A DNA stretch of 64,000 nt, from positions 1-64,000 of the forward strand of contig CAVSMF010000005.1 in NCBI GenBank assembly GCA_963728975.1, given 5' to 3'. This DNA is from an uncultured Verrucomicrobiae bacterium (GTDB lineage Bacteria; Verrucomicrobiota; Verrucomicrobiia; Chthoniobacterales; UBA10450). A program made the position numbers and the translations under genes. This document shows, piece after piece, positions 1 through 64,000 of the stretch (within the stretch, counting starts at the first letter, position 1; every line of letters starts with the position of its first letter). The notes under the pieces were generated by a model. It searched no databases and was not told the origin of the DNA. It saw only the letters and a program-made list of their open reading frames with translations.

Positions 1-8342: not shown

Positions 8343-8463
8343 CCGGGCGATGCAGCCAACCGCTCCAATGCGCCACGCGTTCCATGCAAACTTCAATTAG
8401 TGTGATTCACTCAGCTGCCAGTTGCGTCTCCCAGAGCGGTGGCTGATCTTGTTCTCGTTAGAT
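8337..8463 (+). other. attC site (R'' ACCTAAC 8337-8343; R' GTTAGAT 8457-8463)
   Basis: Near-identical to the attC at 4914-5040. Confidence 0.65.
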
Positions 8464-8845
8464 GCTAAAGGCCGTTATCTCGCTGATAGCATTGGTTTGC
8501 GCCGGGTGCCATCGCCCGACTTCAAAGGAAAAGCTGCTGATCGGAACATGGTCATCGCCTCTAACCGAAGAGATTGTAAATGGCACACTTCAATCCGTCG
8601 GCAGCGACGTGATGGAAGTTACCTTCCGGGCCGACCACAAAGAGTTTTGGCGTGTGCCGGGGCAGGACGAGCATGCCGCCGCTCGGTGGCACCTCGAAGG
8701 CGACTATCTCGTCTTTACGATGGAAACTAAGTCATTTGTCGGTCCACCCGGCATTACGCGACGGGAGAGAATCACAAAACTCACTTCAGATGAGCTTGTT
8801 TTCAGAGAAGGTAGTATAGAAGGTCGTTGGAAACGCGTACGATGA
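8462..8845 (+). CDS. cassette ORF, putative lipoprotein (127 aa)
   Basis: N-terminal MLKAVISLIALVCAGC is lipobox-like. Confidence 0.45.
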   Translation: MLKAVISLIALVCAGCHRPTSKEKLLIGTWSSPLTEEIVNGTLQSVGSDVMEVTFRADHKEFWRVPGQDEHAAARWHLEGDYLVFTMETKSFVGPPGITRRERITKLTSDELVFREGSIEGRWKRVR

Positions 8846-8848
8846 CGC

Positions 8849-8972
8849 ATCTAACTGGGCGATGCAGCTAACACCTTCCCGTTCAACGTTCGCTTTTGAA
8901 ATGATTAGTGTATCCTCCATTGCAGTTCAGCCTCGCCTTCGGAAGGCGTAGCTCATCTTGTTCTCGTTAGGC
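8849..8972 (+). other. attC site (R'' ATCTAAC 8849-8855; R' GTTAGGC 8966-8972)
   Basis: ~85% identical to the attC at 3382-3505. Confidence 0.65.
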
Positions 8973-8991
8973 CTAATCGAAACGTTACGCA

Positions 8992-9504
8992 ATGCGACCA
9001 TTTACGAAAATTGCTCTGAAGGCGGTTCTGATTGTTGTCGCAGCTTTTGCGGTTCTCGTCGTTGTCGTTCGCTCGCTTTTCATTGTCTCGCCCATGAGGA
9101 CTGATTCTATGGAGCCACTCATCGCGACTACCGATATTGTCGTCGCTACGAAGCTGTTTAGCGCTTCTTCACTTCGCAGCGGAGATTTGGTTGTCGCGGA
9201 CATTCCCGCTCCCAGAGGAGGTCGGGTTCTTACAGTTCGCAAGATTCAGCAACAGCCCGACACTCCGAGTGACAGCTTTTACCTGCAAGCGGCCAACAGC
9301 AATGGCGCTGACTCGCGTCTTTTTGGCCCACTACCAGCGTCAGCCATTCGTGCCAAAGTCATTTGGATTTATCGTAGGAGGCCTAACCAATCGCTGGAGC
9401 TAACCGCCACCCGTCGCGCATTCAGCCTGTTCTCTGTCTTCCGTCCTCTGTCCTCCGATTGTATGCTCGCCCTCGGTGGCGGTAGCTCAGCTTTTTCTCG
9501 TTAG
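8992..9504 (+). CDS. duplicate of the S26/S24-like peptidase cassette ORF (reads through the attC)
   Basis: Nearly identical (2-3 substitutions) to 3525-4022, including the upstream leader after R'. Confidence 0.5.
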   Translation: MRPFTKIALKAVLIVVAAFAVLVVVVRSLFIVSPMRTDSMEPLIATTDIVVATKLFSASSLRSGDLVVADIPAPRGGRVLTVRKIQQQPDTPSDSFYLQAANSNGADSRLFGPLPASAIRAKVIWIYRRRPNQSLELTATRRAFSLFSVFRPLSSDCMLALGGGSSAFSR

Positions 9505-9506
9505 GC
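9381..9506 (+). other. attC site (R'' GCCTAAC 9381-9387; R' GTTAGGC 9500-9506); duplicate of the attC at 3914-4039
   Basis: Identical to the attC at 3914-4039 except for one substitution plus the downstream core base. Confidence 0.65.
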
Positions 9507-9516
9507 GTTCAGAGCG

Positions 9517-9876
9517 TTGCCCGTGATGCAGCCGATTTTAAAAATCCTGATCTCCGCAGTCCTCATCTTCGCGATCTCGGAGCTCGCGAAGCGCAGTTCC
9601 TTCCTCGGCGCACTCGTTGCATCGCTGCCGCTAGTTTCCATTCTCGCTATGATCTGGCTCTGGCGGGACACGCATGATGCGTCGCGTCTTGCCCAGTTCT
9701 CCACGGGCGTGTTTTGGCTCGTACTTCCGTCCCTGGTCCTGTTCGCGTTGCTGCCTCCGTTGCTTACACGCTGGCGGTTCGGCTTTCCGGCAGCATTGGC
9801 CCTTGGTTGTGCGGCCACTGTCGTTGCATACTTTCTCGCCGCCGCCGTGCTCAAGAGGTTCGGCATTCATATATGA
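9517..9876 (+). CDS. cassette ORF, integral membrane protein (4 TM), unknown function
   Basis: TTG/GTG/ATG start cluster 9517-9526. Strongly hydrophobic. Confidence 0.45.
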   Translation: MPVMQPILKILISAVLIFAISELAKRSSFLGALVASLPLVSILAMIWLWRDTHDASRLAQFSTGVFWLVLPSLVLFALLPPLLTRWRFGFPAALALGCAATVVAYFLAAAVLKRFGIHI

Positions 9877-9901
9877 GAGTCATTCCCGCAGCCACGTGCA
9901 C

Positions 9902-10032
9902 GCCTAACCAGGCGATGGAGCCAACCCGCCTGAGGCGGGCCGGCGTACGCCCAAGTTTTCCATGACTCCAATCTCACATCCCGCTGCCCCGCGCGCTCTC
10001 GCCAGTGGTGGCTCATCTTGTTCTCGTTAGGC
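9902..10032 (+). other. attC site (R'' GCCTAAC 9902-9908; R' GTTAGGC 10026-10032)
   Basis: gatggagccaacccgcctgaggcgggcc ... cgccagtggtggctcatcttgttctcgttaggc. Confidence 0.6.
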
Positions 10033-10033
10033 G

Positions 10034-10471
10034 ATGAGCACGCGCACCACGAAAAGTATCTGGGGACTCGTTAACACAGTCCTGGTTGTAGTTGCCTTTT
10101 GGACCGGCTACAATGAGATTTCGCCGGAAAACCTACGTGGTACCAACCCGGATCAGTATCTTTGCCTCTCACTTCTGCTTGCGATGCCGTTGGGAGTTGT
10201 GCTCTTAGTATGCTTTCCACGTCGTGAGACGCTGGAGCGGCCCTCTTGGGGACGGACTCCTCTATTTCTCGGGCGCGACCCGCTTCAGGGAGTCTTCTTG
10301 ACCACAGTTACTGTGTTTGGGTACGCTCTTGGATCCTCCCTGGGGATTTCTGGTGCAGGTGCCATTGGCCGTTGGACCGTCGCCATATGGTGGAGCACTT
10401 TTGTTGGGTTAGTTCTTGGTCAGGTGATCGTATACATTGTCTATCGTGGCCGGATCACGCGTACCGCCTAA
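10034..10471 (+). CDS. cassette ORF, integral membrane protein (145 aa)
   Basis: ATG right after R'. Stop TAA lies in R'' GCCTAACA. Confidence 0.45.
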   Translation: MSTRTTKSIWGLVNTVLVVVAFWTGYNEISPENLRGTNPDQYLCLSLLLAMPLGVVLLVCFPRRETLERPSWGRTPLFLGRDPLQGVFLTTVTVFGYALGSSLGISGAGAIGRWTVAIWWSTFVGLVLGQVIVYIVYRGRITRTA

Positions 10472-10669
10472 CAAAACGATGCAGCTAACGCCTTCCCGCT
10501 GTGCGCCGGGCGCGGACTACGTGACTACAGACCACAGACTACGATTTATGCTCGTTGATTCCTTCACTCCCGTTCCGTTACCGTTACCCTCACGGCTTGA
10601 CCGTCTACCCCGTGGCTTCCCAGCTCACGGTGTTCTCGGAAGGCGTATCTGATCTTATTCTCGTTAGGC
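10466..10669 (+). other. long attC site (~204 bp) with internal inserted module (R'' GCCTAAC; R' GTTAGGC 10663-10669)
   Basis: The outer arms gatgcagctaacgccttcc / ggaaggcgtatctgatc enclose a ~110-nt module (gactacgtgactacagaccacagactacgatttatgctcgttgattcc...) that is also present in the attCs at 14763-14996 and 17168-17325. Confidence 0.55.
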
Positions 10670-10676
10670 CCATCGC

Positions 10677-11708
10677 ATGAAGCGTCTTCTCATCACCATC
10701 CTTATTGTTGTTGCAGTTCTTGTAGCGGCCCTTGGACTCGCGATCGCACTTGGCGGACCAGGCAAGGCGCCGCCGCCAATGTCGAGCATCAGTGACCCTT
10801 TCAAGAACGTGGATTTCTCCGATTTACCGGAGGCGAGGTACGTTACGGCTCGCGATGGCACTAAGCTCGCCTTTCGGGCCTACCCGGCTGCAGATGGCGC
10901 GGTCAAAGGCAGCGTGGTGCTCGTGCACGGCTCGTCTGCGAGTAGCAGCAGCATGCACCTGATGGCCAGGGGATTTGCTGCCGCTGGCTATGCAGCTTAC
11001 ACGCTGGACATCCGCGGACACGGCAAATCAGGCACCAAAGGCCACATCGCCTATATCGGACAGTTGGAGGACGACCTCGAAGACTTTGTCCATTCGACCA
11101 AATTGGCTCAGCCCTCCACGCTCGCCGGATTCTCTTCCGGCGGCGGATTTGTGCTTCGCTTCGCGGGCAGTCCACGTCAGGAACTATTCTCCAACTATCT
11201 TCTTCTTTCTCCTTGGATCAGTCAGGACGCAGCAACGTTGCGTCCGGGTAACGGCGGCTGGGCTACCGTGGGGGTTCCGCGCATCATCGCGATCGCCGTG
11301 CTCAATGGGTTTCGAGTGCACGCGTTTGACGACCTGCCGGTGGTTAGATTCGCGGTCGACGAGAGGGACAAAGCCTTGCTCACCCCGCAATATTCCTTCG
11401 CCCTCGCGCAGAACTTCAGGCCTGAGCGCGATTACCAGGCAAACATTCGAGCGGTTAGGCAACCCCTTCGGGTACTCGTAGGTCAAAACGATGACGTGTC
11501 GTACGCCGATCGGTTTGCAGCCGTTTTCAAGACAGCTGGCAAAGATGTTCCTGTTACAGTTCTCCCGGGGATCGACCACATCTCACTCACACTTGATCCA
11601 GTCGCCGTCCAAGCGGCAGTCGCGGCGGTTGAAAGCATGGATCACGGAAAGCCTAACCAAGCGATGGAGCCAACCGCTTCACCGCGTACGGCCTCACTTT
11701 CTCGATGA
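10677..11708 (+). CDS. alpha/beta hydrolase fold protein with N-terminal TM anchor (cassette ORF; reads through R'')
   Basis: VVLVHGSSASS...HG and the GFSSGGG nucleophile elbow (GxSxG) are present. The biological end is probably near 11655, but the frame lacks a stop in R''. Confidence 0.6.
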   Translation: MKRLLITILIVVAVLVAALGLAIALGGPGKAPPPMSSISDPFKNVDFSDLPEARYVTARDGTKLAFRAYPAADGAVKGSVVLVHGSSASSSSMHLMARGFAAAGYAAYTLDIRGHGKSGTKGHIAYIGQLEDDLEDFVHSTKLAQPSTLAGFSSGGGFVLRFAGSPRQELFSNYLLLSPWISQDAATLRPGNGGWATVGVPRIIAIAVLNGFRVHAFDDLPVVRFAVDERDKALLTPQYSFALAQNFRPERDYQANIRAVRQPLRVLVGQNDDVSYADRFAAVFKTAGKDVPVTVLPGIDHISLTLDPVAVQAAVAAVESMDHGKPNQAMEPTASPRTASLSR

Positions 11709-11866
11709 TTAACGCACATTCATTCCAAACCAGCCTTGCTGTCATCTGGATTTCATCCAGCGCCCGGCTTCCTAGTGCGGTTCGCGTCTTCGCGTTCACG
11801 CACTCCCGCCGTATTGTTTGCAACGATAGCGGTGGCTGATCTTATTCTCGTTAGACTGCCGCGATA
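11651..11866 (+). other. long attC site (~216 bp) (R'' GCCTAAC 11651-11657; R' GTTAGAC 11860-11866)
   Basis: gatggagccaaccgcttcacc ... cgatagcggtggctgatcttattctcgttagac. Confidence 0.5.
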
Positions 11867-11878
11867 AAGAATAGACCG

Positions 11879-13132
11879 ATGGCAAGATTCCTGTTCACGA
11901 TGCTGCCGGCAAACGACCTTGGCTTGCCGACGCGGTTGGTGCCGATTGCGCGCGTTCTCGCTGATCGTGGACACGATGTTGCCGTGTTCAACCCATCGCC
12001 CGCACCGGCCCGCCTGATCGAAGAAGCGGGGCTCTCTAACCGGCCGATGCCTTCGCGTTCGCTTCCGGATCCGCCCTTTGATTTGGCGAAGGCGAGCCAA
12101 GCGTGGGATGTGGAAGAGTTTTTCGGATGGCTTTTTGCCGACGAAGAATTTGTGCGCGCGAACACGAGACTACACCTCGATGTGATCCGGGAATTCAAAC
12201 CTGACGTGGTCGTTGATTCATTTGGAGTCTTCGCCTGCCTGGCCACGCGAATTGCCGATCTCCCGCTCGCTACCGTGCTGCAAGGAAATTTCCATCCGCA
12301 GAGCGAGGGCTTTCGCTGGTGGGCGGGCGAGCGACCCGTCGGACTGCCCAGCATCACTCCGCTCATCAACAAGATCGCTTGCGAATACGGGCTCGCGCCG
12401 GTTGCGCGCAGCGTCGATCTGTTGGCGGGGGACCTCTCCCTCATCGTCGGTACGCCGGAGACCGATCCTGTCTCGCCGTCGGCGCCTGTCACGCATATCG
12501 GGCCCGTCGTGTGGCAGCGTGGGGATGCACAGTTGCCCAGCGAGATCGATTCCCTCGGCTCAGCTAAGCCGGTCGTATGGGTCTATTCGGGGAATCCCCG
12601 CTATGCGCCGGTGGCCACAGCGATTGACTCTATCGTAGTGGTCCGCGCGGCAATTGCTGCGCTGGGTGACGCGCCCGTCGAGGTCGTACTTACTACCGGC
12701 TATCAGGAAATGCCGACCGAAATTGGTGCACTGCCCTCCAACTTCCATCACGCCGCCTATGTGCCCGGCCGCACGATGGCCGAACGCAGCGACTTGATGG
12801 TGCACCACGGGGGACACAGCTCGGTGATGCAGTCGCTCGCCGCGGGCACGCCTGCGGTTATCATTCCGACCATTTCGGAACGAGAAAGCAACGCGCGAAG
12901 GCTAGTGGCTTTGGGGGCGGGCGAAATCGTGCTGCCCATCGATGGAGAGGATGGCGAAAAGCAAATCGATCTAGCTGATTTTGCGGAGAAGGTGCACCGA
13001 GTGTTGCACGAGGAACGGTATCGGGACGCGGCGCGAAACGTCGCGGAACGAATGCGGCAATTCGGGGGAGCGCAGGAAGCGGCGGGCCGCATCGAAGCGA
13101 TGGTGCCTGAAGGTCTGAAAAGGATGGTCTAA
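11879..13132 (+). CDS. GT1-family UDP-glycosyltransferase (MGT/OleD-like macrolide-type glycosyltransferase fold), cassette ORF
   Basis: N-terminal FLF..LPANDLGLPTRLVPIARVLADRGHDV. C-terminal HHGGHSSVMQSLAAGTPAVIIPTISERESNARRL resembles the UDP-sugar-binding motif of GT1 enzymes. Stop TAA lies in R''. Confidence 0.7.
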   Translation: MARFLFTMLPANDLGLPTRLVPIARVLADRGHDVAVFNPSPAPARLIEEAGLSNRPMPSRSLPDPPFDLAKASQAWDVEEFFGWLFADEEFVRANTRLHLDVIREFKPDVVVDSFGVFACLATRIADLPLATVLQGNFHPQSEGFRWWAGERPVGLPSITPLINKIACEYGLAPVARSVDLLAGDLSLIVGTPETDPVSPSAPVTHIGPVVWQRGDAQLPSEIDSLGSAKPVVWVYSGNPRYAPVATAIDSIVVVRAAIAALGDAPVEVVLTTGYQEMPTEIGALPSNFHHAAYVPGRTMAERSDLMVHHGGHSSVMQSLAAGTPAVIIPTISERESNARRLVALGAGEIVLPIDGEDGEKQIDLADFAEKVHRVLHEERYRDAARNVAERMRQFGGAQEAAGRIEAMVPEGLKRMV

Positions 13133-13245
13133 CCAATCGATGGAGCCAACGCCGCCCACTAGCTTATGAGCTTATTTTCAGTTCAACCCTTCACTCCGAG
13201 CCTGCCGCGGTTCCGGCGGCGCGGCTCATCTTATTCTCGTTAGAT
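13127..13245 (+). other. attC site (R'' GTCTAAC 13127-13133; R' GTTAGAT 13239-13245)
   Basis: gatggagccaacgccgcc ... ggcggcgcggctcatcttattctcgttagat. Confidence 0.6.
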
Positions 13246-13284
13246 GGCGATTTCATTCCAGTCATTCTGAGGAAGGGTGTAAAG

Positions 13285-13752
13285 ATGGCAAGAAACGCGT
13301 GCCTCAGCTTTTCCCTGGCGATTACGATCTGCGTATTTGTCCTGACTGGATGCAGTTCTCGCGCAACCAAAGATGACGCTGCCAAGGGGATTGTCGGCGC
13401 CTGGTTCGTCAAGATGCCCGAGGCGCCGTTCCAGTACCACATGCTCATATTCCACGCCGACGGAACCGTGGTGCAGAGCAACCCCGATGCGGGCGACGCG
13501 CATACGAGTGACAGCAGCGGGATGGGTGCGTGGTCAGTCGACAATGGTCGAGTGATCGGGAAATTCGTAGAAGTTACGGCAGACCGCACTACCCATAAGT
13601 TCGTAAGCCGAGGCGAGATCTCGTTCAATGTCGATGTTAGGGGCGACACAATTTTCGGCGACGGCAGCGCGCGTTTCTACGATGTCAATGGAGCGCTCAA
13701 TGGAGGTTCCGTGTCATTTACACTTTTGGGCACCCGCGTTAACGCTAAATGA
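13285..13752 (+). CDS. cassette ORF, putative lipoprotein (155 aa)
   Basis: Signal peptide plus lipobox (VLTGCSS). Confidence 0.5.
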   Translation: MARNACLSFSLAITICVFVLTGCSSRATKDDAAKGIVGAWFVKMPEAPFQYHMLIFHADGTVVQSNPDAGDAHTSDSSGMGAWSVDNGRVIGKFVEVTADRTTHKFVSRGEISFNVDVRGDTIFGDGSARFYDVNGALNGGSVSFTLLGTRVNAK

Positions 13753-13878
13753 GCCAAGCCATTTGTTCTGCTTGCCTCTTTTCCAGGGCTTTGAATGGAT
13801 CGCTTTCGGTGCAGCCACGCCTTTGCTGCGCGGAGTTCGTTGCGCGGCTTCTCTACCGCGAGCCACGTCCGCGGCCGC

Positions 13879-14104
13879 ATCTAACCATCCGATGGAACGA
13901 ACTGCGAAAGCTTTCGCGAGCGGGCTGGCGGACCGCGGTGCGCTCCACTTTTGAGATGACTTCCACAATTCTACCCCGCTTGACGCGCGTTGATTCATTC
14001 GCTCCTGCTCAATCACCGCTACCCTCGCGGCTTTACCGTCCATCCCGCGGCTGCCCAGCTCGCGGTATTCTCTTCCGCCGTCGCTCACCTTGTTCTCGTT
14101 AGAA
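13879..14104 (+). other. long attC site (~226 bp) (R'' ATCTAAC 13879-13885; R' GTTAGAA 14098-14104, slightly off consensus)
   Basis: Contains the shared internal modules cgctccacttttgagatgacttccaca and ccctcgcggctttaccgtccatcccgcggctgcccagctcgcggtattc. Confidence 0.5.
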
Positions 14105-14108
14105 CCTT

Positions 14109-14591
14109 ATGCGCATTCATCACGTTGCTTCGCTGTTGTGCCTTCTCGCCTCTGCCTTGTCGCTGCTGGCAGCGGAGCGTTGCCAGGAGATCTCCGATAT
14201 CGTCGCGGCATCAGTCGTATCCAAGCCGAAGATGATTGAAGTGCTTAGGAAAAACCCGCAGAAGGGCACGCTGGGTGAGGCGTGGCGTTTGGACTGGTTC
14301 GCCAGCACCCAGCAACTCGACAAGTTGCGAGTCCCGACAGCAGAGCAGGAGTATATGTTTAGGACCATCTACGCGCTCAGTTTCTCGAACAACCTGGAGA
14401 TCGATATGGACATCTTCCGCGACTATTTTTATCTGCGTTGCAAGCGAAAGGAGCGAGGATTATCCAGCAGGCCATTGGCATCCATCCCTGCCGCTTCTCT
14501 CGTTCATTGCTGGCGCACGGTATCGAACCGCGCCCAGTTCCAACAGTGTGAAGAGAAGCTCATGGAACCAAAATCTAGGACAGCACGTTGA
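14109..14591 (+). CDS. cassette ORF, secreted hypothetical protein (160 aa)
   Basis: Signal peptide MRIHHVASLLCLLASALSLLAAE. Confidence 0.45.
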   Translation: MRIHHVASLLCLLASALSLLAAERCQEISDIVAASVVSKPKMIEVLRKNPQKGTLGEAWRLDWFASTQQLDKLRVPTAEQEYMFRTIYALSFSNNLEIDMDIFRDYFYLRCKRKERGLSSRPLASIPAASLVHCWRTVSNRAQFQQCEEKLMEPKSRTAR

Positions 14592-14608
14592 GTGTTTACT
14601 ACAATCGG

Positions 14609-14996
14609 TTCTAACCAGACGCTGGAGCGAACCGCCACCCGTCGCGCGTTTACTTTTTCAGATGGCTAAAGAGTTCAGGCTTTGGGTGGGGATCCAAATC
14701 CTTTTTGTTTTGTTTCTGCTATATCTAGGTTGCAACGCGGTGCTCCGAGGATGATACGCGCATCCAATAAGACGATGCAGCTAATCCGCCTGAGGCGGAC
14801 CGCTGTGCGCCTGCGCAGACTATATGACTACTGACGGCAAGACTACGATTTATGCTCGTTGATTCCTTCGCTCCCGCTCAGTTTCCGCCACCCTCGCGGC
14901 TTGCCCGTCCATCCCGCGGCCTCCCAGCTCGCGGTATTCCTGGAAGGCGAAGCTCCGAAAACATTCGCGAGTGAACTAATCTCATTCTCGTTAGAC
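14609..14996 (+). other. compound/remnant attC region: left attC half (R'' at ~14609) without its partner, then a second attC with degenerate R'' (~14763) and intact R' GTTAGAC 14990-14996
   Basis: ctaaccagacgctggagcgaaccgccaccc with no right arm, followed by cCAATAAgacgatgcagctaatccgcctgaggcggacc ... ctcattctcgttagac. Confidence 0.4.
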
Positions 14997-15000
14997 TGCT

Positions 15001-15828
15001 ATGCGTGTGCCCGCCGGACGAAAATATTTCGAGGTTCTAGCATTCGTCGCCGTCTGGATGGCTGCCGGTTGGATCTTCCACCTCGATGCCGATCTTTATT
15101 TAATACTTGGAGTTCCGTTAGTCATTCTCTTTCAGCTGTTCATTCGTCGCCAGCCACTGCGAAGTCTGTGGGCTCGCGACGCGGCGTCTTTTCGTTTTGG
15201 CTTGGCTGGAGTTGGAATCGCGGCACTTCTTATCCTGACCCCTGGATACGATCTGGTGGTCTTCGCATTACCGAAGAAGTTGTGGATCGTTGCTTTATGG
15301 CTTCTGTGCGCCTGCGCCGGGGCAGTCTTTGCGGCATTTGCGCTCCGTGAGCAGCGTGCGAGCGCCGCTCGTCGCGGTTTATCAAGTTTCATCGCAGCTG
15401 TATTCATGGGGACCGTCATCATGGCGGCCAGTGCCGCAGCGCGACACGGCTCAATCGGGATCCCTCTGCCGAAGCTGGTTCCTTTGTTCAAGCAGTTCTT
15501 GCTCTACTTTACCGTGGCCTTCACCCTGGAGGAGGTGGCATTTCGAGGTTGTCTCGATTCACACCTTTATCGGGCTCAAAACAATGGAGAGAAGAGTGGT
15601 TCGGCTTGGTTTTCGGCGATTTTTGTCTCCGCTCTATGGGGCATTTGGCACTTACCCACACTTCCCATTTCCAGCGCACCGGCATTCGCAGCAGCGATCC
15701 CAGCTCTGATCCTGATTCACACTTTGGTCGGAGTGCCTCTTTCTTTTTGTTGGCGGGCCGGCGGTACTTTAGTCTTGCCAGCAGCAGCCCATGCTTTGAT
15801 TGACGCCTACCGCAACACCGTTCTGTGA
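15001..15828 (+). CDS. CPBP-family (CAAX protease / Abi-like) intramembrane metalloprotease, cassette ORF
   Basis: Motifs EEVAFRG, ALWGIWH and AAHALIDAY (EExxxR / FxxxH / HxxxD). Multiple TM helices. Confidence 0.6.
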   Translation: MRVPAGRKYFEVLAFVAVWMAAGWIFHLDADLYLILGVPLVILFQLFIRRQPLRSLWARDAASFRFGLAGVGIAALLILTPGYDLVVFALPKKLWIVALWLLCACAGAVFAAFALREQRASAARRGLSSFIAAVFMGTVIMAASAAARHGSIGIPLPKLVPLFKQFLLYFTVAFTLEEVAFRGCLDSHLYRAQNNGEKSGSAWFSAIFVSALWGIWHLPTLPISSAPAFAAAIPALILIHTLVGVPLSFCWRAGGTLVLPAAAHALIDAYRNTVL

Positions 15829-16475
15829 CACAACCACCGCGCCCCCAACATGTCATCCAGACGATGCAGACCAACTCCTACGGCTGGTTCGACACGCCGG
15901 AAGAAATTCGCAACTTTGCGGTCGTGCTAGCGTTTGCAGCCTTGCTCCTGGCCGCGCTTGTGTTCACTTCGTTTCGCGTTTGGCGTCATTTTCAGCCGTC
16001 CCCCGCGGGTTCGCGAAGTGTTATCCGCGGATATACGGAGCGTGGTTTTGAGGGTCTCTCTTGTTCGATCTTCGGTTTCATTATCGGTTACGGAGATTAC
16101 ATCTATCGCGGTGTTCGCTTCGCCGCACGCAATCCAAAACGCATCTACACGGCCGTCGATTACATCGGGTACCTGTTTTATTACATCTATGGAGGGCTCA
16201 TTTTCAGTTTCTCGATAGTAGCCGTGTTCTTCGTCTTGTACTTCAGCCTGCGCGACCGTGTGTTTCGTTATTGGATTGTGTCCTCACTTCTGGGCGGCAT
16301 TGTGGGGGCGGGTGCTGCCTACCTCTCGCTTAAGCTTTTCGTTTATCCCGGGATGATACCCAGCTACAGTAAGACATTCCTGCCGAGATCCATCACTTCC
16401 GGAGTAGCGACATTTGGGTTGGGGGCGCTGTTCGCGTGGCAAGCCCGGCATCTAACCACTTCGCGAGTGAACTGA
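15825..16475 (+). CDS. integral membrane protein, second gene of the CPBP cassette (overlaps the upstream gene by 4 bp)
   Basis: ATGA overlap with the CPBP gene. 5-6 hydrophobic helices. Reads through R'' to TGA 16473-16475. Confidence 0.45.
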
Positions 16476-16561
16476 TCTTAACGATTCGCCAATCCATTCA
16501 CTTACTCACCAGGCTACCCATCTATCTCGTGGCTGGCCAGTCCATTCCATTCTCGTCAGGC
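16450..16561 (+). other. short attC site with degenerate R' (GTCAGGC) (R'' ATCTAAC 16450-16456)
   Basis: atctaaccacttcgcgagtgaactgatc ... ttctcGTCAGGC. Confidence 0.4.
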
Positions 16562-16569
16562 TCCTCACC

Positions 16570-17160
16570 ATGTTTCACGACATACCGCAATCACTCCTGG
16601 CGCGGATGCGGACGCTCGAGGAGATAGATGCGCGAGACCGGGCGGACGGCACGCCCCACAGCAAGCGACTGCGCCAGGTTTCACCTGAGGTTGGTCGGTT
16701 CATTGCTGTTTTGGCGGCTACTGCTCCGAGCGGGCGTTACGTTGAAATTGGGACTAGTGCCGGCTATTCCGCAATGTGGTTATCATTGGCTTGTCGAGAG
16801 GTTGGCCGGAAAATGACAAGTTTTGAGCTTTTGGAGGAGAAAGTTCAGCTTGCCCGCGAGACAATCGATTCTTCTGGAATATCGGACGTGGTCGAGCTGG
16901 TACATGGCGATGCGCTAAAGCACTTGCCAAAATGTGAAAACGTCGCGTTTTGTTTTTTGGACGGCGAGAAGGAGATTTATGAACGTTGCTACGATCTGGT
17001 GGTGCCACGGATGGTGGCCGGCGGGATTTTGATCGCCGATAACGCGATCAGCCACCGGACTGCATTGCAGGCGATGATCGACCGAGCGATGCGAGATGAT
17101 CGGGTCGACGCTCTGGTCGTACCCATTGGAGCTGGGGAACTGGTTTGCAGGCGTAGATGA
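16570..17160 (+). CDS. class I SAM-dependent O-methyltransferase (family 3, caffeoyl-CoA OMT-like), cassette ORF
   Basis: [14 protein letters not shown]... and [32 protein letters not shown] are typical of O-MT family 3. Confidence 0.65.
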
Positions 17161-17167
17161 CATTCCG

Positions 17168-17325
17168 GCCTAACCAGGCAAAGCAGCCAATCCGCCTGCG
17201 GCGGACCGGTGCGCGCCCAGGGCTGGACTACATGACTACAGACCGCAGACTACGATTTATGCTCGCTTCCCGCAGCCGTAGCTCCGAAAGTATTCGCGGG
17301 TGAACTGATCCTGGTCTCGTTCGAT
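17168..17325 (+). other. attC site with degenerate R' (GTTCGAT) (R'' GCCTAAC 17168-17174)
   Basis: Shares the internal gactacatgactacagaccgcagactacgatttatgctcg module. Confidence 0.45.
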
Positions 17326-17344
17326 CCACACAACGTTAAAACCT

Positions 17345-17842
17345 ATGTCGTTCGAGCAAATATCTTATCTGGCGCAAATTGTTGCTTCGGTTGGCGTGGT
17401 TGTATCGTTGATCTTTGTCGGTCTACAGATCAGGCAGAATACCGGCGCGCTCCAACGGAACGAGCACAACTCCACCATGGCGCAATGGACGGTGATCCGG
17501 ATGGCGATCGCCAAACACCGCGACATTGCCGAATTGATGACCGCGGGGCTCCATGGAGAGCGTGCCATGGATGCGGCGGATCAGCTGAGGCTGGAGCAGA
17601 TGCTGCAGGAAAACGCCTGGGCGTCCTTCCACATTTGGGAGAGAACGCAGCGGGGTATTTTTCCGAAGGGGACTTTCGAAGCGACAGGTGGAGCACTCTT
17701 GGGCACCTTGCTCAGAACGCCGGGTGGCGATAGCTGGTGGCGCGAGGCCAAACATATTGGCTTCCCTCCTGGGTTCGTCTTGGACGTCGACGCGGTGCTG
17801 GCCAAGAACGGTGGAGCGTCCGCCGTAGTGAATCCGACGTGA
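17345..17842 (+). CDS. cassette ORF, hypothetical protein with N-terminal TM (165 aa)
   Basis: ORF within the last cassette. No recognised domain. Confidence 0.45.
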   Translation: MSFEQISYLAQIVASVGVVVSLIFVGLQIRQNTGALQRNEHNSTMAQWTVIRMAIAKHRDIAELMTAGLHGERAMDAADQLRLEQMLQENAWASFHIWERTQRGIFPKGTFEATGGALLGTLLRTPGGDSWWREAKHIGFPPGFVLDVDAVLAKNGGASAVVNPT

Positions 17843-17854
17843 GACCCGCTGAGG

Positions 17855-17995
17855 CCCTAACCGGGCGATGCGTCTCCGGAAGCGTCCGGGGAGTGCTAAC
17901 TTTGAAACTGTTCGCGACCAGGCACGGTAGCCGTTGTCCTCCACCCTGACATCTGACTTCTTGACATCTGACTTTTGACTTTTGATCTCTGATTA
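17855..17995 (+). other. terminal degenerate attC (R'' CCCTAAC ~17855; no R' core) followed by short direct repeats; probable distal end of the array
   Basis: ccctaaccgggcgatgcg..., then tgacatctgacttcttgacatctgacttttgacttttgatc; no GTTRRRY. Confidence 0.4.
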
Positions 17996-18003
17996 CGACC
18001 CCT

Positions 18004-18207
18004 ATGAAACTCACCAACGACCGCTATATCATTTTAATCGGCACCAAGAATTTCACGGAGCGTTATTACCGAGACAAGGCCGGTTGGTTAAAAGTCAGCG
18101 CGCGGGGCCGAACCTTTCGGATGACTGCGGAACAGGTCTTGAATCATGTTCTCCCCGCGATGGCGGGGGTTAAACCAAACGTAATTATCAAAGTGGAACA
18201 TCATTAA
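18004..18207 (+). CDS. hypothetical small protein (67 aa) just outside the array
   Basis: ORF only. Confidence 0.25.
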   Translation: MKLTNDRYIILIGTKNFTERYYRDKAGWLKVSARGRTFRMTAEQVLNHVLPAMAGVKPNVIIKVEHH

Positions 18208-18258
18208 ACGCTCCTAATTCCATCCAATCCTGTGTAGTTCCACTCTGGTTTGGATCTT

Positions 18259-18582
18259 CTAATTGCCAATTAACGTGACTTTATCCGCCACGTTATCGCC
18301 GCCAATCCTGGTATAGTGGACGCGGACTTTTCGATTGGTGGTCAGGCCGATAGCTGCGATCGTTTTTCCGTCGGGATCGGCGTAGGTGATGTTCGGGCCG
18401 AGCTTGAACTGGGTCGGCGGATTAGGCGGGAGCGTCTGGAGAATCAGCACCTTGCCAGGCGTGTAATCTTTAATAGTACCGGTCATCTCGGCGCCGACTT
18501 TGGGATTGACGGTGGAGGTCTGGGCGTAGGCAGGGCCGATCAGGAGAAGGGCCGTGCAGAAGAGGGATAAGATTGCTTTCAT
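18259..18582 (-). CDS. secreted hypothetical protein (107 aa)
   Basis: Internal start MKAILSLFCTALLLIGPAYAQ is a signal peptide. Convergent with the array. Confidence 0.45.
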   Translation of the reverse strand: MKAILSLFCTALLLIGPAYAQTSTVNPKVGAEMTGTIKDYTPGKVLILQTLPPNPPTQFKLGPNITYADPDGKTIAAIGLTTNRKVRVHYTRIGGDNVADKVTLIGN

Positions 18583-18719
18583 GATTGTGCTTTCTTTAAC
18601 TTCGTCTGGCGCGGGGTATTCGGACGTTCCTAAGCGTGGGAAGGAATTCTCCACATGCCACGCCCAAATGGGCATACCATATTAAAATGACTGGGTGCAT
18701 TGATTAGCGGCGATCGACC

Positions 18720-20930
18720 TCAATCGCCTTGGCGTCTGGTTGAACCACCGCCGCCAACACCCGAGGTGGCGGCCTCCTTTTTAAGCGGGTCGCCGTTCCC
18801 GGCAGAGCCCGGGCGGGTGAATTGCCGGATAAAATCCTCCAGCGGCTTCGAGCTGGCGGCATTTTCCTGGAGGTTGATGCCGGCCTTCTCGCTCAAAATC
18901 AGACTGAGCAGAGTCTCGAGAACGCTTCCGCTTCCCTGCCCTGGGCCTTCGCCCGGTTTGCCTCCGGCGTTGCTGATGAACAATCGCGCCGGCACCAGCG
19001 GCTGAACGCTCTTGGAGAATTGATCCGCGAAAACATTCAGGGCATAGAGCCGCGGGTCGCGATAAGCGCCGACCTTTTGCAATGTGACCGCCGCCTCGGC
19101 CAGGCCGACCTGCGCGATCCGCGAAGATTCGCCTTTGCCAATCAGCTCTTTGGATCGCGCTTCACCTTCGGCCAGCGTCACCTGCTTCTTGGCCAGCTGT
19201 TCCGCTTCCGCGAACTGGGCCTGGCCCCGATTGGCGGCGATCTCGACAGCAATCGCGCTCTGGGTCAGCTCAGTTTGGCGTTCCGCCTTCGCCTTTGCCT
19301 GGTTCAGCGCGACCTGTTGCCGGGCGGCCTCTTCTTGCTTCGCATAAGTGGCGCGCTGTTCGTCCGCCAACCGCCGCATCCGCAGCTGGTCAAACAACAT
19401 GTCAATCGGGTCGGCATGTCCTGCGGCGGGGACATCTCTCGATTCCGGCCGGCCAATCAAAACCGCGACCACATTGATGTCGTAACGCTGGAAGCGTTCG
19501 CCCAGTTCTTCCGTAGCGCGTCTCTGGATTTCTTCACGCTTGGTCAGTAAGTCGAGCATGTGCGATGTCTGGGCGACGTCGCGGAAGTAAGCGGTCAGGA
19601 TCGGATCGAGCGTCTGGGTAATCAGGCGCTTCACATCGCCGAACCGCTGCACTACCGACGGCGCTTTCTGATAGTCGATATGCAAAACTAACGACAGCGG
19701 CAGACGCGGTTCATAACCGTCGGCCGTGATTAGATCGATGCTGGTGAGGTCCTCGTCATAATGATGGGCCTCGGTTTGGCCGCTGATCCAGCGGAGGACG
19801 AAGTTGATCGTCGGCACCAGCTCCACTTTCACCGCGTACGGATTCAGGGCGTATTTGCCGGGAGCGAGCGCGGAACGCCAGACACCTCGCTGGCCGGTCT
19901 CCACTTGTTCGCCATAACGGAACGATTCACCGGTGGTGTCGTTTCCGGCGGCGCCATGATAAGAAACAACCACGCCCACATAGCCAATCGGGATCAGGGT
20001 TTTGGCCTTGATCTCAACCGTGCCAAACCAGCGATTAATGAAGAACGTGCCGTCGGTCAGGACCTGCAACTGTTTGCCACGCTTTCCTCCGAGCTGGAGG
20101 AACGCTTCAGGATCCTGGAAATAATTGTGATCTCTTCCAGCGACCGCCTTGACTTCGGGAGCAATGATTTCACCGGAGCCAATCGTCGGCCCGTCCTGAA
20201 TGCTTACCACGCCAATGGTATCGACATTTGGATTGAACTCGGGCATTTTCTCAGCCAGCGAAGGGGGCGAGCCGGCTTCACTCGCGGTTGCGTCGGCGAT
20301 GCTGGCCTGGAAATGGTTTACACCGCCAGATCCAATGACCACCGGATCAAACGCGCGCAGGGAAGCGAGCTGCGCCTTCCACGATTCGTAACGATCGGCT
20401 GATTCGCGCACCGGCCCCGAGAAAACGCGTTCCTCGGTAATGACAACGAACAGGGCCAGGTTAATGGCATAAACGCCTTCGCGCAGAATCCCGCGCTGCC
20501 GTCCTCGTTGGCCGTGCCCTTCGAGGAAGCGGACCGCGTCCTGGAAGTGATTGGAATCCACGTTGCGGCCGAGGGTTTGGATCGGCTCGAGCGGAACACC
20601 GTCCCGGGCATAAAGGTAAGCCATTTTTCCTTCGCCCACGACAACGAGCGGTTCCTTATGAATGCGGTATTGCCACGGATACAGACCGAAATGAATACCG
20701 CCCCGCAAGAATCTGGCCTGAAAACCGGCCTCGGCATTACGGGCAATGATCTGGCCCTCGCGGAGCGAACCTTTGCTGCTCCAGATTTTTTCGATAATGC
20801 CGACCTGGGTATGCGGAATGTAAACAATTCCGAGCAAACGCGGAAGGCAGAACAACAACAACACAATGGCAAGACCTCCGAGCCATAAGACCCACGGGGC
20901 TTCTGGAAGTGAGAGAGCGATGCTATGCAT
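18720..20930 (-). CDS. flotillin-like SPFH/band-7 domain protein (736 aa) with long coiled-coil region
   Basis: N-terminal TM, an SPFH-like core (VGIIEKIWSS...RFLRGGIHFGLYPWQYRIH...), and a Glu/Ala/Lys/Gln-rich coiled coil. Confidence 0.7.
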   Translation of the reverse strand: MHSIALSLPEAPWVLWLGGLAIVLLLFCLPRLLGIVYIPHTQVGIIEKIWSSKGSLREGQIIARNAEAGFQARFLRGGIHFGLYPWQYRIHKEPLVVVGEGKMAYLYARDGVPLEPIQTLGRNVDSNHFQDAVRFLEGHGQRGRQRGILREGVYAINLALFVVITEERVFSGPVRESADRYESWKAQLASLRAFDPVVIGSGGVNHFQASIADATASEAGSPPSLAEKMPEFNPNVDTIGVVSIQDGPTIGSGEIIAPEVKAVAGRDHNYFQDPEAFLQLGGKRGKQLQVLTDGTFFINRWFGTVEIKAKTLIPIGYVGVVVSYHGAAGNDTTGESFRYGEQVETGQRGVWRSALAPGKYALNPYAVKVELVPTINFVLRWISGQTEAHHYDEDLTSIDLITADGYEPRLPLSLVLHIDYQKAPSVVQRFGDVKRLITQTLDPILTAYFRDVAQTSHMLDLLTKREEIQRRATEELGERFQRYDINVVAVLIGRPESRDVPAAGHADPIDMLFDQLRMRRLADEQRATYAKQEEAARQQVALNQAKAKAERQTELTQSAIAVEIAANRGQAQFAEAEQLAKKQVTLAEGEARSKELIGKGESSRIAQVGLAEAAVTLQKVGAYRDPRLYALNVFADQFSKSVQPLVPARLFISNAGGKPGEGPGQGSGSVLETLLSLILSEKAGINLQENAASSKPLEDFIRQFTRPGSAGNGDPLKKEAATSGVGGGGSTRRQGD

Positions 20931-21276
20931 ATTTTTGTTACTCCTTATTTAATTGTCACCCAGTTAGACAGGGCTTGGCCGCGCAGGCGCGAACGCGTTC
21001 AACCGATTTTTATGAGTATTTTTCGCAACCTGGCCTGACGGCTGCTGCGACGCCGACGCCTTCAGACGCAGGCGGGACTTTTTCAGGATTCATTCCAGCG
21101 TCAACTCTGAAAGGGTTGACATTAACAGATTGCGTTTGCTATGGCGGGACAATGGCGCGTTGGAACAATGCCCGGAAAGTATTTCGCCGGGACGAAGGTC
21201 AATCACCTCCATTTCATTGGAAAGCCGCGCCAAAAAACACGAGCTAAACCATAAACCAAGCTCTTCCCGGTAAATT

Positions 21277-21768
21277 ATGCCAGATAATGCGACTGTCATT
21301 CATGTGAAGCCCGGCCAGGGCGCGGCCTTTTCAGCAGCGGGCGACATTTATCGTGTGCTCGCGAGCGGCGATCAGACGGGCGGTGTTTACGCGCTTTCCG
21401 AAATTCGGGTTTCGCCAAACAACGGCCCGCCGCCGCACGTTCATTCCAGGGAAGACGAATCATTCTTTGTGTTGGAAGGCGAGGTCACGTTTCAGATTGG
21501 GAATGAAACAATCGTTGCCAAGCCCGGGACCTTTATCCAGGGGCCGCGCGGTATTCCTCATTTCTTCAGGAACAATGGCCGGACCGCAGCCCGGATGCTG
21601 GCTTTTGTGGCGCCGCCGGGCTTTGAGCGTTTTATTAACGAATTCGCTCAACCGGTTCCGTCGTTCGATTCCCCGGCGATTCCGGTGGACCAGAAGGAAA
21701 TCGAAAAAATAGTCGCAGCTGCGCCCAAATACGGAATCGAGATTCTGCCACCGAAAGGTGCGGGGTAA
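21277..21768 (+). CDS. cupin domain protein
   Basis: GPPPHVHSREDESFFVLEGEVTFQIG is the cupin_2 two-His motif. Confidence 0.65.
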   Translation: MPDNATVIHVKPGQGAAFSAAGDIYRVLASGDQTGGVYALSEIRVSPNNGPPPHVHSREDESFFVLEGEVTFQIGNETIVAKPGTFIQGPRGIPHFFRNNGRTAARMLAFVAPPGFERFINEFAQPVPSFDSPAIPVDQKEIEKIVAAAPKYGIEILPPKGAG

Positions 21769-21837
21769 TAAGCGGGAAACGATCCCCCGGACCTCTGGGA
21801 GAGAGGTGCCTACCTGATCGGTGTGTCCTGCCGCGAG

Positions 21838-21867
21838 ACGAACCGGCCACAGGCCGGTTGCTACATG
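21838..21867. repeat. solitary REP palindrome (gaaccggccacaggccggttgctacatg)
   Basis: Same unit as the tandem REP arrays at 53.7-54.97 kb. Confidence 0.6.
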
Positions 21868-21979
21868 TTTTCGCGCTTTTGGCGTGTTTAGCGGACGTTC
21901 CCCATGCGTCTGTGGGTTAAAAGCGACGGGACGTCGCTTCTAGGTTGCGCTTGATTCGAGGAGTGAACACCGAGTAGAA

Positions 21980-24190
21980 ATGACTACGATGGATTTGGCC
22001 GGCACTCTGAAACAGCATTTCGGATATTCCGAGTTTCGGCCGTTGCAACGCGAGATCATCAGTGACGCTCTGGCCGGCCGTGATCTTTTTGTTCTGATGC
22101 CGACCGGTGGCGGAAAATCGCTTTGTTTTCAATTGCCCGCGCTGATGCGCGACGGCCTCACCATCGTGGTGTCGCCCCTGATTTCTTTGATGAAAGATCA
22201 GGTGGACGCGCTCCAAACCAGCGGCATAGCGGCGACATTTCTTAACTCGGCATTGGACAAGGCGGAATCCACCGCGCGCTGGCGTGGGCTTCATCGCGGC
22301 CAGTACCGGCTGCTGTATGTGGCGCCGGAGCGTTTGATGCTCGATTCCTTCCTGGAACCCGCGCTCAATTGGAATATCGTCCAAATCGCGATTGACGAAG
22401 CCCATTGTATCAGCGAATGGGGGCACGATTTCCGCCCGGAATACCGGGAATTGAAAAAACTTCGGGCCCACTTTCCGGATGTGCCGGTGATGGCGTTAAC
22501 GGCGACGGCAACCGAACGGGTCCGGTTGGACATCGTCAAGCAGCTAAAACTGCGTGAGCCGCGATGTTACGTGGCCAGCTTTAACCGGCCGAATCTCAAT
22601 TATCGGGTGGTCCCGAAATCGGCGCCTTACGAACAATTGCTCGCATTTGTCCGGAGCCGTCCGAATGAGAGCGGCATTGTTTATTGCGCGAGCAGGAAGA
22701 GCGCGGACTCGCTGGCGGCGCGGCTGAACGAGGATGGGGTTAGCGCCAAACCGTATCATGCCGGTCTGACGCCGGCCACGCGCACAAAGAACCAGGACTT
22801 ATTTCTGCGCGACAGCGTGCGGGTGGTCACCGCCACGATCGCGTTCGGGATGGGAATCAACAAACCAAACGTCCGTTTTGTGATCCATTACGATTTGCCG
22901 AAAAATCTGGAGAGCTATTATCAGGAGACAGGACGGGCGGGCCGCGATGGATTACCGAGCGAATGCGTGCTGCTCTTCAGCGCGAGCGATGTTGCCAAGC
23001 AGATCCATTTTATCGAAGAGAAAAGCGAGGGCGAAGCGCGCATCGCCCGGGAACAGCTTCGACAAATGGTGCACTACGCCGAGACCCGCGACTGCCGCCG
23101 GGCAACGCTACTGGCCTATTTCGGCGAAGCGCAGGTCCGGCCGTCCTGCAACGGTTGCGACAATTGTCTCGCTCCACGCGAGACGTTTGACGGGACGGTG
23201 GCGGCCCAAAAACTTCTCTCCTGCGTTCAACGGATCCATCAGAAGAACGGGTTCGGTTTTGGATTGAATCATGTGGTCGAAGTGCTTACCGGCGCGGATA
23301 CGCAAGCGATCCGGCAGCGGGGGCATAACGAGTTGTCCACCTACGGGATCGGCCGCGATCTCAAACGCGACGCCTGGCAGGCGATTGGGCGGGAGCTGCT
23401 GCGCCTGGGCTTTATGGAATGCGCGCCCGGCAAGTTCGCGACCCTGAGCCTGACCGCCGCAGGTTGGGATGCGCTGCGGAATCGGACACCCGTTACCCTG
23501 ACCAAACCGGTGGACGTTGCCGCGAGGAGTGATAAGGCTCAGGCCGGCGCGATTGAGTGCGATGAAGTTTTATTCGAACATTTACGGCTGCTTCGCCGCC
23601 GGCTCGCCGACGAACGGGACGTGCCGGCCTACGTTATTTTTTCCGACGTCTCCCTGCGGGAAATGGCCCGCGCTTATCCGACAACGGCCGGCAACTTTCG
23701 GCGGATTGCCGGTGTGGGCGAACAGAAATTGAAAGATTTCGCCGAGCCCTTTCTGAAGCAGATCGAGGAGTACCTGCGGACCAATCCTCGCCAGGAATTC
23801 GATAGCGGCACCGTAAATTTCGCCGGTGCGTCCGGGTCCCGGGCTCCGCGGCGCCCTTCCGGATTGAACGACAGCCAGGCGGAAACGCTGCGCCGATTTC
23901 GGCAGGGCGAATCAGTCGGACACATTGCCCGGGCCCGCGGGTTCGTGCCCACCACGATTTATGGGCATCTGGTTGCCGCGATCGAATGCGGCAAAATTGT
24001 CGAGCACGACCGTTTTTTCACGCCGTCGCAAGAAACCGAAATTGCAACCGCCTTCCGGCAGATAAGCGGCGGGACGCTGACTGACGTCAGCGCGCATCTC
24101 GGCGGCAAGTACGACATCGGCAAATTGCGGATCTTTCGCGCCCTAACCGCCCATCGGTCGCGACCGCCAGTTGATGCCGCTGCCGCCTGA
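21980..24190 (+). CDS. recQ: ATP-dependent DNA helicase RecQ
   Basis: YSEFRPLQREII, motif I MPTGGGKSLCFQLPAL, and a DEAH-like DEAHCISEWGHDFRPEY motif. Zn-binding cysteines CxxC. Long C-terminal extension. Confidence 0.85.
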   Translation: MTTMDLAGTLKQHFGYSEFRPLQREIISDALAGRDLFVLMPTGGGKSLCFQLPALMRDGLTIVVSPLISLMKDQVDALQTSGIAATFLNSALDKAESTARWRGLHRGQYRLLYVAPERLMLDSFLEPALNWNIVQIAIDEAHCISEWGHDFRPEYRELKKLRAHFPDVPVMALTATATERVRLDIVKQLKLREPRCYVASFNRPNLNYRVVPKSAPYEQLLAFVRSRPNESGIVYCASRKSADSLAARLNEDGVSAKPYHAGLTPATRTKNQDLFLRDSVRVVTATIAFGMGINKPNVRFVIHYDLPKNLESYYQETGRAGRDGLPSECVLLFSASDVAKQIHFIEEKSEGEARIAREQLRQMVHYAETRDCRRATLLAYFGEAQVRPSCNGCDNCLAPRETFDGTVAAQKLLSCVQRIHQKNGFGFGLNHVVEVLTGADTQAIRQRGHNELSTYGIGRDLKRDAWQAIGRELLRLGFMECAPGKFATLSLTAAGWDALRNRTPVTLTKPVDVAARSDKAQAGAIECDEVLFEHLRLLRRRLADERDVPAYVIFSDVSLREMARAYPTTAGNFRRIAGVGEQKLKDFAEPFLKQIEEYLRTNPRQEFDSGTVNFAGASGSRAPRRPSGLNDSQAETLRRFRQGESVGHIARARGFVPTTIYGHLVAAIECGKIVEHDRFFTPSQETEIATAFRQISGGTLTDVSAHLGGKYDIGKLRIFRALTAHRSRPPVDAAAA

Positions 24191-24519
24191 ACAAACCTTT
24201 CTAACGAAGTTTTTAACCTCAAACCGATAAGGAATGGCTTTCACCTTTTTTTAAAACCTATTACGCCCGATTCCTCGCTCCGCTCGGAATGACAGCGATG
24301 TGGCACCGCTTCAGTCATCCCGAGCGGAGCGAGGGATCGGGCAGATTCGGGTTGACGGGGCTAACGGGTCACAACGCGCCTTTCTCAAATCGCGAGCCAA
24401 CCCTGAGCGGACATCTCGGAGAGATGTCCCTACCTGTACCTACGCCTAGCTGTACCCATGCCTACCTGTACCCTGGATTCCAAGACATCCGCGCCTGCGA
24501 TCGAGCGCGTAGACTTAGT

Positions 24520-24705
24520 ATGCCTGCAAAATCCAAGAAGCAGCAGATGGCTGCCGGCGCAGCCTTGGCCGCTAAACGCGGGAAAAAATCAAAGAGCTCG
24601 CTTCGCGGCGCATCGAAGCAAATGGCGAAATCGATGAGCAAAAAGGAATTGCGCAAATTTGCCAAAACCAAACGCAAAAACTTACCCCGAAAAAAACGTC
24701 GCTGA
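24520..24705 (+). CDS. small Lys/Ala-rich DUF3008-like protein (61 aa)
   Basis: MPAKSKKQQMAAGAALAAKRGKK...SKKELRKFAKTKRKNLPRKKRR. Starts in frame inside the longer ORF 24289-24705. Confidence 0.4.
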   Translation: MPAKSKKQQMAAGAALAAKRGKKSKSSLRGASKQMAKSMSKKELRKFAKTKRKNLPRKKRR

Positions 24706-24844
24706 AATATACCCGGACGCCCCGGAGGTGCGTCCCTACCTGAGATTGATCGGGACGCGCAGTGTGGCCTCGAACCGCTGCGCGCTACTAAAGAGCGCCC
24801 GGCAACATGCCGGACGCAGCGGGCAACATGCCCGCGCTCCCTGC

Positions 24845-25282
24845 TTACGGCGGCTGGGGGGCCGCCGTTCCTTGTTGCTCGTCGGGACCGGGATCGACGC
24901 CGATTCCCTTTTTCGCCAAAAGATTTGCGACCGCCTCCTCCAGATCGGCAATTCCAACCGGCTTTCGCAAATAGGCGTCGCCACAAATCGACAGCGCTTT
25001 TTGCTGTTCTTCATCACCGGCATAAGCGGAATAGTAGAGGACGCCCACATCCGGTTGAAGTTTTCTCAATTTTTGACAAAGATCGATGCCGCTGCCGTCA
25101 TCCAGGCGGATGTCGAGAATGAACAGGTCGAATTCAATTTCCTGGGCCAACTGCAATGCTTCGGCTATGGTTCCCGCGGTCATCACCCCGTATTGGGCAT
25201 CGCCCAAAACAGCGGCCATAAGCAGCCGCGTATCCTGGTTGTCGTCAACGTGCAGAATCCGCGCTTTAGTTTTCTTTGCCAT
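24845..25282 (-). CDS. single-domain response regulator (CheY-like receiver)
   Basis: ILHVDDN...DLFILDIRLDDGSGIDL...LRKP. The phospho-acceptor Asp context is conserved. Confidence 0.7.
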   Translation of the reverse strand: MAKKTKARILHVDDNQDTRLLMAAVLGDAQYGVMTAGTIAEALQLAQEIEFDLFILDIRLDDGSGIDLCQKLRKLQPDVGVLYYSAYAGDEEQQKALSICGDAYLRKPVGIADLEEAVANLLAKKGIGVDPGPDEQQGTAAPQPP

Positions 25283-25448
25283 TGGGGGTTGTCGTCGCTG
25301 TCCGGCCTATTCGTCCAAAACTTGGCTCGATATGCAAGACTCAAAAACGGGGCTGACTCTGGTCGTATCAATAAGACGGAATAGGGGCGGCAAAGGCCGC
25401 TTCTACTTCTGCTGGCGAAGAGCGGGGATATGCCGCTAAGGTACGATC

Positions 25449-26540
25449 ATGCTGGCGGAGACGGAAATTGTGTCGGGAACGGTTACTCCAAGCAAGCCGC
25501 GTCCCTGGTGGAAGACCCGGCTGTTTCTGTTGATCAGCGTTGGCTTTCATCTTCTGTTCGTGCTCGGAGCTACTTATTTCGTCGTCTCACGCTATTCGGG
25601 CGCGCGAAAATTGACGTTTGCGGCGGGGCCGAAATCTCCTAACCCGGCCGAGCGCGCATTGCAGCATCGCGTTCAACTGCAAGAGCGAACGAAGACGGCG
25701 CCGGCAGCGGTGCCCAAACGTGTGCTGACCAGGGGTGTAGCCAAAATAGAATTGCCGCCCCTGCCTTCTTTGCCCGGGCCCAAGGAAGCGGCCCCGGCGC
25801 CGATGCTGCCGGCGGCAGGAAACGCGATCGGTTTCGGAACCCGCCCGGGAACGATGGGAGCGGTGGGCGGAACCGGGACGGGAGCGGCGATCAATTTTTT
25901 CGGCATCCGCGACGTCAGCAGGAATGTAGTAATCGTGGTCGATATTTCGGACTCGATGTTTGGCCGGACCGGCGACGCGGATTACGATTCGCGGAAGCTT
26001 GTCCGGCACGGCAAGGAACAGAATTTCCAGGTGGTGCGCGACGAAGCGATCAAGCTGATTGAAGGCCTGAATCCGAACACCAATTTCGGCATCATCAGGT
26101 TTTCGGGCGGCGCTTACAGTTGGAAACCGGAGTTGGTCCCGGCCACGGACGAAAACAAGCGAGCGGCGATTGATCACATCCAGAAACAGCTCGATTACCA
26201 TAAAGCGCCGAAGAAACGCGGCCGGCCGGGCGGGACGCGGCATGATTACGCGCTGGAGGCCGCGTTCAAGCTCAAGCCCGAGGGCGGCGTCATTTATCTG
26301 ATTACCGATGGCAACGCTACCGGCGATTCCGTTATTCATCCGGGGCAAAAGATCAGTCCCGAAGACATCTATAAGGTGGCCGAGGATGGAGAGAAAACGT
26401 TGAACAGACCGGCAAAGATCCACACCATTTACTATGTGACTGGGGAGGATCGGCCGGACGAGCGTCAGATGCTGATAAATCTGTCCGGGCGAACCGGCGG
26501 CAAATTCAACCGGGTGGAAGCGAAAGGGCGAAAAGGTTGA
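25449..26540 (+). CDS. von Willebrand factor A domain protein with N-terminal TM
   Basis: VVIVVDISDSMFGRTGD (MIDAS DxSxS). TM helix near the N-terminus. Confidence 0.65.
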   Translation: MLAETEIVSGTVTPSKPRPWWKTRLFLLISVGFHLLFVLGATYFVVSRYSGARKLTFAAGPKSPNPAERALQHRVQLQERTKTAPAAVPKRVLTRGVAKIELPPLPSLPGPKEAAPAPMLPAAGNAIGFGTRPGTMGAVGGTGTGAAINFFGIRDVSRNVVIVVDISDSMFGRTGDADYDSRKLVRHGKEQNFQVVRDEAIKLIEGLNPNTNFGIIRFSGGAYSWKPELVPATDENKRAAIDHIQKQLDYHKAPKKRGRPGGTRHDYALEAAFKLKPEGGVIYLITDGNATGDSVIHPGQKISPEDIYKVAEDGEKTLNRPAKIHTIYYVTGEDRPDERQMLINLSGRTGGKFNRVEAKGRKG

Positions 26541-26607
26541 GGCCCAAGTAGAAGCGGCGTCCTCGCCGCTTTGGGCGCTTGGATCAGCGGCCGGGAGGCC
26601 GCTTCTA

Positions 26608-28086
26608 CTATTGGGCGCGCCGCCAGAAAAAGTAGATCGGGACGCCGGTCAGCACGATCAATATTCCGATACCGGACGTGGCTGGCGCGAGCCAGGCGAG
26701 ATCGATAATCAACAAACCGGAGAGAAAAATGGACACGACCGGGACGAACGGATAACCCCAGGTTCGATATGGCCGATCGGCTGCCGGCGTTTTTTTTCGC
26801 AACACAATGACCGCGGTGACGAGGAGCAAGTAAAAAAGCAGGTCTGCCGAAACGATGTATTCGAGCAACTGGGTATAAACGTTTCCATAACCCATGGCGC
26901 CGGTCGCCGGATTGGTTGTCACTGTCCGGGGTAAAGTCAAACATGCCGTCCAGATTCCTTGCGCGACCAGAGCGGCGGCGGGAACGTGAAAGGCATTGGT
27001 GGTGGCAATGCGCCGAAAAAATAAACGGTCACGCGCCATTGCGTAATAAACACGCGCGCCTGCCAGAATGAGTCCGTTGTTGCATCCGAAGGTTGAAACC
27101 ATAATCGCCGCGGCCATCGCCATCGCGCCAGGATATCCAAAGACGGCCTGTATCATTGCCACCGCGACCCGGTTTTGGGGCGCGTGCTGAAGTCCCGATA
27201 ACGAGAGAACCGCGACGTAAGCGAGATTGGCCAGGACATAAAGGATCACCACGATCCCGCAGCCCCAAAGCAGCGACCGGGCAAGATTTTTTCCCGGTTC
27301 TCGGACTTCACTGCCGACGAAAGTCACGTTAGTCCAGGCGGTTTGGGCGAAGAGCGGACCGACCATCGCTTTGCCGAACAAAAGGGCCAGGGCCAGGCCG
27401 CCCGCAATGGCGAAACCGGGCTGCGCGACTTGCGGGCTCCAGCCATTAGCCCAGGAATCCCACCAGGCCGAGGAACGCGCGGCGCTGGTTGCATTCCATC
27501 CCCAAATAAGACCGACCACAACGACACCCGCCAGGGCCGCGGTCTTGGCCAGGGTAAATGTGTTCTGAACAATCTTGCCGACTTCCAGTCCGCGAGTGTT
27601 GGTCCAGGTAAGCAGCGCCACCAGCGCGATAGCCACCAGTTGTTCGGTGGAAAGGCTGATGGCGTAGTGGCTGCCGATCCCCAGCGGTGGCACCAGATAG
27701 TTATTTGAATTAACCGCGGGAACAAACACGCCGAGAAACTTGGCGAAGGCAATTGCGACGGCGGCGATCGTTCCCGTCTGAATGACGAGGAAAAGGGTCC
27801 ACCCGTAGAGAAAACCGAGCGACGGTCCGTAGGCATTTCTGAGAAAAACATAAACGCCGCCGGCGCGGGGCATCATCGTGGCCAATTCCGAGCAGCAAAG
27901 CGCGCCGGTGATTGTCATTAAGCCGGCAACTGCCCAAGCCAAGAGCAACCAGCCGGGGGCGCCGATCAGACGGGCCGATTCGGCCGAGGTAATGAAGATC
28001 CCGGAACCGATCATCGAGCCCATGACAATCATGGTGGCGTCGAGAAGACCAAGGCCGCGCTGGAGTCCGGTGTTATTGGGGGCCAT
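26608..28086 (-). CDS. APC-family amino acid permease
   Basis: 12-TM profile and an N-terminal GSMIGSGIFI amino-acid-permease motif. ATG at 28086; the tabulated ORF begins at a TTG at 28122. Confidence 0.8.
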   Translation of the reverse strand: MAPNNTGLQRGLGLLDATMIVMGSMIGSGIFITSAESARLIGAPGWLLLAWAVAGLMTITGALCCSELATMMPRAGGVYVFLRNAYGPSLGFLYGWTLFLVIQTGTIAAVAIAFAKFLGVFVPAVNSNNYLVPPLGIGSHYAISLSTEQLVAIALVALLTWTNTRGLEVGKIVQNTFTLAKTAALAGVVVVGLIWGWNATSAARSSAWWDSWANGWSPQVAQPGFAIAGGLALALLFGKAMVGPLFAQTAWTNVTFVGSEVREPGKNLARSLLWGCGIVVILYVLANLAYVAVLSLSGLQHAPQNRVAVAMIQAVFGYPGAMAMAAAIMVSTFGCNNGLILAGARVYYAMARDRLFFRRIATTNAFHVPAAALVAQGIWTACLTLPRTVTTNPATGAMGYGNVYTQLLEYIVSADLLFYLLLVTAVIVLRKKTPAADRPYRTWGYPFVPVVSIFLSGLLIIDLAWLAPATSGIGILIVLTGVPIYFFWRRAQ

Positions 28087-28118
28087 GAGGTGAGGTTGGC
28101 GTGTCGGCGTTGTGGGTC

Positions 28119-28610
28119 TCAATGAGGTAGCGGCGGTTCACCGAACCGCCATCCATCGAGCGCAGTACGGTCCAGCAGATGTGGCCAATCTTCTTCGCTA
28201 CGGACCAATCCGGCCCTGACGGGATTTCCACGGATGTATGCCGCTTTTTCTTCAAGGCTTTCATCATTTCGCAGTCGATGATCGAAAAAATTGCGCTGCC
28301 ATTTGACTCCGGTGAATCGTGATGCGGCTCGTTTGAAATTCTTCACCACGGTTGAGAGTGATACATCTCCACTAATGGAAACGAGCGCGTGCCAGTGATC
28401 GGGCATCAACAGAAACACGACCACGCGCCAGACTTGGCGCCGGTCGTAGATTGCAGCTGTCTCGAAAAGTTTGCGGGCAATGTCGGTGTGACAAAGCTGG
28501 TTATTGTGTCGCTCGATGCAACAGACGGTCAGAAAATATGTGGCCCCAAACCGGCCGTCGAAGTGCGCCCCGTGGTTTAGGGGCTTTCTTGTGAAATGGT
28601 TTCGGGGCAT
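28119..28610 (-). CDS. HUH tyrosine transposase, REP-associated (RAYT / IS200-like Y1 family)
   Basis: HUH motif LMPDHWHALVS; C-terminal FDHRLRNDESLEEKAAYIRGNPVRAGLV with the catalytic Tyr; paralogous to 54206-54679; start codon abuts a 73-bp tandem array. Confidence 0.6.
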   Translation of the reverse strand: MPRNHFTRKPLNHGAHFDGRFGATYFLTVCCIERHNNQLCHTDIARKLFETAAIYDRRQVWRVVVFLLMPDHWHALVSISGDVSLSTVVKNFKRAASRFTGVKWQRNFFDHRLRNDESLEEKAAYIRGNPVRAGLVRSEEDWPHLLDRTALDGWRFGEPPLPH

Positions 28611-29150
28611 CGCTCGTTGATGGCGATTGGGGTCAATCGCCGCTACCTCGGGGGATCATAAGCTTTCGGTAAATTATTTCTCAGCTCGTTGATGGCGATT
28701 GGGGTCAATCGCCGCTACCTCGGGGATCATAAACTTTCGGTAAATTATTTCTCAGCTCGTTGATGGCGATTGGGGTCAATCGCCGCTACCTCGGGGGATC
28801 ATAAGCTTTCGGTAAATTATTTCTCAGCTCGTTGATGGCGATTGGGGTCAATCGCCGCTACCTCGGGGATCATAAGCTTTCGGTAAATTATTTCTCAGCT
28901 CGTTGATGGCGATTGGGGTCAATCGCCGCTACCTCGGGGGATCATAAGCTTTCGGTAAATTATTTCTCAGCTCGTTGGTGGCGATTGGGGTCAATCGCCG
29001 CTACCTCGGGGGATCATAAGCTTTCGGTAAATTATTTCTCAGCTCGTTGATGGCGATTGGGGTCAATCGCCGCTACCTCGGGGGATCATAAGCTTTCGGT
29101 AAATTATTTCTCAGCTCGTTGATGGCGATTGGGGTCAATCGCCGCTACCT
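28611..29150. repeat. tandem array, ~8 copies of a 72-73-bp unit containing the palindrome ggcgattggggtcaatcgcc
   Basis: Units are identical apart from 1-2 nt (gggggatcataagc / ggggatcataaac). There are no unique spacers. Confidence 0.85.
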
Positions 29151-29890
29151 GGGGCGGAGATTTTTACGCCTTCGTTTTCCAGCGCGGAACGCAAGGCGCG
29201 GGCGAATTCCACCGCCTCGGGCGTGTCGCCGTGAATGCAAATTGTTTCCGCCCGAACGTTAACATCGGTTCCGTCAACAGCGCGGACCTTGCCTTCGCGC
29301 AGCATCCGCAAGACCCGCGCGGCTGCTTCTTTAGGATCGTGGAGCAAAGCGTCGGGCCGGGTCCGCGGGACCAGCGAGCCGTTCCCGAGGTAGTTGCGGT
29401 CGGCGAACACTTCCGGCACGATCTTCAGCTTTCGGGGCGCAGCCGCCTGGGCGAGGGCGCTATTGCCGGGAGCGAACAGGAGCAAGGAGGAATCCACCGC
29501 GATCACTCCCCGGACCACGGCATCGGCAAGCTCCCGGTCGCGCACCGCCATATTATATAGAGCACCGTGCGGTTTTACGTGGTTGGGGTGTGCGCCAACC
29601 CCGTCGGCAATGGCCTCGAAAACGCCAACCTGATAGACAATCAGGTCAAAAACCTGTTCCGGAGTCACCGGCAACTCTTTCCGGCCAAAGTTCTCCCGAT
29701 CGTACAGGCTCGGATGCGCGCCAACCGCAACGCCAAAGTGCATTGCTGCCGCAATCGCGTCCCGCATGCTGTTGGCGTCACCGGCGTGAAAACCACAGGC
29801 GATGCTGGCGGAACTAACCAGCCGGAGCAGTTCGGGATCGCTGCCAACGCCCTCGCCAAGATCAGCGTTGAGATCAACGGTGAGATTCAT
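29135..29890 (-). CDS. pxpA: 5-oxoprolinase subunit PxpA (LamB/YcsF family)
   Basis: MNLTVDLNADLGEG...ACGFHAGD is the LamB/YcsF signature. 4-bp overlap with the upstream pxpC. Confidence 0.75.
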   Translation of the reverse strand: MNLTVDLNADLGEGVGSDPELLRLVSSASIACGFHAGDANSMRDAIAAAMHFGVAVGAHPSLYDRENFGRKELPVTPEQVFDLIVYQVGVFEAIADGVGAHPNHVKPHGALYNMAVRDRELADAVVRGVIAVDSSLLLFAPGNSALAQAAAPRKLKIVPEVFADRNYLGNGSLVPRTRPDALLHDPKEAAARVLRMLREGKVRAVDGTDVNVRAETICIHGDTPEAVEFARALRSALENEGVKISAPGSGD

Positions 29891-30873
29891 GCTGCGCGTG
29901 TCTCCAGTCCGACACGAAACAATCCCAGATCGCGTTCCCGACAAAACAAAAGCCGGTGCGCTTCCGCCATTGAGACCTCGGAAAATCGGACCCGGTCCGC
30001 GGCCCGCAGCTGGGCGGCAATCGGGAGATCAACTGTGATTATCTGCGCGATTTTGGGATAACCGCCGATGGTTTGGCAATCGCCCAGAAGAAGGATCGGC
30101 TTTCCCTTTGATGGAACCTGAAGCGTTCCGGGCACAACCGCTTCGGAAATGGAATCGCCAATATCATTGCGCCAGAGCGGCGAACCATCGAGCCGGGCCC
30201 CCATCCGGTTCGAGTCCGGCGACACGGTGAATGCCTGGCCGACCAGGGCATGATGCGCAGTGGGATTGAAACAATTCCAATTCGTGCCGCGAATAAATCG
30301 CAATACCGGTTCCTCTCTTGCAGTCGTTGTCCAATCGGCGGACGCGCTCCACGGGGAAATCCTGCCGTTAGCCAGGAGCTCGGCGATGATCTGGGCGGCG
30401 TTTGTTTCGATGCCGAGCGGTATAACATCGCCATCGCGAAGAGCACGGCCATCGAGCCCGCCGAACTCGGCCCGTAAATCGGTGGAGCGACTTTCCAGAA
30501 CCGGAGCGACATCGATCCCGCCTGAAATGGCGAGCCAGGCGCGGCAGCCGGTCCTGGGCGGATTCACAATCAGTTCTTCACCGGGCTGAATCAGGCCGGC
30601 GCGGCCAGGGGGCAACTGGGTGGTTCCAATGCGCACATCAAATCCGCCGCCGCACCAGGCCACCAACCGTCGATCGTCAAACGCAGATCGGAAACCACCC
30701 AGGGTGATCTCCAAGCCGGCAGCCGTTTCGTTGTTTTCAACCAGAAGATTGGCGACGCGCAATGCATGAAGATCGAGCGCGCCGCCAACAGACACGCCGA
30801 ATCTGCGGAAGCCGTTTCGGCCGAGATCCTGGACCGACGTGAGAAATCCGGCATGCCGGATAGTCAATCGCAT
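29887..30873 (-). CDS. pxpC: 5-oxoprolinase subunit PxpC (KipA / allophanate hydrolase subunit 2-like)
   Basis: Position between pxpB and pxpA. KipA-like sequence. Confidence 0.7.
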   Translation of the reverse strand: MRLTIRHAGFLTSVQDLGRNGFRRFGVSVGGALDLHALRVANLLVENNETAAGLEITLGGFRSAFDDRRLVAWCGGGFDVRIGTTQLPPGRAGLIQPGEELIVNPPRTGCRAWLAISGGIDVAPVLESRSTDLRAEFGGLDGRALRDGDVIPLGIETNAAQIIAELLANGRISPWSASADWTTTAREEPVLRFIRGTNWNCFNPTAHHALVGQAFTVSPDSNRMGARLDGSPLWRNDIGDSISEAVVPGTLQVPSKGKPILLLGDCQTIGGYPKIAQIITVDLPIAAQLRAADRVRFSEVSMAEAHRLLFCRERDLGLFRVGLETRAA

Positions 30874-30905
30874 GGGCTTTGGTGGTTCACCGGGCGGTAT
30901 TCAGT

Positions 30906-31616
30906 TCAACGTTTCCAGGATTCAAATTGTTCCCGGGAAATGGAGTGGAAGCGCACGTAATCGCCCGGGCAGAGAAGCGCCGGCGGATTTTTCTTTGGGT
31001 TAAACAAGCGCATGGGCGTGCGTCCGATAACATTCCAGCCCCCGGGAGACCGCATCGGATAAATGCCGGTTTGACTGCCGCCGATCCCGACCGATCCGGC
31101 GGGCACTTCTTTTCGCGGAACAGGCCGGCGCGGGGTGGCCAATTCGCGGGGCAAACCGCTGAGGTAAGGAAAACCGGGAGTGAACCCAAGACAACTTACT
31201 CGATATACCGCCTGGGTATGCCGGTCGATCACGGCCTGGGGAGAAAGGCCGACGCATCGCGTCACGTCGTCGAGATCCAGGGCAAACTTGTCGTCGTAAC
31301 AGACCGGAATTTCGATCGGACTGGACGTGACGCGCTTCAGCCGAACCTGGCCATTGGCGATGGTGGTCTGGACTAACCCGCCCATCCACTCATAGATGTT
31401 GTTCGGATCCGCTCCGGCCGTCACCGCCTCGGCCGGATCGTAAAAGATGGCAATGGTGGTGTAGGCCGACGCCACTTCGGTGACGGCCGGCAGATTTGCC
31501 CGCCGCAAAAAATCAAAATAACCGAGGACTTCATCCAGAGTTTCATCCGGGGCGTCCTCGAAGTTCTCCCGGACATGAAGAATGAGCGCGGAATCTCCCA
31601 GCGGCGTAATTTCCAT
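30906..31616 (-). CDS. pxpB: 5-oxoprolinase subunit PxpB (KipI / allophanate hydrolase subunit 1-like)
   Basis: First gene of the pxpBCA-type operon. KipI-like sequence. Confidence 0.7.
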   Translation of the reverse strand: MEITPLGDSALILHVRENFEDAPDETLDEVLGYFDFLRRANLPAVTEVASAYTTIAIFYDPAEAVTAGADPNNIYEWMGGLVQTTIANGQVRLKRVTSSPIEIPVCYDDKFALDLDDVTRCVGLSPQAVIDRHTQAVYRVSCLGFTPGFPYLSGLPRELATPRRPVPRKEVPAGSVGIGGSQTGIYPMRSPGGWNVIGRTPMRLFNPKKNPPALLCPGDYVRFHSISREQFESWKR

Positions 31617-31886
31617 CTGGGACCAAAAATAAACACGTAGCCGGCAAAGATGCTAACCTATTCTGCCGGCAAGGAGGGGCAGCTTCCCCCGGCGGGCGAG
31701 CCTGTTTGCCGAAACATTCTTGCGATAAACTGCAGAAGAGGTTTTTGGCAGAATGCCAAAAACAGCGGGCAACATGCCCGCGCTCCCCGGCAAAAGCGGC
31801 GAGGACGCCGCTTCTACTTTTATTCTTGCGCGCTTTCCGGCTGCGGGAAATTGTAGGGCGTCTGTGTCAGACGCCGATCGCACCAA

Positions 31887-34454
31887 ATGACGTTCGCCGC
31901 GGCGGACGCATGGCATTCTCGATGGCGTTTCACAGAAACGCCCTACAAAAGATTTCACCGAAACGCCTACAAGAGATCAAAAAACATTTTGAGAGCCTGG
32001 AAATTCTTTGCCCTGGCGATCGCCCTTGGAATTGCGCTTTGGTTTCTCTCTCCCAGCCGATCCATCGGGCCTAACGAGCCCGGGGTAGTCGAAATTTCCT
32101 ATCTCGGCGAGGCCGGGGTGGAAGCGGCTGCCATGAACGATGCTTTTCGGATCTTCGAGACGGAAAGCCGGGCCGCCCACAGGCGCGATCCTTCCCATCC
32201 GATCTACCGGATCGTCACCGGGCAAAACGCGTCACGAGATCAAACCTCGGATCCGACCCGCTTCCTGGTCAGCGTCGCCGGAGGCAGGCCGCCGGACCTG
32301 ATCCGGTTCGATCGTTATGCGGTAAGCGAATGGGCCGCCAGAGGCGCCTTCGCCAAGCTCGACGATTTCGTCGCCCGCGACGCCTCGAGCAACGATCCGG
32401 CGGCAATTCATCCGGAAAATTTTTACAAGTCGTGCTGGGAAGAAGTCGTCTACGAAGACCCGGTGACGCGGGAGCGCGGCATTTACGCCGTCCCGGCCGA
32501 CGTCGACGATCGAGCGCTTTTTTACAACAAAGATCTGCTCAAGCGCGGGGGATATGTGGATGCGGCGGGTGAAGCGCAACCGCCGCGCACGTGGGCGGAA
32601 CTCGAGGAGATGGCGGTCAAGCTAACCGAACGCGACGCGCGGGGGCGGATCACCCAACTCGGTTTTGCGCCTAACTTCGGCAATGCCTGGCTCTATCTTT
32701 ACAGCTGGATGAACGACGGCGAATTTCTCAGCGCCGACCGGCGGACCTGCACCCTGGATTCACCGCCGGTGGTGCAGGCGCTCCAGTGGATGACGCGCGT
32801 TTACGATCGGGTCGGCGGAGCGGAAGCGGTTTATGCGTTTCAAGGCGGATCGCAAGCCGGCCAGTTAAGCATCGCCCCGGGGGCGCTCGATCTGTTTGTG
32901 CAGGGAAAGGTGGCGATGAAGATCGACGGCTACTGGTGTTTCCCAGAGAGCCTGGCCCAATTCGGCCGCGATTTAGACTACGCCCTGGCGCCGCCGCCGA
33001 TGCCGGCCTCGGCTCTGGCCCAGGGACGACGGCCGATCAGCTGGGTCAGCGGCTGGTGCTACGCCATTCCTTCCACGGCGCCGCACAAGGAGGGCGCCTG
33101 GCAGTTATTGCGCTTCCTGAGCAGCCGGCGGGCAATCGAGATTATCGGCGACAGCGAACGGACCCGGTTGCAAAGCATTGGGCGAGTCTATGTGCCGAAG
33201 CAAAACTCGAATCGAAAAATCAACGAATGGCTGTTCGACAATTACATCGCCAATAATCCCGCGATTCAGCCAAAGATCCGGGACGGGGCCAGGCTGTTGA
33301 ATCATCTCCTCGATGTTTCTCCGATTCGTCCGGTGACGCCGATTGGGCAGCTTCTCTTCAACGAGCAGAGGCGGGCAACCGAGAACGCCATTTTTCACAA
33401 GATGTCGCCCCGGGCCGCGCTGGCGGAAAGCCAACGGGTCGTGCAGCGCCAGCTCGACCGGGTGTTGAGCCCGCCCCGGGGCCCGATTGTTCCCTGGAAA
33501 TATTTCTTGTGGATCTACGCTGGAATTATCGTCATCGCGGCCGGGGCGATCATCGGGTTCGACCGGCAGAAAACCCGGAGCCGTTATTTTCGTTCGGAGC
33601 GGCGCGGGGGCTGGCTGTGCGCGTCCCCCTGGCTGATCGGGTTCATCGTTTTCACCGGCGGGCCGATTCTTTTTTCCATTATCATCAGCTTTTGCGATTA
33701 CGACATTCTCAATCCGGCGCGTTTCGTCGGGCTGGACAATTACCGGTGGATGTTCACGCGCGACGCTCTCTTTTGGAAATCGATCTGGAACACGGCGTTC
33801 ATGATCATCGGCATCCCCCTGGGGATGGCTCTCAGTCTGGGGATCGCCATCCTGCTCAATGTCGAGATCCGCGGGGTGGCGGTGTGGCGCACATTTTTTT
33901 ATCTGCCTTCCATTGTTCCGGTAGTGGCATCGAGTCTTCTCTGGCTCTGGATTCTCAATCCCAATGTCGGGTTGCTAAATCACGTCCTTGGCTCGGTCGG
34001 CCTTCACGGACCAAACTGGCTCCAGGACGAACATTTAAGCAAACCGGCTCTGATTTTGATGGGGCTCTGGAGCGCCGGGGGCGGAATGATCATCTGGCTG
34101 GCCGGACTCAAGGGGATCAGCCCGGCGTATTACGAGGCGGCCGCTCTCGATGGGGCCAACCTCTGGCAACAATTCCGCCACATTACCTTGCCGCTGCTGT
34201 CGCCTTACATCTTTTTCAATCTCATCATGGGACTGATCGCGACGCTCCAAATATTTACCCAGGCTTTCATTATCACGGAGGGCGGCCCGGTCGATTCCAC
34301 CCTTTTCTACGCCTACCATTTGTTCAACAGCGCCTTTCGTTTTCTCCACATGGGTTACGCCTCGGCTCTTGGCTGGTTCCTTTTCCTGGCCGTTTTCGGA
34401 TTGACCCTGCTCCAGCTCCGTTTCTCCAAACACTGGGTCCACTATGAAGAGTAG
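31887..34454 (+). CDS. fused ABC transporter: family-1 extracellular solute-binding domain followed by a permease domain (carbohydrate-type, EAA motif)
   Basis: N-terminal TM plus SBP-like region (~residues 60-540). C-terminal 6-TM permease with EAAALDGANLWQQFRHITLP. Single continuous ORF. Confidence 0.6.
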   Translation: MTFAAADAWHSRWRFTETPYKRFHRNAYKRSKNILRAWKFFALAIALGIALWFLSPSRSIGPNEPGVVEISYLGEAGVEAAAMNDAFRIFETESRAAHRRDPSHPIYRIVTGQNASRDQTSDPTRFLVSVAGGRPPDLIRFDRYAVSEWAARGAFAKLDDFVARDASSNDPAAIHPENFYKSCWEEVVYEDPVTRERGIYAVPADVDDRALFYNKDLLKRGGYVDAAGEAQPPRTWAELEEMAVKLTERDARGRITQLGFAPNFGNAWLYLYSWMNDGEFLSADRRTCTLDSPPVVQALQWMTRVYDRVGGAEAVYAFQGGSQAGQLSIAPGALDLFVQGKVAMKIDGYWCFPESLAQFGRDLDYALAPPPMPASALAQGRRPISWVSGWCYAIPSTAPHKEGAWQLLRFLSSRRAIEIIGDSERTRLQSIGRVYVPKQNSNRKINEWLFDNYIANNPAIQPKIRDGARLLNHLLDVSPIRPVTPIGQLLFNEQRRATENAIFHKMSPRAALAESQRVVQRQLDRVLSPPRGPIVPWKYFLWIYAGIIVIAAGAIIGFDRQKTRSRYFRSERRGGWLCASPWLIGFIVFTGGPILFSIIISFCDYDILNPARFVGLDNYRWMFTRDALFWKSIWNTAFMIIGIPLGMALSLGIAILLNVEIRGVAVWRTFFYLPSIVPVVASSLLWLWILNPNVGLLNHVLGSVGLHGPNWLQDEHLSKPALILMGLWSAGGGMIIWLAGLKGISPAYYEAAALDGANLWQQFRHITLPLLSPYIFFNLIMGLIATLQIFTQAFIITEGGPVDSTLFYAYHLFNSAFRFLHMGYASALGWFLFLAVFGLTLLQLRFSKHWVHYEE

Positions 34455-34505
34455 AAGGAGATTTGTAATTTGCGATTTGCAATTTGTAATTTGGAGGACC
34501 TACCA

Positions 34506-34928
34506 ATGAACGAGGATGAGCTGGTAGACCGGACCAAGCAGTTCGCCTTGCGGATAATTCAAGTGGTCAGGGCGCTCCCCAAGACGCCCGAGGCGCGGGC
34601 CATCGGCGACCAGATGGTACGAAGCGGGCCTTCTGTACATGCCAATTACCGAGCCGCATGCAAGGCGCGCTCGCGCGCAGAGTTCATCGCGAAACTTGGG
34701 ACCGTTGAGGAAGAAGCAGATGAGACGGCGGGTTGGCTCGATTTGCTTGTCGCCAGTCAGATCCTCCCTGAAAAAAAACTACAGTCGCTTTTACAGGAGG
34801 CGCGGGAACTCACTGCGATTTTTGCCGCATCACGCAAGACCGCGTTGCGCAACGAACAATTGCAAATCGCAAATCGCAAATCGCAAATGCGTCGCCCCTC
34901 AGGCAACAACCGGTCCCGGCAGAAATGA
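34506..34928 (+). CDS. four-helix-bundle protein (23S rRNA intervening-sequence protein family)
   Basis: ELVDRTKQFALRIIQVVRALPKTPEARAIGDQMVRSGPSVHANYRAACKARSRAEFIAKLGTVEEEADETAGWLDLL is characteristic of this family. Flanked by inverted repeats. Confidence 0.6.
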   Translation: MNEDELVDRTKQFALRIIQVVRALPKTPEARAIGDQMVRSGPSVHANYRAACKARSRAEFIAKLGTVEEEADETAGWLDLLVASQILPEKKLQSLLQEARELTAIFAASRKTALRNEQLQIANRKSQMRRPSGNNRSRQK

Positions 34929-36580
34929 GATTCCTGCGAACGATCTCGATCTATTCTCTTCTTCTGCTCGGCTCGATTGTCTTCGCCTGGCCATTTATCT
35001 GGATGGCCGCGACTTCCGCGAAACTGCAGCGGGAATTGTTTAGCGATCATCCGAAGACGATGCCGGAGGCGCCCGACCCGCGAACACGCTCCCCTTACAT
35101 CAACCGTCGTTTGTTTGCCGATGTGAGCGGGCCGCGCATGCAAGAATCGATTGCCTTTATTCAAGCACAGCTGAAAGCCGGGAGTTATTCCCGGCCGGGC
35201 GATAGCGACCGCCAGCTGGCCCAAAAAGAAACGGCCCGCGGGATTTACGCGCATTTGCTGACAATGATTTCGACGGAGACGTGGAAAAAACCTGCCGGCC
35301 AGCTGGAAGCGGACATCGCCAAGAAAATTACTCCGGAATTGGTTTCGGACATTACCGGACAATTGCGCCGTGTCTTTTGCATTCGGCAACTCCAGGTGCG
35401 GTCCTACGATCTCCAGGAAGATCAACTGGTGGGGCCTAACGATGCCGCGGCGGCATGGAAAATCGGCGGATCGGCAGGGGCCCGTCTGGTTCAGGCCGGA
35501 CCGGCGGACCAGCCTTTCGCAGAATTACACTACGATTTTTCCAAAGGGGATTCGGTCACCCTGACCCGGACATTCACGACCAGTTTTCCAGTTTCACGGC
35601 TGCACCGCATTCAATTTTATCTCCGCAACGACGACACCTGGCACGCCATCCGGCTCACCATGGAAAAAGGCGGAAAGCAATTTCGCTCCGATCGCGCTAT
35701 CGACGATGCCGATTCCAACTGGGCGGTGGACACCTGGCAGGAGCCGGGCCCGGACGATCGGATCGATAAGATCCGGACCTGGACATTGTTGCGGGAGGTC
35801 GGCTCCGGCCAGCAATTCGTTAACGGCCCCAATCAGTTAAAGATTACGCTTGAATTGTCGCGCCGCAATCTGGTTGAGGCATGGATCGCCAAGATCCTTC
35901 ACAATTATCGCCTGACGCTGGATTACATTCCATTTTGGAGATATGTCGGGACCAGCCTCTTCCTGGTCATTCTGAATCTGGCCGGCACCTTGATCAGTTG
36001 TTCGCTGGCAGCCTACAGCTTTGCCCGATTGCAATGGCCGGGGCGAACCATCGCTTTCGGCCTCCTCCTGGCCACCATGATGATTCCGCCGCAGGTCACG
36101 ATGATTCCGCAATTTTTGATTTTTCAAAAACTTGGCTGGTACAACACATTGAAACCGCTCTGGGTGACCAGCTTCTTTGCCGCAGCCTTCAGCGTTTTCC
36201 TTCTCCACCAGTTTATCAAAGGCGTGCCACGCGATCTGGAGGACGCCGCCCGACTGGATGGTTGCGGGTTCCTCCGCATTTACTGGCACGTGATCCTCCC
36301 ATTGATCAAACCCGCCCTGGCCGTGATCGCGATTTTCAGTTTCCTGGCCACCTGGAATGAATTCATGAGTCCGCTGATTTATCTGAGCGACCAGCGTCTT
36401 TACCCGCTTTCATTCGGACTTTATGCGTTTCAGATTCAATCGTTGCAACCGGGAACCAGCGCCGAGATCGGCATGGTAATGGCAGGGTCCTTGTTGATGA
36501 CGCTGCCGGTAATCGCGATTTTCTTTTTCGCCCAACGCTATTTCCTGCAAGGCGTGACGTTGACCGGACTCAAAGCGTAG
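34925..36580 (+). CDS. carbohydrate ABC transporter permease with large N-terminal periplasmic domain
   Basis: C-terminal 6-TM permease with DAARLDGCGFLRIYWHVILPLIKP (EAA motif). Confidence 0.7.
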   Translation: MRFLRTISIYSLLLLGSIVFAWPFIWMAATSAKLQRELFSDHPKTMPEAPDPRTRSPYINRRLFADVSGPRMQESIAFIQAQLKAGSYSRPGDSDRQLAQKETARGIYAHLLTMISTETWKKPAGQLEADIAKKITPELVSDITGQLRRVFCIRQLQVRSYDLQEDQLVGPNDAAAAWKIGGSAGARLVQAGPADQPFAELHYDFSKGDSVTLTRTFTTSFPVSRLHRIQFYLRNDDTWHAIRLTMEKGGKQFRSDRAIDDADSNWAVDTWQEPGPDDRIDKIRTWTLLREVGSGQQFVNGPNQLKITLELSRRNLVEAWIAKILHNYRLTLDYIPFWRYVGTSLFLVILNLAGTLISCSLAAYSFARLQWPGRTIAFGLLLATMMIPPQVTMIPQFLIFQKLGWYNTLKPLWVTSFFAAAFSVFLLHQFIKGVPRDLEDAARLDGCGFLRIYWHVILPLIKPALAVIAIFSFLATWNEFMSPLIYLSDQRLYPLSFGLYAFQIQSLQPGTSAEIGMVMAGSLLMTLPVIAIFFFAQRYFLQGVTLTGLKA

Positions 36581-36976
36581 AAAGAAGCGCGCTTATCGCC
36601 GCGAGGCCGTCCGTCGATCGTGGGAAACAAGCCGCGATCCGACAGAAAAAGCCGGTTACAAACCGAACTGGGAGATGTATCAAAAAGGTACCTCGGTAGC
36701 ATCATAACAAGACCAGCCACAATTTGCGACCGAGCAAATGCACTCAATTGAGTGTCGCGTAATATATTGATTATCAACAGATAACAAACAAACGATTCGA
36801 AATCGGAGGCGACTCCGAACAGTTGGCACTTAGCATGATAACTATGAGCCACAATGAATGCATCGACAGAAGAATTTCACCGGAGCAAATCGGCTGGCCG
36901 AATCGCCTCTGGTGGTATCAAATGGCGGTTCGTTCATTCAACACAGACGGAAAACCTAAATTAGAAAGTACAACCA

Positions 36977-37138
36977 ATGCCAAAGGCAAAGAAAAAGTTG
37001 CAGCTTCGCGATCAGAAGCCGGCAAAAGATCCGAAGGGTGGAGGCCATCATGGCACTCGGCGTGGCCACTTGAACACAGCGGGCACCGCCACGAGCGACA
37101 CTCAACGGCGTCATAATCGGCATCACAACCTCCAGTGA
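36977..37138 (+). CDS. candidate small basic His-rich protein (53 aa; coordinates approximate)
   Basis: MPKAKKKLQLRDQKPAKDPKGGGHHGTRRGH...RRHNRHHNLQ, followed immediately by a strong hairpin terminator. Below the ORF-table size threshold. Confidence 0.2.
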   Translation: MPKAKKKLQLRDQKPAKDPKGGGHHGTRRGHLNTAGTATSDTQRRHNRHHNLQ

Positions 37139-37144
37139 TGAAAC

Positions 37145-37179
37145 GAACCGCACTGCGGCGCGATCCGCAGTGCGGTTTT
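37145..37179. terminator. intrinsic terminator hairpin, potentially bidirectional (downstream of yceI on -, and of the small ORF on +)
   Basis: gaaccgcactgcggcgcgatccgcagtgcggtttt: 10-bp GC-rich stem plus a T-run. Confidence 0.6.
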
Positions 37180-37221
37180 GAAGCTCCCCCGAGAGCGGAA
37201 CCAGCCTGATTCGAGAAAGCG

Positions 37222-37803
37222 TTACCTGGATCGGACCGCCTCGATCTCAATCCTGACTGAAACTTCCCGGCTGATACCGGACATGCCTTCGGTCGCCCTG
37301 CCGAACATCAGCTGAAACGCGCGGCGATCGATCGGACCCGCCGTCCCTTGCCAGCGCGATCGCTCCGCCGACGGCTGGCTCAACATCCGAACATGCAGAA
37401 CGATCGGCTTGGTAAATCCGTGCATGGTGAGAGCACCCCCGATATCGGCAGTCTGCCGGCCGGTTAGTTTCACGCTCCCGCTCCGAAATATAATTTCAGG
37501 GAACTTGGCAACATTGAAAAATTCCGCGCTACGCAGATGATCGTCGCGCCTTTTGTTACCGGTGTCGATGCTGTCTACCTGAATTCTGGCCGACACGGAT
37601 GAATGCTCGGATTGTTGAGGATCGAATTCGATGTTTCCGGAGAACTCCCGGAACCGGCCGCTGGTAGTGAAGAAAAACTGGTGCACTCTGAACCCGATGG
37701 TCGAGTGGGCCGGATCGATCTGGTAAACTTCGCCTCGGGCGGGAAGCGGGAGAAGCGCCGCCGGAAAAGCAAGGACCGCCAGAATTGGGACAATCGATTT
37801 CAT
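37222..37803 (-). CDS. YceI-like periplasmic protein
   Basis: Signal peptide plus YQIDPAHSTIGFRVHQFFFTTSGRFREFSGNIEFDP, the YceI signature. Confidence 0.7.
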   Translation of the reverse strand: MKSIVPILAVLAFPAALLPLPARGEVYQIDPAHSTIGFRVHQFFFTTSGRFREFSGNIEFDPQQSEHSSVSARIQVDSIDTGNKRRDDHLRSAEFFNVAKFPEIIFRSGSVKLTGRQTADIGGALTMHGFTKPIVLHVRMLSQPSAERSRWQGTAGPIDRRAFQLMFGRATEGMSGISREVSVRIEIEAVRSR

Positions 37804-38087
37804 CGCCCTCCACGAGCCGAAAGACAGGAGAACCGGGAAACCCGGAGTCGAACAAGCAAAACTGCGCCGCAGTTGGACTCCGATTTCTCCTGAAATCCGC
37901 AGACGAAACGCAGGACACCGCGCACAAGGCGGTGGCCACAGTTATTTCCTGGTTTGCTTAGCAATGCTGCTTCCTGGCTTCCAGATTTTGGCCACAGATT
38001 TACACAGATGAAACACAGATACGGCAAGGTTTCTGCATTCTGATGTTTTAACCGCGGATAACACGGATGGCTCGGAGACCCCATAAT

Positions 38088-38230
38088 TTAATCCCGGCGT
38101 CTCACAGAGACGCCTTACAACCAGATTCCTGCTTTCCTGTTTTCCTTAGAGATCTTTTCCTGGTTTCCAGATCCAATCTCCTCCTCTCCCCGGCGTCTCA
38201 CAGAGACGCCCTACAACCAGATTCCTGTTT
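38088..38230. repeat. two copies of a ~50-bp repeat containing the palindrome ggcgtctcacagagacgcc
   Basis: ccggcgtctcacagagacgcc(t/c)tacaaccagattcctg(c)tttcct, twice, ~90 bp apart. Confidence 0.7.
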
Positions 38231-38260
38231 TCCTTTATCCAATACTCCAACACTCCATTT

Positions 38261-38833
38261 CTATTCGACAGTTTTTACTTTCTTTTGCGTCTTGATTGCC
38301 AGTTTCTTCAGCAGCGGCGTCCGCGAGAACGGCAATTTTCCGAATAAATTTGCCAGAGCGAACGCCGGATCGCCTCGCCGCAAATCTTCATGATGCACGC
38401 CGGTGATCCGGGCCAGCTCGGTTTCGAAGTGAGCAACGGCGCGTGCGGTGGGCTCGCCGGAATGGAGATAGCCAAAGGCGCGCCGCAACAGGGCAAAAAG
38501 CTCCGGCTCGTTGTGATCGCGTTCTGTGCATAACTCGATCAATTCGACGAAGTAGGCGGCGGTCTGCATTCGGAGGTAGCTTGTTCGAATTCCGGCGAAC
38601 GGGTTTCGCAAAACTACCTCGGAAAGAGTATGCAAACCGGACCTGCGGCTCGGGACAATCTGAATTTCGGTCTCAAAAAACAGGTCGAGCTTCCCCGAAA
38701 ACGGGCTTTTGGCCCGGCGCGCCCCCTTGGCAATGGTTTGAATGCAGCCGAGCGATTCCGTGCACCAGGAAACAATCAAACTTGTGTCGCTGAATTTTCG
38801 TTTGCGCAGAAGGATCGCCGCGGTGCTGGGCAC
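38261..38833 (-). CDS. recO: DNA repair protein RecO
   Basis: AILLRKRKFSDTSLIVSWCTESLGCIQTIAKGARRAKSPFSGKLDLF is the RecO N-terminal OB-fold signature. Confidence 0.6.
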   Translation of the reverse strand: MPSTAAILLRKRKFSDTSLIVSWCTESLGCIQTIAKGARRAKSPFSGKLDLFFETEIQIVPSRRSGLHTLSEVVLRNPFAGIRTSYLRMQTAAYFVELIELCTERDHNEPELFALLRRAFGYLHSGEPTARAVAHFETELARITGVHHEDLRRGDPAFALANLFGKLPFSRTPLLKKLAIKTQKKVKTVE

Positions 38834-39032
38834 ACTTTACTGTTAACGCGAATCGGGTTAGACGCATCCCTCCATTTTCAGCGGTGGATCAAGGGGGAGT
38901 GATTGGTCCGCTAAACACGCGAAAGGACGCTAAAGGAAAAGAATTAGTGGGACGACACAAGGTCGTCCCTCCCAATTAATTCCTAATTTGGCGTCTTTTA
39001 GCGTATTTGGCGGACCAATCCGTCCCTCCGGT

Positions 39033-40439
39033 TTAGCGGTTGACGATGTGGAGCGCGCGTTTTTCCACGGCCATGGCCGCTTCCTTGACTGCTTCGCTCA
39101 AAGTTGGATGAGCATGACAGGTCCGGCCCAAGTCTTCCGAGCTGCCGCCGAATTCGATGACCGAAGTCGGCTCCGCGATCAATTCGGAGGCGGCATGTTG
39201 CAAAATGTGAGCGCCAAGAATCCGATCGGTCCTGGCGTCGGCCACGAATTTTACCATGCCCTCGGCATCCTCGTTAGCCAGGGCCCGGCCATTGGCGCGA
39301 AATGGGAACTTGCCGATTTTCACTTCGATCCCCTGCTCTTTCGCCTGGTCTTCGGTTAGGCCCACCCCAGCCAGCTCGGGGTTTGTGTAAATGATTCCGG
39401 GAATCGCATCGTAATTCACGTGCCCGGCTTTGCCGGCGATAATCTCCACGCATGCGATTCCTTCTTCTTCGGCCTTGTGGGCAAGCATCGGGCCGGGAAT
39501 AACATCCCCGATGGCGTAAATCCCTTCGATGTTCGTGCGAAAATGGGCGTCGACCTTGATCCGTTTGCGGTCGTCGAATGCGACCCCCACTTTTTCCGCT
39601 CCGACCCCTTCCGAGAAGGGCCGCCGGCCGACCGAGACCAGCACCTTGTCGGCTTCGAATTTCAATTCTTCGGTGCCCTTGGTTGCGGTGGCAACCACCC
39701 GTCCGTTCTCGACGTTGACCGCGCTGACTTTCGCGTCGAGATGAAACGTCATCCCCTGGGCGGTCAAGGCGCGTTGCAGCAAATTCGACATTTCGAGGTC
39801 GAACCCAAGCGCAATCCGGGGAAGAAACTCCAGAACGGTCACTTCCGATCCGAGCCGGTTCCAAACCGAACCGAGCTCGAGGCCGATGGCGCCGGCCCCG
39901 ATCACCAAAAATTTCGGTGGCGGCTCGGTGAAACACAATGCCTCCGTGCTGCTGACAATGGTATCGCCGTTAAATTTGGCAAACGGCAACTCGACCGGGA
40001 CGCTGCCGGTGGCGATCACGATGTTTTTTGTTTCAATCTCCTCGGCCGCGCCCGCTGACGATTGGATGGAAACTTTTCCAGGCGCCGTAATCGTGCCCAA
40101 ACCCTCGAACGTCGTCACTTTGTTCGTTTTCATCAGGGCCCGGACTCCGCCGGTCAACGTTTTTACGACTTTTTCCTTGCGCTGCTGCATTTTCCCGAGA
40201 TCGACCCTGGCGTTCTCGATGATGATCCCATGTTTGCCCGCTTCTTTTTTAGCGAACATGAAATGATCGCTGGAAGTGAGCAGCGCTTTGCTCGGGATAC
40301 ACCCGATATTGAGACAGGTGCCGCCGAGTTCCTTGTCCTTTTCGACAATGGCCGTCTTTAGACCGAGCTGGCCTGCGCGAATGGCCGCGACGTAGCCGCC
40401 TGGCCCCGAGCCGATGATGACGACATCAAATTTTTCCAT
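39033..40439 (-). CDS. lpdA: dihydrolipoyl dehydrogenase (E3)
   Basis: FDVVIIGSGPGGYVAAIRAGQLGLKTAIVEK...GGTCLNIGCIPSKALL; C-terminal HAHPTLSE. Confidence 0.85.
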   Translation of the reverse strand: MEKFDVVIIGSGPGGYVAAIRAGQLGLKTAIVEKDKELGGTCLNIGCIPSKALLTSSDHFMFAKKEAGKHGIIIENARVDLGKMQQRKEKVVKTLTGGVRALMKTNKVTTFEGLGTITAPGKVSIQSSAGAAEEIETKNIVIATGSVPVELPFAKFNGDTIVSSTEALCFTEPPPKFLVIGAGAIGLELGSVWNRLGSEVTVLEFLPRIALGFDLEMSNLLQRALTAQGMTFHLDAKVSAVNVENGRVVATATKGTEELKFEADKVLVSVGRRPFSEGVGAEKVGVAFDDRKRIKVDAHFRTNIEGIYAIGDVIPGPMLAHKAEEEGIACVEIIAGKAGHVNYDAIPGIIYTNPELAGVGLTEDQAKEQGIEVKIGKFPFRANGRALANEDAEGMVKFVADARTDRILGAHILQHAASELIAEPTSVIEFGGSSEDLGRTCHAHPTLSEAVKEAAMAVEKRALHIVNR

Positions 40440-40565
40440 ATTATATTAATATAGCCCCAAGTTTGTCATTCCGAGCGCAGCACAGCGGAGTCGAGGAATC
40501 TCGTTGAATCATCGCAGGTACAATACGGGATGTCTCGGCTGCGCTCGACATGACAAAGAAAAAGT

Positions 40566-41834
40566 CTAAAAGTCGATGGGCAGTTTCCGGGGATCCTCGA
40601 TGCACTCTTTTACTTTTATCAGGAATGTGACCGCCTCTTTCCCGTCGATGGCGCGGTGATCGTAGCTCAGGGCCAGGTACATCATGGGACGGATTTCCAC
40701 TTTGCCGTCGATGGCGATCGGGCGCGGCATGATTTTGTGCATCCCGAGAATTCCGGTTTGCGGCGGATTCAATATGGGAGTGCTCAAGAGCGAACCGTAA
40801 ACGCCGCCGTTTGAAATGGTGAATGTTCCGCCCTGTAGCTCTTCGATCTTGAGCTTTCCTTCGCGGGCTTTGGCGGCGTAACCGGCGATGTCGCGTTCCA
40901 GGTCGGCAAAGCTCTTTTTATCGGCATCGCGCACGACCGGCACGACCAAACCCCGATCCGTGCCCACCGCCACACCGATATCGTAAAAATGATTCTCGAT
41001 GAAATCTTCGTCCTCAATTCGACCGTTAAGCGAAGAAACGACTTTCAGGCCTTCGATGGCTGCTTTGATGAAAAAGGACATGAACCCAAGTTTGACTCCG
41101 TTCTTCTTAGCGAAAGCATCCTGCGATTTCGTTCGCAACTCCTGAACGGCGGTCATGTCGCACTCGTTGAACGTAGTGAGAATGGCGGCGGTATGCTGAG
41201 CCATCACCAGCTGGGCCGCGATCTTGCGCCGCAACGGCGACATCTTTCGCCGGGTAAAGCGCTGCTCGGACGATTGGCCATCGGATGGCAGGGGCGCGGG
41301 ACTAACCGGAGAAGAAACAGTCGACTCAGAAGCGGACAAGCTGACACCTTCCTCTTCAGGTTTCTTCGCGGTTACCCCAAGCACGTCGCCTTTGGTCAAA
41401 CGGCCGCCCTTTCCCGTTCCGGAAATTTTCTCCGGCTCGAGCTGTTGTTCTTCGACGATTCGCCGGACCGCGGGCGAAAGCGGCTCGGTATCCGCAGGGC
41501 CGGTTCCGGCCGGGCGTTCCGGGCCGGATTCCGAGGCGGTCGCCGGTTTTTGGCCGGCAGTTCGCCCGGTATCGCTGGCCGGGGCGGCAGGCGCCGATTT
41601 TGAATCGTCAATCGTGGCAACGATCTCACCAATCTTGACTTCCGCGCCTTCCTTGACCCTGGTTTCGAGCAGGCCTGCTTTTTCGGCGGGGATCTCAGTG
41701 GAAACCTTGTCCGTTTCGAGGGTAAACAAAGGATCGCCCGCGTTGACGTAATCGCCCGATTTCTTGTGCCAAACCGAGACTACGCCGCTGGTGATCGATT
41801 CACCGACGGCGGGGATCTTCACTTCAATGGCCAT
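40566..41834 (-). CDS. sucB: 2-oxoglutarate dehydrogenase E2 component (dihydrolipoamide succinyltransferase)
   Basis: Single lipoyl domain ([13 protein letters not shown]). Catalytic domain with DHRAIDG. Located next to lpdA and near sucA. Confidence 0.7.
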
Positions 41835-42297
41835 GTACTCGTCGTATCTAAGCCCAGAAAAAACGGCTGGTCGATTGGATCAACGAAAATGAAATCCCGA
41901 AGGAAGTAAGGCCGTTCCCGCATCAGCTTCCAGGATGCGAGGCTGACCATCTTGCGTGAACCCGTCCGGCTAGGCGGCATCCTCGCTGCTGCCGAGGCGT
42001 GGCAAGAAAGGATGGCTGGGAATTTGCTGCAAGCGATGCCATGCTGTTCATGAGTTTGCCAAAGGCATTTTCAAGACAGCCCTCATCCTGGATCTTCGCT
42101 CGAAATGATCGCTTGATTCTGGAATCGGATTCTCGATTTTTTTACCGGTTATCAAATCAGTTTTTTTCTTTTTTATGGCGGCTCGATCTGGGGAGTCGCA
42201 TGGTTTTGCGATCGGAAATCGGCGGTCCTGGCGGATTGATCGCCGGCATCACCTGGTGGTGGGCCGACAGACAAGCCGGCCACCCCTATCTTCATAA

Positions 42298-43081
42298 TTG
42301 GATCGAGGCTGGGAAGCGATAATCCATCTCGGCTATTTCATGTTCATTGCCTTTGTCGGTTCGATCTTGCGGGCCCACAGCGATGAGGCCGAAAGCCGGA
42401 TCTCGTTGCTTGAATATTCCCAGCAACTGGAGCGGGAAATCATCGGGATCAGCGAACGGGAGCAGCGCCGGATTGGCCAGGATTTGCATGATGGGATCTG
42501 TCAATTCCTGGCGGCTCTTGGTTGCGCGGCGGCTTCTCTTCGGAGCGATCTGGAAAAAATGAATTTGTCCGCCGAAGCAAATGTTGCCGGCGAGTTGGCC
42601 AGACTGTTTCAAGACGCAGTGGTCCAGACACGGGATTTGGCCCGCGGGCTGGTTCCACTGCAGATTGGACGAAGCGGGGCTGGCATGCTGGCCTTGGAAA
42701 ATCTAGCCGTCTCGGTGAGCCGCTTGCAGGGGATTACCTGCACATTTCGAAGCCAGCGGGCCGGCCGTTCACGTTGAAGAAAAATCCGCCATGCATCTTT
42801 ATCGGATTGCTCAGGAAGCGATCAACAATGCGCCAAACATGGCAAGGCCCGCACCATCGCGGTGTCGCTTTCTGCGCGCCCGGGTATCGCCACCCTCCAG
42901 ATTGCGGATGACGGCGCCGGGATTTCGCAGTCCGGAACAACATCGAAATGGCATGGGTTTGAGCATCATGAACTACCGCGCTCGGGTTAGTGGTGGCGAA
43001 TTGAACATTTACGAACCGGACAACGGGGGCACGGTGGTTTCGTGCACGTGTATCCACAGGCAATGGGCAAGACGAGAATGA
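42298..43081 (+). pseudogene. NarX/HisKA_3-type sensor histidine kinase, frameshifted (two ORF fragments 42298-42777 and 42791-43081); N-terminal sensor region also disrupted
   Basis: H-box EQRRIGQDLHDGICQ in frame 1. HATPase part (LYRIAQEAINNA ... NGMGLSIMNYRARVSGGELNI) in frame 2. Confidence 0.5.
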
Positions 43082-43741
43082 CAGCGTCTAACCACAAACC
43101 CGAATTGTCATTGTCGAAGATCATCCCATGTTTCGGGAGCAGCTTGCTCATCTGGTCAATCGGGAAGGAGATCTTAGGCGTTTGCGGGGAGGCGGACAGT
43201 GTTCCCGACGGTATTTGTCTTATTCGGGAACAACGGCCCCATTTGGTGATCGTGGAATTAATCTTAAAGGAGCCAACGGCCTGGAATTACTCAAGGATCT
43301 GCGGGCCCAGGAGATCGATGTTCCCACCCTGGTCCTGTCCATGCACGATGAATCGCTCTACGCGGAGCGAGCCATGCGGGCCGGGGCCAAAGGTTATATT
43401 ACCAAACACGAGGCGTCGGCCAAGGTAATGATCGCCATTCGACAAGTCCTGGCCGGTGAAATTTATCTCGAACCAAAATTCATGTCCCGGATCGTCGGTA
43501 AATTGATGGGCATGAACATAAACGAGACGCCGACCAACCGACAAGAACTGGCCGACCGGGAACTGGAAGTTTTCGAGTTGATCGGCCGCGGATATACCAG
43601 CCGCCAAATCGGAACGCCGAACTCGGCATTGGCCTAACTACGATCGACACCTACCGGGCGCGCATTAAGGAAAAATTGGGACTTGGAAAACGCCGCCCAT
43701 CTTACACCCAAGCCAGCCGATGGGTGCAGAGCACGGGATGA
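43078..43741 (+). pseudogene. NarL/FixJ-family response regulator (REC + LuxR HTH) with at least 4 frameshifts
   Basis: MTASNHKP | RIVIVEDHPMFREQLAHLVNREGDL | VCGEADSVPDGICLIREQRPHLVIV | DINLKGANGLELL...SMHDE... | LGIGLTTIDTYRARIKEKLGL are encoded in alternating frames. Confidence 0.5.
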
Positions 43742-43892
43742 GCTCGAAGATTGGGCGGGCGAGCTCCGACCCGGGGTCCAACTGTAGTGATTTCCGCTAC
43801 AAAAAATGACTGCCGGCACTGTTGCGGAGGAAGGTCTGTCTCCCTGCTCACTAGGTCGCGTCAATTAACAACCATGCCACTCAAACTTCCAT

Positions 43893-44338
43893 GAAACAGA
43901 TTTATTACTCTAAATAGCCGGCGCGGCTTCACTCTCGTTGAGATCATGATCGTCGTCGCAATTATCGCCCTGCTCGCTTCCATCGCTGTTCCAGGATTTC
44001 TCCGGGCCCGGAAACGCGCCCAAGCTGCGCGCATCCTGAACGACCTGCGCTTGATCGACTCAGCCATCGACCAGTATGCCATTGAAACGAACAAAGCGAC
44101 CGGGGCGACCGTCAACATCGCGGACTGGACGGCTTACATGAAGAAAGGGTCAATCCTTTTTACCACCGGGAAGGATCTTTTTGGGAACACTTATGGCACG
44201 CAATTGGTTGACTCATTGCCGAAAGTTCCCGCCAGTTCCAAGCGTCGCTTTCCGACGTGGCCGATGCCGCCTTCTGGTCTCCCTATCAATAAGACTGTGC
44301 AGCAGCGGAACTCCGGACCCGCCGGCTACGTTGGGTGA
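43893..44338 (+). pseudogene. prepilin-type (type IV pilin / pseudopilin-like) protein with frameshift in the leader
   Basis: MKQIYYSK* in one frame, then RRGFTLVEIMIVVAIIALLASIAVP (N-terminal cleavage/methylation motif) in another. No start codon is available in the second frame. Confidence 0.4.
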
Positions 44339-47135
44339 ACCCTACTGCCGCCGCCCCCCAAAATGGCAAATCAGACGGTGAAGGCTTCGACCAACGCGCT
44401 TGCTCGCGCTTATGGATGGCCAGGGCCCCTACCGCGGGGCTGGCGCTGGCGTCGCGCCCGGCATAACCGATCTCGCGCTTAAACAGGGCCCGCAAACGCG
44501 GTTCCATGAAACTCCATGCCCCCATGTTTTGCGATTCTTCCTGGCACCAAACCAGCCGGGCCGTTTTCGAAAACGGCTTCATCAGCGCCCGCAGCTTTTT
44601 TTCCGCCAGAGGATAAAGTTGCTCGATCCGAATGATGGCTGCGTTCGTGATCTTATGCGACTGACGATAGTTCAGCAGATCGTAATAGACCTTGCCCGAG
44701 CAAAAAATAACGCGCTTGATTTTTTCGGACGGGCCGACCTTGGGCGATCCAAGAATTTCCTCGAATTTTCCTTCGGTAAATTCTTTTGCCGGCGAGGAGG
44801 CGAACTCCGCGCGCAACAAACTTTTCGGTGTCATGATAACGAGTGGTTTCACGAAGTCGCGCTTCATCTGGCGGCGCAAGACGTGGAAGTACTGGGCCGC
44901 GGTGGTAAGATTGCAGACCTGGATGTTGTCCTCGGCGCAAGCCTGGAGGAAGCGCTCGAGCCGGGCGCTGGAATGCTCCGGGCCCTGGCCTTCGTAGCCA
45001 TGAGGCAAGAGCAAGACGATCCCGCTTGGCCGCTGCCACTTCGATTCGGCTGAAACGATAAATTGATCGATGATGGCCTGGGCGCCGTTGGCGAAATCGC
45101 CGAACTGCGCTTCCCACAGGCACAACATCCCGGGATAATTGAGGGAATAGCCGTAGTCGAATCCGAGCACCGCCGCTTCCGAAAGCAGACTATTATAGAT
45201 GCAAATCCGCGCCTGTTTATCGGCCAGATGCATCAACGGCAGATACGGTTTGGCCGTTTTCGCATCATAAAGAACGGAGTGACGGGTGCTGAAAGTTCCG
45301 CGGGAACTGTCCTGACCCGACAACCGGACCGGCACGTCTTCAAGAAGGAGCGATCCAAAGGCGAGCGCCTCGGCGTAATGCCATTCGTAGGGACCGCCCG
45401 CCTCAAAGATTTTGCGGCGATGATCGATAACGATGCGTTTAATTTTGGGCTGGAGATCAAAATCCTCCGGCACCCGGGTCAATCCATCGACAATCGTCCG
45501 GAGCATCTCTTCGCTGATGGCGGTGGGGACGGGTGAACCCTGGTAAGCCGGCTGAAAAACGGCGTTGGACTCGATGAATCTGGCGCGTTGATCCGCTTTT
45601 TGTTTTTCGATGGCTTTAACTTCTTCGAGCGCCATTTCGAGGCGCAGCTCGAACTCGGTCTCGAGCGACGCGGCGTCATCCTCGCTCAGCACTCCCGTTT
45701 CGAGCAGCTCGCTCTTATAGAGCTGGGTCACGGAAGGCCGTTTATCGATGCGGGCGTAAAGTTCCGGCTGGGTAAAAGAAGGCTCGTCTCCTTCGTTATG
45801 CCCGTAGCGCCGGTAGCAATAGAGGTCGATCACCACATCACGGCCGAATTGCTGCCGGAAATCGAGAGCGGTATCGGTTACGAACCAGACCGCCAAGGGA
45901 TCGTCCCCGTTCACGTGGAAGATCGGCGCCTCAATCATCTTGGCGATGTCGGTGGCGTACATGGACGAACGCGCATCTTCCGGCAAGGTGGTGAAACCGA
46001 TCTGGTTATTGACGACGGCGTGAACTGTTCCGCCGGTTCCGTAGCCTCGCAATTGCGACATGTTCAACGTCTCGGCCACGATCCCCTGGCCGGCGAAGGC
46101 GGCGTCGCCGTGCACCAGCAATGGCAACACCTTCCGGCGATGCTCGGTATCGCTTCGAATTCGCTGACGAGCCCGGGCCGTTCCTTCGACCACCGGATCT
46201 ACCGCTTCGAGGTGGCTCGGATTGGCCGCCAACCGTATCTCCACCTCCGCCCCGGAAGCAAGTTTTCGCACCGTCCGGTAACCGAGATGATATTTGACGT
46301 CGCCGTCGCCGGCCACCAAATCGGGCAGGTAGTTCTCGCTGAACTCCGTGAAAATTACCTTGAGCGATTTGCGCAAAAAATTCGCCAGCACGTTCAGCCG
46401 ACCCCGGTGGGCCATTCCCATGCAGATCTCCTGAATGCCGGCCGGAACGCATTTGTGCAGAATGGTGTCCAGAATCACCATCAGCGATTCCGCGCCCTGC
46501 AAAGAAAAGCGCTTTTGGCCGATGTAGCGAGTGTGCAGAAAAATTTCGAACGATTCCGCTTCGAGCAATGCCCGGAGCAAGGCAATCTGGACGTTAGGCG
46601 GCGTTTCCCGTTTGTTCGGGCGCGCTTCCAACCGGTGCAGAACCCAGTTACGGATTCGCGGATTCTGGATGTGCACGAACTCGGCCCCGATGCTGCCGGC
46701 ATAAATTCGTTCCAGCGACGCGATCATTTCGCGCAGGGTCATTGGGCGATTGTTCTGAAAGAATTTTGAAGCGACCGGCAAATCGAGGTCTTTATCGCTG
46801 AACCCGAGCTCCCGCAGGCTCAGCATCGGGTTCTCCGGGCGCTTGGCGGCCAATGGATTTACCCGGGCAATGGTGTGGCCCAGAGTCCGGTAGGCATAGA
46901 CCAGACCGTCGATCCGGGTTTGAAGCGGGTTTTCCCGGATCTCGCCCGCCGGCTTGGCAGCGGCGGCGGCTCCGTTGCGTTGCGGCAAATTCCCGAGCTC
47001 AAAGCCCTCGAAAAATGCAGACCAACCCGAATCGACCGACCCAGGGTTTTCCCGCCAGCGCCGGTAATTCTCTTCCAGCAGCTCGAGATTTTCCCGAGCA
47101 GCGATTGAAGTACGCATTACAGAATTAATCTGCAA
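44286..47135 (-). CDS. sucA: 2-oxoglutarate dehydrogenase E1 component
   Basis: 949 aa. Central thiamine-diphosphate (ThDP)-binding region and the C-terminal E1o domain. TTG at 47135; in-frame ATG at 47117. Confidence 0.85.
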   Translation of the reverse strand: MQINSVMRTSIAARENLELLEENYRRWRENPGSVDSGWSAFFEGFELGNLPQRNGAAAAAKPAGEIRENPLQTRIDGLVYAYRTLGHTIARVNPLAAKRPENPMLSLRELGFSDKDLDLPVASKFFQNNRPMTLREMIASLERIYAGSIGAEFVHIQNPRIRNWVLHRLEARPNKRETPPNVQIALLRALLEAESFEIFLHTRYIGQKRFSLQGAESLMVILDTILHKCVPAGIQEICMGMAHRGRLNVLANFLRKSLKVIFTEFSENYLPDLVAGDGDVKYHLGYRTVRKLASGAEVEIRLAANPSHLEAVDPVVEGTARARQRIRSDTEHRRKVLPLLVHGDAAFAGQGIVAETLNMSQLRGYGTGGTVHAVVNNQIGFTTLPEDARSSMYATDIAKMIEAPIFHVNGDDPLAVWFVTDTALDFRQQFGRDVVIDLYCYRRYGHNEGDEPSFTQPELYARIDKRPSVTQLYKSELLETGVLSEDDAASLETEFELRLEMALEEVKAIEKQKADQRARFIESNAVFQPAYQGSPVPTAISEEMLRTIVDGLTRVPEDFDLQPKIKRIVIDHRRKIFEAGGPYEWHYAEALAFGSLLLEDVPVRLSGQDSSRGTFSTRHSVLYDAKTAKPYLPLMHLADKQARICIYNSLLSEAAVLGFDYGYSLNYPGMLCLWEAQFGDFANGAQAIIDQFIVSAESKWQRPSGIVLLLPHGYEGQGPEHSSARLERFLQACAEDNIQVCNLTTAAQYFHVLRRQMKRDFVKPLVIMTPKSLLRAEFASSPAKEFTEGKFEEILGSPKVGPSEKIKRVIFCSGKVYYDLLNYRQSHKITNAAIIRIEQLYPLAEKKLRALMKPFSKTARLVWCQEESQNMGAWSFMEPRLRALFKREIGYAGRDASASPAVGALAIHKREQARWSKPSPSDLPFWGAAAVGFTQRSRRVRSSAAAQSY

Positions 47136-47282
47136 CCATTACCGGTCACGGCAAGTTGACAGTAGGGAGTCAACCTCGTTACTTGCACGCAGATGACCGC
47201 AGCGGAATTCGTCATTTCGGGGAGCGCACGCGCCCCCGCGTGCAGCGCTTGGCGCCCTCGCCAAGCGCTAATCGGACGCCGG

Positions 47283-48479
47283 ATGACGCGAATTTCGGCG
47301 AGGGCGCCGAAAACAGCACGCGAGGCGCGTGCGCTCCCCAGGCGACGCAGCCATGTCGTCATTTTTATTGCCGGGGTTCTCCTGACCACAGCAGCCGCTT
47401 GCCTGGCCCAGGCCGATCCGGCCGCGGAACCGGCGGTGCTGGCAGTGGCGAAAGTCCTGCCCGCGGTGGTCAATATCGACACCGAGCGCGTTGTACGCCG
47501 GACTGTGCGCGATCCGTTCGACGAACTTTACGCGCAGTTCTTTGGCTACTATAGCCGGCGCCCACGGGAGATCCGTCAAACTCTCCAGAGTCTTGGTTCG
47601 GGTTTCATTGTCGATCCCGCCGGATATATCGTGACTAACCAGCATGTGGTGGAACGCGCGGCTGATTTGAAAATTCAGGTGACGACGAATGACGGCAAGA
47701 CCTACAAAGCCCATTACATTACCGGCGACGACAAGAAGGACCTTGCCTTCATAAAAATCGACGCCAAAGCGGCCTTTCCATTTATCAACCTCGATAATAT
47801 TTCGCCGAACCTGCTGGGCGAAACCGTCATTGTAGTGGGCAACGCGGTCGGTTACGGGAGTTCGATCAGCCGCGGTGTCCTGAGCGCGGTCAACCGCGAC
47901 ATCACAATCGACAACCTGGAATACAAAAACCTGATCCAGACCGATGCCGCCATCAATCCCGGGAACAGCGGCGGCCCGGTGATCGATCTTTCCGCGCGGT
48001 TGGTGGGAATCAGTTCCGCGAAAATGGCCTTTACCCCTCAGGGGGTGCCGACGCAGGGCCTCGGTTTCGCCATTCCCGCGGCCGTGGTGCGCGAAAGCGT
48101 CAACGAATTCAAAAAGGTCGCCCTGGAAAGCCCGCCCTCAAAAGGGCAATCGGAGGAAATCGGGAGCAAAAAAGCCGAAGGTTTGTTCGGAATGCAGCTC
48201 CAGGATCTCACACCCGATCTGACCGATGCCCTGGGCTACGAGCCGGGCCATGGCGTCCTGATCAGCGCGGTGGAACCCGGCAGCCCGGCGGACAAAGCCG
48301 GAATCGAACGCGGCCTGGTCATCTATCGCATCGGCAGACGCAATGTGAACTCGGTCAAAGAGATTGAAAATTTGCTTGGCCATGCCGGATCAGGGACGAC
48401 AGTTGATTTCGCCATCGGCGTCGTCCGCGCCAATGGAGCCGGTCAAAGAATCGAAATTGTTACCCTGGAGGCCCGGTAA
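47283..48479 (+). CDS. HtrA/DegP-like trypsin-fold serine protease with C-terminal PDZ
   Basis: TNQHVV ... DLAFIKID ... GNSGGPV catalytic triad context. PDZ (GVLISAVEPGSPADKAGIERGLVI). The ORF also opens upstream at 47193. Confidence 0.7.
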   Translation: MTRISARAPKTAREARALPRRRSHVVIFIAGVLLTTAAACLAQADPAAEPAVLAVAKVLPAVVNIDTERVVRRTVRDPFDELYAQFFGYYSRRPREIRQTLQSLGSGFIVDPAGYIVTNQHVVERAADLKIQVTTNDGKTYKAHYITGDDKKDLAFIKIDAKAAFPFINLDNISPNLLGETVIVVGNAVGYGSSISRGVLSAVNRDITIDNLEYKNLIQTDAAINPGNSGGPVIDLSARLVGISSAKMAFTPQGVPTQGLGFAIPAAVVRESVNEFKKVALESPPSKGQSEEIGSKKAEGLFGMQLQDLTPDLTDALGYEPGHGVLISAVEPGSPADKAGIERGLVIYRIGRRNVNSVKEIENLLGHAGSGTTVDFAIGVVRANGAGQRIEIVTLEAR

Positions 48480-48539
48480 CAATTTTCAAAAAATCGGCAA
48501 CGGATCGCGCGTTCGGTTGTCTCAAGAAATAATTTCCCA

Positions 48540-49472
48540 ATGATCAAAGTCGAACATTTGACCAAACGCTATGCCGGACACACCGCGATCAAGGATTTGA
48601 GTTTCGAGGTTGGAAAAGGCGAGATCATGGGATTTCTCGGCCCGAACGGCGCGGGGAAAACAACCACCATGCGGATTCTGGCCAGTTTCATGCCCCCCAC
48701 CTCGGGCCGGGCGAGCATAGCCGGGTTCGACGTTTTTCGTCAGTCGCTCCAGGCCCGGGCCCACCTCGGCTACATGCCGGAAAACGTTCCTCTTTATAAT
48801 GACATGCGGGTGACCGAGTACCTCGATTACCGGGCCGCTCTGAAAGGGGTGCCCCATCGCCGGATCTCCGAGCGGGTCGGCGACGTCAAGGAACTGTGTG
48901 GAGTCAAAGACGTCGAAAAAAAGCTGATTAGCACGCTCTCGAAAGGTTACCGGCAGCGGGTGGGCCTGGCCGATGCGCTCCTTCACGAACCGGATCTCCT
49001 GGTTCTGGATGAACCCACCATCGGTCTGGATCCAAATCAGATCCGGCAGGTGCGCGAGTTGATCAAGAATCTCGGAAAACAGCACACCATCCTGCTTTCC
49101 ACTCATATCCTGCCCGAAGTCGAGATGACCTGCACCCGGGTCATCATCATTCATAAGGGGCGCATTGAAGCCTGCGACACACCGGAAAACCTGCTGGGTA
49201 AAATCCGACAGGCCGGCGGGGTTCTGGTGGAAGCGAAGGTTGGCAGTGACAATGGGGCCGAAGAACTGAAGAAAATTTCCGGGGTCCGGGATGTGACCAT
49301 TGGCGGAGACGGCGATTGGAAGACGTTTTCGTTACGGGTGGAATCGGGGGTGGACGTGCGGGAAGAAATTTTTCGGATGGCGGCGGCCCGGCGGTGGAGT
49401 TTGCGGGAGCTGACTCAGCGGCGGGCGACGTTGGAGGACGTGTTTGTGGAGATTACGCACCCGGAAGTTTAG
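48540..49472 (+). CDS. ABC transporter ATP-binding protein (ABC-2 / GldA-like)
   Basis: Walker A GPNGAGKTT, signature LSKGYRQRV, Walker B LLVLDEPT. Confidence 0.8.
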   Translation: MIKVEHLTKRYAGHTAIKDLSFEVGKGEIMGFLGPNGAGKTTTMRILASFMPPTSGRASIAGFDVFRQSLQARAHLGYMPENVPLYNDMRVTEYLDYRAALKGVPHRRISERVGDVKELCGVKDVEKKLISTLSKGYRQRVGLADALLHEPDLLVLDEPTIGLDPNQIRQVRELIKNLGKQHTILLSTHILPEVEMTCTRVIIIHKGRIEACDTPENLLGKIRQAGGVLVEAKVGSDNGAEELKKISGVRDVTIGGDGDWKTFSLRVESGVDVREEIFRMAAARRWSLRELTQRRATLEDVFVEITHPEV

Positions 49473-49532
49473 GCACTGATGGGAAAAATAGGTCCTATGG
49501 GACATATGCGTCCTATGTTGAATCGCTGAAGT

Positions 49533-50288
49533 ATGAGGAAGTTACTTGTTCTGCTGGGGCGGGAAGTCCGCAGCTACTTCTATTCACCCATCGCTTACAT
49601 TGTGATGGTTTTTTTCCTGCTCGTTACCGGAGTCGATTTCTATTTTCAGATCTCGTTCATGAACCAGCGGCCGATGCAGTACTCGGTCCAGGAAGCATTT
49701 TTTAATTCCGTTTTTTTCTGGTTCGCGTTTGTCCTGATCTTTCCCCTGATCACGATGCGACTTTTTGCCGAGGAATTTAAGCTCGGCACGATTGAACCGC
49801 TCATGACCGCTCCGGTCCGCGACTGGCAGGTGGTGCTGGCCAAATTTTTTGGGGCTCTCGTTTTTTACTTCGTTCTGTGGGTGCCCACCCTTCTTTATTT
49901 TGCCATTTTTCAAAAGATCACCAACCAAACCGCGGCCGGGGCCGCCGGGGCCTATTGGGGCTCCTATGCCATGCTCCTGCTCCTGGGGATGTTTTACATT
50001 TCGGTCGGATGTCTGGCATCGGTAGTGACGAAAAACCAGATCGTGGCCGCGATCATTTCCTTTTGCGCCATTACCCTGTTGTTCTTTCTCGGATTGGTGC
50101 AGTTCATCTTGCTCGATGTCTCATCCACCACCCGGTCGCTTCTGGGTTATTTCTCAGCCATCGAGCACATGGGCACGTTTTCCCGCGGGGTGATCGATAC
50201 CCGGCCGATCGTTCTCTATCTCAGCATGACAATCGTGATGCTGACTGTGACTTATCAGGTGTTTCAATCACGCAAATGGAGACTGTAA
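49533..50288 (+). CDS. ABC-2 family permease (GldF-like)
   Basis: 6-TM hydrophobic profile. Directly follows the ATPase. Confidence 0.65.
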   Translation: MRKLLVLLGREVRSYFYSPIAYIVMVFFLLVTGVDFYFQISFMNQRPMQYSVQEAFFNSVFFWFAFVLIFPLITMRLFAEEFKLGTIEPLMTAPVRDWQVVLAKFFGALVFYFVLWVPTLLYFAIFQKITNQTAAGAAGAYWGSYAMLLLLGMFYISVGCLASVVTKNQIVAAIISFCAITLLFFLGLVQFILLDVSSTTRSLLGYFSAIEHMGTFSRGVIDTRPIVLYLSMTIVMLTVTYQVFQSRKWRL

Positions 50289-51784
50289 CCCCCCCCGAGA
50301 CCAAAGCTGCTTCATCCGCGCCGCGCAAAATCGGGCGGCTCAGGATTGGCGTTAACGTTTTGATCCAGATTGTTCTGGTGGTGCTGCTCGCCGCCATGAT
50401 CAACGGTCTCGCCTTCCGCCACTACAAACGCTGGGATTTTTCGCGCGACCAAAAATATGCGCTCTCCGATAAGACGAAGCGTTTCCTGGATTCCATCAAA
50501 GGCAAGGTCCGCATCACCATGTTTTTTGGGCCTAACACTCCGATCACGGCCGACGTCCAGAACCTTCTGACCGAATATCAATACGCATCGAAGGGAAAAA
50601 TCGACGTCGAAAATGTCGATCCGGAGCGAAACCTTTCCCGGGCCAAGGAGCTTTTCGAAAAATACAAGGTGGTGAGCGACCAGAGCCTGGTCGTCCTCGA
50701 GTACGAGGGGCGCAGCAAAACAGTCAAAGCATCCGAAATGGCGGACATCGATCAAAGCGGCATGGCTTTTGGCGAAGGTCCGCGGGTTGCCGCTTTCAAA
50801 GGCGAACAGGCGATCACCAGCGCGATGATGGACTTGGTGGAGGGAAAGAAAAACATCCTGGGATACGTGACCGGGCATAAGGAAGCGCCGTTGAACGGCC
50901 AGAGTCCGATTTCAATTCTCAAGACATTTATTGAAAACGAAAACGTCGATTTTCAGGAGCTGAACCTGTTTAACGTGGGCGAGATTCCCGCCAAAATGAA
51001 GGCGATCCTGATCGCGGGCCCGCAGTATGATTTTTCGGACCGTGAAATGAAGATGGTGCGGGATTTCTGGAACAAACAGGGCCGCATTTTGTTGCTGGTC
51101 GATCCGTCTGCCAAAACCCCCAGGTTGGATGCGTTTCTGAACACCGTGGGTGTGAAAGTAAATGACGATCGCCTGATGGCGTTCCTGCGAACCGGCATCC
51201 AGGAGCTTGCCCTGACCCGGGATGTGCAGGCCCATTTTCTCGATACCCCGATCACGCACCGGTTAGCCGGAGCCAGAATGCTGTTGTTCGGCGGCACCTC
51301 CACTCTCACCCTGGAATCGAATCGGGTCCGGCCGGCGAACATTCGCATCGAGCCGTTGCTCCAGGCGGAAAAGGGCTACTTCGCCGAGACCGATTACAAC
51401 AGTCAGGACCAGGCCAAACTTCAGGCTGACGCAACAAAGGCCGGCAACGCGCCTTTGACCATTGCCGCTTCGATTGAGAAGGGCGGCAGCGCCGATCAAA
51501 GAGTAAACGTCAATTCGTCCCGCCTGGTGGTGGTGGACAACGCCACCTTTATCCAGGACAACGCGATCACTCAGGACCAGCAAGCGCTCGATTTTGTGTC
51601 GGCCTCGATCGACTGGCTGCTCAGCCGGGAGCAACTGATCGGGATCGCCCCCAAGGTGCCGAAGCCGCTTACTTTCAGCCTGACTGAGGATGCGTTGAGC
51701 AATATCCGATTGATTATTCTTGTTTTGATACCTCTGATTCCGGCTTTGATCGGCACCGTTGTCTGGTGGCAACGCCGAGCCTGA
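50276..51784 (+). CDS. GldG-like ABC-2 auxiliary protein (N- and C-terminal TM anchors)
   Basis: Gene order ATPase-permease-GldG-like. Start METVTPP overlaps the permease gene end. The tabulated ORF begins upstream at 49877, inside the permease gene. Confidence 0.6.
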   Translation: METVTPPETKAASSAPRKIGRLRIGVNVLIQIVLVVLLAAMINGLAFRHYKRWDFSRDQKYALSDKTKRFLDSIKGKVRITMFFGPNTPITADVQNLLTEYQYASKGKIDVENVDPERNLSRAKELFEKYKVVSDQSLVVLEYEGRSKTVKASEMADIDQSGMAFGEGPRVAAFKGEQAITSAMMDLVEGKKNILGYVTGHKEAPLNGQSPISILKTFIENENVDFQELNLFNVGEIPAKMKAILIAGPQYDFSDREMKMVRDFWNKQGRILLLVDPSAKTPRLDAFLNTVGVKVNDDRLMAFLRTGIQELALTRDVQAHFLDTPITHRLAGARMLLFGGTSTLTLESNRVRPANIRIEPLLQAEKGYFAETDYNSQDQAKLQADATKAGNAPLTIAASIEKGGSADQRVNVNSSRLVVVDNATFIQDNAITQDQQALDFVSASIDWLLSREQLIGIAPKVPKPLTFSLTEDALSNIRLIILVLIPLIPALIGTVVWWQRRA

Positions 51785-51796
51785 GCGTTTTGTTTG

Positions 51797-53683
51797 ATGA
51801 ATTGGAAAACGACAACCATTCTGCTTGTTATCGTAGTCGCCCTCGGCCTCTACATTAAATTTTACGAAAGCAAACAGCCGGGCACGGAAGAGGCCCAGCG
51901 CCAGGCCAAGAACGTAGTTAATTTTACTCCGGACGACATTAACGGAATCGTGATTCAAAATGGCGACGAAAAAATCGATCTCAGGCGCCACGATAAAAAA
52001 TGGCGGCTGGAAGCGCCGGTAAAAGACCAGGCCGATGGTTCGCAGATCGACAGTTTGCTTTCGGACCTGGAGAACTGGCCAAAGGACGCCACCATCACGG
52101 CAAAAGAGATCGATAACGACAAAGCGCAGCTGGCCGAGTACGGGCTGAACAAACCAAAGCTGCGCCTCAAGCTAACCGGCAAGGCCGCTCCCCCCGAAAT
52201 CTGGTTTGGCAAAGATGCCGCTCTCGAGGGCAAAATCTATGTCCGGCTGGAAAACTCCAAATCGGTCTTTCTTGCCGGACAATCAATGAAGAAAGAGATC
52301 GAGAAGAAGCCGGACGACTTTCGCGATCGCCAGCTGACCGATTTGAGTGCGACCGAGGTCTCAAAAGTGGTGATAAAAACAGGAGCCGGCGAAATGGAGC
52401 TTCAGAAACAAGGCGAGCACTGGGAGATCGTAAAACCGTTGCGGGCCCGGGGCGACGATCAAAAGATTGGCGATTTAATCGCCCAAATCACCACTGCCAG
52501 GATTCAACAATTCGTGGCCGACGACCATGGCGATTTGCGTCCCTATGGGTTGGCCGAGCCGCGCGGGTCGATTACCATCTTCGAACCGGAGAGCGAACCC
52601 GCCGCTCAGGCGAAACCGTCCCACGGCGAGCCGGGCCTAATGCTGCAGATTGGAGCTGTGCCGGAAAAAGAAAAGGACCAGGTTTACGTTCGATTTTCGC
52701 CGCGCAGCTTCGTTTATACTTTGCCCAGGAAAATCGAATCGATTCTCGATACCAAGCCAAACGATTTGCGGGACCGCCACTTTGTTCGGATCGATCAAAA
52801 TATTCTCGACCGCATCACGATTGAGGAGGCGGGCAGGAACAAGACGGTCCTGGCCCGCAAAGACGATCATTGGACGATTGCAAACCACAAGAACGCGCAG
52901 GCCAATTCCGCCGAGGTGCATCGGTTAATCGACACTCTTAGCAACGCGCTGGTGACAAAGTTCGTCGATAACGTGGCGTCGGACCTTCCGAAATACGGTC
53001 TGGATAAACCGCAGCTTCAGGTGGTTCTCAGTTCGTTCGCCTCGGAAAACACGGCCGAGACCAAGGCTGGAGAACGACCCTTTGCCACCGTTTCCTTCGG
53101 GAAGACGGAGGGCGACGAGGTTTATGCGCGGGTGAGTGAAGAGCCGTTTGTGGTGGCGGTAAAACATTCTTTGGTGGAAAACATCTTCTCCGACCCGTTG
53201 CAATGGCAGGAGCTGGCGATTTTCAAATATAAACCCGAACAGATCCACCGGCTGAGTGTCGTCACCGACACGGAGTTATCGCTTGTCCGGGGCCCGAACA
53301 AGCAATGGACCTGGGCCAAGGGAACCGGCCCGATCGATCAAACCAACCTGCAATCGCTCTTGAATACGCTGTCGAGTTTGCACGCGGTGCGCTGGATCGG
53401 GTCGAACCCGCCGCCGCATGCATTTGAAAAACCTCAGGTTGTCATCACCTTCACCACTTCGCCGGACGACAAAGCGATGCACAAATTGACGGTGGGCGGC
53501 CCTGCCGGCAACGGAATGTGGGTGGCGCGCACGGACGAGCGGGAAGGCGTTTTTGTCATCAGCAATCCGGATTTCAACGCGCTCAGGCTATCGTTAGTCC
53601 AACCGGTTGCGGCAACGCCAACGCCGACGCCTTCCTCGGCAATAAATCCGACGGCTTCGCCGATGGCCAGCGCCACCCCCTGA
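51797..53683 (+). CDS. DUF4340 domain protein (typically found downstream of GldG-like genes)
   Basis: N-terminal TM. Size and genomic context typical. Confidence 0.5.
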   Translation: MNWKTTTILLVIVVALGLYIKFYESKQPGTEEAQRQAKNVVNFTPDDINGIVIQNGDEKIDLRRHDKKWRLEAPVKDQADGSQIDSLLSDLENWPKDATITAKEIDNDKAQLAEYGLNKPKLRLKLTGKAAPPEIWFGKDAALEGKIYVRLENSKSVFLAGQSMKKEIEKKPDDFRDRQLTDLSATEVSKVVIKTGAGEMELQKQGEHWEIVKPLRARGDDQKIGDLIAQITTARIQQFVADDHGDLRPYGLAEPRGSITIFEPESEPAAQAKPSHGEPGLMLQIGAVPEKEKDQVYVRFSPRSFVYTLPRKIESILDTKPNDLRDRHFVRIDQNILDRITIEEAGRNKTVLARKDDHWTIANHKNAQANSAEVHRLIDTLSNALVTKFVDNVASDLPKYGLDKPQLQVVLSSFASENTAETKAGERPFATVSFGKTEGDEVYARVSEEPFVVAVKHSLVENIFSDPLQWQELAIFKYKPEQIHRLSVVTDTELSLVRGPNKQWTWAKGTGPIDQTNLQSLLNTLSSLHAVRWIGSNPPPHAFEKPQVVITFTTSPDDKAMHKLTVGGPAGNGMWVARTDEREGVFVISNPDFNALRLSLVQPVAATPTPTPSSAINPTASPMASATP

Positions 53684-53706
53684 CAAACGCACGAGCGCAG
53701 CCGAAT

Positions 53707-54168
53707 GTAGCCACCGCCCTGTGGGCGGTGCCGAGTGCCGAACAGGAACCGGCCACAGGCCGGTTGCTACATATGGCGGTGTCGGGGGCTGAACAGGAAC
53801 CGGCCACAGCCCGGTTGCTACATGGCGGTGCCGGGGGCTGAACAGAAACCGGCCACAGGCCGGTTGCTACATGGCGGTGCCGGGGGCTGAACAGGAACCG
53901 GCCACAGGCCGGTTGCTACATGGCGGTGTCGGGTGCCGAACAGGAACCGGCCACAGGCCGATTGCTACATGGCGGTGTCGGGTGCCGAACAGGAACCGGC
54001 CACAGGCCGATTGCTACATGGCAGTGTCGGGGGCTGAACAGGAACCGGCCACAGGCCGATTGCTACATGGCGGTGTCGGGGGCTGAACAGGAACCGGCCA
54101 CAGGCCGGTTGCTACATGGCGGTCCGAGTGCCGAACAGGAACCGGCCACAGGCCGGTTGCTACATATG
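53707..54168. repeat. tandem REP array, ~9 copies of a 49-bp unit (ggcggtgtcgggggctgaacaggaaccggccacaggccggttgctacat)
   Basis: Each unit carries the hairpin aaccggcc-aca-ggccggtt. The array begins with the palindrome ccaccgccctgtgggcggtg. Confidence 0.85.
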
Positions 54169-54205
54169 GCTTGTCTGTTGGGCGCCCATCTTTTCGAATA
54201 GCTGC

Positions 54206-54679
54206 ATGTCCCCCGAGAAAATTTATCCCAGGCGCCCGCCTCGTTTGATTCTCTCTACTAACGAACCGCTTTATTTCGTCACTTTTTGCACTCATGGCCG
54301 GCACCGGTTTCTGGCAAACTCGGACGTTCACTCCGCATTTGTTCTCTTTTCCCAGCGCGCATATTTCGAACACCAGATCTCGGTGGGGCGCTACGTGATC
54401 ATGCCCGATCACGTTCATTTGTTTGTCCGGGGCGCCGACGATTTTGATTTAGGGCGATGGATCGGCGCGTTGAAACAATGCCTGGCAAAAACGGCCGCTC
54501 GGACAAAGTCAAACAATCGAGTGTGGCAGGAGGGATGTTTCGACCATGTTCTTCGCAGCGACGAGAGTTACGGCCAAAAGTGGGAATATGTGCGCCAAAA
54601 TCCGGTTCGAGAGGAACTGGTCGCGTCACTTAAAGATTGGCCGTTTCAGGGAGAAATCGTCGCAATCGATCGGGCGTAA
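54206..54679 (+). CDS. REP-associated tyrosine transposase (RAYT, HUH Y1 family)
   Basis: HUH motif IMPDHVHLFV; C-terminal CFDHVLRSDESYGQKWEYVRQNPVREELV...DWPF; flanked on both sides by REP arrays. Confidence 0.65.
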   Translation: MSPEKIYPRRPPRLILSTNEPLYFVTFCTHGRHRFLANSDVHSAFVLFSQRAYFEHQISVGRYVIMPDHVHLFVRGADDFDLGRWIGALKQCLAKTAARTKSNNRVWQEGCFDHVLRSDESYGQKWEYVRQNPVREELVASLKDWPFQGEIVAIDRA

Positions 54680-54700
54680 TATCAGCTCACACGGATGTAA

Positions 54701-54972
54701 CATGTAGCCACCGCCCTGTGGGCGGTGTCGGGGGCTGAACAGGAACCGGCCACAGGCCGGTTGCTACATGGCGGTGCTCGGGGGCTGAACAGAAACCGGC
54801 CACAGGCCGGTTGCTACATGGCGGTGTCGGGGGCTGAACAGGAACCGGCCACAGGCCGGTTGCTACATGGCGGTGTCGGGTGCCGAACAGGAACCGGCCA
54901 CAGGCCGGTTGCTACATGGCAGTGCCGGGGGCTGAACAGGAACCGGCCACAGGCCGGTTGCTACATGGCGGT
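54701..54972. repeat. tandem REP array, ~5 copies of the same 49-bp unit, downstream of the RAYT
   Basis: Same unit and the same leading ccaccgccctgtgggcggtg palindrome as the upstream array. Confidence 0.85.
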
Positions 54973-54980
54973 CTCGGGTG

Positions 54981-55673
54981 TCACGGGGCATTTCCTTTTT
55001 CCGCGGTATAAATTGTCGCAACTCCGCCGGTAAGCGGTTCCACGGTCATGCTCTTGAACCCGCTCGATTGCAAAAGCCGGACCATTTTCTCCCCGCTCGG
55101 GAACTGTTCAATCGAGTCGCCCAGATAATCGTAGGCGCTCTTCTGTCCGGTAAGAAGCGATCCGATGAGCGGCAAAAAATGATGCAAATAGATGCGGTAA
55201 ACGCCCCGGGCCAGCCCCATGCCCGGAATCGAAAACTCCAGTATCAGAAGGCGGCCGCCTGGCCGAAGGACCCGGGCCATTTCCCGCAATGCTTCGGCGT
55301 AATCGGGAAGATTTCGCAGGCCAAATCCGATCGTTACACAATCGAATGATCCGCTCGGGAACGAAAGCTTCATCGCGTCTCCCACTACCGCGTGCCGGAC
55401 TCCCTTGCCTTTTGCCAGAGCGATCATCTCCGGAACAAAATCCAGGGCAACGATCTGGGTATTGGGCATTCGCTTCTGCAAGGCCAGGGCCAGATCGCCC
55501 GTGCCGGTGGCCAGATCGATCACTTGCCGGGGTTGCCAACCGGCGACGATCCGGGCAGCGCGTTTGCGCCAGTAAAAATCGATGCCGCAACTGAGGAGAT
55601 GGTTCGCCAAATCATAGCGGCGCGCGATCGAACCGAACATCGCCCGGATCCGGTCCGGGTGTTGGTATGGCAT
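54981..55673 (-). CDS. ubiE: demethylmenaquinone / ubiquinone C-methyltransferase UbiE/MenG
   Basis: PYQHPDRIRAMFGSIARRYDLANHLLSCGIDFYWRKRAARI...VIDLATGTGDLALAL...FGLRN...GGRLLILEF. Confidence 0.75.
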   Translation of the reverse strand: MPYQHPDRIRAMFGSIARRYDLANHLLSCGIDFYWRKRAARIVAGWQPRQVIDLATGTGDLALALQKRMPNTQIVALDFVPEMIALAKGKGVRHAVVGDAMKLSFPSGSFDCVTIGFGLRNLPDYAEALREMARVLRPGGRLLILEFSIPGMGLARGVYRIYLHHFLPLIGSLLTGQKSAYDYLGDSIEQFPSGEKMVRLLQSSGFKSMTVEPLTGGVATIYTAEKGNAP

Positions 55674-56204
55674 AGGTGTGTCGATTCCGTTATTTAAGAT
55701 GCACAATGGAAGCCGGGCCAGCTTTCGCTTTTGTTCTTCTCAGCGTAGTTGGGCTCTGACCGACTGATTAACTGTCGCCCAACACCCGTTTAGCGGAGTC
55801 TTCGACTCAAACCGACAAGCCGGGAGCTAGCAAAGGCGTGTCTGCTTCGCTCTGGCATGTCGGAAAATGAGTCGCTGTGAGATGCCGCCTTCAGAGTTCC
55901 GGGGAGCGCACTGCCTGCCCTGAGCGAAAGCCGAACGGGCGCCCTCGCGTGTAGTTGCCGGCGCCACCGCCGGCAACCGGGTGGACCGCGAATCCGGAGA
56001 TGGACACGCGAACGCTTTCCTCAGTTGGGACCTTCCAGGCTAGGCGGTGTGGAGCGCCGCCCAGCACACGCGGGGGGGACAGTGCGCTCCCCGGGTTCCG
56101 TAGAACCGTCTATCAGATACTTGCGGCAAAGTTTCGCGTGACAAACAGGCGGATTTTTGCTTTTTCATTTTGCAGCGGCTACTCCGCGTAACGTCATCCA
56201 GGAA

Positions 56205-57884
56205 ATGAAACAACAACCACTGCGGCTGGCAGCCGCGGGACTCGGCTTGCTCGGCCTCGTTTGTATTGGGATCTTTGTTTTCCAAGGGGCCGGCTCCGGC
56301 AAACTGACGTGGGACTCGCCTATCGTCCGAAAGTCGCTGATGACTTTCGCCTACAAGATCTATGCAGATCCGGCTGCGGAAAATGGGCGTTATTTTCTGA
56401 GCAAGATCGTTTTTCATAACGATGGCAACGGGCCGGTGCACGATTTGTCGGTGAGTTATCAGATCCCCGATTACATTTCCTGGACCACTCCGGTAACGCA
56501 TCCGGAAATCCCGGCCGGGGAGACGGTGGTGCAACTCTACTACCCGCAACTGCCCTCCAAGGTAACCCAGTTGACCAGCGCGACGACGACAACGCTGGAA
56601 ACCAAGATTCGCTGGTCGGACAGTTCCGGCGCGACCAAGGAGGAAATTCTCAGATCGAACGTTCTGCTGCGGGGCGTCAATGAGATCGAGTACACCGATC
56701 TGCCGGCCAACGAGCTTTTGACCTGGTACGATATGTTTGCCACGGCGCCCTTTGCCACGGCCATGGTCACGCCTAACGATCCTGTGGTGAAAGAATTCGT
56801 GGCGGAAGTTACCAAGCGCACCGGGGGCACCATGGCCGGCATCAGCGGCGGCGGTCAGGAGATCGCCCGGATGATGAAGGCGATTTACGATTACATGTGC
56901 GAGACCGGGATGCGCTATACCAGCGATGCCGGCGTCCCAACCAAAATTGGCGATGTCCAGACGATCGTTCAAAATGTGCGGCTGCCGCGCGACGTGATTA
57001 TCAGCAACGAAGGCCTTTGCATCGAACTCGCTTTGCTATGGGCCTCGGTTATGGAACATCTCGGATGTGAAACCACCGTCGTCTTCCGACCTGGCCACGC
57101 TTTCACGGTGGTGCGTTACGGCCAGGGGGCGAACGATATCATTCCAATCGAATGCACCGCCATTACTCCCATGGCGGTCGGCGCGAATAAACCGGTTCCA
57201 TTTGAAGATGCTGTCAAAATGGCGGCGGAAGACATCGACCGGCAGAAATACCAGATCTGGGTCAACATTCAGCAATATCAGAAGCAGGGTTTCCGCGCGC
57301 CCGAACTGCCAAGCATCGAGATCGACAAGATCAAGAACATCCTCTCGCAGCGGTCCGGTCATACCGCCACTTCCTATGCCCGGGACGCGAACACCGGCGC
57401 ACCACCCGCGGCGGACAACACTCAGGTCCGGCCCGGCTATTATCGATGGACGGGAGCAAATAACCTGGTGTCGGTAGACGTGCCGGCAACCTGGACGCGA
57501 ATGGAAAACAGCCCGGTCCCGGGAATGATATTTACCGCTTCGGACATGCAGACGTCGGTGGCCGTAAACGTCTTTTATTATCCAAATCTCTCCTCGGCCG
57601 CGGAAGCGATGCAAACTGCAAAGCAGGGCGTTGCCCGGGTCAGCGGCGGCAGAGTCAAAGTCAGCACCCAACAGCAAAAAGGGAACTCAGTCATTTATAC
57701 CGGCACCACTTCCTATCGAAACGGGGGGACCCAATGGGTTGGCATCTTTGGGCCCACCCAAAGCGGGGTGATCGGTCTGTTTGTCGGCGCGAACAAGGGA
57801 CATTTTGAGCGGAATCAGCCGATCATCAGCGACATCATCAATTCGGCCAGGCTGGGGACAAACAACGGAGGGCAAAAGCAATAA
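56205..57884 (+). CDS. membrane-anchored transglutaminase-like domain protein
   Basis: N-terminal TM. Putative Cys/His core EGLCIELALLWASVMEHLGCETTVVFRPGHAFTVV. Confidence 0.5.
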   Translation: MKQQPLRLAAAGLGLLGLVCIGIFVFQGAGSGKLTWDSPIVRKSLMTFAYKIYADPAAENGRYFLSKIVFHNDGNGPVHDLSVSYQIPDYISWTTPVTHPEIPAGETVVQLYYPQLPSKVTQLTSATTTTLETKIRWSDSSGATKEEILRSNVLLRGVNEIEYTDLPANELLTWYDMFATAPFATAMVTPNDPVVKEFVAEVTKRTGGTMAGISGGGQEIARMMKAIYDYMCETGMRYTSDAGVPTKIGDVQTIVQNVRLPRDVIISNEGLCIELALLWASVMEHLGCETTVVFRPGHAFTVVRYGQGANDIIPIECTAITPMAVGANKPVPFEDAVKMAAEDIDRQKYQIWVNIQQYQKQGFRAPELPSIEIDKIKNILSQRSGHTATSYARDANTGAPPAADNTQVRPGYYRWTGANNLVSVDVPATWTRMENSPVPGMIFTASDMQTSVAVNVFYYPNLSSAAEAMQTAKQGVARVSGGRVKVSTQQQKGNSVIYTGTTSYRNGGTQWVGIFGPTQSGVIGLFVGANKGHFERNQPIISDIINSARLGTNNGGQKQ

Positions 57885-57916
57885 TCGTTTTCAGGGGCCG
57901 GGAGATATCGATCAAA

Positions 57917-58609
57917 ATGATGAAACTGAAATCCGCTTTTCCAAACAGAAGAACAAAGCTCCTTCGTTTTCTTCTGCCCGGAGCGGCCATTTTCGCTGCC
58001 GGCCTTGGCTCTTTGTCGGGGCAGGAAGCCAGCCGCACGGTCGAGCGCACCTATCAATTCGATCAGCGGGGTGATGCCAAGATCGAGTTCAGTTTTCAAC
58101 TCGGCGCCGCCCAATGGGCAAAGTGGAAAGAGCAATATGGAGATCACCCCGACATCTTGCTGCGCAATATCAAATATCAGCTTGCCGCCGCGGTGATCGA
58201 CGATTTCGGGTTGGATAAAGACGACATTCATCGCCGGGCCGTGGCAAAAATAAAGGCGCGCGCCCTGGCCCGCTATCAGGGCAACGGTCAGTTTGCAATC
58301 GACGTGCCCAAGAACATGAAGCTCATCGCCGGTTCCGGGCAGGAATGGGTTTTCACTAATAGCGCTTTGGAAGACGGCGGCATCGTCAATATTACCGATC
58401 GAGCGAAGCTTCCCGCAAACGCCTCCAACGCCCATTTAACCAGCGGGACCGATTTCGACGAACTCGTTTACACCCTCGATCTTTCTCCAGCAAAGCCAAA
58501 GACGCTGCTTTATCTGGGGATTCTCCTGCTTCTCGCGGCAGTGGGACTCTGGATCTGGTCCCTGCGAGGCACGCCGAAAATTTCGTCGCCGCCGCCCGTG
58601 CCGAGCTAA
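57917..58609 (+). CDS. hypothetical exported protein with C-terminal TM anchor
   Basis: Signal peptide. C-terminal TLLYLGILLLLAAVGLWIW. Confidence 0.4.
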   Translation: MMKLKSAFPNRRTKLLRFLLPGAAIFAAGLGSLSGQEASRTVERTYQFDQRGDAKIEFSFQLGAAQWAKWKEQYGDHPDILLRNIKYQLAAAVIDDFGLDKDDIHRRAVAKIKARALARYQGNGQFAIDVPKNMKLIAGSGQEWVFTNSALEDGGIVNITDRAKLPANASNAHLTSGTDFDELVYTLDLSPAKPKTLLYLGILLLLAAVGLWIWSLRGTPKISSPPPVPS

Positions 58610-58858
58610 CCCAGGACGTGTTTGGCGCGCCAACCAGGCGCTCCTCAACGGCAGCCTGGGGCATTTCGCCCCAGGCGGCCCCGCCGTCATCCTGAGCGCA
58701 GCGAAGGATCGGGTGTCACCGTTCATCAAACCGCCCCGGCGGTCCCGATTCTTCGCGTCGCTCAGAATGACTGGAAGCGGGCCCCGAATACTGGAATTGA
58801 TGTCGCGTTTTGGCGCTGAACAGATGCGTTTTTAATAACACCAGGAATACGGCCCCCT

Positions 58859-59773
58859 TTACTCCGCCGAGGAAGCGGGGTGGGAGACGGACGGACTGGC
58901 GCCGTTCTGGATCAGCAGTTTCTCCGATTGATCTGAAAGCTTCATCGCCCGGATGACCGGGTTCCTTTCCTTCCGGCTCTGGGTGCTAAAGACAATCGTC
59001 TGCGAATCAATCCAGGCCCCATGCCAGGCCAGGATTCCCTTCGGCGTAAGCCGGGTGGCTTTTTTCGAGGCGATATCAAGAATCCACATCGAGGGCGGCG
59101 GCCCGTCCCAATCGGGCATATTCGCTTCTTCGTTGTCCATATCGACATCCATCAGGAGCGTTTTGCCGTCGGGAGAAACAGCGAAACTGGAACCGCTGCT
59201 GAACGAGCCGTCCGGAAAAAGAGCGCGCAGCGGCCACTTCTTCAACTCTCCGCCGTCGAGAGCAAGCTGGTAAAGATTGTCGAGGTCCTGGGCGTAAATG
59301 GACTGTCCGTCCGGCGCCCAGCAAGCCGACCAAAGCGACAGCCCTTTGGGCGCAGTTTTCTTAACGTAACGAAATCCGCTTCCATCCGCGTTGATGAGGG
59401 CAAGATGCCAATCGTTATCAGTCCAGATGGAAAAAAGAATCTGCGAACCGTCCGGCGACCAAATCGCCCGCTGGCAATTCCGGCTGGGGATTTCGTCTTT
59501 GAAAATTTTGGTCTTTTTCGTGCCCGGATCGACCACCGCGATCTGACGGACCAATTCCTTCTCATCACCGCCGTTGGTATGAAAGGCAATGCGGGCGCCG
59601 TTAGGGGAAAGATCGGGACCGTTTCCCTCTGTGATTTTCCTCGGGTTGCTGCCATCGGCATTGGCCATCCAGATGGCTGTGCCCCGTTCAAACGCGATTT
59701 GCTGATGGCCGGCGGCAATCGCCCAAACCGAAGAGACGAAGACACAGGTTAATGACAATAAAACGCGGCTCAT
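58859..59773 (-). CDS. PD40/TolB-like beta-propeller repeat protein (exported)
   Basis: Signal peptide; repeated WSPDGxxIxF-like motifs (IWMANADGSNPRKITEG, AIWSPDGSQILFS, CWAPDGQSIY). Confidence 0.6.
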   Translation of the reverse strand: MSRVLLSLTCVFVSSVWAIAAGHQQIAFERGTAIWMANADGSNPRKITEGNGPDLSPNGARIAFHTNGGDEKELVRQIAVVDPGTKKTKIFKDEIPSRNCQRAIWSPDGSQILFSIWTDNDWHLALINADGSGFRYVKKTAPKGLSLWSACWAPDGQSIYAQDLDNLYQLALDGGELKKWPLRALFPDGSFSSGSSFAVSPDGKTLLMDVDMDNEEANMPDWDGPPPSMWILDIASKKATRLTPKGILAWHGAWIDSQTIVFSTQSRKERNPVIRAMKLSDQSEKLLIQNGASPSVSHPASSAE

Positions 59774-59834
59774 GGCGGCAGACGTTAGGTAAAGGCAACC
59801 GGTTCGGGCAAGCAGGAAACGTTGGGAAGCAAAA

Positions 59835-59868
59835 TGAAACCGGCCATAGGCCGGTTGCTACATGTAGC
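59835..59868. repeat. solitary REP palindrome (gaaaccggccataggccggttgctacatgtagcc)
   Basis: Variant of the 49-bp REP unit. Confidence 0.6.
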
Positions 59869-59977
59869 CGCGTGGCTGCGCGACGTTTAAGGCAACACTC
59901 GGGCGATGTGATCCTAATTGCAGGCAAAGACATTTTGCGTCTTGCCCCGGCCTCCTTGAGGTCGATAAACTCGGGGT

Positions 59978-60550
59978 GTGAAGATGTTTTTGCGCATTGT
60001 CGCCGGAATCGTGGGCTTGGTGGTCGTATTTTTTGGAATAAAACAAATCACCCGGGGCATTCGAGAAATGTCGGGCCGGTCCGCCCCCCAACCCCAAGAG
60101 CTGGGCGATACCTACACCTCGGCCGCCTACGGATATAGCCATCGCATTCCGAAAGGCTGGGAAAGCGGCGAACCGTCTCCACCAACCGTGGCCATCGTCC
60201 GGGCCCCGAAATCGAGCGGTTTAGCCAGCAATATGGTTACCACGGTCGAAACCTACGACGGCACGTTGCGCGCCTACGTCGATGCCAACATCCAAGCTTT
60301 CAAAACCGCGGCCCCGGACGCCAAAGTAATCGGAGACGCCGAGTTCGCGACCGATACAAAAACACCGGCTTACAAATTGAAACTGCAAAACAAATACAAA
60401 GACACGGCCCTCGCCCAATTCATGTACCTGTTCGGGGGCGCGTCCGGTAAAAAAATCATCGTGACCTGCACGGCCCCAAGCGAGCATGCCTTGGAGCTCG
60501 AGCCGCTTTTTGACCAGTGTATGAAGACGTTCGCGGTGTCGGGCGGCTGA
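59978..60550 (+). CDS. hypothetical exported/membrane-anchored protein (190 aa)
   Basis: N-terminal TM (LRIVAGIVGLVVVFFGI). Confidence 0.4.
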   Translation: MKMFLRIVAGIVGLVVVFFGIKQITRGIREMSGRSAPQPQELGDTYTSAAYGYSHRIPKGWESGEPSPPTVAIVRAPKSSGLASNMVTTVETYDGTLRAYVDANIQAFKTAAPDAKVIGDAEFATDTKTPAYKLKLQNKYKDTALAQFMYLFGGASGKKIIVTCTAPSEHALELEPLFDQCMKTFAVSGG

Positions 60551-60638
60551 GGGGGCTTTACGGGGTGGTCGTTTGCTTTCCGCGACTGGTAACGAAGTTG
60601 CGGCTGCATTTGCTCCGGCAAATTGGTAGGATCGGTTG

Positions 60639-63600
60639 ATGGCTGACCCGCTTGCGACCCCGCCAAACCAACCGGTGCGGCATCAGACAACCGCCGGGAG
60701 CAACATTGGCGGTTACGAAATCGAACGAGAACTCGGCCGCGGTGGAATGGGCGTGGTCTATTTGGCCCGCCAGATCAAACTCAATCGCCGGGTCGCCCTG
60801 AAAATGTTGACCGGCCATTACGGGTCGGATGAGCTCGCCCGTTTCATGGCCGAAGCGGAAACGGCGGCCGGGCTTCATCACGGCCACATCGCCCAAATCT
60901 ACGAAGTTGGGGAGTTTGACGGCGCGCCTTTTTTCTCGATGGAATACGTCGAGGCGGGTTCGCTGGCCGACCGGCTGCGCAAGGAACCCATTGCGCCGCG
61001 GGAAACAGCTCAGCTCCTGATTCAGGTGGCCCGGGCCCTTCATTTCGCCCATCAAAACGGGGTTGTGCATCGGGACATGAAACCGGCAAACATCCTTCTG
61101 GATCCGGAAGGCGTGCCGAAGGTCGCCGATTTCGGCATTGCCAAGCGGCTGACCGACGACACGAAACTGACCATTTCCGGCGCGATCATCGGCACTCCCA
61201 CTTACATGGCGCCGGAGCAAGCCAAGGGAACAAGCCGCCACGTGGGACCGGCGGCGGACGTCTACTCGTTAGGCGCGATTCTTTACGAAATGCTGACCGG
61301 TCGTCCTCCTTTTCTGCCGGAGGAAAGCGAAACCGCCATCACCGTGCGCGTTCTTACCGAGGATCCGGTCTCGCCTGCCTGGCATCACCCGGGCATTCCG
61401 CGCGACCTGGAAGTGATCTGCATGAAGTGTTTGGAAAAGGAGCCGCGTGATCGTTATGCCAGCGCGGCCGCCTTTGCCGAAGATCTGCGCCGATTCCTGG
61501 ATGACGAGACGATCGTGGCCAAACCGCCGACCACGGTGGTGCGCACCGTCAAATGGGTCCGGCGTCATCCCTGGAAATTCGTGGGAGCGGTGGCCGCCAT
61601 CATTTTGGCGACGGCCGGCCTGGCCCGGTTAATCCAGTGGGAACTTTATCAGCGACCGCACCAGGCCTATGCCATGGGAATCGACTACCGGTTCGGCGCG
61701 CCCGAACCGGACGACATTCGCTCCGCCTCCACCGCGGCCCATCGCGCGGTCAATCTGCGGTTTAGGCGTCGCGGCCGCTGGGGGCCGGTCGTAAAAGTGG
61801 AATCGCTCAACGCCCGCGGTTACCCGGCAAATGTCTCTCAATTTTTCGATTACGACGCGTTACCCAACTGGATTGAAGGGCAACTGGGCCTGCACAACGT
61901 GCCCAGGAAAACGCGGGAAGCGACCAGCATCGATTTTCTCTACGACAATCGTGCCATCACCGAAGAGGTCGCCCATGATTGCAACGGCATGCTCACCTGG
62001 CATGTGGTCTACGATCGCGCCTCTGATAACGGGTCGGGCCGCATTCATGCCCGCTATGTTACCGCTCGCGGATTCGATTTCGCCAGTAGCGGCGGCGCTT
62101 CCCTGATCGAATTCGAGCGGGACGCAGCCGGCCGCGAAAACAAGGTAACCTTTTTCCAGGGATCGGGCCAGCCGGCGAAAAATGGTGAAGGCGTCTATGG
62201 CTATAAACTCCAGCGCGACACTACGGGCCATGTGATTCGGTTGACAAATCTGGATGAGAAGGGAAATCCCGGAAGCAACGCGGCCGGCCAGATCACCCTG
62301 GTATTGCACCGGAACGACCGGCATTTGATCAGCCGAATCGAATTTCGGGACGCCTCCGACAAGCCGGTTTCTTCCAACGGGATTTTCGCTGTCACGATCG
62401 ACTACGACAGCGCGGGAAACGAAATACTCACCAACCGGCTCGACGAAAAAAATCAACCGACGACCGGCGACGCGCGCGACTGGGCGGCGCGAGAAATCTC
62501 TCGAAACGAGCGGGGCGAGATAACCGAGATCCGTTTCTTTTCGGTAAATAAAGAAGGGCGGCGAACCCTCGTCTCCAGGAAAAACTTCGGCTACGACGAC
62601 CGTGGTTATCCCTCCGATATTCGGTTCAACGGCGCCACCCACTGGCATACTCATCTGAAATTTGATGAGCGCGGAAATGTGGTCGAAGAAATTCTCCTCG
62701 GTCCGGATGGCAAGCCCAAGAATGGTGCCGCCGGCTGGGCCATTCACCGTCAGGCCTGGCAATTCTCTCCGGAAGGGAGCCGGGAGGTGGAGACCTGGTT
62801 CGATGCGAATGAAAAACCCGCTTACACGAAGGACGGCGAACACCGGCGGATCAGCGAAGTGGATGCGGCTGGAAATTTGCATCGCTATATCACCGACGGC
62901 CACGACCCCAAGCGCTATCGGTATCAACGCTACGTTTGCGAACCCGAATACGACGCCCAGGGACGCGAGCGTCACATGGTCCTCCGGTTTGAAGACGAAA
63001 ATGGCCGGCCGGCCGTCAACGCCGGGCTTGCTTACACCAGCCGCGAAATTACCCAGGATGAAAATGAGCGTCCGATTTTGGAATGGAGCATCGGAGCCAA
63101 TAAACAGACGATGGGCGCACCCGTTTTTCGAACGGAAACAGAATGGCATCGAACGGGTACTCAAAAGCGCGTCATCCGTCAGGCTTGCGATGAAAACCGG
63201 AAGCCGCTCCCCGTCATTTCCAACGGAGAAGCGGCTCATACCGAAGAGTATTTCAGCGAGATCGGTTACCTGGAACGCATCTACGAGACCGGTTTTGACG
63301 AGAAGTTGGTGGGATTCGCCACCCGGGAAGCGACTTTTACGAACGGCACCTTGCTGAGCGTTGCCCATCGCCGAAGCGATGGAACCGCGCTCGATTCCGT
63401 CGATGTCATCATCAAAGCGGTCAATCCGAAACAGCCGAAAGCCGCGGAGCTGCGCCCGGGCGACCGCTTCGTTTCGGCCAATGGCAGACCGGTGACCAGC
63501 ACTTACGCCTGGGCGGCAGCGGGCGAATTTCCAGGCGGCTGGATTGAGATCGTGCGGGACGGGCAACAGCGGCGGATCGAAGGATTTATCGCGGGCCCCA

Positions 63601-63644
63601 TCGATCTTGCCCTGCAAGACCGGGCGCCAAAGACCTCCCCGTAA
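60639..63644 (+). CDS. serine/threonine protein kinase with TM segment, large extracytoplasmic region and C-terminal PDZ-like domain
   Basis: Kinase subdomains GRGGMGVVYLA, VALK, HRDMKPANILL, DFGIA, APE. TM near residue 310. C-terminal LRPGDRFVSANGRPV is PDZ-like. The tabulated ORF begins at a TTG at 60636. Confidence 0.75.
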   Translation: MADPLATPPNQPVRHQTTAGSNIGGYEIERELGRGGMGVVYLARQIKLNRRVALKMLTGHYGSDELARFMAEAETAAGLHHGHIAQIYEVGEFDGAPFFSMEYVEAGSLADRLRKEPIAPRETAQLLIQVARALHFAHQNGVVHRDMKPANILLDPEGVPKVADFGIAKRLTDDTKLTISGAIIGTPTYMAPEQAKGTSRHVGPAADVYSLGAILYEMLTGRPPFLPEESETAITVRVLTEDPVSPAWHHPGIPRDLEVICMKCLEKEPRDRYASAAAFAEDLRRFLDDETIVAKPPTTVVRTVKWVRRHPWKFVGAVAAIILATAGLARLIQWELYQRPHQAYAMGIDYRFGAPEPDDIRSASTAAHRAVNLRFRRRGRWGPVVKVESLNARGYPANVSQFFDYDALPNWIEGQLGLHNVPRKTREATSIDFLYDNRAITEEVAHDCNGMLTWHVVYDRASDNGSGRIHARYVTARGFDFASSGGASLIEFERDAAGRENKVTFFQGSGQPAKNGEGVYGYKLQRDTTGHVIRLTNLDEKGNPGSNAAGQITLVLHRNDRHLISRIEFRDASDKPVSSNGIFAVTIDYDSAGNEILTNRLDEKNQPTTGDARDWAAREISRNERGEITEIRFFSVNKEGRRTLVSRKNFGYDDRGYPSDIRFNGATHWHTHLKFDERGNVVEEILLGPDGKPKNGAAGWAIHRQAWQFSPEGSREVETWFDANEKPAYTKDGEHRRISEVDAAGNLHRYITDGHDPKRYRYQRYVCEPEYDAQGRERHMVLRFEDENGRPAVNAGLAYTSREITQDENERPILEWSIGANKQTMGAPVFRTETEWHRTGTQKRVIRQACDENRKPLPVISNGEAAHTEEYFSEIGYLERIYETGFDEKLVGFATREATFTNGTLLSVAHRRSDGTALDSVDVIIKAVNPKQPKAAELRPGDRFVSANGRPVTSTYAWAAAGEFPGGWIEIVRDGQQRRIEGFIAGPIDLALQDRAPKTSP

Positions 63645-63710
63645 CCGGAAGGCGCCGACGGGAGCTTGACGCTGAAAGATCGTTTTGCAACTGATGGCGA
63701 GGGACAAACC

Positions 63711-64000
63711 ATGGCCAAATCCGAATCCACCTCCGGCCCGCCTGCGAAAGACGAAGTCGGCTTGCTTGAAGTGTTGCGCGTTCTTATCAACACCAAAAAG
63801 GCGCGGACCACATCCGACCTGTTAAAGTACGCGACACAGTACGGCGCACCCGAGGCGGAAGACCGTCTTCGAGTGCTGGAGGCGGAAAATATTCCGGTCG
63901 ATCTCGCCTTTGACGCCGTCAGCGTTCATCTGCGGCTGCTGGCTTACAAAAGGAATAGCGCTCTTCTGGCCAGCTGCCGCGGTCAAAAAATCGGGCTGAT
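63711..64000 (+). CDS. hypothetical protein, 5' partial at window end
   Basis: ATG at 63711. The ORF is open to the window end and is not in the ORF table because it is truncated. Confidence 0.25.
   Translation, partial: MAKSESTSGPPAKDEVGLLEVLRVLINTKKARTTSDLLKYATQYGAPEAEDRLRVLEAENIPVDLAFDAVSVHLRLLAYKRNSALLASCRGQKIGL

Follow-up and report, generated by a model that had tools for sequence, protein, structure and literature searches.

The locus described here lies in a 64-kb stretch of DNA (the window) and consists of a transposase gene, RAYT1, with palindromic repeats (REPs) on both sides of it, one of which has become a long tandem array that reaches into the neighbouring gene pxpA. The features are as follows.

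28119..28610 (-): RAYT1, a REP-associated tyrosine (Y1, HUH) transposase of 163 aa
28126..28150 (+): 3′ REP ("hairpin A"), GGTAGCGGCGGTTCACCGAACCGCC, GTAG-headed on the plus strand; the only match in the window, and an exact one
28612..29154 (-): 5′ REP ("hairpin B") plus a linker, arrayed head-to-tail (Tandem Repeats Finder, hairpin matches, ssDNA fold); the unit in gene sense is GGTAGCGGCGATTGACCCCAATCGCC + ATCAACGAGC + TGAGAAATAATTTACCGAAAGCTTATGATCCCCCGA
28622-28647, 28694-28719, 28765-28790, 28837-28862: array REP cores 1-4
28908-28933, 28980-29005, 29052-29077, 29124-29149: array REP cores 5-8
29135..29944 (-): pxpA (5-oxoprolinase subunit A), PF03746 at E=1e-88 and NCBIfam PxpA models
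18709..18728 (-): degenerate family-1 REP singlet (hairpin B with 2 mismatches and a GCTAAT tail), from hairpin matches

The open reading frame at 28119-28610(-) includes both stretches that a preliminary description had singled out, the HUH motif in LLMPDHWHALVS and the C-terminal ...FDHRLR...AAYIRGNPVRAGLV. Its product scores 96.7 bits against the NCBIfam model for RAYTs (NF047646, REP_Tyr_transpos; cut-off 80) and 22.7 bits against the IS200 model (NF033573), which is below the cut-off of 55, and Pfam Y1_Tnp matches it with E=6e-8. The top match among solved structures is E. coli TnpAREP (4ER8, E=1.9e-10), with H72-W73-H74 and Y125 of RAYT1 aligning with its HMH and the tyrosine of its DYIYINP, and PDHxH and Y[IV]xxNP are kept in nearly all of 120 homologues. 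Nunvar et al. (2010; PMC2817692) described two RAYT-specific motifs, NP(L/V)(R/K)xG beside the tyrosine and an N-terminal threonine. Both are found in RAYT1, the first as NPVRAG at residues 129-134 and the second as the conserved T28, which sits in an FLTV aligned to the FFTV of 4ER8. Thus, given a score above the NCBIfam cut-off, the HUH motif, the catalytic Tyr125 and NPVRAG, the gene is a bona fide RAYT/TnpAREP, and the identity first proposed for it stands.

Immediately upstream, 1 nt away from the RAYT1 ATG (28608-28610), lies a single array, detected by Tandem Repeats Finder at 28612-29154 with a period of 72, 7.6 copies, 98% matches and a score of 1051. The hairpin GGCGATTG-GGGT-CAATCGCC matches eight times within the array with no mismatches, when about 0.01 matches would be expected by chance, in agreement with the roughly eight near-identical units initially counted there. 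Their length had been put at 72-73 bp, but the start-to-start spacings are 71/72 nt, so the unit measures 71-72 nt; the alternation between the two values is a C4/C5 homopolymer difference. All eight REPs share one orientation, with GTAG on the minus strand. Each reads GGTAG-C-GGCGATTG-ACCC-CAATCGCC, has a GTAG head and a perfect 8-bp stem, and folds as single-stranded DNA with -9 kcal/mol (z=-3.85), and so has the form that defines a REP, a short palindrome headed by GT(A/G)G. The preliminary description had overlooked that RAYT1 is also bracketed at its 3′ end by an inverted REP, REP A, which overlaps the gene's final codons (WRFGEPPLPH*). The layout is therefore that of REP A at 28126-28150 (+) on one side and copies of REP B from 28622, GTAG on the minus strand, on the other.

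At its far end the array overlaps the 3′ end of pxpA, as had been observed, with the stop and last codons of that gene falling within the outermost REP; in sister strains, pxpA stops at the TAG within the GGTAG of the REP. pxpA is a flanking host gene, outside the element. A coding minisatellite was also considered, but no open reading frame of 50 aa or more crosses the array, and units of 71/72 nt break the frame. GC skew is flat across the window and uninformative on the replication strand.

A second RAYT, and arrays in other strains and at other loci

A second RAYT paralog had been proposed for this DNA, and it is present together with a REP family of its own.

54206..54679 (+): RAYT2, second RAYT, 157 aa; NF047646 at 97.6 bits (cut-off 80)
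53707..54165 (+): upstream REPIN of RAYT2 (GTAGCCACCGCCCTGTGGGCGGTG ... GGAACCGGCCACAGGCCGGTTGCTAC), from Tandem Repeats Finder and hairpin matches
54704..54978 (+): downstream REPIN of RAYT2, in the orientation of the upstream REPIN, 49-bp unit × 5, from Tandem Repeats Finder
21839..21861 (+): family-2 REP singlet followed by CTAC, dispersed
59836-59858 (+): second family-2 REP singlet
37916-37939 (-): degenerate family-2a REP copy

RAYT2 is 35% identical to RAYT1 (BLASTP E=3e-20), scores 26.9 bits on the IS200 model NF033573 (cut-off 55) and carries the motifs HVH and YVRQNPVREE, in which NPVREE is without the final G of the RAYT-specific motif. Its upstream REPIN folds into a long hairpin (-23.4 kcal/mol, z=-4.9), and the right arm of this REPIN has been amplified as a 49-bp unit in nine copies. 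All 9+5 REPs of the two RAYT2 arrays are in one orientation. The pairing of RAYTs with REPs is one-to-one, RAYT2 having a different cognate REP family from RAYT1.

The RAYT1 array is found at the same site in two further, independently assembled contigs from near-identical strains, with seven units in each and with internal variants that differ from those of the array in the window, and the RAYT2 arrays are likewise reproduced in near-identical strains. Between such strains, with flanks 99-99.8% identical, REP counts are 7 vs 8, 8 vs 9 and 2 vs 5, and the order of the internal variant units is shuffled. Because the same arrays recur with other copy numbers in near-identical strains, they are real and hypervariable.

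Other RAYT loci present simpler arrangements. For instance, the homologous loci L054, L119, L120 and L124 have a single REP on each side, in the layout seen at RAYT1, and the C-termini of homologues cross the REP in each of the three reading frames, so it is the DNA element that is conserved and not the peptide. Head-to-tail duplications of a REP or REPIN occur beside RAYT homologues at L201 (3×41), L136 (2×129), L131 (2×156), L167 (2×110), L197 (2×138) and L208 (2.7×64 and 1.9×139). Arrays are absent at four RAYT1 and three RAYT2 homologues on long contigs, so the system does not have to include them.

Dispersal of the REP in related genomes

The 20-mer REP was found at more than 118 loci, of which some 99 lie in Verrucomicrobiota MAGs among the matches listed, with at least 13 matches within one MAG (CAWFNX01). 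A CTAC tail follows 91 of the 126 REP matches listed, and at least 45 compact A+B REPINs are present. These loci belong to other species, and none of them resembles the window at E<1e-30; in the source DNA, of which the window covers 64 kb, one further copy of the array REP is present, a degenerate one.

The dispersed form is a 53-nt REPIN, in which REP A and REP B are fused back-to-back without a gene, REP A being identical to its left arm. It is scattered through related Chthoniobacterales genomes, including many Chthoniobacterales/Udaeobacter MAGs. The REPIN folds with -20.9 kcal/mol (z=-6.9), and 94.6% of the cells of its alignment are paired, against 28-53% in slid controls; compensatory change is present to some degree, at pair 11-57, where 11 sequences have GC and 8 have CG. 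It thus consists, as a REPIN does, of two inverted REPs able to form a hairpin. Whether the repeat unit is dispersed or unique had been raised as a question, and the answer differs between its parts: the 26-nt REP core is dispersed in relatives, whereas the full 72-nt unit is not, and the 30-nt linker, compared by BLAST-short with the window and every fetched locus, had only chance matches of 11-15 nt. None of the 118 listed loci of the dispersed REP carries a REP array. The preliminary description had also weighed the case of a unit occurring nowhere else beside a protein with missing catalytic residues, and this does not describe the locus, since the REP family is dispersed in relatives and the HUH motif and tyrosine are in place.

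Origin and possible roles of the arrays

A GTAG-headed REP in each unit and an inverted REP over the last RAYT1 codons make a classical "REPtron". We consider it very probable that the locus is one, that is, a single-copy, domesticated IS200/IS605-like RAYT bracketed by its cognate REPs, the 5′ one of which has been amplified eightfold. By analogy with characterised enzymes, a RAYT dimer would bind the REP hairpin and its GTAG on single-stranded DNA, cut at a nearby dinucleotide by means of Tyr125 and the HUH-bound metal and then rejoin the strands, which could mobilise REPINs in trans. In this lineage, the 5′ REP and 46 nt of adjoining sequence have been amplified head-to-tail to eight copies, and the second REPtron of the genome behaves alike, with 9 + 5 copies. 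Between near-identical strains, such arrays grow and shrink rapidly.

Most likely, the array has a history in two parts. A local duplication would have been seeded at the REP, either because the RAYT cleaved and transferred strands in a process coupled to replication, as in the amplification model of Ton-Hoang et al., or because another REP was inserted; the copy number would then have changed through slippage or unequal recombination involving identical stretches of 42 nt. The gene-proximal repeat boundary falls at C|T (array junction GAGC|TGAG), and C|T is the dinucleotide that characterised RAYTs cleave (PMC3333891), but such a match is weak evidence, as it amounts to one of 16 dinucleotides. 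No C|T cleavage signature is evident at the RAYT2 array boundaries.

An explanation that leaves the RAYT out deserves serious consideration, although we would not bet on it: the array could be an ordinary minisatellite, that is, a chance duplication kept by slippage and RecA-dependent unequal crossing-over, whose adjacency to a RAYT merely marks where a REP happened to sit. Copy numbers that vary by 1-3 units between strains more than 99% identical, units 98% identical to each other, variant orders shuffled as in recombining minisatellites and the lack of an array at most RAYT homologue loci would all fit such an origin. Nevertheless, all three arrays in the window directly adjoin RAYT genes, dispersed REPs are never arrayed, either in the window or in the 118 related loci listed, and smaller head-to-tail REP duplications recur next to unrelated RAYT homologues. 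Such clustering at RAYTs is what one would expect of an enzyme with a preference for acting in cis.

The array lies between pxpA and RAYT1, which are on the same strand, and so it probably affects RAYT expression through hairpins in the 5′ leader and the promoter-like site predicted in each linker. That it is a selected cis-regulatory device for RAYT or pxpA, be it a promoter stack, a set of leader hairpins throttling RAYT translation or stability, or titrating sites that keep the RAYT local, seems to us unlikely. A sigma-70-like site (CTGAGA-18 nt-TATGAT) faces the RAYT in every linker (seven found, 1.2 expected), the array stands between co-oriented genes and it is kept in three strains. These seven "promoters", though, are copies of one sequence and thus not independent evidence, they are consensus matches only and have a poor -35 match, copy number is not conserved, and homologous RAYTs do without arrays. 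Nor is there a match to known RNA families, Rfam giving none in the whole window at gathering thresholds or in 28000-29300 at E<=1.

Rather doubtful, too, is the idea that the arrays, which touch both RAYT genes, are a working part of the system and not debris of recombination. They might serve as a "nursery" in cis, in which the RAYT would excise single-stranded circles of 72 nt (or 49 nt) that seed REPs by rolling-circle-like amplification, or as stacked promoters and binding sites for the RAYT, through which the enzyme would regulate itself. If the arrays did work in one of these ways, array length would be a natural and easily scored read-out of RAYT activity in vivo.

The comparison with CRISPR made in the preliminary description is a visual analogy, resting on the regular spacing of palindromes beside a nuclease-like gene. 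A CRISPR array requires unique spacers and cas genes, whereas the segments between hairpins are identical in all units, which makes this a simple tandem repeat, and the genes nearby are pxpA and one for an amino-acid permease; moreover, protein and repeat agree with RAYT and REP in the features tested, dispersal being seen in relatives. We therefore regard a CRISPR-like or otherwise new repeat-protein system, with the array storing or presenting information for the HUH protein, as extremely improbable. An assembly artefact, with the repeat collapsed or expanded, is hardly credible either: the C4/C5 difference could be long-read error, but the array was assembled independently, with seven units, in the two further contigs, and the RAYT2 arrays were reproduced as well.

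Relation to characterised REPtrons

The combination of array and RAYT had been called unusual, a judgement that the literature does not bear out. Bertels and Rainey (2011; PMC3116915) reported tandem REPIN clusters that include the flanks, one such cluster being located beside each RAYT, Ton-Hoang et al. (2012; PMC3333891) described C|T cleavage, strain-variable tandem copy number and models of amplification, and REPs multiplied near tnpA are also on record (PMC8266576, PMC2817692). With clusters, variable copy number and RAYT amplification models all published, the system is neither unusual nor distinct. As for the suggestion that this might be the "source" locus of a REP family, it is reasonable to regard it as the locus of the REP family's transposase; the alternative of a distinct repeat-protein system falls with the published precedents. 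This is no new type of system and is the known REPtron pattern of Pseudomonas and E. coli in a soil Verrucomicrobium.

To our knowledge, RAYT activity in vivo has never been directly demonstrated. A cognate REP amplified in cis, with a copy number that differs between 99%-identical strains, is convenient natural material for testing the published models of how RAYTs copy REPs and REPINs in vivo. The finding also adds clear REPtron and REPIN families for an abundant, uncultured soil lineage, Chthoniobacterales/Udaeobacter.

Compared with the IS200/IS605 elements IS608 and ISDra2, RAYT1 shares the catalytic fold and chemistry, a 5′ guide tetranucleotide and a subterminal hairpin at each end, but it differs in its scores on the two protein models given above, in that the gene and its ends are not themselves repeated and in having no tnpB. 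In Marinomonas sp. MWYL1, REPs are concentrated beside tnpAREP in the REPtrons Ma and Mb, which has been read as local multiplication of flanking REPs (Nunvar et al. 2010; Corneloup et al. 2021, PMC8266576). These are described as local concentrations and not as strict head-to-tail arrays, and the REP of the present clade differs further in being also dispersed genome-wide in relatives. In Pseudomonas fluorescens SBW25 (PMC3116915), as here, a REPIN is a pair of REPs in inverted orientation, every RAYT comes with a REPIN family of its own and a higher-order REPIN cluster adjoins each RAYT. Here, by contrast, the amplified unit is one REPIN arm plus linker and not a whole REPIN, the arrays touch the RAYT1 start codon or both ends of RAYT2, and the phylum is another.

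The locus also resembles the REPtrons of E. coli (yafM/rayT) and Stenotrophomonas maltophilia (PMC2817692, PMC3333891), with which it shares a Y1 HUH transposase carrying the RAYT-specific motifs, two inverted GTAG-headed REPs that bracket the gene, the 3′ one lying at the stop codon or across it, cognate REPs that are dispersed, here in related genomes, and tandem copies at the locus that vary in number by strain. The E. coli units are BIMEs, tandem and alternating in orientation, whereas eight REPs of one orientation, each with a 46-nt linker, are found here. A BIME, which needs REPs of alternating orientation, was accordingly rejected for the 8/8 array REPs and the 9+5 RAYT2 REPs. The E. 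coli REP is bulged; here, the 8-bp stem is perfect and follows straight after GTAG, similar to the group-3 REPs as described in PMC8266576. The host also differs from E. coli and S. maltophilia in being a Chthoniobacterales-like Verrucomicrobium, and GTAG REPs have been reported in Verrucomicrobia (PMC3733652).

RAYT1, its product and its bracketing REPs

The minus-strand gene at 28119-28610 (RAYT1) encodes a 163-aa product that scores 96.7 bits on the NCBIfam model NF047646 'REP-associated tyrosine transposase' (cut-off 80) and, below the cut-off of 55, only 22.7 bits on the IS200 transposase model. The closest solved structure is E. coli TnpAREP (4ER8, E=1.9e-10), and in the alignment H72-W73-H74 lies opposite its HUH motif, Y125 opposite the tyrosine of DYIYINPVKHG, and T28 opposite the conserved N-terminal threonine. 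The HUH (RAYT-like) transposase of the preliminary description is therefore borne out by both the model score and the aligned HUH and Tyr. Nunvar et al. described NP(L/V)(R/K)xG as a RAYT-specific motif (PMC2817692), and its version in RAYT1 is NPVRAG. PDHxH and Y[IV]xxNP are kept in nearly all of 120 RAYT homologues, several of which are annotated at source as RayT or REP-associated tyrosine transposase.

Features at the RAYT1 locus
28612-29154: RAYT1 5' array, one array in Tandem Repeats Finder (period 72, 7.6 copies, 98% matches, score 1051)
29135-29944, minus strand: pxpA (PF03746, E=1e-88)
28126-28150, plus strand: REP A, GGTAGCGGCGGTTCACCGAACCGCC, related to the array REPs but inverted, at the 3' end of RAYT1

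The array units are spaced 71 or 72 nt start to start, an alternation caused by a C4/C5 run inside the unit; the preliminary description had given 72-73 bp, and its coordinates and its account of the array and gene were otherwise correct. When the ends of the array are compared with its flanks, the block that is repeated proves to have two parts, the 42-nt stretch CCCCGA-GGTAG...GCC-ATCAACGAGC and a linker of 30 nt. The hairpin GGCGATTG-GGGT-CAATCGCC has eight mismatch-free matches within the array and one extra, degenerate match in the window at 18709-18728(-), against a chance expectation of about 0.01. pxpA, the array and RAYT1 are all co-oriented, with the pxpA stop codon inside the outermost repeat and the RAYT1 ATG 1 nt away from the array end. 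Each linker carries one promoter-like site (CTGAGA-18 nt-TATGAT) pointing toward RAYT1, and an effect of the array on RAYT expression is plausible. Rfam gave no family match at gathering thresholds in the window or at E<=1 in 28000-29300. Small tandem repeats unrelated to REPs occur at 24429-24473 (16 nt x 2.8) and 31928-31977 (25 nt x 2.0), the latter of which lies where a large ORF for an ABC-transporter fusion begins and recurs in L205, a contig of a near-identical strain.

On the RAYT1 sense strand, the unit opens with GGTAG-C-GGCGATTG-ACCC-CAATCGCC, in which a perfect 8-bp stem comes after a GTAG head, the two elements that define a GTAG REP (PMC2817692, PMC3733652). Judged from this anatomy, the array repeat is the cognate REP of RAYT1 (REP B); as single-stranded DNA, it is predicted to fold at -9 kcal/mol (z=-3.85). 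REP A overlaps the last codons of RAYT1 (WRFGEPPLPH*). Since the inverted REP A stands at the 3' end and REP B at the 5' end, it is well supported that the locus is a REPtron, a RAYT gene bracketed by its two cognate REPs in inverted orientation, which is the canonical arrangement. Four further RAYT loci, homologous to this one and situated on long contigs (L054, L119, L120, L124), have the same arrangement, with one REP per side. Because the tails of RAYT homologues (P0002-P0120) read the 3' REP in all three frames (...MAVR*, ...GGSVNRRYL, ...WRFGEPPLP), the comparison shows that what keeps its position at the gene end, whatever the frame, is the REP as a DNA element and not a peptide. Some homologues stop in the other REP (...GD*).

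Dispersed REPs and a second REPtron

When GGCGATYGRGGTCRATCGCC was scanned against a 185,579-species genome collection, at least 118 loci were found, about 99 of which, among the matches listed, are Verrucomicrobiota MAGs (Chthoniobacterales, Udaeobacter, 'Spartobacteria'); the remaining listed matches are mostly GATCG...CGATC variants within genes of high-GC phyla and look like chance matches. The long-read MAG CAWFNX01 alone has at least 13 hits. The window's own species is absent among the loci listed, and the window contains only one degenerate singlet of the RAYT1 REP outside the REPtron; dispersal in the source genome too is likely.

Among the matches listed, 91 of 126 hits have a CTAC tail and 45 of 126 are compact composites, GGTAG[C/G]GGCGGTTCACCGAACCGCC and GGCGATTGAGGTCAATCGCC[G/C]CTACC with a 2-5 nt join, which correspond exactly to the window's two REPs minus the intervening RAYT coding sequence. 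By its sequence, the composite is a REPIN (two inverted REPs fused without a gene) in which the GTAG heads of REP A and REP B face outward, and it is predicted to fold at -20.9 kcal/mol (z=-6.9). When 32 distinct copies are aligned, pairing holds in 94.6% of cells versus 28-53% with slid partners, hairpin B being uninformative in this test because it was preset by the search pattern; at the pair adjoining GTAG/CTAC, 11 sequences have GC and 8 have CG. The dispersed part is the 26-nt REP core only, and BLAST-short of the 30-nt linker, TGAGAAATAATTTACCGAAAGCTTATGATC, against the window and all retrieved loci gave no further copy, just chance matches of 11-15 nt.

In a Chthoniobacterales MAG (L092 177-640, DATFCK010000271.1), a longer repeat ending in REP B (GACCGGCCATGGCAAATC...GACCATGGCGATTGAGGTCAATCGCCGCTACC) occurs twice at a distance of 387 bp, as if the 3' end of a gene had been duplicated together with a REP. 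Short contigs binned to non-Verrucomicrobial MAGs (L068 and L093, MAG labelled Limnocylindria; L096, MAG labelled Nitrospirae) also bear the full REP/REPIN signature of Chthoniobacterales; these contigs are probably mis-binned, and the REP could thus serve as a lineage marker.

Features of the second REPtron
54206-54679, plus strand: RAYT2 (NF047646 97.6 bits; 35% identical to RAYT1)
53724-54165: RAYT2 upstream array, the right REPIN arm as a 49-bp unit x 9
54721-54978: RAYT2 downstream array, the right REPIN arm as a 49-bp unit x 5
21839 and 59836: RAYT2-family REP singlets

RAYT2 is flanked on both sides (region 53707-54978) by a REPIN unlike that of RAYT1, GTAGCCACCGCCCTGTGGGCGGTG ... GGAACCGGCCACAGGCCGGTTGCTAC, in the same orientation and predicted to fold into a long hairpin (-23.4 kcal/mol, z=-4.9). 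A single RAYT for each REP family is also what has been described in P. fluorescens SBW25 (PMC3116915). At 59836-59885, the RAYT2-family singlet stands tail-to-tail (GCTAC-AT-GTAGCC) with another GTAG-headed sequence, GTAGCCGCGTGGCTGCGCGAC, which may be a member of a third REP family.

Turnover and origin of the arrays

Proteins 99% identical to both RAYTs are found on contigs of another ENA assembly, whose flanks are 99-99.8% identical to the window and which carry arrays at the same places.

Copy number of array units in the window and in other strains
RAYT1 5' array (REPs): window 8; other strains 7 (two contigs)
RAYT2 upstream array: window 9; sister strain 8
RAYT2 downstream array: window 5; sister strain 2

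The order of unit variants (ATC/ACC, GCTT/GTTT) is not the same among the three RAYT1 alleles. An assembly artefact is ruled out, as the arrays recur in other contigs with other copy numbers and variant orders, and these same differences between strains show minisatellite-like turnover. In sister strains (L205 4520-4545, L206 1150-1175), pxpA ends ...ISAPR*, its stop being the TAG of the REP's GGTAG, while the window (29135-29155) is 1 nt shorter, with CCCCA for CCCCGA, so that pxpA ends ...ISAPGSGD* and stops in the REP stem; either a genuine 1-nt indel or a homopolymer error of long-read sequencing may account for the difference. Elsewhere, a 60-nt segment at ~58616-58675 (ACGTGTTTGG...CCTGGGGCATTTCGCCCCAGG) is missing from a 99.7%-identical strain (L207 ~9262). 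A direct repeat, CCCAGG, delimits this segment, which has its own hairpin (CCTGGGGC/GCCCCAGG) and, not being a GTAG REP, may represent a further small element that is mobile or prone to deletion.

TnpAREP enzymes of E. coli, S. maltophilia and Marinomonas bind the single-stranded REP hairpin with its GTAG and use the tyrosine to cut on the 5' or the 3' side of the REP, at C|T or C|A, with strand transfer possible; tandem BIME copies at one locus are near-identical and strain-variable in number, and unit addition has been proposed to occur by cleavage coupled to replication or by a rolling-circle mechanism (PMC3333891, PMC8266576, PMC2817692). By analogy, RAYT1 would bind and cleave REP A and REP B. 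The gene-proximal array boundary (...GAGC|G-ATG versus ...GAGC|TGAG inside the array) falls at C|T, which is compatible with a RAYT cleavage site but weak as evidence for one; no comparable C|T signature was seen at the RAYT2 array boundaries. Once two identical 42-nt stretches were present, unequal recombination or slippage could change the copy number, and this suffices for the observed expansions, contractions and variant shuffling. Seeding of the array by the RAYT and seeding by plain recombination are about equally probable.

Precedents and arrays beside other RAYT genes

The preliminary description had also likened the array to a CRISPR, though a spacer-less one, and raised a distinct repeat-protein system, a proposal that fails on published precedents. 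The array is no CRISPR array, as it has no spacers, nor is it strictly a BIME, as its REPs share one orientation throughout. In SBW25, each of three RAYTs has a higher-order cluster beside it, and 12-copy tandem REP arrays occur (PMC3116915); Nunvar et al. (PMC2817692) and Corneloup et al. (PMC8266576) reported REPs multiplied near rayt genes, and Di Nocera et al. (PMC3733652) documented REP dimers in head-tail arrangement as well as, in the Verrucomicrobia, GTAG REPs of Opitutus terrae. Given these precedents, and as all the defining features of RAYT and GTAG REP/REPIN that were tested are present, the RAYT1 and RAYT2 loci are not a new system but clean examples, from an uncultured Verrucomicrobium of soil, of REPtrons whose REP has been amplified in tandem.

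Head-to-tail GTAG REP or REPIN duplications adjoin the gene in at least 5 of 80 metagenomic loci with RAYT1 relatives (L201, 3 x 41 nt; L136, 2 x 129 nt; L131, 2 x 156 nt; L167, 2 x 110 nt; L197, 2 x 138 nt), even though short-read assemblies tend to break at such repeats. One relative of RAYT2 (L208, contig of 1.68 Mb) is preceded by a 2.7 x 64 repeat and followed by one of 1.9 x 139, whereas three others (L209-L211) have a single REPIN per side, and no REP array is present at any of the 118 dispersed-REP loci listed. It follows that local tandem amplification next to a RAYT gene is a recurring event and not an obligatory one. The window has the largest arrays among the loci examined, and its two REPtrons lend themselves to the study of RAYT-linked amplification in natural material. 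For both RAYTs, most of the close homologues are on contigs of only 1-2 kb, which fits short-read breakage at the flanking REPs, so RAYT-adjacent arrays are probably under-reported in metagenomes.

Follow-up and report, generated by a model that had tools for sequence, protein, structure and literature searches.

A heptamer-repeat hairpin carrying a four-helix-bundle gene in a verrucomicrobial ABC transporter operon resembles the intervening sequences of 23S rRNA

Within the window, i.e. the whole 64,000-nt stretch of DNA from an uncultured bacterium of the Chthoniobacterales (Verrucomicrobiota) that was analyzed here, a small gene for a four-helix-bundle (4HB) protein is located between two ABC transporter genes and is enclosed by inverted arrays of a heptamer. 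We describe the anatomy of this element, the conservation and co-variation of its arms in related loci, the empty sites and a gene remnant in orthologous operons, its vertical inheritance under purifying selection and the co-orientation of the gene with its upstream neighbor. The element is probably a hairpin of the type known from the intervening sequences (IVSs) of 23S rRNA, which was inserted anciently, has since been inherited vertically and whose stem is presumably processed from the operon mRNA.

The element starts 6 nt downstream of the stop codon of the upstream transporter gene, a solute-binding protein (SBP)-permease fusion, and as a whole represents a stem around a loop, the latter containing the ribosome-binding site and the ORF (Table 1). 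An earlier sequence-only reading had assigned the gene at 34506-34928 to the 4HB family of the 23S rRNA IVSs and placed it between the SBP-permease gene (stop at 34454) and a permease gene (start at 34925, ATGA overlap). All of these coordinates hold, and the family assignment was confirmed by profile matches to Pfam PF05635 (23S_rRNA_IVP; E = 5e-18, 65.6 bits versus a cutoff of 33.8) and TIGR02436 (E = 3e-24, 85.4 bits versus a cutoff of 24). No promoter-like site was found in the region 31500-37000, and terminator-like sites occurred at chance level. An Rfam search of the whole window returned no family at gathering score and no rRNA. Elsewhere in the window (about 28188-28679), a Y1_Tnp gene is present with its own 72-nt repeats.

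Table 1 Positions of the element, its parts and the adjacent operon genes within the window
Feature	Position	Strand	Basis
Upstream operon gene, fused solute-binding protein and ABC permease, 855 aa	31887..34454	+	ORF list; Pfam SBP_bac_1, SBP_bac_8, BPD_transp_1
Whole element, first base of 5' arm to last base of 3' arm, 428 nt	34461..34888	+	Inverted repeat, RNA folds
5' arm, non-coding, 4.7 tandem copies of heptamer ATTTGYR	34461..34493	+	TRF, inverted repeat, motif enrichment
Shine-Dalgarno-like GGAGG, 8 nt before ATG, in loop beside 5' arm	34493..34497	+	Direct reading of sequence
4HB gene, 140 aa from ATG, PF05635/TIGR02436	34506..34928	+	Profile matches
3' arm, 4.4 tandem copies of heptamer CAAATCG, inside 4HB ORF	34858..34888	+	TRF, inverted repeat
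Bridge, 4HB ORF beyond 3' arm, basic tail RRPSGNNRSRQK, stop overlaps next start (ATGA)	34889..34928	+	Sequence
Downstream operon gene, ABC permease of 551 aa, large insert on extracytoplasmic side	34925..36580	+	ORF list; Pfam BPD_transp_1

Modeled as a monomer, the 4HB protein is predicted to form a four-helix bundle of up-down-up-down topology and about 110 residues (helices within residues 3-115), followed by a low-confidence tail (residues 116-140), for which the 3' arm and the bridge towards the downstream gene code. Fold comparison of the model pointed to an Avd-like fold; Avd was not reached by a sequence-profile search of the PDB, but by fold comparison alone. The solved relative 2RLD contains five chains per entry, and a Xanthomonas homolog has been reported to be a pentamer (PMC4990558). 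The family is very large, with at least 7986 matches at E ≤ 1e-3 among the 8000 candidates scored. The PADLOC (defence systems) and PHROGs (phage proteins) libraries gave no match for the protein. Within the 4HB ORF, PF05635 and TIGR02436 were the only domains found, and LAGLIDADG, HNH, GIY-YIG or any other nuclease or recombinase domain was absent, so that we rejected a homing endonuclease gene. A component of a diversity-generating retroelement (DGR) was likewise rejected: unlike DGR-associated Avd (accessory variability determinant), the gene has transporter genes as neighbors, the 20 kb surrounding the ORF, with 18 called genes, contain no reverse transcriptase family, and there is no pair of template and variable repeats.

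The two arms form an inverted repeat of 31 nt each, which are 87% complementary and 366 nt apart, and both were identified by TRF as tandem arrays with a period of 7. The 3' arm is the reverse complement of the 5' arm and is translated as ..QLQIANRKSQM. The strings noted earlier on both sides of the gene, including the one encoding LQIANRKSQM, are real; that they are heptamer arrays, and that ORF-less heptamer hairpins occur at the same site in other lineages, had been missed. The pattern CAAATYRCAAATYR (at most one mismatch) matched six times in the window compared to 0.54 matches expected. All six matches fall within the two arms, and this number was reached in none of 100 shuffles. In the predicted RNA, the arms are paired in the MFE and centroid folds alike and enclose the 4HB ORF. 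Together, the enrichment and the pairing of the arms show that the repeat is not the simple-sequence coincidence that the sequence-only reading had allowed for. The overall stability of the fold did not exceed that of shuffles (z = -1.07), which is not surprising for a signal confined to about 31 of 471 nt. The non-coding 5' arm stays a heptamer array in orthologous copies despite saturated synonymous sites. A search for other copies, which that reading had recommended, detected no second copy of the 4HB gene or of the heptamer motif within the 64-kb window. TRF reported further heptamer arrays in the window (at 3960, 9427 and 17946), which are unrelated to the 4HB element; those at 3960 and 9427 are parts of a duplicated segment.

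In 73 unique related loci, the two flanks of each locus were scored against each other for inverted repeats, and the best score was taken. The median score was 19 for own flanks, compared to 8 for flanks from different loci and 7 for shuffles, and a score of at least 15 was obtained for 85% of own flanks, 14% of different-locus flanks and 0% of shuffles (Mann-Whitney p = 2e-31). The heptamer varies from locus to locus, and both arms change together. The span of the element has a median of 441 nt (IQR 427-464) across the family, and the 3' arm resides within the ORF in some homologs and past the stop codon in others. The family is present in many unrelated operons; one operon (L167) harbors three diverged copies, each with a heptamer of its own. 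A like architecture was found in Gloeocapsa, Planktothrix, Nostoc, Chlorohelix, Treponema and, more weakly, Bernardetia, and inverted heptamer arrays thus reach Cyanobacteria, Chloroflexota, Spirochaetota and, more weakly, Bacteroidota. These comparisons indicate that the inverted repeat belongs to what is conserved in the gene family and is not a local accident. The seemingly conserved C-terminal motif ..QIANRKSQI.. and the unusual N-terminal extension ..CDLQF.. of family proteins are translated repeat arms and not protein features, which is of relevance for annotation. In a full-text literature search, heptamers, inverted repeats and S23p were linked in the Coxiella paper only (PMC4990558), and neither arrays around non-rRNA copies nor a link to STRRs were described.

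We compared the site with 44 orthologous operons drawn from species-representative genomes. An intact 4HB copy between the two transporter genes was present in none of them (0/44). Fourteen operons are clean empty sites with abutting transporter genes (spacer of -10 to about +27 nt), and one (L050) contains a 5'-truncated remnant of the 4HB gene. The comparison with orthologous operons, which had been suggested earlier as a way to find an empty site, thus yielded 14 of them, and universal presence of the gene is contradicted by the 44 operons without an intact copy. This distribution supports the gene being an insertion relative to the ancestral operon. Five metagenome relatives possess the 4HB gene at exactly the same operon site, and the same-site homologs in related organisms share 66-84% identity. 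Among orthologous copies, dN ranges from 0.08 to 0.24 and dS is saturated, values that indicate that the gene is under strong purifying selection at this site. The ATGA overlap with the downstream permease gene occurs in three of the four other distinct orthologous copies (L146, L149 and L150) and is absent from one (L148). In other lineages, the same operon site is occupied by ORF-less hairpins of different heptamers (CGTTGRR and CGTCATT), neither of which recurred elsewhere among 152 loci except for one solo array in L122. Clade A (bootstrap 100%) comprises a mixture of sites with the 4HB gene, sites with an ORF-less hairpin and empty sites.

The same-site homologs, the dN/dS pattern and the retained ATGA argue for long vertical inheritance as an integrated part of the transcript. 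Proteins found on several contigs (P0058 on six, P0045 on four) always occurred in the same genomic context, and no identical protein was found in two differing contexts among the family loci compared. Comparison of filled, ORF-less and empty sites, which are so diverged that a short duplication would not have survived, revealed no direct repeat beside the arms that would represent a target-site duplication. From these comparisons, the element is best described as an old, vertically inherited resident that has been lost repeatedly, and not as a recent hop. Of the earlier proposal of an inserted mobile or homing element, the insertion thus stands, while the same-site homologs speak against a recent hop; homing finds no counterpart in a nuclease or recombinase domain, a target-site duplication, a second copy in the window or an identical copy in a different context.

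Could the gene simply encode an ordinary accessory subunit of the ABC transporter, with repeats that are a by-product of replication slippage and, as such, a simple-sequence coincidence? The gene is probably co-transcribed and translationally coupled and is conserved at its site in a clade, and heptamer arrays are known to vary in copy number through slippage, with Coxiella strains differing in repeat number (PMC4990558). However, the gene is missing from the 44 orthologous operons, the protein is predicted to be cytosolic and Avd-like and has no link to transport, and 85% of the family members, in unrelated contexts, have co-varying arms in inverted orientation, compared to 0% of the shuffles. 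As both parts are contradicted by the missing orthologs and by the frequency of the arms, we rejected this explanation as extremely improbable.

ORF-bearing 23S rRNA IVSs that encode S23p are known from Coxiella burnetii, Leptospira, Brucella and Haemophilus. The IVS of C. burnetii has a length of 428 nt and carries GACAGAT heptamers in tandem upstream of the S23p ORF; the inverted repeats at its ends form a stem of 28 bp, within which RNase III cuts in vitro, as mapped by RACE, and the S23p ORF is apparently untranslated and decaying (PMC4990558). The element described here shares with the 23S rRNA IVSs the protein family (PF05635), the heptamers directly 5' of the ORF, an inverted-repeat stem of about 28-31 bp around the ORF and the sense orientation of the ORF relative to the host transcript; with 428 nt, it also matches the length of the Coxiella IVS. 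It differs in being part of the mRNA of a protein-coding operon instead of helix 25 or 45 of 23S rRNA, and its ORF runs on to overlap the start of the next gene. In contrast to the Coxiella ORF, the ORF in the window has a good Shine-Dalgarno sequence in the loop and is under purifying selection.

Based on these parallels, we infer that the most likely mechanism is an RNA stem that is processed out of the host transcript. In this reading, a stem of about 31 bp, each strand of which consists of about 4.5 inverted heptamers, holds an S23p/Avd-like 4HB ORF in its loop. The element probably entered the very short gap separating the ABC transporter genes of a Chthoniobacterales lineage long ago and has since descended vertically, with loss in several sublineages. 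Having no recognizable promoter of its own, it would be transcribed within the operon mRNA, where the heptamer arrays may pair to a long double-stranded stem. By analogy to the 23S rRNA homologs, RNase III would then cut the stem and free a loop RNA bearing the ribosome-binding site and the ORF, thereby parting the upstream from the downstream section of the host transcript. As the cut splits the transcript, such elements would be tolerated only at the tips of rRNA helices and between cistrons. In the Chthoniobacterales lineage, the ORF may have been extended beyond the 3' arm to the next start codon, and ribosomes translating it could melt the stem and pass on to the permease gene. Among the related loci, the 4HB ORF has the same orientation as its upstream neighbor in 58 of 66 cases (p = 2e-10) and as its downstream neighbor in 44 of 60. 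This co-orientation and the lack of a promoter count for a dependence on host transcription. On the other hand, no member of the family is known to be cut by RNase III when carried in an mRNA, and a cut between cistrons could well impair expression of the permease gene downstream; the element was nevertheless retained, which counts against the processing model. Furthermore, as the ORF appears to be decaying in Coxiella but is under purifying selection here, the protein must do something that RNA processing leaves unexplained.

A rival explanation would be a cis-regulatory device, in which a ring-shaped 4HB protein binds the heptamers of its own mRNA with one repeat per subunit, autoregulates its synthesis and sets the ratio of the transporter gene products via the stem and the ATGA. 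TRAP and HutP, which bind spaced triplets in RNA, provide precedents. Such a function would fit the position of the 5' arm, which ends 17 nt ahead of the start codon in the family median and right at the GGAGG in the window, as well as the median of 4.6 heptamers per arm, the conserved ATGA overlap with the permease gene and the purifying selection on both the ORF and the non-coding arm. A structured element is also present at the spacer in many orthologous operons, recalling the malE-malF REPs of E. coli. However, 14 orthologous operons function without any element, and hence the operon does not need it. The 4HB family moreover occurs in operons of unrelated function, the need for a complementary 3' array is left unexplained, and, to our knowledge, binding to heptamer repeats has never been shown for any member of the 4HB family. 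We therefore regard a regulatory role of this kind as quite improbable.

Somewhat less improbable, but still unlikely, is a DNA-level mobile element resembling RAYT/REPIN systems. Here, the 4HB protein, probably as a pentamer, would recognize the end arrays, perhaps as DNA hairpins, and spread both the element and ORF-less mini-hairpins. Several observations are in line with this: the approximately 4.6 repeats per end array would match the five chains in 2RLD, and the 3' arms contain AATC in 44 of 62 loci but GATT in none, i.e. a conserved tetramer with three variable bases in fixed polarity, although this conservation could also stem from common descent of the 62 sampled loci. The heptamers further follow the protein lineage, and the pairs of inverted heptamers form two groups by size, 53 with loops of 300-500 nt and an ORF and 16 with loops of 5-170 nt and none, which resemble autonomous elements and MITEs. 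The different heptamer hairpins at the operon site in different lineages would fit as well. In addition, the arm mismatches at the 62 loci comprise 38 of the G:U type and 49 of the A:C type (p = 0.28). As there is no sense-strand G:U excess, the sequence data cannot separate selection for sense-RNA pairing from a DNA-level or copying process. What counts against DNA-level mobility is that nuclease, recombinase and transposase domains are all missing from the protein, that no target-site duplication is visible at the ABC site, that gene and heptamer motif are single-copy in the 64 kb and that no identical protein appears in two contexts. The copy described here has also been immobile over a long divergence, and a purely DNA-based mechanism does not predict the strong co-orientation with the upstream gene.

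Known repeat families show partial likeness. Like RAYT/REPIN systems and REP elements (BIMEs), the 4HB elements consist of inverted short repeats around a gene and have ORF-less hairpin derivatives in operon spacers, and classic REP elements lie in ABC operons, where they separate the gene of the binding protein from that of the permease (malE-malF and hisJ-hisQ). However, the 4HB protein is not a Y1 (HUH) transposase, and its arms are tandem heptamer arrays instead of a single palindromic REP. With MITEs, the elements share terminal inverted repeats, small size, intergenic location, a scattered occurrence among orthologous sites and the existence of short forms without an ORF, but they have no known transposase partner and no visible target-site duplication at the site studied, and their arms are internally repetitive and variable in sequence, whereas the terminal inverted repeats of MITEs are conserved. 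Tandem heptanucleotide arrays in intergenic DNA are also shared with the cyanobacterial STRRs (short tandemly repeated repetitive sequences); the host here, however, is a verrucomicrobium, and the heptamers observed presumably differ from the three classical STRR consensus units. On plasmids of Nostoc, Planktothrix and Gloeocapsa, STRR-like heptamer arrays flank 4HB genes in inverted orientation, and in 50 kb of pNPUN01 of Nostoc punctiforme, six of the eight heptamer arrays flank its two 4HB genes. In the literature searched, STRRs were not linked to any gene. STRR arrays have been reported to lengthen a helix of the RNase P RNA of heterocystous cyanobacteria, which would parallel the insertion of IVSs into rRNA helices.

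According to a broader and less probable reading, 4HB genes in inverted heptamer arrays and the ORF-less hairpins would constitute one pan-bacterial class of selfish hairpins, including the ORF-bearing 23S IVSs and at least part of the cyanobacterial STRRs. An Avd-like pentamer would specifically recognize its own arrays of about five units and drive persistence or spread of the element. This could proceed through the stem-loop RNA released by RNase III, possibly with a host reverse transcriptase as for Avd in DGRs, or through DNA hairpins as for RAYTs on REPINs.

The origin and function of the rRNA IVSs and of the very large 4HB family have been in question since the early 1990s. With a conserved, co-varying heptamer stem in several phyla, purifying selection on the ORF and ORF-less hairpins at the same site, this question now becomes testable. 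The results define a candidate RNA or DNA ligand of the 4HB protein, namely about five heptamers, and point to a defined processing event, a putative RNase III cleavage within an mRNA. They also suggest a possible link between IVSs, the Avd of DGRs and the heptamer repeats of cyanobacteria.

In the window, a small ORF of the four-helix-bundle (4HB) family lies between two transporter genes, and its stop codon shares bases with the start of the second (ATGA overlap). It matched Pfam PF05635 (23S_rRNA_IVP; E=5e-18) and TIGR02436 ("four helix bundle protein"; E=3e-24). The ORF is bracketed by two heptamer arrays that are inverted relative to each other; the arms measure 31 nt, show 87% complementarity and stand 366 nt apart, giving an element of 428 nt. 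In predicted RNA folds of both strands, the arms paired and enclosed the ORF. The coordinates, gene order, repeat strings and protein family given by the sequence-only reading were all recovered. That reading had also proposed a search for further copies; within the window, the heptamer dimer motif occurred six times (0.54 expected in 64 kb), in all six cases inside the two arms, and no second 4HB gene was found in the 64 kb.

Positions of the element, its neighbours and other repeats in the window, and of one comparison locus
Feature	Position	Strand	Description
Fused solute-binding protein and ABC permease gene	stop at 34454		SBP_bac_1 + BPD_transp_1
5' array	34461-34493		7-nt unit, 4.7 copies
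4HB ORF, 140 codons	ATG 34506, stop 34928		PF05635, TIGR02436
3' array	34858-34888		7-nt unit, 4.4 copies
Downstream permease gene	start 34925		BPD_transp_1
Y1_Tnp gene (IS200/RAYT-like Y1 transposase)	~28188-28679	minus	Pfam
Tandem array adjoining Y1_Tnp gene	region 28124-29154		72-nt unit, 7.6 copies, 98% identical
Partly complementary copy on other side of Y1_Tnp gene	28124-28161
Tandem arrays of the same 49-nt unit	53724-54165; 54721-54978		9.0 and 5.2 copies, 93% matches
Duplicated segment	3900-4050; 9367-9517		~120 nt or more, direct orientation, 5467 nt apart
Intergenic hairpins	24254-24353; 31851-31948; 38895-39026; 40462-40557		20-40-nt non-heptamer arms
Three 4HB elements in locus L167	2501-5106		24-51% identity

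The window holds other repeats as well. Every 72-nt unit beside the Y1_Tnp gene contains the palindrome GGCGATTGGGGTCAATCGCC, and gene and array together resemble a RAYT accompanied by REP-like repeats of its own; they have no relation to the heptamer element. The 49-nt unit GGCGGTGTCGGGGGCTGAACAGGAACCGGCCACAGGCCGGTTGCTACAT has an internal hairpin, CCGGCCACAGGCCGG; its arrays are not CRISPR, because whole units are conserved. The duplicated segment includes a CTGTCCT-type heptamer run and GGTGGCGGTAGCT, and its flanks diverge beyond. One of the other hairpins (31851-31948) lies just upstream of the transporter operon.

A family protein search gave at least 7986 matches among 8000 candidates scored. 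The C-termini of homologs shared a recurring ..SQIANRKSQI.. theme, and ..CDLQF.. or ..LQFxIxNLQF.. stood in N-terminal extensions that had been mis-called; both are translated arms. We examined 80 metagenome loci with relatives at 51-69% identity, and nearly all of their ORFs were flanked by inverted heptamer arrays. The heptamer varied by locus (AAATCGC, AATCGGC, AAATCTG, AACCATC, CCTTCTG and others), with both arms changing together. For 73 unique loci, the best inverted-repeat score had a median of 19 between flanks of the same locus (85% at 15 or above), compared to 8 between flanks of different loci (14%) and 7 in shuffled sequence (0%; own versus cross flanks, p=2e-31). These shuffle and cross-locus controls rule out coincidence, including the simple-sequence coincidence that the sequence-only reading had weighed. 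Arms comprised a median of 4.6 heptamers and elements a median of 441 nt (IQR 427-464). Heptamer polarity is fixed: AATC was present in 44 of 62 3' arms and GATT in none of the 62. As the 3' arm fell within the ORF at some loci and past the stop at others, the tail it encodes, which has low AlphaFold confidence, is a by-product. One homolog from Chthoniobacterales (P0010, 197 aa) is partly duplicated internally: helices 3-4 occur twice, and behind the repeated pair stands another ..SQIANRKSQIP tail, as could arise if heptamer arrays had recombined or slipped.

In the 917 kb of loci fetched, inverted heptamer pairs were of two loop-size classes: 53 pairs had a 4HB ORF in a loop of 300-500 nt, and 16 pairs had a loop of 5-170 nt and no such ORF. 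Such a pattern bears on a RAYT/REPIN-like process, either a rival or a complement to the mechanism proposed below, in which the protein, probably a pentamer, would recognise its arrays, each about five units long, and spread ORF-bearing and ORF-less hairpins alike.

Relatives of the window genes came from Chthoniobacterales and other Verrucomicrobiota. We fetched 64 loci with relatives of the downstream permease, one genome per species, and both transporter genes could be placed in 44. None of these 44 operons had an intact 4HB gene between the transporter genes. The empty sites proposed by the sequence-only reading were present: 14 of the 44 were clean, with spacers from an overlap to about 27 nt (in one, L003, the junction reads TAA-G-ATG). 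Locus L050 retained only the last third of the 4HB gene and a CAAATYG array at the same position and is a 5'-truncated remnant. In many other orthologs, the spacer was occupied by a hairpin of about 90-200 nt that lacks an ORF and consists of inverted arrays of very different heptamers (YCCAACG in L002, L004 and L006; AATGACG in L008 and L010; GGTGTCA in L033 and L037), and spacers of other loci held further heptamers and unrelated inverted-repeat elements. The transporter spacer repeatedly gains or keeps structured elements. In L007, L013, L021 (~3761-3956) and L014 it was filled by a different element of about 160-194 nt with long terminal inverted repeats (GGGTAGCGCACGCGTCTCGCGTGCTGG ... 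CCAGCACGCGAGACGCGTGCGCTACCC), and in L009 and L043 by yet another inverted-repeat element, of 90 nt. In the window, the 3' arm is followed by 10 nt (34886-34895, ATGCGTCGCC) that are read M-R-R in the tail of the 4HB protein. The permease gene of L015, an empty-site ortholog, opens with the same 10 nt (~4001-4010, MRRLLIY..). The likeness stops there; it may be due to chance or be left over from where the gene originally began.

The closest protein homologs (66-84% identity) occupied exactly the same operon site on other metagenome contigs (L146-L152), with the same two heptamer arrays; the ATGA overlap recurred in three of the four other distinct copies (L146, L149 and L150). Among these copies, dN was 0.08-0.24 and dS was saturated or above 2 (computable ratio ~0.09), which indicates purifying selection on the 4HB protein. 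The non-coding 5' arm was still a heptamer array across a divergence that randomised synonymous sites, and is therefore constrained or continually renewed. In a bootstrapped neighbour-joining tree of the two transporter proteins, one clade (100% support) contained, besides the 4HB-bearing loci, two loci with an ORF-less CCAACG hairpin and two empty ones; in a second (100% support), the remnant locus L050 was sister to an empty one. By pairwise 4HB identity, the copies fell into the same groups as in the host-gene tree. The simplest reading is one old insertion followed by vertical descent and several losses or replacements. Of the mobile or homing element first suspected, the inserted, selfish-type character holds, but the element has long been resident and is under selection, and no sign points to homing. 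The features tested ruled out a transporter subunit, a DGR component and a homing endonuclease gene as identities of the 4HB gene.

The same build surrounded annotated 4HB genes on plasmids of Gloeocapsa, Planktothrix, Nostoc, Chlorohelix (Chloroflexota) and Treponema, and a weaker form was seen in Bernardetia (Bacteroidota). In 50 kb of Nostoc punctiforme pNPUN01, six of eight heptamer arrays border the two 4HB genes. Typically the 4HB gene was wedged between operon genes, such as a histidine kinase and a response regulator. Some elements lay within defence-type operons, between DUF1156 and Swt1-HEPN genes in two phyla (L153, Gloeocapsa pGLO7428.03; L155, Chlorohelix plasmid) and between DISARM DrmD and an MmeI-type enzyme (L154, Planktothrix p1). 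In L167, a single MacB-type ABC efflux operon holds three diverged elements in three successive intergenic gaps; two run in the direction of the operon and one is antisense, and each has its own heptamer (GATTTGC, GAGTTAT and GATTTTG). The 4HB ORF pointed the same way as the gene upstream of it at 58 of 66 loci (p=2e-10) and as the gene downstream at 44 of 60; together with the lack of any promoter-like site near the 4HB gene in the window, this fits a gene that is expressed from its host transcript.

Among described systems, the ORF-bearing 23S rRNA intervening sequence (IVS) comes closest. In Coxiella burnetii, a 428-nt IVS in helix 45 carries tandem GACAGAT heptamers of strain-variable copy number just upstream of the S23p ORF, and the inverted repeats at its ends make a 28-bp stem within which RNase III cuts in vitro, with ends mapped by RACE (PMC4990558). 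The window element has the same architecture and size; unlike the rRNA IVS, its host is a protein-coding operon. By analogy, we infer a hairpin element resident in mRNA and transcribed along with the operon. Pairing between its arrays would yield a stem some 31 bp long, ample for RNase III, whose cut would free a loop RNA carrying the Shine-Dalgarno sequence and the ORF and split the host transcript where splitting is harmless. In this lineage, the ORF may have been lengthened to the next start codon, so that translation would open the stem and couple into the permease gene. The main weakness of this RNA-stem mechanism is that arm mismatches showed no sense-strand G:U bias (38 G:U-type versus 49 A:C-type), so pairing could instead be kept at the DNA level or by inter-arm copying. 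An autoregulatory ring protein, with 4HB binding the repeats on its own mRNA, would be a further rival or complement.

The window element is an IVS-type element in a protein-coding operon. In the literature searched, no paper presented inverted heptamer arrays as something that family members outside rRNA generally share, which does not by itself prove novelty, nor was there a link between the arrays of the 4HB family and cyanobacterial STRR repeats. Three points merit follow-up: that co-varying inverted heptamer arrays are a hallmark of the family, that ORF-less counterparts occupy the same site, and that cyanobacteria show parallels.
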